This document shows positions 1 through 52,038 of a DNA stretch of 52,038 nucleotides, in pieces (the first letter of the stretch is position 1; each line of letters begins with the position of its first letter). The position numbers were made by a program, and so were the translations under genes. The notes beneath the pieces are model-generated. The model saw only the letters and a list, made by a program, of their open reading frames with translations, was not told the DNA's origin and did no database searches. The DNA is from Paraphysomonas bandaiensis (taxonomy: Eukaryota > Protista > Chrysophyceae). The stretch spans positions 1 through 52,038 of the forward strand of contig CBFFRP010000256.1 of NCBI GenBank assembly GCA_965644295.1, written 5' to 3'.

Positions 1-408
1 AATAGTTTCTCAATGATTCAATAAGAGAAAAAATATTTAACCTAGTCGAATTGGTTTCATTACCATGTCACACTAGTTTTGGTGTAAAATCCCAGTCAGA
101 GTAATTAATCCCAGAATATATGTATTCCCATAAACACCTAGTCATCCTAAACAACCCAGTCATTGTAAACAGTTAACAATATTTTTGGTCTAAGAAATTA
201 CACCAATAGACTTGGTACCATATAATAGATCCCTTTCCATAAACCACCCATATTTTGACCAGTTTAATTTCAGAGTTCCGTTGCTTACTAATTACTTTCA
301 TCATAATGAGCACAACACAACTCCAGGTAGTCATACAAAAAGCAAAGTCATAATGAATCTACTAAAAGCAAAAGCAGTCATACAACAAGGTCGTCAACAT
401 ATTGTATT

Positions 409-3400
409 TCAATAGTAGACAGGATCCTTGCAGTCATAGCCCTTTTTACCACATTTTTTAGCAGCTTTAGCATCAGAATTTTCCTTGCATGATTCCTCAC
501 AGCAATCACCACCATCCCAACCACATGCAGCAACATTGTGCACGTCATTGGCATCGCATTTTCCATCACCAAGCTTCTTTTCTTTAGCATAGCATAATGA
601 TTGCGTGGGTACAGCACTCCGATGCGCTGAAGGATAGAGCGTAGGCAATGTGATAGGCATTGAAGGCTCAGGAGCTCCTAATGGAGCGTGTGTTGGTGGA
701 ACTGAGATATAAGCAGGATCCTTGCAGTCATAGCCCTTTTTACCACATTTTTTAGCAGCTTTAGCATCAGAATTTTCCTTGCATGATTCCTCACAGCAAT
801 CACCACCATCCCAACCACATGCAGCAACATTGTGCACGTCATTGGCATCGCATTTTCCATCACCAAGCTTCTTTTCTTTAGCATAGCATGTTGATTACGT
901 GGGTACAGTAGTCGCAAGCTCAGAAGGTGATTCAGTAGGTGACATCGTAGGTAATAACAGAGGATGACGTGTAGGCTTGTAAGTGGAGCCTGACGTTGGG
1001 TTAGTACGGAGATGGGATGGAGTTGCAGTTGGTGCAACAGGAGCACATGATGGCGTACATGAAGGTATATGAGATGGGCATGTGGACGGTACACAAGTGG
1101 CACATACTGTCGGTGACACAGTTGGACACACAGTGGAGGGAAGTACAGATGGAGCATCAGTTGAAAACGTGGTGGGTATACACGTGGGGAAAGCAGTCGG
1201 CAATGTTGTGGGATTCGCTAGTAGATAAGTAGAAGGCGGATAAGTCGGAGATATAGTAGGACCCCAAGTTGGATATGATGATGGTATAGATGATGGCATG
1301 GACGTAAAGACCTCGATAGACACAACAGTCGGATCGTTTGTTTCACCAGAAGAATCCGTGGTTTCAACGGATAAGACGTGTCGTCCAGGTGTCATTGATG
1401 ATACCTCAAGTTTTGCTCTTGTACGGTTAGTCAAATAGCCTTCTATATCAGACGCCCAACGAAGGGATGATTCGACTGTACTACCATCCTCCTGATCAAA
1501 CACACGAACATCAAGATCTACTTCGTCGCCAAAGTAATACACTGAATTATTGACTGGAAAAACAATTTTTGCAATAGGTTTATTGTTAGACACATAGATT
1601 TTACTGTCTGATGTGTCACTAGTGGTGTAGAAAGCATCACTAGCAAAAACTCTAAGTAATCCATGTGAAGTTCCACGAAGAGTAGAAGTCGTAATATTGA
1701 GACTAAGGTGTGTATAATTTACTACCAGAGTATCCCATGTACTTCCGTTATCACTGCTATACATTGCATCAAAGAATATATCATCTCCATCCAAATCACT
1801 GGCATTCCACGACAACACAACGTATTCACCGGATAGATATTCACCACCATTTGGATGTGTAACCAATATGGCAGGTGCATGTGACGAGCCCGCAACGTGA
1901 CCAAAGGTCATATCGTCTTCTTGCACCGTTGCGGAAGTCATATTTTCATTATACTTAACAGCAACAGATGCAAAGGCCGTAGAACTTCCGTTAATGTCAT
2001 CTGAAAGCTCAATAAATCCAAATTTCGTGCGGTCGAGTTCTCGATTCTGTGGATTCCATAGTATCAGAGAAAAGTTACCAGGAGGATTCAAAGCCTTCAC
2101 AGTATCTACAGATTCGGTAGTACGAATCTCATGTGTTGATTAGAATAAAATTTCGTCACCTTCCTTTGTAATTAAGAATACAATGTACTTCACTTCTGGA
2201 GAAATAGAAGTCGTCAATCGTCTGTTAGTTTTCAAGTGCAATGATTGTAACGCAGTGTAAAATTCAATATAATTCGCCCCAGATATCCAAGAATAAGCAA
2301 GTCCCTTGGCGTAGTAGCTCATCAGCGCAAAGTGTACGGTGGGATCTACTATGTCGTCAGTAATGATGTTCGAGGAAGACAAACTATATGTGTCCCAGCC
2401 GTACACAAACTCATATTGATCACCAGTTATTGGTCCAATAGTAGCAACTGTCTGCACACCATTTACAACTTCGAAATATTTGTATATTTTCGCACCCAAA
2501 GGAGCTAGTTCCATGCAGCTACCTATAAGTTTCTTGTCGCCATTTCTGGTGACAATTGTTTTGTTCTGAACCGTGTGATGAATACCAACACCATGGGACA
2601 GCTCATGTGCCCCAACGTGTCGATTCCCAAAGTATCCGACGTTGTATTTTGTTCTATCCGTCAATTTAAAAACTGCAGCCATGTCGATTGCAGCCCCGCG
2701 TTCTCTAGGAAATTCACATCCATCGTTACGTTCGGAGCACAAATATCCCTTAAATACACCTATATACAACGTCGAGCTCAAGGCTGAGTTGATTCGTACC
2801 TCCCTGTTCCTAATGATCCATATTTGATAATAGACAGTACGCATACCAGGGACGACTTCGTATCGAAGTGTGCCATGTGGTTTCAGGTCCCAGAGCACCA
2901 TCGTAACTGGCAGTACCGCTTTGAGCTGCTTCTCTAGTTCCACCAAGTCACTAACCTCTTGGCTACCGGGATACTCTAAGTTGAACCATCTCAGTCGAAG
3001 GGGATAGGCTGGTTTAAATGTAAATACCGTTTTACAGTCACTGCTGTCCATATTCCCTCCATCCTCTTTGCAAAGAAGTGGACAGCCGGAATCCAATTGG
3101 ACACTCCATTCTTGTGTTCCCGAGAGTTAGTACGATCCCTCTGAAAATTCGTAGTTAACCGTAGCTTGTTTATCCTTCCGGCGATTGAGTACGTCATCTG
3201 TGATCTCACCAATGATAGCAAGACTCCTGTGAACTTCCAATGTTTCTTGTTTTCCGCTTGACGAAGTATGTTTCAGAGTTAAAGTAACATCCGGAATTGT
3301 CCCTGGGTCACTGCTGGTTCCAGAAGACAGTGTACGCTGAATGTACACCCGAATAAGTGTCCGCTTCCCTTCAACCAAAGGCACAGTACTTTTCAAATTC

Positions 3401-3935
3401 TGTGACACCTGTATTGCCTCTATACCCACAACCTCAAATTCCGCCTCACAGCTTGTTGGGCCACTAGTGGGTGGATTCCAAAAGCTTGAAGAACCAGGTA
3501 GCATGTAGCGCCCGTCGCCTAATTGCCTGCCACACACCATTCGTGAAATATCGACCCCATCCAGCCGCACCAAAATATTGTTCAAATAATATTTTTTCCG
3601 GGAAATATAATACACGATTACGACCACATACAGCTACTGTATATACGCTACTACCAACCACCTCCCCGTATATATTAACTTCATTCCACCCACGTACAGC
3701 CCCATCTGTGCTCTCTGGCATTATTCAGGTAGGTAGTCCAGGCAGTAGTGCGCCATCTCCTGTACAGATATGACTGATACCATGTGATGTGGATAGTTTA
3801 GAAGTGTTTTTGTTGTTGTTTCGTGTGATGTCTGTATGTAACACTCATATCAGTAGAGTGTTGTATATATCGCTTACCTGTCGCTGATAAAGTAGTTGAG
3901 AGTAACAGTAATACTCCTAAGTAACCCCCACACAT
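409..3935 (-). pseudogene. Disrupted gene for a large secreted metzincin metalloprotease with Ig/PKD-like domains, Pro/Thr stalk and two LNR (Notch-like) repeats
   Basis: Signal exon 3935-3878 (MCGGYLGVLLLLSTTLSAT) is followed by a GT-AG intron at 3877-3832. ORFs 3127-3627, 2140-3096, 895-2100 and 409-837 share one frame and are separated only by single TAA codons (3127, 2140, 895). There is also a TGA at 3725-3727 and one frameshift within 3464-3627. Motifs: HELSHGVGIHH (HExxHxxGxxH), ALMSY Met-turn, PNGGE..W.ASD.DGD..YS.DNG.TW, D.EDG..L.W.S, and two copies of LGDGKCD..N...CGWDGGDCC. Confidence 0.75.
420..889. repeat. Exact 176-bp internal duplication (420-595 and 714-889) encoding the LNR module
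   Basis: Identical sequence at an offset of 294 bp. Confidence 0.95.
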
Positions 3936-4405
3936 CTCCTCGTTAGTTAGTTGACTATAGAGACAATGATGGGTGTGTATTGGGTTAATAAGATACCCTC
4001 CATATATACAGAGGCAGGTGCGTGCCTTATACATGTATGTACAGAGTACGTACAGCAGGGGCGTGTGGTTTGCAAGAAAACTCCAGGTTTTTTCCGCCTC
4101 GTCCAGACCGCCGCAACAAAAACATGACAAAGGCGCCTAGCAGCTCCGTATAAAGAATAGAAATCAGGAAATTATATAAAAATGGAGTATATTATATAGA
4201 AATCCGGAAATAGAGAGATAGTGGCGTTTTTTCAGTATTTGTAGTACTGTATGTATATCTCTTGTGATAAATGAACTAGGAATTCCTACTGCTGTATAGT
4301 GCCATTATTACATCCCATATTTTCAGAATTTTGAGAGTGAAAATTGGTTATTTTTACGAAAATGTGGGGTATCTATTTTTATGTACACCACCATATAAAC
4401 TCCTG

Positions 4406-4569
4406 CGTATCTTCTGACGTATGATCAATAGGACAATAGGACAATATAGGACAACAATATGCATCATGCAACCTATACATAGTATATGCACAAACATCGT
4501 ATCTTCTGACGTATGATCAACAGGACAATAGGACAATATAGGACAACAATATGCATCATGCAACCTATA
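4406..4569. repeat. Two-copy tandem repeat, ~92-bp period, with nested GGACAATA units
   Basis: cgtatcttctgacgtatgatcaa...ggacaacaatatgcatcatgcaacctata occurs twice; a third degenerate copy lies near 6788-6845. Confidence 0.85.
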
Positions 4570-4707
4570 TACATGTACATGACTCATAGTTAGCCAAAGA
4601 TATATCTTCCCACAACAACAAGGTTGCCACTAGTAGATATATATCACCCCCCTGCAACTACTTTCAAAGCTGCATTTCCTTGTCATACTATCAACTAATT
4701 CAGTAGG

Positions 4708-5364
4708 ATGGAAAATCAATACATTGAATCGATCTGGGATGATCTTATTGGAGATGTAACAATTAAAAATCTTGTTGAACCGACCCTGCAAGTTATTCCC
4801 AGAAATAATGAAATACGAGGGACTACTGGACTATATTGTCGATCTTACAACAAGGCACACAAAGAACATCAGTTCAACTTGTTACTCTATCGAATAGAGG
4901 ATATTGAACCATATATGAATGACAGAGCACAGACGTTGCATTTAGCGGCCCTTGAAAAGTTTTCCACAGACTATAATATGAAACTGTCGTGGTGCTTGGG
5001 ATTTGCAATTGACGAAGACAGAATTGTCAAGCGAAACTCTTGCAGCAATGTGAAAAGCACTAATTCCAGAAAACTGCCAAACGACATGTACCTGAAACTT
5101 GTTCGAGTTCTAGAAAGAGCTGGTTTATCTGTTCGAGGCGACAATGAAAGTGTCCAGGAAGTTGTAAGCCTTATGAGAACGTTAAATATAAGGCGACCTA
5201 CAGTCAGACCTCCCGTCAGACCTCCCGTCACACCTCCCGCCACACCTCCCGTAGATGAACGGCCGTGGCCAGCCCTTACCAGTCGTTACAAGCCATGTAA
5301 ACATTGTGAGAAAAGAGGGCGCGGCAAATTCTGTACATATCATCAAAAACTCCAAGCAATTTAA
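4708..5364 (+). CDS. Orphan 218-aa protein, Pro-rich linker and C-terminal CxxC-x8-CxxH putative Zn finger (paralog A)
   Basis: Intronless ORF whose frame is preserved in the diverged duplicate at 7073-7717; the one indel is in frame. Confidence 0.75.
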   Translation: MENQYIESIWDDLIGDVTIKNLVEPTLQVIPRNNEIRGTTGLYCRSYNKAHKEHQFNLLLYRIEDIEPYMNDRAQTLHLAALEKFSTDYNMKLSWCLGFAIDEDRIVKRNSCSNVKSTNSRKLPNDMYLKLVRVLERAGLSVRGDNESVQEVVSLMRTLNIRRPTVRPPVRPPVTPPATPPVDERPWPALTSRYKPCKHCEKRGRGKFCTYHQKLQAI

Positions 5365-7072
5365 CTTGTCATTATTGCTACAGTTCCTCAAAATTTGAAA
5401 ACTATTCTCGAGTATATTCGACCTAGACAAAATTGTGTTATTACCTTCACACTATAGCTGGTGTAAAACAATTTGACTAGGTTGAATAGTACTTCCCTAT
5501 GTAATAAGTAATAAGTATTGTACCAATTTTTATTGCCGTGTTTACCATTGACATTGTATTAAAACTTAAATATACCACTATGAGTAATTATACCAACATC
5601 AATCATCTATCGTATCACGCTAGTCCATTACTAAAATGTAGTGAATATCTTATTACAAATAATAGGTGTCTAAAAGTCCTAAGTCCTAGCAAGTACCAAG
5701 ATGCAACTATTTCCGCAATAAGTCTATCGCGCAATGCTAACATAGCTCAACGAGTCTGTAGCAGATTTATCGAAGTTACTAGAGTATCTATAATAATTCA
5801 TTGGGAACTACTTCGCTTTTTATTCAGTAAAAGGTCAATAAAGAGCATAGTACGTGAACAGGAAAAATATACAGCCATGTCATACAGCCATCTAAATCGT
5901 ACAGCTTAGCATTAAGCGATATTATATTACACACCGTTCAGAATTTTTATCACAAACAGCCATTCTGCATATCATTACACAACATGGTACATATTTACTA
6001 CTTCACCACAAGAAGGAACAGGGGCAACCAAGCGCTTGTGTCGCCTAGGCATCCTCTTGCACCGGGAAGTATAAACATCATTGCATCTACAACAACATTA
6101 CAAACCATCACACCATTCAGCATCTCATAGCATCTACAATCAAATCATATACCATCACACAACATAGTACATTCATGTGCGTTCCAGTGAATGTTCCTGC
6201 ATTACGTATGTAGCCTATCATACGAAAATTAAAACAAGCAATTGGATGAATACAGACAAAGTGAGGCCCAACAGTGATATGTGATAATAATAATCCACCA
6301 TATTGTGTACACCACCCTATCCGTAACATACCATACCATACCACAATCTACAGCCCTTTCCAGTTACTCTCTATACAGCCTTATATATAGTCAACCTCGT
6401 CCACTAACTGCATATCACATCTCACAGCTCATGAAATAAGATGATAGGAACATGTTGTCACCTGGCATTCAAGCACTTATGAATGTTTATCTGCTGCATA
6501 TGGCTGTCTCGTCATATACATATACTCGATGCATGCCATGCACTCTGCTGATATGTAACCACAGCCTATCATCCTAAAATCATACCAACCAATTGGATCA
6601 CTCCATGGGAGCACTTGCTGTGCGGTTTTTGTGTAGTAAAACAAGGAGGAGGGTGCGGGCTGTGGCACCTAAAGCAAGTTTGCTGTTAGAAATCCCAAAA
6701 TAAAAATAAAAATTGAGTATATAATATAAAACTCCGGATATTTAGAAATAGTGGCATTTTTTTTCAAATATAAAGATGATGTTTTAGCGTATCTTGTGAC
6801 GTATGATCAATAGGACATTATAGGACAACAACATGCATCATGCAGGCTTTACAGTATATGCCTCCATACCATGTACAGCAGACTGCATGAACACTTGGAC
6901 ATTATAGGACAACAATATGCATCATGCAACCTATATACATGTACATGACTCATAGTTAGCCAAAGATATATCTTCCCACAACAACAAGGTTGCCACTAGT
7001 AGATATATATCACCCCCCTGCAACTACTTTCAACCTGCATTTCCTTGTCATACTATCAACTAATTCAGTAGG

Positions 7073-7717
7073 ATGGAAAATCAATACATTGAATCGATCT
7101 GGGATGATCTTATTGGAGATGTAACCATTAAAAATTTTGTTGAACCGACCCTGCAAGTTATTCCCAGAAATAAAGATATACGAGGGACTACTGGACTATA
7201 TTGTCGATCTTACAACAAGGCACACAGAGAACATCAGTTCAACTTGCTACTCTATCGAATAGAGGATATTGAACCATATAGGAAGGGCAAAGCAAAGACG
7301 TGGCATTTAGCGGCCCTTAAAAAGTTTTCCACAGACTATAATATGAAACTGTCGTGGTGCTTGGGATTTGCAATAGACGATGACGGAATAGTCAAGCGAA
7401 ACTCTTGCGGCAATGTGAAAAGCACTAATTTCAGAACAATGCCAGACGATATGTACCTGAAACTTGTTCAAGTTCTAGAAAGAGCTAAATTATCTGTTAA
7501 AGCCGACAAAAGTTTTCTTCAGAGAACTCTTGATGCTATGAAAAGGTTAACTCTAAGGCGACCTACAGTCAAACCTCCCGTCACACCACCCGCCACACCT
7601 CCCGTAGATGAACGGCCGTGGCCAGCCCTTACCAGTCGTTACAAGCCATGTAAACATTGTGAGAAAAGAGGGCGCGGCCAATTCTGTGGGGTTCATCAAA
7701 AACCCCAAGCACTTTAA
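7073..7717 (+). CDS. Orphan 214-aa protein (paralog B of 4708-5364)
   Basis: Same start MENQYIESIWDD and same C-terminal CKHCEKRGRGQFCGVH motif. Confidence 0.75.
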   Translation: MENQYIESIWDDLIGDVTIKNFVEPTLQVIPRNKDIRGTTGLYCRSYNKAHREHQFNLLLYRIEDIEPYRKGKAKTWHLAALKKFSTDYNMKLSWCLGFAIDDDGIVKRNSCGNVKSTNFRTMPDDMYLKLVQVLERAKLSVKADKSFLQRTLDAMKRLTLRRPTVKPPVTPPATPPVDERPWPALTSRYKPCKHCEKRGRGQFCGVHQKPQAL

Positions 7718-8039
7718 CTTGTCATTATTGCTACAGTTCCTCAAAATTTGAAAACTATTCTCGAGTATATTCGACCTAGCTAAAATTGTGTTATTACCTT
7801 CACACTATAGCTGGTGTAAAACGTCAGTAATGTTATCAATTTGACTAGTAGGTTGAATAATACTTCCCTATGTAATAAGTGTTGTACCAATTTTTATTGC
7901 CGTGTTTAACATCGACATTGTATTAAAACATGAATATACCACTATGAGTAATTATACCAACATCAATCATCTATCGTATCACGGTAGTCCATCACTAAAA
8001 TGTAATAAATGTCTTATTACAAGTAATAGGGATTAGCTA

Positions 8040-8520
8040 AAATTGTTATTAGCAACAATAGGGACTCAAAAGTCAGTGCTTAACGCATATCCTACTCTTT
8101 AACGCTAGGAAGCTGCGTTTGCGTCCTAGCAAGCACCAAGATGAAACTACCTCCGCTTCAACTTTCAACTCTATCACTCAAAGCAATTGAGTGAGCAAGC
8201 AGAGTGTTGATATATCTGATATCTGCTGACTTCAGAATTATTGAGTCCTTAGGGTAAACAGTCCGGATGTTTGACTTCATCAGGCAGCTGAATACCCCGG
8301 ATGCTCTTGAGGTGATCCATTCCCGTATACCTGTTTATTCGTCAACGCCCAAAGACGTCTATACAAGTGACACTTATAAAAGTGTCTTTTGTATCACACA
8401 AGCATTTTTGGTTTTGAGTGGACAGAAAACTATCTGCTAACCATATATGCTGCTCACGTTAGTTTCCCGGAGAATTATTTTCACTTAGCCGCCCTAACAC
8501 CAGTCTGACTTTTTTGAGGA
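8040..8520 (-). mobile_element. ~480-bp SINE-like non-autonomous retroelement, apparently full length
   Basis: Colinear with 38436-38920 along its whole length and starts at the same 5' sequence (CTCAA.AAAGTC.GACT). Its 3' part shares the TGGTGCTTGC..GACGCA.A.GCAGCTT core with the LINE ends. Confidence 0.75.
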
Positions 8521-9635
8521 TATATAATAAAAGTCTTTTTATTTAGCAATAGGCGTTAAAAACCTGCACCAATGCAGTGGCTAGTTGAGTGCTAGACATA
8601 CCATTTAGACCTCTACCCATAACTAATCAGCACAAATTCTATTATCCTACTATTATCCTAAGAAGCTGCTTGTGCGTCGCCGCAAGCGCCAAGGTGCGAC
8701 CACTTCCGTTCTTAATGTGGATTGTGAGTTTCGCCATGATCGTGTGTCCTAGGACTCCCTAGCGGGTGTGATCAGGGGGTCTCCCCTTGGGATGATATTC
8801 CACCAGGCTCTGAGGTACAGGGTTCTGTATTAAGATCCTGAGTGTACCGAGTGCTAGATGTGTGTGCTGAGAGGTGGGTGGTGTGGTGGAATGTGGTGTT
8901 GTCTCAATGCACCGTTTGGGCCTTAGACATAGGTAGAGTTGCCGGAGACGGCGTCGTTGTCGAGTGCATGAAGGTTTCATGGGGGCCGGTGATATGTTCC
9001 TGTGTGTATGAGTGGTGCGGGTCGTGTGTGCGGTGGGCGGTGGTCCAGTCTCGGGTCGTCTGCGGACTCCTAGTAACCGTAGCACACTTGGGCGTTTCCA
9101 TTTCTACGTTTATGACGCGGTCGCGGGAGCTCGAGCTGTGCAGTGGTGATGATGCCTGTCCAGAATCTCTCCACCTGTGGGAAGGAGGGGTTCAAGGCCC
9201 TGCTAGAGAGCCGCTCTAGCGCATTGGTGGTCCAGTGGGGTACGTCCTGATCTCTCAGTACCTCTTGAAGCGCGTTTTTTTGGCTGTGAAAGGCAGTTTC
9301 CCGTATCTGAGTGATGGTGTCATTTGTGCAGTCTAGACACATGTGCTTGAGTGAGTCTAGTCGAAAGCCGCAGTCGGAACATGCGGCTTTGGCCAGGTCG
9401 AGACCGTGCTTGGTTTTAGCCCGGTTTCTCCCTATGCTGAAAGATTTGTCCCATGTCAATGCTTCATTGAGCACTCTCTGGCGTAGGTGTGAACTATCTT
9501 TATTCTTTGATGGACCACCGTCTGCTTGTGCCAGTTTGCGCGAAAGTAGTGCCCCGCTGTCTGTCCAATATCCAGATGCCCGGTTGGGAATGTGACCGTA
9601 GCGTTGATCTCTAAGTGCAGTGTAGGTCTCCAGCG
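8521..9635 (-). mobile_element. 5'-truncated non-LTR retrotransposon 3' end (zf-RVT-like CCHC region plus 3' tail)
   Basis: GRNRAK...CSDC...HMCLDC...ERFWTG peptide, homologous to 32605-33510. C/A-rich sense strand, frameshifted, and ends in an AT-rich tail matching 14899-15116. Confidence 0.75.
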
Positions 9636-10021
9636 AAATACAAATATTATACGCCCACGAAACTGTAGAACTTGAAGAGCAACAGTAATCGCGAGTTATT
9701 ATCGGGCATTATACGCAAATGAGTATAAGAGAAATACTGTGCATAATATCCAATCACTATGATAAACACAGTGACCAACGATACTGACACTTACTAGAGT
9801 GATATTACGAATTACAACGCACCACGTGATGTTTTAAAGCTTATAGACTAATTGGAATCACCAATACGACAGCATCAACACAGTAGGAAGCCATTTAGTT
9901 AGTTGCACAAAAAGTAATTTGTTTGGTAAATGAAAAATAGGCAATACTTCGTTACAGAGAAATATCAAAATTACAACTGTATTATCAATATGAATATATT
10001 TCTAGATAGAGAGACAACTGA

Positions 10022-12359
<2,338 letters not shown>

Positions 12360-13495
12360 GGTTGGTGATGTATAATTATGAAGGAGTGTGATAATGACTT
12401 GGATGGATATACATATACATATATATGCCACTCATGTACACATGTATCCATATGTGGGGATGTATATATGAGTGGCATACAGCCATTGATAAACTTCTAC
12501 TTCATTTTGTGTGGCTCACAAATCAACTAGATGATGACATCACCAGCAGTACCGTATTATAGATTTTATATCGAATCATAATGAAATGATTGGTGTAGGA
12601 TCAATATTGTAACTGTTGTAGGGAGGGAAGATATGATTCGACAGGAAGCTATGCATCAGATGCTTTATATGCAAGAACAAAACGATGGAACAAGTACTCC
12701 TCGTTCAAGAAGTAGCAAGAGATTCTGGAGTGTGACCAGAAAAAAGATCAATCGTTTCACGAAGAATGATAGAGCTGGAGAGAATTATAATATCGGTTCC
12801 CGAAGTTTAACGTGGAAGCATAATTGTAAGGTACGAGGCTATGTGCTTGACTAGATACCTCAGAAGTGTTTGTGCTCATATTTGTGAGATGAAAAATAGA
12901 TATTGAGTCACTTGTAGCTTCGAGTCCATGAACCGCACAGTAGACAAAGATGATACATTCATGGATAAATATGGTTGGCCGTCCAGCCATGAGTGGCATT
13001 CATCATGAACTGCTCCATTCCGATTCGTGCTCTAGAAAAGTATTAATGTCTATTAAACTAAGAAATTGTAGATTTTTGAAACGATTGAAAAGGCTTCGCA
13101 TGGAGTATCACAATGTATGTTCATACATCACAGCCGAATGTAGTTTTCATATAATGGAAGAACTTTTCAACAGTAGAAGAAAAAACATCCGTAAAGTATA
13201 ATGAAGGCTGAATGGATAAAGCTGCAACCTATATCACACATACATAGTACCCTTTACCAAGTGCCTTTGCTCTAATTGTTATAATGTCCCAATAGCACAT
13301 CAATAGGGAATATTGTACTACGCAATGCTTAGAGCACTTCTACCATCTTAACAATTAACAACTCGGGATAATACCATCTTAACATTAGAACCCTCTTCAA
13401 TTCTCAACAAAACCACAATGCAGCAGCAGTAAAGCTTAATCTCGACGAATTTCCATATTCAAGAGTAACAGTGACCTAACCAGTACAGAGTAACA

Positions 13496-13942
13496 ATGAA
13501 AACTGGAGGTCAGCGTCAGCTTCATCAGTTTCGAATGTTACGATGCAAGCAGTCACAACTCGTTATGGATATTAGCGGATGCTCAACGAGCAATGGTGCG
13601 AAAGTTATTCAGTGGTCGTCACATGGTGGAGAAAATCAGCTGTTTCGCTTCGAAGAAAAGGCTGAGGGCTACGGACTGATACGTGTCAAGCACTCTGGGC
13701 TTGTACTCGACGTTTCAGGTGGCTCAACTAAAGATGGTGCGAATATATGCCAATACACTGAACATGGTGGAGATAACCAGTTGTTTCGTTTTGAAGAAAG
13801 GGGTGGAGGTTATGGTGTGCTTCGTAACAAGCATTCTCAACTCGTACTCGACGTTTTTGGTGGCTCAACTGAAAATGGCACGAATATATATCAATACACT
13901 GAACATGGTGGAGATAACCAGTTGTTCCGTTTCGAGGGCTAA
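13496..13942 (+). CDS. Stand-alone ricin-B (beta-trefoil) lectin, three ~47-aa repeats
   Basis: Three copies of LVLDVSGGST.NGA.I.Q[WY]..HGG.NQLFRFE; intronless; no signal peptide. Confidence 0.9.
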   Translation: MKTGGQRQLHQFRMLRCKQSQLVMDISGCSTSNGAKVIQWSSHGGENQLFRFEEKAEGYGLIRVKHSGLVLDVSGGSTKDGANICQYTEHGGDNQLFRFEERGGGYGVLRNKHSQLVLDVFGGSTENGTNIYQYTEHGGDNQLFRFEG

Positions 13943-14085
13943 ACATATCAACTTAGCATTTAAAACATGTTGATTGCGATAGTTGATGTAGTTCCATTAT
14001 TGTATTTCAGTAATTTTTGGTTTAATGCAATCCTTTAGCTGGTTTGATAGTAACAACTTCTCTAATTTTAGATTATCATTACTTG

Positions 14086-14654
14086 CTCCATTCTGAGTGC
14101 GTACTTAGTACTTAGGTAGATCTGGATGGGGGTCTAACTAATACATGATTAAGCCCCATTAGCTACCTACTGAACCCAACTGCCCCATACTGACATACTG
14201 ACATCGTAACTAATCACTGCGTGCGGCCCTCTAGAAGGTGTCTAAGCACTGCAGCATGTAGTGTTTAGACCTACAATTGCTACTGAGACATAAGTAAACA
14301 GTGTTCTACGACCACTACTTTTCTGCGGCCAATAAACAAGAATAGTATCAATACTTAGTAGTACGTACTTCTACACTGCTCTATTCTGAACGCGTACTTA
14401 GGTAGAGCCGGGTGGGGGTGGGGGTCTAACTAATACTTGATTAAGTCCCACATGTTACTTGCTAGCTATCTACTGAACCCTGCTAGCTACATTATTATCG
14501 CATGGTATTCAGCGATGAGTATGCAGAGAGAACCCGATTGGGGAACCGTCGCACTAAGCAGTGTGTACATAGGTAGAGGTGCGCGGTAGCAGCACTCGGC
14601 AGCACCCACTAGAGGGCCGCACGCAGTTGTTAGCTACGCTGTCAGTCTGGGGCA
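14086..14654. repeat. Interleaved direct (14086-14177 / 14379-14480) and inverted (14181-14240 / 14603-14654) repeats; MITE- or foldback-like
   Basis: actgcgtgcggccctctag and its reverse complement ctagagggccgcacgcagt; gggggtctaactaatac.tgattaag and ctactgaaccc each occur twice. Confidence 0.65.
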
Positions 14655-14886
14655 TTAACAACTAGGAAATATACAACCTTAGTATTAGAACCTTCTCCAA
14701 TTCTCAGCAAAACCACAATACAGCAGCAGTACAGTTAAACTCGACTAATTTCCATGTTTTAGAGTAGCAGAATATATATATTCTACAATTAAGCATGGCC
14801 CTAACAAACATCGAATTAGATTGTATAAGTCGTTGAATTGCGAGTTTGCTAGTGTATTGAAATCTGAAAAGTAAGTAATATTCTTC

Positions 14887-15128
14887 TATATAGTCTGAGC
14901 ATGGTGAGCCTCATAGCACACACTAAGAATGGAAGTGGTCGCACCTTGGTGCTTGCGGCGACGCACAAGCAGCTTCCGTAGCGTTAAATAGTAGGATAAT
15001 AGAATTTGTATTGATTAGTTACGGGTAGAGGTCTAACTAGTATGTCTAGCATTCAACTAGCCACTACATTGGTGCAGGTTCTTAACGCCTATTGCTAAAT
15101 AAAAAGACTTTTAATATATATAGTCTGA
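14887..15128 (+). mobile_element. 218-bp 5'-truncated LINE tail (14899-15116) with 12-bp target-site duplication
   Basis: Reverse-complement match to 8525-8740; flanked by TATATAGTCTGA at 14887-14898 and 15117-15128. Confidence 0.85.
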
Positions 15129-15502
15129 ACTCTGAACTGACATTCCCTAGTTTGGAGAGTTCTGCTACCACTCGTTCGCCTTACATTTAATCAACAGTTA
15201 CAGAATTTAAAACACATGTTATGCATCCGCATAACGCATCTTGTCAACAAAGTATTATTCCGAAGAAAATAATACACTATGAAATATGAAGTATATGAGA
15301 ACGCACTTTTCAGATAGCAAATCTCAACTTTTACTTGGTGTTGCTTGCTGGCAGTGGTGCTGATATTATGTGCACTCATGTGTTCCAAGAGATAAAAGTA
15401 ATAATGCTCCATAAATAGTACCAGTTTGAAAAAGTATGTATCAGGTTGAAATAAAAAAGAGAGTGGCTCGCTTACACAATTACAATTGCAATGAGAAGCT
15501 AT

Positions 15503-16085
15503 TTAAATGATACTGATACGGTTAGCAACATCAAGAGCATCGTAATCCTGTGTGAGACGAACATAAGCCTTCTTCTGTCCATCGGGTCTAATTTACGAAA
15601 GACTATTACTGAATCATATCGTCAGCAATTATAATTAATACCTGATGAGAGTGTTGACCTTGGCGGCCTTAATAGCGTAAAGCTTGTTAACGGCATCCTT
15701 GATCTGTCTCTTGTTGGACTTGACGTCAACGATGAAGACAAGGGTGTTGTTGTCCTCAATTTTCTTCATGGCAGACTCGGTGGTAAGAGGAAACTTAATC
15801 ACCTTGTAGGCATCCATCTTGGGAAGAGGCTTGACGGCCTTCTTGACAACGGTGGGGTTTCTCGCCAACTTGAGGGTAGTGGGCTTGTAGAAATGCACCT
15901 TGTTGTGCACTCTAGTAGCCTTGCGGCCACTGCCCTTCTTCAAGGCACCAGCAGCCTTCTTTGCCTTGTCTGTATATTACAAATAACATCCATCAGACAA
16001 TTATAAAGACATATGAATCAAGTAATATATCACAGTAACAACATCATAATGATAACCCACCTCCTCCTTTCTGTGTTGGGGCCAT
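15503..16085 (-). CDS. RPL23A: 60S ribosomal protein L23a (uL23), 3 exons (16085-16061, 15969-15642, 15587-15503)
   Basis: [40 protein letters not shown] and DALDVANRI after splicing. Confidence 0.97.
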
Positions 16086-16756
16086 CTCTCTTCTTTTAAT
16101 AAGATTATTATTATTATAAACTTAACGTGTGATGAGGTACTTTAACTAACTCCAATTCACCTCATCATCCATAGAGTCTGAATATATCTTTGACGGACAC
16201 AATGAAAACTGAAAATAATCAGGACATTGTTAAGTATATGGCTACAACAAGTCCTAAATACCCTTCTTTTAGTACGAAATCACTAAAACCAGGGATTTAA
16301 GGATTTCTATTAAAAACTGCCTTCTACTCTGTGTATTTCAGTATTCTAGTTACAAAATTCCATATTTTGTGTCAGAATTGCCTTGAAATTAGGAATTTAT
16401 ATGGAGGTCCGTATGTGAAGACTGCAACGTACTGCTGTACCACCACACTACAAAGCAAATATACGTTTGTGTATTTTTGTTCCAAGATGCCTCTAATATT
16501 GAGACAACAATTATATGTATTCCATCCGTAGTTGTACTTCAGTAATATAGACGATTTCTGCTTCAATTATTTTCCGAAAAATAACATGCTGACTGCCGAT
16601 ACGTACGCAGAGATGTATACGGAGATATCATACTGTAGACTCCCATATAGTAACTTAACGTACATTCCAGTATGAACTAGATCACAAGAAGATACTACAC
16701 AGATATCACATCATAGCACTCATTAAACAACATATCCTCATCCCTGTATATTACCC

Positions 16757-19232
16757 ATGATATTCCTTATATTCCTTGTCTATTTCATGGGTATTCTATC
16801 ATATGGGAGCAGTCATATCCCTCCTATTAATGTATCACAGTCCTTATCAACATGCTGTACTTACATCACACACAGTAACTCAACTAATACAAATCTTATG
16901 CAATGTATTAATCAGAGTAATATTGAAGTTGTTGATAGTTTTGTAAGAATTAAATCGAAGCCTGTTGTGGCTGTTGTCACGAGAGCCACTGAAGACATAT
17001 ACTCATATGCAGCATACAGTATATTTCTTCAGTCTATTCATGCCGATCACAATGGTTACCTTCATTATCCTGTACTTCCTGATAACAATGAGCCGGACTA
17101 CCGTACTCATAAGAAACTTACACATATACTTAATGCTTTCAATAGCACTGCCTATGAGCTGGACTATATTGTGTGGATGGATGCGGGTATCTCACTATAC
17201 TTTTGTTTCGCCATCATACCGTTAACTGAATGAATATAGATTCAATATTTCTGGATTTGGAAATGTGTATTGAAGATGTAAGTATACGGATTTTGTCATA
17301 CTTAGAACGTGATCTTTTCAATACAGGTTATTCTTGAGTTTTCAGATTCACATATTCTCATCTCAGCCGGGTCAAACTCTCTAGTGAATACTGGATTTAT
17401 TATTTTCCGCAAAGCTGCATGGACTGAAAACTTTCTTTTGCAATGGCTCGAAGCCCGCAAGCAGCAGTCAGCGTCTGACCTTCCCGCTGCGACTTTCACT
17501 GATACTATGGGTTTTGAGCACGTTTATCGCTCGTTACCCCCTGAGGAAAGGCGACTTGTGACAATACTTCACCCGGAGGCGCTGAACTCATTATCACCTC
17601 CTATGGCACGGCAGCTTCCACACCATCGCATCTTGCACCTTGCTGGTGAGACCTTGAGCATGAGAAGGAATGCATTCAAACTTGCGGCTCAGGAGGTGTG
17701 TAGTGCTCTCGATGAGGAGCGCTCGCCCAGTCATCAGCTTGGCCTTACCAGGGAAGTAATCCGATCAATTGCAGAGAAAAGGTATTTAATATTCATTTGT
17801 CAATTCATTGAATTAGTTGTAATATACATAACAAATGCACACACACTATACTTTACTTAACACCTACTCGTTTCCGTTTGAACTCCGTTGTAGTCATAGA
17901 GAGACAGCAATAATGCTACTGGAGCGATTTGTGGCGGCCAATAACTCTGCGCACACGGTGCCTCTTGGTTCTCTAGTGGGAGATTTACATGACCTTCGGT
18001 TAGTAACATTGCTGCACAGTTCCGCTTTTTGATTTTTATCCAATTGCATGTTTCATTTTTGGCAGTTTTTCAGTGGGTCACTATCAGCATGCGGTGTCAT
18101 ATGGAAACAGTTCCGAGGAACGCAGTCGAGCCATGAATCTCTACCTTGAGGCCTACAAGACTATCACAAAGGAAGTGGACTATGTTCACGATTATATCGC
18201 CATCACTGCTGCGTCTAATCGCACGAATAGTACAGACGCAGCTGCTGAGTCAAGTGAGGACTCAAGGAAAGCGTGGATCACTTGGATCGACAAAATGCGT
18301 GCCGTCCCAGAGTTCTATCTTCTTCCAAAGTTGCTCCTAATGTCTGCGGAGTTTTCTTACGAGCTCTTGAACTTCCTCGGCCCATTGGTGTACCAAGGTG
18401 AGGATCTTCTGGCCGAGTGGAATGAAGTTGCATCTAGAGTTCTTACCAATACTGGTATTCTGGGAGAGTTGGTATGTTGATTATATAGCTGGTTTCTAAT
18501 CTAAGTCCACGTGTTCGTGTAGCTACAAGAAAGTGATGCCGTATTCTACTCCGCAGCTGTGAACATGCGTGCGTCTATACTGAGAGATATGGGTGCGTGG
18601 TTGTAGCTCTATATTTCTTCGTAGCACTCTATATTACGAGTGCGCTTGAGAAATTTCTAATATATATATTGTTAGGCATGCTATATATGCATCGGCACAA
18701 CTATGCCGCTGCTATCAGCTCCCTTCGTGATTCCATGACGGTGTACGAGCGCATACGAATTTTCATTCGGCAGTCGGACCCTACCCTGCCACATATATTC
18801 GACCGAGAGGGTGAATTGAAAACTCACACAGCGCTCGCACAGACGCTCTGTATGGACCGCCAGTTCGGCGAGGCGAGTATGGATACTGGTTGTTAACTCG
18901 TTTCTCAATTGGTTGCAGGGATTGGCACGGTTCGAAGTTATTATAGACGATATGTTAAGGGATTTCGGTAATCCTCTACATCCATCACTGGCAGAGAAGT
19001 TTTTATCCAAAGGTACAGCTATAGCCCGACGCACAACTATTTATGATATTCGTGGCTGTGTTAAGGTATTTGTGAAGCGGAATTTCATCGAAGTAATGAA
19101 GCCACTCGATCATTGCAGCATGTTCTGAATATATGCCGTCGAAATGAAGGGTTTAATTTTGGCGATACACCAGACCGGGCGTTTGCATTACTTCGAATGC
19201 TTGAGAACGAAGCACGACGACAAGATCTTTAG
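16757..19232 (+). CDS. Multi-exon secretory-pathway glycosyltransferase, GT34 (GMA12/MNN10)-like, with helical/TPR-like C-terminal half
   Basis: Hydrophobic N-terminus; spliced DYIVWMDAD (DxD) motif and NTGFIIFR..W...FL..W; consecutive ORFs are joined by short introns; ends ...RRQDL-TAG. Confidence 0.75.
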
Positions 19233-21192
19233 CACTGTACTGTATAGTGAAGACTATGATTAATTCATAGGTCCTGTTTTTTGTGGCGCTGATATGTAGT
19301 TTTACGATTTTGGAGTTCATGGATTCTTCATCGCTCTTTTAGCTTTTAAAATGATTTAATAGGGAATTGTTAAAGACACGGCTTGTTTAGTTATAACCAA
19401 GGAATCTGGTCAGTACAGATTCTGAAAATGCATACGCCTGGAAGTGTCGTATTGTATTGCTCTCCGAATATGAAACGATGGTTTGTTTCACTTTCACTTT
19501 CACTTCACAAGATACCTGAACGTGTCACAGACGATTCCATGGCAGTATTACTTTTCCGGCATTATTATGTACATATCTTCTGTAGCAATAATCACCATAG
19601 TGATATAGCTTTTCACCTCTGACTGTTTTGCGTGCCGAGAGTGTACTACGGCAATACAAAAGTAGTGCAGAAATTACTGATGATATCGTATATGCAGTCA
19701 ACGTGAGTGAGAGCATAATAATACTAATAACTATTTATTTGTACTCATTTTATTACTTAAATCGTTTCAGAAAGGCTACGTTGTTATAGACTTTATTGGT
19801 ACGTCAGACGAGATAGATTGTTATTATATCATACAGAATTGTGTTATTTTACATGAAACTTATTATAACAACATATTATCATCATTCTGATAGCAACCAC
19901 TGATAAGTTTCCGTAACTTGAATCAACCCTAATACATCAATTTAAAGTTATATAGCTATACAGTATTCTGACTATGTTTTACTGTTTTTCACACTGTGTA
20001 AGAAATAATACAGTTCTATCTTAGGGAAGCATACATATTCTAACGGTAATCATGGCGGCCATGGTGTTCACCATATCCTTCGAGCACGGTATAAAATTTA
20101 ACGTGAGGAATATGAGTTAGTGTGATAACATAGTTAGGATGTTTGTACATCATCATGAGCAATACTGATAGTCGTTTTTTCCTCTTTCAATATCACAACA
20201 ACATTTTTATATCACTTGAGACTTAACTTCATCTTATACTCGTATTATTATTTAACTCCTGTTCTTTTATTATTGTACGTTAATCATGACTATTTAAAGT
20301 ATCCATTCTTCTCCAATATGTACTTGAACTTTTAAGTGTTGGAAATTGTACTCGCTATCATGTTGGAAATTGCTCATTTTTAATTCGTCGTCAGACTAGA
20401 TGGATTTATTAATATCGTTTACACGAAGTTATGATAGACAACACAAACTCATTTTGTTCCATGCATAATCTCCTACATATGTGACACCTCTCGTTACTAA
20501 ACATATCTTGAAGGATCAAACTATTTCAGTTTCTCAATATCATCACAGCATTTGTACATCACTATATTTCACTGTTTTCTTGTACATTGTCTTCAAGTGA
20601 CATACTGAATATACTAGAATAAGATCCATATTCTAATACATTGGACATTGGACAGACTTGATAATAGATGCCAACGTATTGTATACACTATAAACAGGAT
20701 TCTCATGATAATGCATTATTGTCGATAAAGTTCACCGCCAAAACATATATATAGTAAAAGTCTCCACCCAAGACAGAAGAGAGCCAGTTCCCTCTCAGCT
20801 TTATGGTAACTTACTTCTGGTTTCTTATTAATTATTTATGCCATGTTGAAATCGTAAAGAGGGGTAAATATCTTTTTTCGTTATAAATGTAGTAATATAC
20901 GAGAGTAAATAAAAAGCTTTAGTTTTGAATTAGATTTTACTTCAATAATATATTCTACATAGTATCCGAACAAAACAGATAAGATCAATCTTCAACATCT
21001 CTTCCAAGTACATTTTTCCTGCATATATATCGCAGCACTATAGATATGATACATAACACGATGAAATCCGTATTACAACAATGACCATATGGTAAACAAT
21101 AATACCAAAGAAGAAAGTTAAAAGTTTCCGTCATTGCGGAATTATTCAACTTGAGATATGTGTATGATAAACTAATCTGTTCATAAGAGAGG

Positions 21193-21459
21193 CTATACAA
21201 CAGTTACGTTAGTAAACCCTACTCTGTTATCAGTCTCTTCATTCTCCACTTTAACGGACTTAACAGCAACTTCAGTGGTGTTTTGTTGTCCTGTAGTCTC
21301 TATGGAATCGTCTGCTACTTGATTTCCATTTGGAATTGGTGCATGGCTTTGATTAGTCTTATAAAAGCAGAGACATACACAGTATATTAATATGATAAGT
21401 ATCACTACTATAAATATAATAAAGAAGAAGAGTGGCTCAGATGTTGAAACCATATTCAA
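21193..21459 (-). CDS. Possible small single-pass membrane protein
   Basis: Long hydrophobic stretch followed by YCVCLCFYK and a polar tail; no family recognised. Confidence 0.4.
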   Translation of the reverse strand: MNMVSTSEPLFFFIIFIVVILIILIYCVCLCFYKTNQSHAPIPNGNQVADDSIETTGQQNTTEVAVKSVKVENEETDNRVGFTNVTVV

Positions 21460-22178
21460 GCAAGTAGTTGAAATGAATGATTTTAGTGTTTAATTGATGT
21501 TGATGTTGATGGAATAGGATTTGAATAGATGGGATGGTAGTATGCTATATCGGCTATTGCCTTCATATAGATATATATGAATATGTGTGTTGGTTGAAGA
21601 CTTTAGAGAATAGAAGGAGCATGAGATGGTGGCTTGTTGGAGTAAGTCTCGCTCGTGCCGTCTACACATACTCATACTGCTGTACTTGCATACTTGTACT
21701 ATTGTACAGTATACCGCCGTACTATACAGTATATGGAAGAATATACTATGGATATAATCCCTCAATTTCTATGAGATTAATACATAAAATAGGGGGTTTT
21801 ATAATGAAAGCGCTTTTTTGTTTTGTTGCTGCTGCGTACTTGTAATTGCTGCCAACAGTATACAAATCTATGGTACAGAAATTAAAACCATAAATTTTAA
21901 GAAATAAATAATTAAAAATAAGGTTTTTGATAATAAAACCATACTTTTTCACTCTGTACGAGTAGCAGATCGCCATAGGATACTGCTGTACATCCCACTG
22001 TACATCTCCAGATATTGATGCATGCTGTTATCAGACACTGAACTGCTATATGAAGCATTCAGTTAATCTATCTGATATCAATCAGTCGTAATGCCTTTAT
22101 AGTTAAATGAGTGGAATGTATTAATGACATAATATATCGTATAGTAACCTCCTAACTTACTCATATATATACAGAGAT

Positions 22179-23977
22179 ATGATATACTTCTTAACTCTCT
22201 TCGTCGCTGCTCTATCAATGATCACAACCCTCTTCGTTATTGTAGTGTATTATATGTATTCACGTACAAGTCATTCACAACTACTTACAATGATTGTTTC
22301 GTTAATATTTACTGATTTCATGGTTGCTTTTTTGGTGATATTATGGCACCTGTTGCACCTGTTTATGGAGGGAAGTGATTCCATTGACTACATGTGCCAA
22401 ATCTTCTTACCGTTTCCCATATATTTTTTTATTGCTGGTTACGGTTGGACAGTTGCAGTAGCATGGAGGTTTCTCTCCGTGTCACAGGTACATGCCATAT
22501 TGTATCCATTTATTACTTTCTAACAGATGTTCAGTACGGATCTGGTGGAACCCCTTCGACTGATGCGAACAATACTTGTGTATCGAAGTTCTTCTCATTT
22601 TTTCAATCGACTAGAAAAAGCGGAGAGCTGCCTCTACCTCTGTGGAGTGTGTGGGTTGTCAGCTTTATCTGCGTTCTTCCCATGATCATTTTGAATACCA
22701 TCGGAGGACAATATGATGTAACAGAAGTTGTTAGCACGCCCGTTTCTTCAGGTATTTATTCTGTCTAGATAGATATATCATGACATTCGTCGTTTTATGA
22801 TTTTTTTGCATTAATGTAGGTGGAAAGTACTGCTTTTTCAATTCTGAGACTTGGGTGGGAAGATTAACAAATAATATTTGTTTTCAACTACCTCTTCTGC
22901 TTACCATTGCGACGAACGTTTCTGCTTTCACAGTTGGTCTTAAGGCCTTAAAGCACTCTCCACATTCGGTAATATTAACTCTGATTATATAATACTTGTA
23001 ATTTTCCGATGTGAGATATACCCTATTGTGTTTTTTGCTACTGTGTCGTTGTGCTACCGTATTGTAGAAACCCCCTGTATGCTGCGCCCTATGCTACGTA
23101 GGTATACTGTTGTGACTCCCGTGTGTATGCTGTCAGGTCATTGCCCGTGAGATGAATCGCGTGGGAAAATATCTTTTCGTTCTATTAGTTGTATGGGTAC
23201 CAAACCTTTTAGTGAATTTCTACCAGGAAATCACACCACGAGATAAATCCAACAGATATGATGTGGTTATCGAGGTATGCATGAAGTTTATTGCAATAAA
23301 TGAGTCATTGTGTTTGTGCATGGAATAGATATATTGGTTGTTGCTTTTAAAATCTTTAACCCGTGATGTATAGATAATGGTTCTCCTCACGTCTCTACAA
23401 GGCGTGCTAAATGCTCTGGTCTATGCATGGGGTCACAAATCCTTTAAACGGTAGTTTCTGTTGACATCTGTCAATCGTGCCTAACTATACTGTGAACAGG
23501 TTTGTCAAGGGCCGCTGGTCGTTGGACTCTATTGGAATGAAGGGGCTGTTGCTGGGTGCACGGAAAAATTCTCCACCGGATGAGAATTCGGCAGTAGGCA
23601 TATGGGAAACTGACCTTGACGATAACTTATACGCCAGGGAGGAAGATGGGGGAGGATACATCGGTCCATCTCCTGAAGATAGCTGGGGAAGTGTGATGCA
23701 CAACTCTACTGCCAGTCCTCTCGCGGGGTCTCAGAGAAAGAATAGTTCGATGTGTTCCGCTGAGGATGTGAGACGAGCGAGTGAGCGGCGCGAGAGGTTT
23801 AGTGCAAGTGAGAAAATCATTAGATTTGACCCAAGTCTTGATGAAGTTCAGTACTACAGAAGACGAGATCCGTCACAGCTTGCTGCACGCACTCCCCCTG
23901 TCACCACCGATAGCGAAGATAACAGTACCACCATTTCGATTCATACTGGGAGTAGTAGTGGTACAAGTAGCGTGTGA
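22179..23977 (+). CDS. 7TM receptor, cAMP-receptor (CAR)/GCR1-like, about 6 exons
   Basis: Successive TM segments across short introns; Cys at the start of TM3 (YMCQIF), FVLLVVWVPNL (TM6), SLQGVLNALVYAW (TM7) and a Ser-rich tail. Confidence 0.8.
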
Positions 23978-25010
23978 TTTCGTATACATATTAGAATAGG
24001 TGATTCTGTAGATTAATATGTGCTGCATGTCTATGTCTCCAATGTGAGCATGGTGTATACGTAGGTATGTAAGTAAAAGTTACGTTTGGTGTGGATTTTG
24101 TTTTTGCGTATGACAGTAACAGATAAAGTACTTGGTGGATATATTTATTACCTTGATTTCAATAAATAACGAACGCAACATATATATCATTGTACTATCC
24201 AGTTTACCAAATATTTGAATTGGATGTAACTATCTCGATAATGTGGAATATACACCTTCTCTCAACTTCATCTGCAATCAGTCACTCACAGCGAAAAGAA
24301 ATGTTCGGTAAGAGATGAGAAGGAGTATCGTGAATGTATTGCTCACATGTTGTTGCTGGATAACACTTATGCGGTTGATGTGTCCTGAGAATAGTGAATA
24401 TGGTATTGTTTATCTTGATAGTTATGCATCTGATCCACCGATTATTGCAATAGATCAGAGTGTCTTTCACTATAGCTGGATACTATTAACAGTGTAGTGG
24501 GGCTGGAACAGTCAAAGCCGGGATAAACATCTCTGAATGAATTCTATGAGTGTTTGGATACGATCTTAAGCTATTAGATTCTGCGATGAGATGCATGAAA
24601 CTGCATTGAGATGATATCCACAATGCATGATACCCAAAAACCTTCTATTTTCCCTTCTTAGTGTATATTTACATGAGTAAATTCTAATTATTAGGGAATT
24701 TTAATTTTTAAATCGCAATAAACCATGTTTTTATGATGTCCAGACTATGGACTATTGGATCCTATGAGCGATGTCATGTATGCATATGTGTGTGTGTTGA
24801 TGATCACCCTGGTGTTCAAGTGCAGTTAGTGTATCAGATCTCATCATATCTATCTCAGCTCATTACTTATCACTCTACTCTGTATATTGTACACAGTCAC
24901 TAAGATGGGGGTAAGCACATTTTATTATAAGCATATCTTAACATACATGGATCATATTATGTTAACAGGGGAAGCGCAAGCCCATCATATCTCTTGAGGA
25001 CTCCCTTGTT

Positions 25011-25688
25011 ATGATACCTAAATATATAGAAGAGGAGCACAGAGAGCCATATAAAACAGATGATATATTCATAAATACTGATGATAAAAGAATCATTACG
25101 AAACCGAAGAAGAAGATGAGGAGGATATCAGTGGCGGATATCGTGCTAGAAGGTCAAGAACGACTGAGTCAGAAATGTAACTCTATAAATGAAAAAACAA
25201 AATACATGAATCTAGTGGTTGAATTGCTAAACTATATTCTCTTTCAAAGACCATTGACCAAAAAGCTACATGATGATGAATTCAGTGAGGAGAATCTACA
25301 GCCAGAGAGCAACCATGTGGGAGCACTTATACATTATTTGAAAAAATACGTGGAGATAAAGGACCCGTCTGCAAGTGATTTCGGTGTGATTGGACAGGAC
25401 TTGAAAGACGATTACGAAGGTAAAACTATTCCTGAGTATATCGATGAACTCGGGTTTTCCGATCAGCTGCCACGAGGATCTAAAAGGATCGCTATAGGAC
25501 ATCTATCGAAGGCGATTATTTTAGAACGCAAAAGAATGACAAAAGAAGATTTCGAGCGAACTCATAAGAAGGTAAGCCTACCCGACCATTCATTTATGGT
25601 TATAAAATACCCCAACGACGAATTGCCTATTGTGGAAGAATGTATTCAACGAATGTACCAGCTATTCTCCTTTGAATGCATAGCCTAA
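25011..25688 (+). CDS. Intronless hypothetical protein, 225 aa
   Basis: Long ORF in AT-rich DNA with protein-like composition; family not recognised with confidence. Confidence 0.6.
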   Translation: MIPKYIEEEHREPYKTDDIFINTDDKRIITKPKKKMRRISVADIVLEGQERLSQKCNSINEKTKYMNLVVELLNYILFQRPLTKKLHDDEFSEENLQPESNHVGALIHYLKKYVEIKDPSASDFGVIGQDLKDDYEGKTIPEYIDELGFSDQLPRGSKRIAIGHLSKAIILERKRMTKEDFERTHKKVSLPDHSFMVIKYPNDELPIVEECIQRMYQLFSFECIA

Positions 25689-26838
25689 TGATATTTGTTC
25701 CAATAATAATTGTTTTGTTTGATAGCTATACGTAACCATACAGTCTAACTGTAAATATTTTTCCATCCGATGGCGTACACTAGTATTGATAGTATGGATT
25801 ATACTAAGCAAAGTATATATCTAATATTATATACTGGTGTGCGAAATCAAGCATACCTTAGAAAGCCATAGTTGCGTAGACGGTTAAATTGACTGGCCCC
25901 CAAAATCCGTCAACCACACAGAACAAGTTTGTATGTTTGTATCATATACAAGGATTATTCGACGTTGCATTGCCGTTAGTCATTCTAACCAATGTGTCAT
26001 TGCCCGCATAGCCGCCCTTCTATAGTCTATAGTAATAGTAATAACCAATACATTACTGGATTCATAACGTAGATTTAAGCTTAGTAATAGTCAGTCAATT
26101 TTGTGATTAATAGAACGTTAAGTGATGAACACAGTTATGTAGAAAAGTGAATAATAATGCAGAACATAACTATCGCACACAACGGAGTAGTTAGAAGTAT
26201 TACTGATAATGACGATCGTTATGATGACGATCACGTATCTTCAACAGATACTCTCTCTAGTTCAGTTCATGATATATTTCATTGAACATCATACCTCACA
26301 TAGACACATATACACATATACTATCTTATATTAAGTGAATTCTAATATTCATGCCGATGTTTATATTACTATATACCATATATTACTGTCTTCATACAGA
26401 TATGGAAGTAGTGGTACCCTCTATTGAGGTGGGAAAACATTTCAGTTGAGATATCGGCAGCGCTGTGCTGACGTCTTGTATCTTGTAGAGTTCGTGGTAC
26501 AAGGAATGTTTGAACTTCCGATAAGAGGAAGGGGAAAGAGATCGTTAATTGTAATCCCAAAATCATCGGATAAATGAAATTTTCTCTCATGGTAATGAAT
26601 TATGCGCTCAGCATGAAACTCAATACACCTCTTATTAGAATTTATAGTTGTCGTCCAGTCTAGTTACTGTGGCCAGAACGATGCTGCATTGTACACTATA
26701 CACTATATTAATTTGGGCAATCTTTAGCTACGACACCATGTCTCTTGAAAGGCCTTTAACAACGAAAAGAAAATTCATAGTTTCACGAATTGATTTGGAT
26801 TATTACAGATATAAAATAATTTCAGTACACAAATGGAT

Positions 26839-27300
<462 letters not shown>

Positions 27301-27653
27301 TTATAATTTGCTTCTCGTTTGTGAGTAGTTAAATTATGATTACCTTCCAGAAGACAATCCACACATGCATGCACTCAACTTTAAAGTTAAATCCAACTCT
27401 AAAGTTTCTACACAGCAACACAACTCCCTATACAAATGAATTTTTGAATATTTTAAAGGTTTTGGAGTGCTAAAAACGAATGAAAATTATGATTTTCAGG
27501 TTTTTAGTTATAAAAATAGCAATTTTGAGGCAATGTCGTCATCACTCTAAATTTTCTACACAGCAACACAATTTTGGTGAGCTGACGATTGAAATTGAAA
27601 CCGTCGTCAACTGTCATGATATTATACGGTTGTATTTGGATAGTATACAGTGC

Positions 27654-27836
27654 ATGTATGTATGTATGTATGTATGTATGTATGTATGTATGTATGTATG
27701 TATGTATGTATGTATGTATGTATTTATGTATGTATGTATGTATGTATGTATGTATGTATGTATGTATGTATGTATGTATGTATGTATGTATGTATTTATG
27801 TATGTATGTATGTATGTATGTATGTATGTATGTATG
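27654..27836. repeat. (TATG)n microsatellite
   Basis: About 45 units with two TATT interruptions. Confidence 0.98.
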
Positions 27837-30213
27837 ATCCGTTCGTTGGGTACATGCATATCTAGATATCTTTATCACTACATAGTAGCTATACTATAGA
27901 AATAGATTGCGAGGCTTTGATGATACGATATACAGTATATCGCTCATAGATATGTGATTGTTGGATTGTATGGATATTTCTGTTGACAAAGCGGAAGTCT
28001 ATATTCATGAGTAAAGCTCTCCATCTGTGTATTGAAGGAAAGAGAAATAGAAGTTTAAATGCAATATTTCAGCATGCATATGTAGCATGACTTCTTAGTA
28101 CTTGCAAATGCAAGTATGTAAGCAAGGTGTCAATATTTCACTGCAATCAATATCGAATTCAGTGAACTATTTACAACTTCAGTTTTGATTGAGTTTTCTT
28201 CTCAACTACAGAAATGTAATACAAGACTCAGTGCTATCATGTTTCTGATTATTACTTCCTGATTGGATGACCTTCTTGATACCATTAGAGTGCATTTTCA
28301 TTTGAAGTCAACAAAGATATATTAAATGAGGTATGATATAGCACGAGAAATCCTATTATTAGTTACAGTACCGATAGCCATTGGCCGTTCTATAACTTGC
28401 ATTAATATCGTAATCTTGAGTCTAACAAAAGAGTGTTTTGCAATACTGCACTAGTTATCACGCCAGTATTGTGTGTTTTGCAGGCTATTCGTTCCGTGAG
28501 AAGTGGGTAATTTAAGTTATCGTTATTTCTAGAAGAGCTTTTGAGCCTTCCTACTGGACTTGAGAAAAGCGCCCTTATAGCGTCTATAAAATAGCAGAAT
28601 CTTAATAGAAATAGATGCCGGAGGGGTGTATTTGTAGAGTATTTATTCTCAATTATGTGCGTTGATAAATAATTTACTCTATTATTATTTTGCATGGTTG
28701 TTATGTAGTTATCCTTCAGCGATTATTACAGACTAATAGACCCTTCTATATATAACTATCTGAATTTTTTTGGTAAGGAAGGTAGCTAGAAGTACTTCGG
28801 TCTAGCTCTGTAATATTCTTAAGATTATTATGGCATAGCTGTGTACTACACATTTCAGTTGTAACATCATGGATTCCTAGAGCTGGATCAAGGATCAGTA
28901 GCTGGTGTAGCAAAAATGGGTGGTTTGTGGAGTCATAATAAGGTGTCGTCACTACAAGCATTTTAGAATTCTGATGAAGTAGCTGTGCCTCATTCTGAGT
29001 ATGAAGTATGTGATTCCATGGTCACTATATAACTCTTTGAGCGGTGGATTCCTTCTTGTGCTTCTATATGCTATATATCTATATATCTCTTTTCTGCTCT
29101 CTATCATTGTTAGACCTATTATATGCTCTACGTCTATAATTAAAATTTGCTAGGTTGGATTATTAATTACTTTGACACAAAACTACTGTGATTAGATAAT
29201 TCAATCAATTTGACTAAGTCGAATAATATTTTCTACACCTTGTGCTAAATAAACTAAACTCAAACCTCGTGAAGATTCTAGCAGTACTGTTTCGCTGTTT
29301 CGTGCCCTTTACAGCAAGTAAAACTAAGCGGCGCCATGGATGTGTTGTGTAAAGATGTACTACGCAAAGCACTTTGAACAATGATATGTGATGGCAGACA
29401 TATAGTTCATACTAGGCTTCTGTGCATACTGTCGGAGGAAGACATTTATAAGATGACAATTCAGACTGAAAAGTTTGCTGCGACCTTGTAAGGGACCTGC
29501 GTGCTGGAAACAAAACATTCAACCCGTAGTCTATTGTATATTAGAGTGTGCGGATAGATGGCTTTTCTAATTCTACTGGAACCTTTACTATGAATTACTT
29601 AGCACATATCTATCACGCAGATACACAATGGATGGAGTGCTCCATCTACATGACATGACATCAGTTGATTTGAAACACCTTCAAACTACACGATCGCTGT
29701 CACAATAAATAATATAGCCATCTATCTAGCGCATTGAAGCATGAAGGACATGTATAATGTATAGCTATGCAATGAATAACTTCAAGCATCTTAGTGTAAC
29801 GTAGATAAGGCACCATTAGACGAACTGTACCCTTGCGATAAATGAGTAGCCTCTCACTCTAATACTCTCGGTACAATAAATAGCGGCCGCAGATCTATTA
29901 CGAACTAGATAGAGACAAAGAGTGATTAAAGTCTTCTGGTCTTCATGTATGTGACACAGTGGTCAAAACAAATAGAATCTGAACTGCTACACAATTGATA
30001 GTATGCAACCAACACGTATAGTACATGGATCAACAAATAGATAGGGTTACGATAGGAGTAGACCTCTCGTATGATTAAAGACTTCATCAAGGGTGATGCA
30101 ACTGATTCATATGCGACAGTAGTAGGCCCCCAATGAATGTGTATGTATATATATACAGAGCATGCAGTATAGTAGTATACCCTAATTACATATAGCACAT
30201 TAAGAGTCAGCGA

Positions 30214-30282
30214 CTTCTCGATTTATGCGTCTTATCCTTGTCCTGATCATACTAATCCCCTCATATAAATATATGCTCAAAC
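30214..30282 (-). pseudogene. Decayed, internally deleted U6 snRNA copy
   Basis: Retains 5' GTTTGAGC, GATTAG.ATG, CAAGGAT and 3' ACGCATAAATCGAGAAG of the neighbouring U6; the ACAGAGA box and AGC triad are mutated. Confidence 0.7.
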
Positions 30283-30326
30283 ATTGTGTGAGATCTGGAG
30301 ATGTATGTATCCACCATATCTATAAC

Positions 30327-30466
30327 ATACTCTACAGGAGATTCCATAAGAAAATACTCTACAGGAGATTCCATAAGAAAATACTCTACAGGAGATTCCA
30401 TAAGAAAATACTCTGCAGGAGATTCCATAAGAAAATACTCTACAGGAAATTCCAAAAGAAAATACT
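30327..30466. repeat. 27-bp minisatellite, 5 copies (ATACTCTACAGGAGATTCCATAAGAAA)
   Basis: Head-to-tail units without spacers, just downstream of the U6 terminator. Confidence 0.95.
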
Positions 30467-30480
30467 GTCCCAAAATGAAA

Positions 30481-30534
30481 AAAAAACTTTGATACATCTT
30501 CTCGATTTATGCGTGTCATCCTTGCCCAGGGGCC

Positions 30535-30566
<32 letters not shown>

Positions 30567-30588
30567 ACTGATGAGCCGAAGCTCAAAC
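30481..30588 (-). ncRNA. U6: U6 spliceosomal snRNA
   Basis: GTTTGAGCTTCGGCTCATCAGTTAAAATTGGAACGATACAGAGAAGATTAGCATGGCCCCTGGGCAAGGATGACACGCATAAATCGAGAAG...T9; shows the 5' UUCG stem-loop, ACAGAGA box, AGC triad and Pol III terminator. Confidence 0.97.
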
Positions 30589-30609
30589 CGTGTTGAAGAG
30601 TTTTGAAAA

Positions 30610-30668
30610 TATAAATGTATTATTTTAGTGTGGGTTCGATTCCCACATTTTGCATCTAGGATTTTTTT
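30610..30668. promoter_or_regulatory. U6 upstream elements: TATA-like motif (30610-30619) and isolated B-box / tRNA T-arm (30628-30648, + strand) followed by T7
   Basis: GGTTCGATTCC lies within the hairpin GTGGG-TTCGATT-CCCAC. The motif TACATTTATA is also found upstream of tRNA-Ser (30861-30870). Confidence 0.55.
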
Positions 30669-30744
30669 GTTATCAGATATACTACTACAGTGAATACAAT
30701 AAAGAATACCACTACATAGCTGTGTGATAGGGAAAAAAAAAGTT

Positions 30745-30826
30745 CGACAGCTGCAGGGTTCGAACCTGCGCGGGAATTTCCCAATGGATTTCAAGTCCAT
30801 CTCCTTAACCACTCGGACAAACTGTC
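30745..30826 (-). tRNA. tRNA-Ser (anticodon UGA)
   Basis: 82 nt: acceptor GACAGTT/AGCTGTC, anticodon arm ATGGA-CTTGAAA-TCCAT, long variable arm GGGAAATTCCC, T-arm GCAGG-TTCGAAC-CCTGC, G discriminator, T9 terminator. Confidence 0.97.
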
Positions 30827-32359
30827 ACCACAACTGACAACTACGGAATTTATTTGAATATATAAATGTATATATTATAATGTAAGATATCATGGATATG
30901 ATACTGCTGTCACTATATGTACATACTGTACATACATACAGTATATGTATGACAGCTCCATTAGCTCTGGGAGATGGATATACGAAGCAGGTTCCTTATC
31001 TGCTGGGTTGACTCAGGCATTGACATGATGAAGATAATACAGGGAGCCTCTCTCTGTTAATCACCTGCATGTGTATATATAAGAGACGTCTAGCACTCCT
31101 CTTCTATATACACACACAGCACTTACATATACACACACAGACCACAGCCCAGATATACAGAGAGAGAGCCCACAGGCTTGATGTATATATAGTCCGATAT
31201 GTATACGTATTATATATATATGGTAACCCATACTTACCGTATATATATACATACTGTGGATACAAACAGCAGACACACAGTAATAACAGGTATCGAATGG
31301 CTAATATTGTGAGCAGCTGTTGTTCGTAGTTGGTGATATAGTGGCTTAAAAGCTGCTTTTAATGAGTTTCAGGTAGGTTATAATCGACGGTTCAGTACAC
31401 GCAGCGGGTATATCTTACATGTACTTTACGATCATAGATTTATGTCAATGTTGCACTTCAAGATCGATAGTCACTATTCTTCCTGTATCAGTACATGTAC
31501 GTTTAAGCTTCGTAACTATTCCTGTTATGAATCACCGTTTGAAATGTTTTGTAAGGTATATATATGCTACAATCTGGGTAACAACTTGCTGTACTATTAT
31601 GGTCGCAAGTTATGCTCGAACTTTATTAACGTGTTGTGCTATACACTACTTCAGAAAATGCATTACTTAACTAGATGGGTATGTTCAATGAAGTTACATG
31701 ATTATAATGTACAGTTGTATGCTCATAAGCACATAAAAGTGTTGGCAATTTCCTCTAGCCATTACTAGCAGTTATCAGTAATTCAGAAAGCATTAAAACG
31801 TAATATACACTTGCTATATAGTATATTATTATAATTGTAGTAAGTGTGCTCTGTAAAAAGAAATATTATAACTCTCATAATTGCAATTGGCTTAAATATT
31901 TTATAGCTAGTTGTACTATTCATTCGAGAGATATACATCGTATTAGTTAACAGTAAGAAACGACTTCACATGAATAAATAAAGCCAAATATCATAACAGC
32001 AAGATACGATGATTGCAAGAGGTATTAGAACCAATCACATGACATAATATATATCCTATACAGTCTCATACCGTATATTGCTTGATGATTATCCAGTCAA
32101 TTGCCATCTCATTTTAAGAATCTTGGTATATTGAGATGTATAATATATATATATATATGGTAAGAGGTATAGGTGAATTAGACATCAAAATACTCCCCAT
32201 CAATAAAATAATCGTTTAGGGTACTCGGGCATACAGACACGAGTATATCAATACAAAACAGTTCTACTGAGGGTAGAAACCATGATGTAATCATTGATGG
32301 TGAATTACACTAATCCTGACGTGTCAACATAAAATAAAATCGTGGGAAACTCTGTAAAT

Positions 32360-32535
32360 CATCCTGAAGTCAGCAGATATCAGATATATTAACGTTCTGC
32401 TAGCTCACTGCGTTTGCTTTGAGTGATCGAGCAAAAGTGGTTGCACCTTGGTGACGCACAAGCAGCTTTCGTAGAGCTAAATAGTAGGCTACATATCAGA
32501 GTTAAGCACTGACTCTTACATGCCTACTATTGCTG
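32360..32535 (+). mobile_element. 3' fragment of the SINE-like element
   Basis: Reverse-complement match to 38460-38640 and 8050-8235. Confidence 0.75.
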
Positions 32536-32549
32536 TGTGTGGGAAAGTC

Positions 32550-33612
32550 TGATTATTACATGAGAACGGTTGTGTACAGAAACTAGTTTATATCTATAGA
32601 CTAACTAATAACTGGATTTGCTATATACTACTAGCGGCGGGCAACAGTCTCGGGACTGCTTGTGCATCGCTGCGAGCACCATGGTGCAACCGTCCCTTGT
32701 ATTGAGGTTAGTCGGGGGTCTACCTTTGAGCAATGTGTCTGGCGGGCCTGTGCCATGGATTATGTGGGGGGTGGGTGAGGCGAGATGTATATGAGAGTGT
32801 AAGTCGGTGGTGGAGATGGTGCTGGTTGTTGAGGTGGGGTTTCGGCCACAAGTAAGGAGGAGTTGTTTCCGGAGTTGTTGCGCTTGCCTCTGTCGGGTCT
32901 GGACTCTTGCAGAGGGTGTAGTTCTTGGGATGGATGTCGCCTGGAGTAGCTGGAGTATTTTTGGTGTCGGGTGAGCATCATGGGACTGGCGTTGCTGTGA
33001 ATGTGTCGTGACCGGTGTCGCCGGTGCCGTGTCTGCGTTGTGGTGTCTGAGTCCCCTATTGCGAAGCATGCGGAGCCCTCCATCATATAGGGGGAGTAGG
33101 ATAGAGACGATGGATTTTTCGAGGGCGTGGAACTGATGTTCGAGCAGTGAGCTGGATATGTGGCGTCCGAATGCGTCGGCCAATTGTGTGGCAGTAATGT
33201 GGCCGGTCCAGTAGCGCTCAACCTGGGGGGTGGTTGGGTTCCATGCGGCTTTGGCTAGTTTGGTTATGGCGGTGTAAAACCAGAGATGGGGGAGCGTGCG
33301 TGTGCGAAGTTTGTCAACAAGCTTATTGTGGTGTGCTTGGTGGACATCTTCACGTATATGAATGATGTCAGGGTGAGTGCAGGTGAGAAGCATGTGCGCC
33401 ACGTTGTCTGTGAGGTGTGCACAATCTGTGCATGTGGAAGCCGTTGTGTGATCATGTCCGGATTTTCCTTTGGCTCGGTTTCTTCCCATATTGCGTAGGA
33501 TTAGTCCCATACGTATGCCGTCTCGCGTATTCGCTCTGCGAGGGAGATGTAGTGTTTGGAGGAGTTATGGGTACGGAGGGGATGAAGCTTGTGTGGGAGC
33601 CTTGTTCCGCTG
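32550..33612 (-). mobile_element. 5'-truncated non-LTR retrotransposon 3' end (second subfamily)
   Basis: GRNRAK...CTDC...HMLLTC...ERYWTG...KGRPP, homologous to 8521-9635. Confidence 0.75.
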
Positions 33613-33669
33613 CGGCTACTATTGCTAATAATAAGATATTCACTACTCTAAACCATTAAGTCATCCCTC

Positions 33670-34243
33670 TTGGTCCACATCACTGCTCTACAACTGGCCG
33701 ATGCATTCGGGCACAACATATCCACCTCACTGTTCGAACATCAGTTCCACACTCTCGGAACCCCCCTCACCTCTATTCTGCTTCCCTTCTATAACGGAGG
33801 AATCGCAACACTGCCACAACAACAGCAATACTGATCACGACTCCAGTACATTCACAGCGACACCAAACCCAGGATACTCACTCAACACCAATTCCGGAAA
33901 CAAATCCTCCTTGTCTTCAACCGCACCCCCACCACGTCGCACAGAAGCATTTCCGCCATCAATTTACACTCTCATATACACATCGCCCCATCCACCCCTC
34001 AACTAATCTGTGGCACAGGCCCGCCTGACACTTTCCCTAAGGTAGACCCCCCGATTAACCTCACTACAAGGGACGGTTGCACCATAGTAATCGCAGCGAT
34101 GCACAAGTAGTTCCGAAATGGTTAATCCATCACTAGTATAATATAGCAAACCAAGTTATTAGTAAGTCTATAAAAATAAATAATATACATAGATTCTAGT
34201 CACAACCATTCTCATCATAGTATATATAATATGTAATAATCAG
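33670..34243 (+). mobile_element. Inverted, deleted copy of the same LINE 3' end
   Basis: Matches the reverse complement of 32550-33205 (e.g. ggcacaggcccgcc, acaagggacggttgcaccat, gcagcgatgcacaag). Confidence 0.8.
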
Positions 34244-34479
34244 ATATATCTATATTATCTCTTTGTTGATATCTCTGCTATAATCAGTGAATCCTTCAAA
34301 ATGTAGAATGTGGTTGAAGTGAGGGGTTTAGTTAGCAGGATATGTTAGCTAACATTATTTCGTCGTGGAGTTGTAATCGACAAAAATAGAATGGAATGCG
34401 ATTTTTCTCGTGTGAAGTGGTATCGCACAGCAGTGCTGCAGCGCTTGTTTAGCTGCTTTGGAGGTAAGCAAAAATAGTA

Positions 34480-35165
34480 TCCCCGGGATGAGTTCACACC
34501 TGAATGACTCAAAATTCTAAAGTCAGCAGATGTCAGGTATATCAACATTCTGCTTTTGCACTGCGTTATTAGCTTTATTTATTTGATTGATAGCAACGAT
34601 TGTTGCATCTTAGTGCTTGAGGCGCGATGCACAAATTGTTCTCGTAGCGTATATTATTAAATTATAATATAGTAGTAGTATAATATTAATTAGCATAAGT
34701 ATTATTTCAATATAATAGTAGCTCCTTTCTTTTATATGATTGCTTATACACATCATCTACAGCTAATAATAATAACCCTAATATAGCCCATTCTGTAAAC
34801 AGCTGAATAATATCAACTCTATTCACCAACAAAACCTGGTAAAATCACTTTGCCAGGTTTGGGTATCACAACCACTTTATGAGGACTCTAGTCTTCCTAC
34901 TCGGAACCTCAAATCCTGATAATCATGTGAACTAAGCGGCTCCCTACTAACATAAAGGGCACCTTCCTGGTAAATTAATTAGTTGCACTTTTGGTGCTTC
35001 TTGCAGCCATGCACAAACAGCTTTAGTAGATTGGAGTATATAGTAAATAGTAGTAGAATATAACAGCTTCATGACATTATTGTCACACATACGTACATGT
35101 ATGTATGTTGTATTATTAGATTTTAGTATTTTGTTTTTGCTGAAACACGCCTACTGCTAATAATT
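34480..35165 (+). mobile_element. Degenerate SINE-like fragments (~34480-34650, ~34980-35030, ~35145-35165)
   Basis: aagtcagcagatgtcaggtatatcaacattctgc, gttgcac..ttggtgctt and cgcctactgctaataa match the family. Confidence 0.55.
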
Positions 35166-35544
35166 CTGTATCTGCAATTAGTTTTATTTGAAATTTATGT
35201 AAGGGGCTCACCTATAGTTCAGCCAGTGTTGGAGTAATACCGTTCAACAGAGGTCAATGAACTTCCTAACTGCTTTTTATAGTTGGGTGTTATTAATAAG
35301 TCGAGGTAATACGAAAACCTGGTGAAACTTTTGATGATGGTTGAAAAAGGGTATAACTATGCACAGTAAGTAACTATATGAAGATATATATATATTAAGA
35401 GTGTGAAAGTATTATTTATAATATTTTTTACTAATTTCTTCCATATTACTTCAGTTTTACAGCTATAAAAGTCACCGACTACACATATATATTACATTCA
35501 GTTCACAAGTATGAACTATAACCATATTGGTAGAGCTGTAAACA

Positions 35545-36602
35545 CCACTACTACACCATCACACTATACACCCATACACCATCTCACTATAATATACCAC
35601 TATATACCATCTCACTATATACCACTATACCATCTCACTATACATCCATATACCATCTCACTATATACCACTATACCAACTCACTATACACCCAGATACC
35701 ATCTCACTATATACCACTATACCATCTCACTACTATATACATCCATATACCATCTCACTATATACCACTATACCATCTCACTATATTATACATACCACCT
35801 CACCATACACCACTGTACCATCTCACTATACATCCATATATATACCATCTCACTATACACCCATATACCATCTCACTATACACACACCACTATACCATCT
35901 CACTATATACCACTATACCATCTCACCATACACCGATATACCATCTCACTATATACGACTATACCATCTCACTATACATCATCACAATACCACCTCACCA
36001 TAGACCACTATATATCATCTCACTATACACCCAGATACCATAATATCTCACTATACACCCAGATACCATCTCACTATATACCACTATACCATCTCACCAT
36101 ACACCGATATACCATCTCACTATACACACACCACTATACCATCTCACTATATACCACTATACCATCTCACCATACACCGATATACCATCTCACTATATAC
36201 GACTATACCATCTCACTATACATCATCACAATACCACCTCACCATAGACCACTATATATCATCTCACTATACACCCAGATACCATAATATCTCACTATAC
36301 ACCCATAATATACCATCTCACTATATACCACTATACCATCTCACCATACACCGATATACCATCTCACTATATACGACTATACCATCTCACTATACATCAT
36401 CACAATACCACCTCACCATAGACCACTATATATCATCTCACTATACACCCAGATACCATAATATCTCACTATACACCCATAATATACCATCTCACTACAT
36501 ACCACTATACACCCATAATATACCATCTCACTTTACACCCATATACCATCTCACTATACATCCATATTATACCACATCTCACTATTTTATAACACTATAC
36601 CA
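35545..36602. repeat. ~1.05-kb complex minisatellite built on TATACCATCTCAC, with higher-order blocks
   Basis: The core recurs dozens of times; a ~105-bp block recurs at ~35951, ~36196 and ~36370. Confidence 0.92.
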
Positions 36603-36616
36603 TCCGGAACGGGAAG

Positions 36617-36954
36617 AGTTGCAGCGGGAAGAAGAATGTCGTTAACATTCGTGGCGACATATCCAACGATGACCCGGAGAAAGAGATACCATGAAAGCGC
36701 ACGAGCAGGGTAAGTAATACTGTTCATAAAGATGGTGACGGAGTCGTAGTTTGTATATATGCGGTATTATTCTGATAATTGTTGTGCGTTGTTACTATAC
36801 ACTGTACTAACTGTGTATTATGATTAGGAGAAGTTCAACGGGAAGAAGAATGTCGTCGACATTCGTGGCGACATATCCAACGACAACCCGGAGGAAGAGA
36901 TCCATGAAAGCGCACGAGCAGGGTAAGTAATACTGTTCATAAAGATGGTGACGG
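36617..36954 (+). repeat. Duplicated ~125-bp exon-like unit (36617-36741, 36832-36954); possible gene remnant
   Basis: Both copies contain G|GTAAGT. The second follows TAG and reads EKFNGKKNVVDIRGDISNDNPEEEIHESARA; the first is frameshifted. Confidence 0.6.
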
Positions 36955-38435
36955 GGCCGTCGAATCCTAGCACAAAGCAGATCTGATACCTCCCACTGTT
37001 GCTGAACTTCGTCTGGAAATATATGATGCCCGGCCTAGCAAAACTTCGTGATCTTTTTATGAGAAGAAAAAATGATGATCCGCGACCTGCGGATGATCCT
37101 CCACCTGCTTATGATCCTCCACCTACTAGTAATGTGCCCCCAGCGGCTGTTGCCGCGTCGTCTCCGAGCATAGGTAATAATACTACAGTAAGTAGTAGTG
37201 GTGAAGATAGCTATATAATATGCGTATGCAATGTATTCAAAATCAGGCTATTCGATTAGAGCGTTTGCAGTCTCAAGAGAGGCAGATGTAGCTATATAAT
37301 ATGAGAATAATGTGATATTATTACAAAACACAAATAGCAGGGCCAACTTGTAACGCAATAAATACTGCAAATAACAACGTTACTATACTTGCGACTTTTT
37401 CTTTATCTTTAACCTCTCAGATACAATTACAGTAAAATAATAACTCAATACTACTTAGATATATATATACGAAACCTGGTAAAATCGCACATGAGTCATA
37501 CCTTGAGTCTCTTAGTCCAGTCGATCACCACACACTGATTGAACTGTGGGAGTTGCTTCCAATCTGAACTGCCATCCGCTACCACATATATCCAAGATTG
37601 ACATTCGTAAGATAATTTAATCAAATTAACTGAACAGAACGTATACTCAATATTATAATTTACTATTATTAAGTTGTGATAATATATATATTTCTCTTAT
37701 CGTTCATTGTTATTCACTAAAAATCCATATTCCAACTACTACCAATCAATGTATGTATATTATATGGCCTTAAATATAGTCACGACCTTATACAACAGTC
37801 AATATTTTTAGATTCACTAACATAATATATATATATAATATTATATACGTTTCATAATAATATTATTATATCACATTGTAATACTACTGTTTATAACTAC
37901 TGTATTCTTCAGTAGCGGCCATTCTTCAAATACCTTATAACACAGATTTTAATTTCTTACAAGCAAGAAAAAGTCATCTAAAATTACATTTTTCTGTGTG
38001 TATTGCCAATTCTAGAAACAGTTTCTCAGCCACGAATAGTCAGTTTTTCTATTGCCGCATTGAAATCTCTTAACTTTCTACTATCTATGTACTCCAACAT
38101 CACCCTGCAGTGTTTAGTTTTGCTGTTTGGGAGCAATTTCAAAAGCTGTAGTTCTAAGGTATTATTTGAATTGTGGCCGCTACTTACTTGAAGAATACGG
38201 TAGTGATTAACAGTGCTACATGAACTATTGAAATGATAGGAGTAATAGTAGTGACATTGAATACATTGACAGTACAAGATCTTGCAAGAGTGATTGGTAG
38301 TTGAGATAACATTAATTTGGTAAATGACAATATGAATGATTAGTTAGAGAGTGATCATAATATAATTAACGTACGGAGTGTAAAATATAACATTCAGGTA
38401 ATTAACTCATGTCAAAAATTGATATGCAGAATATA

Positions 38436-38920
38436 GTAGTAAATGTTTTATTATTAACAACAGTAGGCGTGTAAGAGTCAGTACTCAACTCTGATATATA
38501 TTATCCTACTATTTAGCGCTACAAAAGCTGCTTGTGCTTCACCGCAAGCACCAAGGTTCAACTACTTTGGCTCTATCGCTCAAAGCAAACGCAGTGAACA
38601 ATCAGAATGTTGATTTACCTGACACCTGCTGACTTAAGGATTTTTTTTGAGCTCTTAAGGTGGTAAACAACTCTGATGCTTGACTTCTTCAGGCAGCCCA
38701 ACAATACCCAGGATACACTTGAGGTGGGCCCATACCCGGGTCGTGTTTATTCGTCAAGGCCCAAAGACTTCTACACAAGCATTTGGCAATATGAGTGGAC
38801 AGAAGAATATCTACAGACTATATATGATATATGCGGCTCACATTAGTTTCCCGGAGAAATATCTCCGGTACTTATCCCCCAGAACACCACGAAAAGGTGA
38901 GAGTCCGACTTTGTTGAGAG
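38436..38920 (-). mobile_element. 485-bp SINE-like element with 12-bp target-site duplication
   Basis: Flanked by ATGCAGAATATA at 38424-38435 and 38921-38932; colinear with 8040-8520. Confidence 0.85.
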
Positions 38921-39426
38921 ATGCAGAATATATATTATACACACCACACACTACCTTAATACATACTAACACTGTAGATGTTACATATACGGAGAGTCCC
39001 AGAATATTCCAACCGTATATCCGATCTGAAAATCATATCTTCTGCTCTTGTTCCCAAGACCACTATCTATCTCTGATGTCATATTATTACTACCTTCTCC
39101 TTATTCTGGTACTATAAAGTATAAGGCTCAATAAATAATAAACCACCCATTTTTGCTACACTACAGTGAAACTCAAGACGTAACTACCATCTACTTGGGA
39201 ATAGTAGTTACGCCTGAACTGGTAGTGTGATACATAATGTTGCTGCTAGTGCAAATATAAATAACTGAAGGTACACAGCGTAGGAAGCATTATGGTTAAC
39301 AAATTGAACAAAAGCTTGTCTGATGCAATCACGGTGTTCTAAGTTTCAAGGTACATCGACAAACAACATATCCTTCGCAAATCTTTTTTAAAAAGTTTTG
39401 CATATCATTAACACGCTGTCAGCTTA

Positions 39427-40615
39427 TTACGCTTCTGATACTACCAATACAATCTTTCCGATGTTGCTGTTGGAAGCCATATGTCTGTGTGCATTTCGCA
39501 CCCCCTCCGTTGTCATCGGATACGATGAATCAACAAGTACCTGAAATTCTCCGCTGACTACCTTTGGCATGACTTCAGATTCAATGGCCTTAGCCAGCTC
39601 TTCCTTGTACGCCTTAGGTCTCGCTCGAAGCGTAGACCCAACAAGAGTGAGTCGCTTTGCCAGAATCTTTCCTAGGAACACAGGGTCCTCAATACCCTTT
39701 CCGCCCATCAGTCCGTACAGAACCCACCGACCATCGCGGTTAATGACGTCTAAATTTTCTGCGGCATATGTTGCTCCTACAGGATCAAGCACGACATCAA
39801 CACCAGATCCAGAGGAGTCCGCTTTCACCATTGCCGAGAATGCCGTATCGACCTTGACATTGTATGCGTGTGTTGCGCCCATTTTCAGGCAACAAGCGAC
39901 CTTATCATCAGACCGACAAGTAGCTATACACTGGGCTCCAGCAGCAGTGGCAAGCTGGATGGCTGCCTGCCCAACACCACTAGCAGCAGCATGAAGTAGC
40001 ACGCGTTCTCCTGTTAACTAAAATAAGTAACATTCTACGATATGCAGAGAGTGACAGGTATACTACGTACTAGTAAGCTACATACCTGATGAAACTCCGG
40101 CTACTTTGAATAGTAACTGATAAGCAGTCATCCACTGCTCAGGAATACTCGCAAGAGTTGTCATACTAATTCCATCAGGCACTGCCATAGTGGTGCATTC
40201 ATATGCAACGGCATACTCAGCATAACCCCCACCCTGAAGAAGTGCCATGCATCGATCACCGACTTTGAATCGATTAGTACAATTAGGACCAATTGAATGA
40301 ACATATCCTGACACCTACAAGTGGATAATATCAACAATTCCTTGCAATCAATTGCAATATACGTACATACCTCTACCCCTAATATCGGAGATGCACCTTC
40401 TGGCAATGGATACAATCCTGCATTACCAGTCAATACCACTTGCTATCATCTATGATATATATATACATACCTTTGCATTGTAGAAGATCCATACGGTTGA
40501 GTGCTGTACAACAGACTCTTATAAGGATCTCACCGTCTCCTGGTTCAGGAATATCAGTATCCCCGACATACATTGTATTCTCATCTCCTGGTTGATTCTG
40601 TAAGACTGCTTTCAT
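39427..40615 (-). CDS. NAD(P)H quinone oxidoreductase, PIG3/TP53I3 family (MDR superfamily), multi-exon
   Basis: MKAV..., ALNRMDLLQ, YPLPEGASPILGVE, GGGYAEY, LLHAAASGVGQAAIQL, GSTLRAR and NIGKIVL. An in-frame upstream ATG at 40699 could add a targeting peptide. Confidence 0.92.
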
Positions 40616-40706
40616 TTTATTTAATGATCGTTTTCCGAGAATGACACTGCTGTTGGTTGACATAAATAACACCGAGAAAATGACTGACAATACCTGCATA
40701 TAGCTA

Positions 40707-41087
40707 CACATACATACATACATACATACATACATACATACATACATACATACATACATACATACATACATACATACATACATACATACATACATACATA
40801 CCTACATACATACATACATACATACATACATACATACATACATACATACATACATACATACATACATACATACATACATACATACATACATACATACATA
40901 CATACATACATACATACATACTGTACATACATACATACATACATACATACATACATACATACATACATACATACATACATACATACATACATACATACAT
41001 ACATACATACATACATACATACATACATACATACATACATACATACATACATACATACATACATACATACATACATACATACATACA

Positions 41088-41116
<29 letters not shown>
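40707..41116. repeat. (ATAC)n microsatellite, left flank of the Crypton-like element
   Basis: About 100 units. Confidence 0.98.
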
Positions 41117-41119
<3 letters not shown>

Positions 41120-41859
41120 ATGAGTGCATATGTGAAGCTTTTTGCTACAACTGTGAAGCTACGTATTCTCTGTATACTGTGTATATGGTATACATAGGTA
41201 TACGTGTGCGTATATGGGAGTATACCTCTGGGTGACTTCGAAGTGAATGTGATGTGGATATATGCATATATGAGTACATGATTCAGAGGCTCTTTTGCTG
41301 CCTCTACTCACAGACACGAGTGAGGACTATCAACAGTGTGTGGTCATAGTGGTGTATAGTGGTGTGTGCTCCTCATGAGGAGAGAGACTCGTATGATCAT
41401 ATGAATAATACCGCAGCAGATACACACACATACATACAGAACACCCACACACACATACATGCATAGACCGCATGGAGCACCCTGAATAGCCATATAACTG
41501 AACCAGAAGCGTTCACCACTAATGCGCCTCTGAGTATGTTATTTTATATGGTGTATCTGCATTAATAGTGCTGTGGAAGCATGTGTATCCGTTAGAAGAC
41601 TGTGACGATGTTGTTTATGGAGCTGGTGGTGATCATCCATATGAGGACTTCCTCTATAAGGATAACATATGAGTAATATGAGAGTGTGGATGAGTTGTGG
41701 AAGTGGTGAGAGTGTATGTATGTGGTATAGGGACGCCTCTTACGACCCAACCAGTGACGATACTGTCGACCTTATGACTCCTAATACTGTATCATTCGTA
41801 ATTACCTGCTGTGTCCTGTAAGTATGACTGAGGTTTACATATAACATTCATCAAGATGT

Positions 41860-42052
41860 AGGTGATGTCGTAGATAAGATGTGTATGCATGTATGAAGGT
41901 GATGTCGAAGATAAGATGTATGTGCATGTATGTATGAAAGTGATGTCGAAGATAAGATGTATGTGCATGTATGTATGAAGGTGTTGTCGTAGATAAGATC
42001 TGTGTGCATGTTTGTATGAAGGTGTTGTCGTAGATAACATATGTATGTACAT
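41860..42052. repeat. 37-41-bp tandem repeat, 5 copies, inside the element
   Basis: Unit AGGTGATGTCG(T/A)AGATAAGATGTATGTGCATGTATGTATGA. Confidence 0.9.
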
Positions 42053-42499
42053 ATATTACAAGCGTTGTGTATCAGACCGTGTAGAGTAGTTTACTAATCA
42101 TTTATCAAGATGACGGTGCTATTGTAGCTAAGAGATTGTAGCGTTTGATATGCACTACTTAAAATTAAAGAACTATCATTTATCAATGCCGTACACGATT
42201 CAACTTGCAGATTTCATTGTACAAGCTACGTACGAAATTCACAATTATATCCAGCACACTATAAAATATTTCATCATTAGCACGTGGAGGAACATTATTG
42301 AGGTTGCTGTATCCATCTGGCAGCAGCCCATTATCACTCACGATAGTATTAACAAATGACCTCACGCACTGTACTAGCTCGAGTACAAGCAATAACATCA
42401 CTCTTCTGTATGTCAAACGTCAACCGACGACTTATGAGACGATATGGTCTTATTCCGCTCACCCTATCTCCATAGAACCATAAATCATACAGACAGATC

Positions 42500-43260
42500 A
42501 ATTGAATTCTGGCTGTAAATCTTCAACCCTTTGAAACGAAGTGCATAATCTGATCATCTTATCAGTTAAAGGGTTTCCACCATTTCATATTACATTCATG
42601 ATTATCTTGCATAATGCTCTTCTTTATCACTGACTTTTATGTCCGCTTTGTGCCCTTGCTCTTGAACAAGCATTGAGTCACCTTTCCAGCCAAAAAGTTC
42701 AATCATCAATGAAGCTACTGAATCAGATCTACTCATCAAATTCCACATCAGTACAAAATATGCCCACATGAACAAGATATAGGACCAACTGCCTGCAATG
42801 GCATAGTGTACCATTAACATCATCTTCGTCGCTAACGTGTTACAGCCATTCATTTTTAACGGACTTTCTTCTTCAGTTCATTGATATCTTTCTTGTAGCC
42901 ATCTACGGCCTGGCTTAGTTCTACATATGGCCAAAGTAATCAAGACAGATGTCTTTCGGGAATGGAATCTTCAAATTTTCATCATCATCAGAGCTTCAGG
43001 GTACTATGCTTTATACCACGCTGTAATATGGCCAACCTTTGCTTGTATGCTGCTTTCATTCCTGCTTTAGTTCGTTTCTTCTTATAGTCAGATACATTAT
43101 CAGCATTGGAGTCAACAGACACAACAGGCTGTCGGCGTATACGGCCACTTCCTCTTCCCCTTTGAGGCAACTCTTCTTCCCTGTCTGAGTCTGTCTCGTT
43201 CATGTTTGCAGTAAGTATGGTCGAATATTGATATATGCCACTAACGGCTGTCATGTTCAA
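42500..43260 (-). pseudogene. Degraded CryptonS-type tyrosine recombinase, N-terminal half
   Basis: Across frameshifts and stops: KAAYKQRL, LKIPFPKDICLDYFG, GYKKDINELKK, FMWAYFVLMWNLMSRSDSV..L....FGWKGDSM.....HKAD......EHYA. Confidence 0.7.
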
Positions 43261-43489
43261 GGAGAATAGTAGAGTATTCTAACAGTGTAAAGTGACAATT
43301 TCCCTGTAAAATGGTATTTTTATTATATAAAAATGCCTGTTTTTGTGTGAAGCCTAAAGCTTCACATATGCATTGAATATGATTATCTACTATATATTTG
43401 TCCGTATTCGAGGCATATGTGAAGCTTTTGGCTTCACACTTGGGGTTTTTAGATGAGGAAAAAACCCATAGAGCTTCACATATGCAGTC

Positions 43490-43631
43490 CATACATACAT
43501 ACATACATACATACATACATACATACATACATACATACATACATACATACATACATACATGCATACATACATACATACATACATACATACATACATACAT
43601 ACATACATACATACATACATACATACATACA

Positions 43632-43663
<32 letters not shown>

Positions 43664-43668
43664 CATAC
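43490..43668. repeat. (ATAC)n microsatellite, right flank of the Crypton-like element
   Basis: About 44 units, same orientation as the left tract. Confidence 0.98.
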
Positions 43669-43781
43669 GTCTCGTATAGGGGTATATAGTGTATCAGCCA
43701 CATAGCCTCAGCCAGAGATACTATCATATCACAGCCTCCTCTCATCACCTCTCCACTTACCTTATAACCAAACAATCAGGT

Positions 43782-44654
43782 ATGAGGTATTGGAGAAGAT
43801 ATCTATCTACAGTAATTAACCATACTAATGGTAATAATGGAGAAAGCAGACCATTATTCGACGTGGTGTTTCGATGTGGTCTATGGACTGTTGTTACTAT
43901 AGGCATATCATCTAAAGTCATACAAGTAACACAAGTGAAAGATGATAGTATTAGGTGATATAAGATGTTCATGATATTAATAGTATTGTTGTGATAGTTC
44001 TACAGGGGACTCAATGAAGGTGACTGGGTGCTTGGTTCACGGTTACATAATCTACCCAAGAATGGTCACTTGTTTGTTATAGTGTACGTAGTATATTAGT
44101 AATAAAATGTATATATGTTTTATATTTTGCACAGAGATCCATTTGAACCCAATGAGCGCAAGGTTAGGAGAGTTGTCGCCGCTGAAAATGGTTGGGTGAG
44201 ATTCAAAGATATGTTTGCACAAATGCAACCAGGAACGTGCTGGATGACAAGTGACAAGTACAGCGTATCGCCCGATGGAATTGAACAGTCATATGAGGTG
44301 TGTAGATTATTATCTTGTGGTTGTAGTATAGAAATTATGTCCTTGACTTTCTCCTATTTTTATTAGGTCAATCATGGATTGATTGAATCGAAGGTGATGA
44401 CTATTTTGTGGCCTCCACACCGCATTTCGAAGCCTATATCGCATGTTGATAAGCCAACGAAAGAAGATAGAGAAGAAAATGAAGAGATAAAATTGAAAAG
44501 TAAAGAAAAAAGTGTTAGTAGAGAAAGGGTAAATGGAAATGAGAAAGTTAGTGGAAGTGAGAAAGAAGTGAAAGATTTGGAGGATGATGACGAGTGTGAA
44601 GAAGAGAAGGAAGTGAAAGAGGAAGATGAGGCGAAAGAAGATAAAGATGAATAG
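43782..44654 (+). CDS. Divergent mitochondrial inner membrane protease (IMP1/IMP2, S26)-like protein, 4 exons, acidic tail
   Basis: Spliced product VKDDSIRGLNEGDWVLGSRL..PKNGHLFVIVDPFEPNERKVRRVVAAENGWV...CWMTSD...GLIESKVMTILWPPHRI. Confidence 0.7.
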
Positions 44655-45163
44655 TTGTATACAAACTAGTAACCTTGTAGTATGCGATGTTGTATGATAA
44701 CTATGATGAAATTTTTAAAATATGTAATCTGTCAAAATCATTAGACTCATAGTAGTGAATCGCACTTATCAACGCTATTGATTTCCAGAATCTACCTTCT
44801 AAATATAGTAGATACACTCACACAAAAGCTTGCAATATTGTACAGTATAATGTAAGTCAAGTTCAAATAAGAGAGTGTTATCCAGTTGCCATTGCCATGA
44901 TATTAAAACTCTTTTGACAGATACTCATGGTATCTACGGTTCCGACACACTGACTCCTCTATTCTTAGTCGTCATTACTTCGACTACGACTCTGTGGTAA
45001 CTATATATACTTAGTACTTAGTATACTGTATACCACATACCACATGCATTATAGTAGATTTACTCATTTCGGGATAATTATTCAGCTCAGTTATTATGTA
45101 CAGTACATACAAAAGAAATATTAGTCATATCGTGGAGTACAACAGAGATTCCATAATGTTAAT

Positions 45164-46032
45164 CTACACATTAGTATCTCCAGCAACTATGTCAGTCCCG
45201 CGAAAACTATCATTGGAAGGGAAACCTGTCGGATGAATTTTACTTCCTCTCGATCTCTTTCCGGTCTTCCGTTTATCTTTTTTCTCGCGTTGCAACGATT
45301 TCTCCTCTAACAGATCCATCCTAAAAAGTTATAAAATAAAATAGAGTACACCAACATATGCTCAGCATCCTACTTGTAATCGTACATACGTCGAATGCTT
45401 CGTTGTTCTTTGAATACAGAACTCCTATCGACCTCTCCACCGACAATACTAGTATAAGGAACGAACTGAGGCTGACACCATCCCACAATACAAGACAAAT
45501 GCAGACACGTAAGGACAATCCAAGCGCTCATTCCGAAGGAAGCAATGTCTCTCCAATAGTAAAACACGAGGATCTCAGTTGTGTATTCGCCGTTGGGAGC
45601 ATTGTAATGCCGTACCTGATCAATATAATCGTAAACAAGTACCGCAGATACGGCATCAAATAATGCCAATACAAGTGCACCAAAAATGCATATCCATCGA
45701 GCCAAAGCGTGCATTTCACTGAAAACTCCCATACTTAGAGTTACAATCCCACACAACGGTCGTCCAAAACCATAAGTCCAATAATAATTATAGCTCTTCG
45801 ATGTCAAAGTAATAGGGCTCCCAAGAGATATAACACAATATAAAAGTGGTAGTAATAAAGCACATTCTATAAATATTTGAAACTTAAGTAAGAGTGATAA
45901 CTTTCTAGCTGACATATAATCCCACCATGATTTTCTACCTCTAGAAAATATAAATACTAAAATAAAAATAATAATAACAGCTATAAAACATCGTATTAAA
46001 TGTTCTCTTGCTTCTGATACAGCATTAACCAT
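45164..46032 (-). CDS. Multi-pass membrane protein of unknown family, 2 exons
   Basis: 220-aa ORF with about 5 hydrophobic segments; an intron at ~45372-45321 leads to a basic tail ending DTNV-TAG. Confidence 0.75.
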
Positions 46033-46922
46033 CTGATATGATATGAATTGCTTAGTTGAGTGATGTTATATATATATGTCCTGTGATATGATTATAATAA
46101 GGGAGTAAGTTAGAATGATTCAGGATGTTTTCTTTGCTCTAATGGCTAACTGGATTTGTTGTAGTATGGTGTGGTTGCATTGCTTATTATCTGGATTGGT
46201 GTGGTATGTTTAATGTATGTATGGTATGAACGTGTTACGTTGAGCTTATATCTATATACAGCACTGTGTACTACTGATGCTGCTGTACATATACGAAGTA
46301 TGTATGTAGGTCCATAAGCCGGAGACGGCTGTTCACCTTCCCGTATGTTCATACTTTCCCTCATGGTACCCTCCTTTCAAGGTCTTGGACAAAAACTTGG
46401 ACAAAAACTTGGTAAGTTTTTCATGGATTTCAAGGCTTGGACGTAAAATAAGTCAACTTTTTTTCGCGGTCCGGATGCGGCGGAAAAAAAACTGGATGTT
46501 TTTTGCAAACCACGGACGCACCTCATACAGCCACAAAACCCATAATATTCAATATTCGGCACACCACAAAATACAAAATATAGCACATCAATACTAAATA
46601 TCTAGCTTTTTATATATGGTGAACATCTAGAAACCAATAAAAAAATGGAATAAAATAGAAAAATAGAAGAATATAGAGCAAAAAAAATGGTGGTATAGTA
46701 AATTTCTATATGCTGATGTTGTAGAAACCATATGAAAATTAGCCACACATTACATCCCTGCAAGTCACCTCATCATCTCCACTATCACTACATCACTATC
46801 ATACTTCATTGTTATATAGAAGAGTTTTATATTGCATTAATTTATTGGATTGTATACATAGAAGGGTTACTATGAGACGATAGACTATCAGTTAAGGCTT
46901 ATAGATATATACATACATACAT

Positions 46923-48179
46923 ATGGAAACCACCCGTAGACGTGGGAGATCCTTTATAGACGAGGATGATAGTGATACCAATCCTTCTGTATCTCAACCA
47001 CAATCTGAATCATCAGATAGCGGGCCTGTTCCATATGATCCATCAATAACCTTTGAAGATGATAGTGATGAGCCCGCTGATGAGATCGACCATCTCACTG
47101 AAGAGAATGAAGAAGAATACTTTTCAAGAGGTAGAAGTCGTAGTAGAAGTGTTCATGAAGGGGATGATACGAAGATTAAAGTATTGAGTGAAGAAGAGAT
47201 TCAGAAACAAATGGCAAAATGTAAACAATCTAGTAGTGAGCGCAGCTGCAGTGTTGAGAAGTCAGGCCCTCTGCAACACCGTGAAGTAGTTGCATTGCAA
47301 CAGGTGAGTGTAGAGATGTGCTCGTAGTTTTAGTGATTGTACACTAATATTGTTGATGTAGGGTTTAAAAGAAGCCACCCACCAGCGCCGTGTCTCTGAG
47401 CAAAGAGAGGAGCAGGCCGAGCTTGAAGCCGCAATGAGAGAAAAAGAGCAGAGGTCAGTTAGCACAAGTGGACATGCTACCACGTCAGCGGTACAGATAG
47501 GCTCCGACCCCCCCATGAGGCGAGTTAAGATCCTGTTGCTTGGGGATACAAACGTCGGCAAAACGAGTATTATCAGCCGTTTGACAACTGGAGATTTCAG
47601 GCCGCAGTTGGTGTCAACTGTAGGTGTTGATTACAAGGTGAAAAAGATCAATTTGGATAGCGAGCCCATTCAAGTTCAGTTGTGGGACACCGCCGGTTCA
47701 GAGCGGTTTCATCAGATTACCACATCGTATTACCGCGGAGTGAATGGAATAATGCTTTGCTTTGATGTCAGTGTACGAGACACGTTCGAACGCGTCACAC
47801 ACTGGATCCATAACATCAAGAAGTACTCAAACGATAACGTTCAGGTTTTACTGGTAGGTAACAAAATTGACTTGAGGGATGGGGATAACGCACCGGATTG
47901 TGTGAGTGAAAAGGAGGTCAAGCAACTTGCCAACAAGTAAGTTATAAAAATATACACTGACGTCGTTTTTCTTCGGTGTAACGATTGTGCTTATGTTAAA
48001 CTAGATTTGGAGTGCCATATGCAGAAACTAGTGCTCTTACTGCAGACAATGTAGAAAGTGCTCTACAATCCATTGTCCGAGCCATAGTGCAAGTGGACGA
48101 TGGCACCAGTAGTCCGATCAGAAAGTCGGTGGATGCTGTGCTGCGCCGGGACAAAAAAGAAAAATGTGTAGTTTCGTAG
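46923..48179 (+). CDS. Rab GTPase (Rab8/Rab1-like) with long acidic N-terminal extension and CaaX end, 3 exons
   Basis: GDTNVGKT, STVGVDY, WDTAGSERF, YYRG, GNKIDL, ETSA and C-terminal CVVS. Confidence 0.92.
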
Positions 48180-49209
48180 GCGGCTGAAAGATTTCTGCCA
48201 GTACAGATGACTATACTAGTTTTTGATCCACTGACACATGGATGTCGCCGATATTTATCGTATTTTGTAATGTATATATGTGGTGGCGTTAAGTCGCTGT
48301 CTTATGGGCGCATTCGTATCGAGTATGGTGGGGATCAGTTGTGTTGTGTTCGGTGTAGAATGTGTGAGACTAAGGTAATAATGATTCATGATATACAAGG
48401 CATCCTGCCGTAATTTTCATTGGTAAAGTTGCACATGTAATATTTTAGCATTTGAGAGAGCATCAGTGCTGACAAACCATTCCAATTCAAGTGACAACCT
48501 GACAAAACGTGAGTTACGTTTTGCCAATAAGGAACAGAGAATGCGGCAGGAAAAGCTGGCTGGTAGCTGGCATTATAGACACTGTAAAGATTATGCAATA
48601 GTTATTGCAAAGGAAAATTACAACTATTTATGGGAAATATCGATGAATTATATATATGAACATATGAACTAGTCATTGTGTTGCTCTATTGTCATGCGTT
48701 TTCGTAATTGAATCAAATTACTGCAGTACTTCTAGATGGAAACTATTTGTACAAGCTCTGTACTCTCTCACCAGAATTAGATACACGCACTCAAGAACAC
48801 AACCAAGGCGAAAATAATCGGATTTATTGCAACAGAAAACAAAAATATAAGCATTTAGGTCACCATAGAATTGAGTTGCAGGCCTTTCGGTTCTGCGACA
48901 AGATTTTCGGATTCCTGAATGCTGACTTCATTCTCAAGGTATTGGTTAAATGGTTCCTCTTCTAATGACTCACTTTCAGTTCTCGTGCAACGAGACAAGA
49001 AGGTTCTTCCCTGATGGGTAGCTTCTGTACTACCACGAACTGGTAAGGGTTCTTTCATAAATTCGCTACTGTGAAAATATTGTTGATTTTTGAGCAACTT
49101 ATCTCGTACTATACAACACTCTGCCCTACGATGGCAAATACAGTCCAACATAAAGTTTCACTCTATTAACCAGCTCCAAGCCCAATGTCTCTATTGAGAC
49201 TGTGGCTGA

Positions 49210-52038
49210 GTCACATCAGTGTGCCCAGGGCCTTTTACACTCCCTTACTGCTGCATTTTGTTGACCACCACGCTTCCGACAAATTACCTGTCACACCATG
49301 TTGTACACGCTCCAAGCCTGGCCTTGCAATCTTCACCCTACTCAACTACTTCAGTTAAACCACGTGCCTGCACCAATGCAGCGCTGACCGCACCTACGTG
49401 CTATCCCCTCAGCAGACAACTTCGTCTCACCCATCGCTTTCTACGGCTACAACCTCTCAGAACATGGCTCGTGCGAGCAGGCTCACGAAAACGACCCCCA
49501 TGGACCCCCTATGCAATCACTGAATACTCTCGATCCCTCTCAACTGTGCAACAGGGCTGCCTTCTGCCGCCCACTCAACCCAACCCAACATGGTTTGTCT
49601 GTGGTCCATCCACCCAGCAGGCTACCCCCTCACCCTGTTCACCTATCACCCCCACAGCCCATCCATCTCATTGGATAGACACTGTATTCCGCATACGGTA
49701 TACTCGACTACTGTACTACTGTGTCCTACAGGATGTATACCATTCCGTGTATACCTCTACTGCTGTTGGACACATCACCATGTCCATGTACCTGTCTACC
49801 TGTACTGTTGGACACATCACCATGTCCATGTACCTGTCTACCTGTACTGTTGGACACATCACCATGTCCATGTACCTGTCTACCTGTACTGTTGGACACA
49901 TCACCAGCTCTCTCTCACTGTCCAACACACTCATAACACCACTGCAGTGTCATACACACACACAGTACACTCTACCTCCTCCTAGAAAACCCCCAGACAA
50001 ACTATCGCCTCTCCCTTACTGGGCGTACTGGTCCACCCACTATTCCTCCTTCCTTCCACAAACTCAATTCCTTCCATCTTATGATGTGTTTTGCTCCAAC
50101 GATCACTTCTTCCTGGACACCAAATACCCGGTGGAGTTGGAACTACACGCGCTACTCGAGAGAATTCCTGACCTCGTCATCATGCGTCTCCAAAATGTGT
50201 TGCAATGTCATTCCAAGGGAATGCAAGGAGTCCACCGTGCCAGGTCCATCAACCATCCCTCCCACGCCCTTCAGGGGAAGGAATTCTCCTCCGATAACAG
50301 CGGTGACGGACCCAGCAAATCCACCCACACATTACCCTTACCCACTAAGGATGCCACCACACCGTATGCAACGTTATTTGACTATTTCCCAGTCAAACGG
50401 AAGCCACCTACCACCAACCTTACTCAACTGAACACCATGGGAACTCCAGCATTAGCCCCAGACGGCCCATCCTCACTCTCCACTACCACTCCTGACCTCA
50501 GGCCGGATGTACTGCCCAAGGATATTGCCACATACCCCCTACACTACACAGAGGGCCGGGGTCACACGCCCTTTCACTCCGATCTGCTGAACAACTGGGT
50601 TAGATATGATGAAACCCAAACCATTGCTGCCTCCCCACAGGGAAACCTTTTAAAAGAAATATACGCACACATGCTATCCCCTGCCTGTTTAGACATATGG
50701 GAAGGATTCATAGCCAAGGCTTCCAGGACGGACAACTATGATCTCATGATATCATTCACGCTACCAGAGCACAAATTGGACACCACGCACAGCGCCCTAC
50801 TAGTTGCCCAGCATCTCGCGAATGGCAACAAACCCTGGGCAGACTCCACTCATGTTGTATCTAGGCATGTGCGGACCCTTTGCCTGACAAAGGGTATTCC
50901 CTCAACAGCCACTGTCACTCTCCGTAAGACACTTATGCAATATGAATCCTCGAATCCACACACAGGACTACATCTAGACACGGAGGATTTCCAACTGCTA
51001 CTCGATCTTCTCTCCATACCATACAGACTATGGGACGCTGTTCAACCGCACCTGGCGCCTGGTTGGGCACAGCTATCACCATTCTCCAGACAGGCACTAA
51101 CAGTGCACGCTTCTACCAACACTGTGGTAACCCATGACATCATACGCAGCCAGCATGGGTTTCACATACTAAATGCAACAAATATCCCCACCTCCATCAT
51201 GCACGCTCTAACACGAACTCAGGAGCGGCTATCCTGTTTTCTACAACACCAGACCTCCAGACAGAGCACCAACATCATCTGGACTTCTGAACCGTCAACT
51301 GTACCATCTATGCTACATGAGCAAAGAGAGCAACAGGAACAGAGGGAAGTAATTGCAGTCTCCTTGTCACCGAGAGCTCGACGTCAACTACGGCAGATGA
51401 ACCCCACGGACCGTCGACAACTCAGGCTCCATATGTGCGACATGAGCAGAGTCTATCGCCTCACCCTCAGACCCTCAGCCCTTCGCACACAACAACATAT
51501 CCCAAGTGATGGATACTGCGCATACAGCACACTCTATCATCTGCACATTCTTGCTTCAAGCAGGCGACACACTCGCTCCTGTCTGAAATTAGACCTCAAA
51601 CAACGCAAGGACCGTCACACGCTAGCATCTTTTATAAATACATTAGGCACCCAAGCGTTCGACACAATGCAACGGGAGTGCATGGCCCATCACACACTTC
51701 AGCCACTACGACATAAGTTGGATCACGCACAGGCCGCACTTTTAATACCTGCCAAAACAACATACACTACGGAGGACGACATAACTCACTGGCTCTCAGT
51801 GCGAGAGGTCCACCTTTTAGCCTCTACTATCAACCCCTGCACGACGTGGGCGCAAAATGGTAATTATCTCAGCATTGTAGGTATCCCTACTGACAAAGTA
51901 GCTTATAACATCGCATGGAAGGTGGAGGAACTTAGGAACGCTATTCGTGATAACTACTACCATGTCATACTACAAGATGCTCACTACTTCCTCTTAGACC
52001 CTGCCGGTCTTTCTACTGCCCTAGACAACGCCCTACTA
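49210..52038 (+). mobile_element. Open frame of at least 943 codons (first ATG 49780; runs off the window), probable retroelement polyprotein with OTU-like cysteine protease domain
   Basis: Manual translation found no stop in frame +1 after TGA 49207-49209. IPSDGYCAYSTL (Cys 51517), HWLSVREVHLLA and DAHYF (His 51982). Intronless and C/A-rich like the LINE fragments. Confidence 0.6.
49763..49906. repeat. 42-bp tandem repeat, 3.4 copies, in frame within the long ORF
   Basis: Unit CTGTTGGACACATCACCATGTCCATGTACCTGTCTACCTGTA. Confidence 0.95.

Follow-up and report, generated by a model that had tools for sequence, protein, structure and literature searches.

A non-autonomous, internally deleted Crypton-type transposon set between (TATG)n microsatellite tracts in a stramenopile genome

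Cryptons in the broad sense are elements whose only transposase is a tyrosine recombinase with the catalytic residues R-H-R-Y. In excerpts of PMC3212892 and PMC13465315 they are described as lacking terminal inverted repeats, with two CryptonF exceptions listed in PMC3212892, which also describes their ends as free of inverted repeats and conserved DNA signals. According to PMC13565253, the transposition mechanism of Cryptons still awaits experimental demonstration. CryptonS elements carry TATGG at their termini, as an earlier, sequence-only reading of the locus described here (the original prediction) had stated and the excerpted PMC3212892 confirms. In CryptonF-1_cRei, a terminal CACCG recombines with a CAYCG target (PMC9977147, in excerpt). 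The original prediction was also correct that another, animal Crypton group targets microsatellites: this is CryptonV, which inserts in microsatellites and comes from cnidarians (Kapitonov and Jurka, 2012, as cited in the excerpted PMC8869645).

Within the 52,038-bp stretch of DNA analysed here (the window), two (ATAC)n tracts that share one orientation lie 2372 bp apart. The tract on the coding-strand 3' flank (40708..41117) is 410 bp long (102 units, 98%), and that on the 5' flank (43490..43661) is 172 bp long (43 units, 98%). Between them, on the minus strand, lies a 2372-bp element (41118..43489 without its cores), which we classify as a non-autonomous, internally deleted Crypton-type tyrosine-recombinase transposon. 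Its ends carry a perfect 15-bp inverted repeat, with one arm at the 3' end (41125..41139, plus strand; 7 bp inside the core) and the other at the 5' end (43472..43486, minus strand; 3 bp, GAC, inside the core). Read on the coding (minus) strand, the first bases are TATGG (43493-43489), and at its far end the element meets TATGT (41117-41113). The original prediction had described tracts of one orientation 2.37 kb apart, a perfect 15-bp inverted repeat less than 10 bp from each of them, and these two terminal pentamers; all of this is borne out.

The two pentamers have in common a 4-bp direct repeat, TATG, which on its own is weak evidence inside a TATG tract. The 3' core (41114-41117) is the last four bases of the longer tract, and the 5' core (43490-43493) reads TATGG together with position 43489. 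A simpler reading of the recombination that had been proposed between TATGG and TATGT is a core of four bases, TATG, identical at both ends. Chance was rejected as the origin of the inverted repeat: in 20,000 random pairs of 30-mers drawn from the window, perfect inverted repeats extended to 12 bp at most, and none reached 13, let alone 15.

The 15-mer motif, at 0-1 mismatch, occurs four times in the window, always within the element: three copies crowd into the first 135 bp of the 5' end, and the fourth sits at the 3' end. The inverted repeat had been taken to mark the element ends, which is right for both ends; the two further copies near the 5' end had been missed. One is a third perfect copy (43358-43372, minus) and the other has one mismatch (43412-43426, plus). 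Both lie inside a palindrome with 35-bp arms (43345..43439), and each forms part of one TGTGA-N11-TCACA dyad; the two dyads, at 43346 and 43418, are the only ones in the window. At the 3' end, a second TGTGA half-site (41152..41160, plus) lies 21 bp from the first. The terminal arms are predicted to be recombinase binding sites.

On the minus strand the element holds the remains of one recombinase gene. An N-terminal core-binding (SAM-like) region (42878..43254, candidate ATG at 43254) is broken by frameshifts. A stop-free frame of 91 aa (42605..42877) includes the first catalytic R, in WNLMSR, and K, in GHKAD, and crosses the main deletion junction (42595..42641), where about 320-350 codons of the relatives are missing, H-x-x-R and Y among them. 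A conserved C-terminal domain, possibly GCR1_C-like, survives as a pseudogene piece with stops and a frameshift (42192..42594; profile positions 553-651, E 1e-14). Smaller losses amount to about 50 codons at 42925 and about 9-10 near 42865. Relatives accordingly align in pieces, N-terminal (43158-42925), first catalytic box (42924-42641) and C-terminal domain (42594-42192), and the full-length ones (~690-870 aa) map to 42874-42641 and 42549-42340 with nothing between.

The predicted recombinase with the signature WNLMSR..W.GD..K.D is therefore present as a peptide, in frame at 42877-42605, in a gene that is internally deleted and not merely decayed. The first R and the K are kept in the window copy; because H-x-x-R and Y are deleted, this copy is unable to integrate itself. 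An autonomous element was for the same reason rejected. Judged from its sequence, the window copy cannot be active and is non-autonomous.

A phmmer search with the 91-aa frame found 169 proteins at E<=0.001. HMMER thus detected relatives where a word-based protein search found none; a Pfam search of the window frames gave no match to the element's gene, PDB sequence searches gave nothing useful, and Rfam gave no match. Across 63 relatives the catalytic positions are nearly invariant (R221 in 63/63, K248 in 62/63, H333 in 60/63, R336 in 62/63 and Y370 in 62/63, the Y assigned by alignment position), and the H/W position is Q in 26, W in 26 and H in 11. Foldseek matched the structure model of one relative, P0009 (pLDDT 83), to Cre at E 2.7e-5. 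On realignment the model superposed on Flp with Z 15.4 (rmsd 3.2 over 228 residues) and on Ndc10 with Z 14.5 (rmsd 3.9 over 236 residues), and it also agrees with the Xer fold. This fold and these conserved residues show that the family encodes tyrosine recombinases, as Cryptons in the broad sense do. The original prediction is supported in that the peptide belongs with tyrosine recombinases and that the element is a repeated transposon of this kind, has defined ends and resides in a stramenopile.

Named relatives come from Spumella vulgaris, Ochromonadaceae, Phytophthora, Aphanomyces, Thraustotheca and Lagenidium, and intact ones occur in both oomycetes and chrysophytes. Among eight relatives examined of a lysyl-tRNA synthetase (LysRS) encoded in the window, the four best species-named ones are from chrysophytes, at 72-75% identity, which makes a chrysophyte the likely host. 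Many relatives of the recombinase lie on short contigs of 2.4-3.6 kb, which circles, collapsed repeats or transcripts would fit equally and which we left out of the argument. P0073, a full-length relative whose contig measures 2.9 kb, bears the label of an archaeal MAG protein and is likely a second mis-binned element.

We identified one related locus, L007, among 153 candidates in a scan of genome contigs; it is 42% identical to the query in the best segment. L007 (1-2730) sits in a bacterial genome bin, which holds no second copy, and has an intact recombinase gene. This gene contains two GT-AG introns, and L007 is therefore likely a eukaryotic stowaway in that bin. The contig ends overlap by 55 bases and close into a 2675-bp cycle, which could be either a DNA circle or a head-to-tail tandem array. 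At the junction, a 13-bp inverted repeat surrounds an 18-bp spacer. In a tree of 81 residues from 46 sequences (P0348 left out), L007 groups with the window family with weak support (0.87).

The ends of L007 resemble those of the window element. Compared after the data had been seen, their arms are identical at 9/12 positions (P about 0.005 for a random 12-mer), their sites follow one order (+,-,+ at the 5' end and - at the 3' end), and in each element 42 bp separate the first TGTGA from the second; other likeness in DNA is confined to a short coding stretch. Counted likewise after inspection, L007 has three TGTGA-N10-TCACA dyads, with two dyads reached in 0/3000 Markov sequences, and the two dyads of the window element were matched in 2/3000. 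The break of the L007 contig falls within the spacer, with 4 bases left before the right arm. A random break would be unlikely to land there, the spacer making up 18 of 2675 positions. Assembly contigs generally break where the graph branches, and this position suggests that the graph branched at the 3' end of the element into flanking host DNA. In the window, identity with the tract stops 3 bases before the arm. The L007 junction contains neither a TATG tract nor TATGG. A search with a junction pattern gave three viral matches, none with the recombinase. The L007 spacer ends in a TA-rich run; a (TA)n-like target would be a guess.

The C-terminal domain of L007 (2101-2568; window counterpart 42192-42594, minus) gave a model of pLDDT 95.9 with no clear match among solved and viral structures (Z at most 3.5; no Foldseek match at E<=0.001), a result that indicates neither a new fold nor a function. 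In the Atlas, a whole relative scored 0.98 to a cluster annotated with NDC10_II (77%) and GCR1_C (56%), and the C-terminal part alone scored 0.84, which is a lead only. Pfam NDC10_II matched 1/63 relatives (E 0.032), and GCR1_C is absent from the 25 of 45 Pfam families listed for those 63.

These data bear on the question whether an ordinary CryptonS, targeting TATGG, simply landed in a microsatellite by chance. Its stramenopile host, the TATGG at one end and a size within range once the deletion is restored would all fit. The second end, however, is TATGT, and the nearest Atlas cluster combines NDC10_II with GCR1_C, a domain that, by the description in PMC3212892, CryptonS elements lack. The signature also differs from all 11 CryptonS representatives in Additional file 4 of PMC3212892, an alignment that holds only 11 of the listed CryptonS families. 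Read by eye, these mostly show W[Y/H]xxGR..D, RxKT and HSxRRG. WNLMxR occurs in 0/11 of them, contrary to the original prediction that WNLMSR is typical of CryptonS. Conversely, CryptonS-type motifs occur in 0/248 of our relatives (a set from which P0004, a 20-stretch repeat protein, had been removed as a spurious match), and WN[LMI]xxR occurs in 195/248. CryptonS membership was rejected on this motif comparison, and a chance landing of such an element seems to us highly improbable.

CryptonF representatives in the same file, also read by eye, show xxGxHxLLRGE..R and GKTNQ. By its motifs, the protein clade corresponds to neither set of representatives published in 2011, CryptonS or CryptonF, and in architecture it is closer to CryptonF.

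The element belongs to a repeat family. The stretch or part of it is present in 20/24 listed sequencing runs (14 studies), one of which may be the window's source; two metatranscriptome runs among those listed have small shares (0.15-0.18). Contigs from 4/4 compared runs cover 30/30 bins in many variants, and in these runs both end regions are deeper than the middle. The deleted form recurs. Deletion-junction contigs without differences reach depths of 962 (X3) and 22.5 (X4), compared with about 95-110 and 3-4 for lone variants, which suggests several copies of this form, depth not being copy number. The junction tail is common to three database proteins, P0002, P0152 and P0153, the last of which has diverged. 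Residues lost by the window copy are retained in P0153 and P0143 and in contigs whose loose ends lie at 42867 and 42923. We infer that the main deletion is older than the smaller ones and that deleted forms kept spreading after it. The variants and nested deletions point to dispersal of the family.

Such spread might have been passive, driven after the element's death by recombination between (TATG)n tracts, gene conversion or segmental duplication, with no role for a recombinase. The window copy is catalytically dead, no intact partner came to light for this host among the sequences compared, and the many truncated copies with a tract right at the break would fit tract-mediated rearrangement. 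We nevertheless regard passive spread as improbable, for several reasons. First, the four end motifs are nearly perfect though the gene between them has decayed. Second, the end layout is conserved in L007, a distant and intact relative. Finally, a non-autonomous family typically accumulates nested deletions such as those of the diverged copies, and non-autonomous families are listed for CryptonS (PMC3212892, in excerpt).

Several observations connect the family, indirectly, to (TATG)n microsatellites. Among the 15 contig joints listed of 26 in the compared runs, 6 join family sequence to (ATAC)5, as do 7 of the 12 between-letter rows listed of 27. Joints to a 21-base (ATAC)n were found at 41179, 41180, 41183, 41223, 41420-41478, 41670, 41792 and 42273; the sides of the microsatellite joints are 21-22 letters (<30), a length that often gives false joints, and the sequence between is 'not known' for 5/6. 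In another copy, the 3' arm is followed by a spacer six bases longer and then by a tract. At the 5' end, a contig of depth 1025 runs unbranched for 18 letters past 43480, which would be 5 bases beyond TATGG. A lone 1.1-kb contig continues past 43480 for 44 letters in X3 or 22 in X5 and then stops, which would fit entry into a repeat, the usual way in which such contigs break. One X3 copy enters non-repeat sequence at 43438.

Because the contig comparison left out the terminal letters of other copies (43481-43512 at the 5' end and 41098-41127 at the 3' end), insertion into (TATG)n across the family is only likely. Run X18 yielded no contig at the 5' end of the element. None of the 24 listed loose ends, of 262, falls at an element terminus, which proves little. 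An 18-base end pattern matched one viral and five metagenome sequences, which were taken as chance matches because they have no further likeness to the element. Related-locus scans found none in viral contigs and none in plasmids, and the end-pattern, junction-pattern and viral-contig scans returned no relative with host flanks. Among the sequences compared, neither a circle junction of the window family nor an empty allele was seen.

A different order of events would also place tracts beside the element: insertion at short TATG sites anywhere, followed by growth of the tracts through slippage, so that the element seeds microsatellites. Sources for slippage are at hand in the TATG cores and in the TATG-rich 3' third, where TATG/CATA density reaches 8+8 per 300 bp against a background of 1.9 per strand; the 3' non-coding region includes a TATG-rich 41-bp tandem repeat of 4.5 copies (41856..42037). 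In other copies a low-complexity AC/ATAC patch (41417..41465) is joined to long (ATAC)n (depth 589, 3 contigs), possibly through expansion in place, and about half of the microsatellite joints fall in this patch. The flanking tracts, at 410 and 172 bp, are also unequal. Against seeding, both flanks are long, pure, of the same orientation and in phase. A third tract, at 27654-27836, has no element remnant, and targets therefore exist independently of the element. Microsatellite-specific Cryptons have moreover been reported (PMC8869645, in excerpt). We consider seeding unlikely, while giving it real weight. The third tract itself is a 183-bp (ATGT)n and may be an unused or vacated target.

The window element is an internally deleted Crypton-type copy. 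We think it rather probable that an intact partner's recombinase moves it and that it came into a (TATG)n tract already present, through site-specific recombination of a predicted circular form at the TATG core. The proposed mechanism follows the circle model reportedly put forward by Goodwin et al. in 2003 and the way in which CryptonF-1_cRei pairs CACCG with CAYCG (PMC9977147). The recombinase of an intact partner is predicted to bind the TG(C/G)AT(A/C)TGTGA arms beside the core, and the phased TGTGA dyads may serve as arm-type sites for the C-terminal domain of that enzyme. Excision would join the ends into a circle with an arm-spacer-arm junction, as in L007. The end layout is ...TATG-GAC-arm and arm-CTCATTA-TATG..., and the circle would therefore have a single TATG flanked by the inverted arms, for which every TATG of a tract offers a partner of perfect 4-bp identity. 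Recombination between the two would divide the tract without shifting its phase or truly duplicating a target, and excision would leave a single uninterrupted tract.

In simple recombinase sites the spacer is 6-8 bp (PMC3212892, in excerpt). Here it would be 14-20 bp. Phage lambda provides a core-plus-arm arrangement for comparison, and by analogy the long spacer, phased sites and separate C-terminal domain suggest a lambda-like arrangement in this family. More tentatively, the family might represent an unclassified, stramenopile-wide Crypton lineage with a Flp/Ndc10-like recombinase, a C-terminal domain unlike any solved structure, lambda-like att sites made up of inverted arms beside the core and helically phased TGTGA dyads, circles abundant enough for metagenome assembly and families that home to simple repeats, (TATG)n included; this broader proposal we hold as a possibility short of probable. 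Were it true, it would provide the first visible Crypton circle and defined substrates for a eukaryotic microsatellite-targeting recombinase.

The window also contains several features beyond the element. A tandem duplicate of about 2.36 kb (4400-8030; matched blocks 93-98% identical) has in each unit an unannotated ORF of ~220 aa (4699-5364 and 7064-7717) that ends CxxC...C. An ORF with ricin-type beta-trefoil lectin repeats (13475-13942, plus; Pfam RicinB_lectin_2, E 7.5e-32) has a 141-bp internal repeat. Pieces of another dispersed repeat lie at 8291-9708, 14897-15121, 32356-34123 and 38499-38779; they include related ORFs without a Pfam match (9070-9708 and 32605-33564) and are possibly retroelement ends. 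A satellite of ~1 kb (35555-36585) has a 23-bp unit and higher-order repeats.

Taken alone, the window copy is a dead, deleted transposon. Together with L007 it makes two distant elements with a common end motif, site order and spacing; L007, whose gene is intact, closes into a circle on assembly. The pair names a recombinase, putative binding sites, a core and a candidate target, and thus makes the circle model directly testable. A literature search turned up no paper that describes a Crypton circle or a (TATG)n target, nor one on the clade or its end motifs; Repbase and Dfam lay outside its scope and may name the clade.

The subterminal inverted repeats, 15 bp in the window element and 13 bp in L007, set these elements apart from the general description of Cryptons. 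With CryptonS, as excerpted from PMC3212892, the family shares stramenopile hosts including oomycetes, a size of ~3 kb, a conserved C-terminal region, non-autonomous derivatives and, in the window element, TATGG at one end. The window element nevertheless pairs TATGG with TATGT, whereas CryptonS has TATGG at both termini, and microsatellites are mentioned nowhere (0 occurrences) in the main text of PMC3212892. With CryptonF (PMC3212892 and PMC9977147, in excerpt) the family shares a single recombinase gene with an extra C-terminal domain, a Flp/Ndc10-like fold, a short terminal motif that matches the target (PMC9977147) and, as a possible further likeness, the nearest Atlas cluster, NDC10_II plus GCR1_C at 0.98. 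In contrast, the signature of the present clade (WNLMxR, HKGDQ, HS.RKG and DRY) is absent from the eight CryptonF representatives, MarCry1 and Cn1, and the window element has a 4-bp core where CryptonF has 6-bp repeats, as well as subterminal inverted repeats and microsatellite flanks.

Starships, as excerpted from bioRxiv 10.64898/2026.09.21.753150, are likewise eukaryotic tyrosine-recombinase elements with short end microhomology and a circle that joins the 3' and 5' ends; unlike the window family, with ~3 kb and one gene, they are giant fungal cargo elements with DUF3435 captains. CryptonV is, by description, like the window copy a tyrosine-recombinase DNA transposon in a microsatellite (PMC8869645, in excerpt). 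It comes from cnidarians, whereas the named relatives here are stramenopiles, save for one archaeal-MAG-labelled protein. If the targeting holds true, microsatellite homing would extend from the animal CryptonV to a protist lineage.
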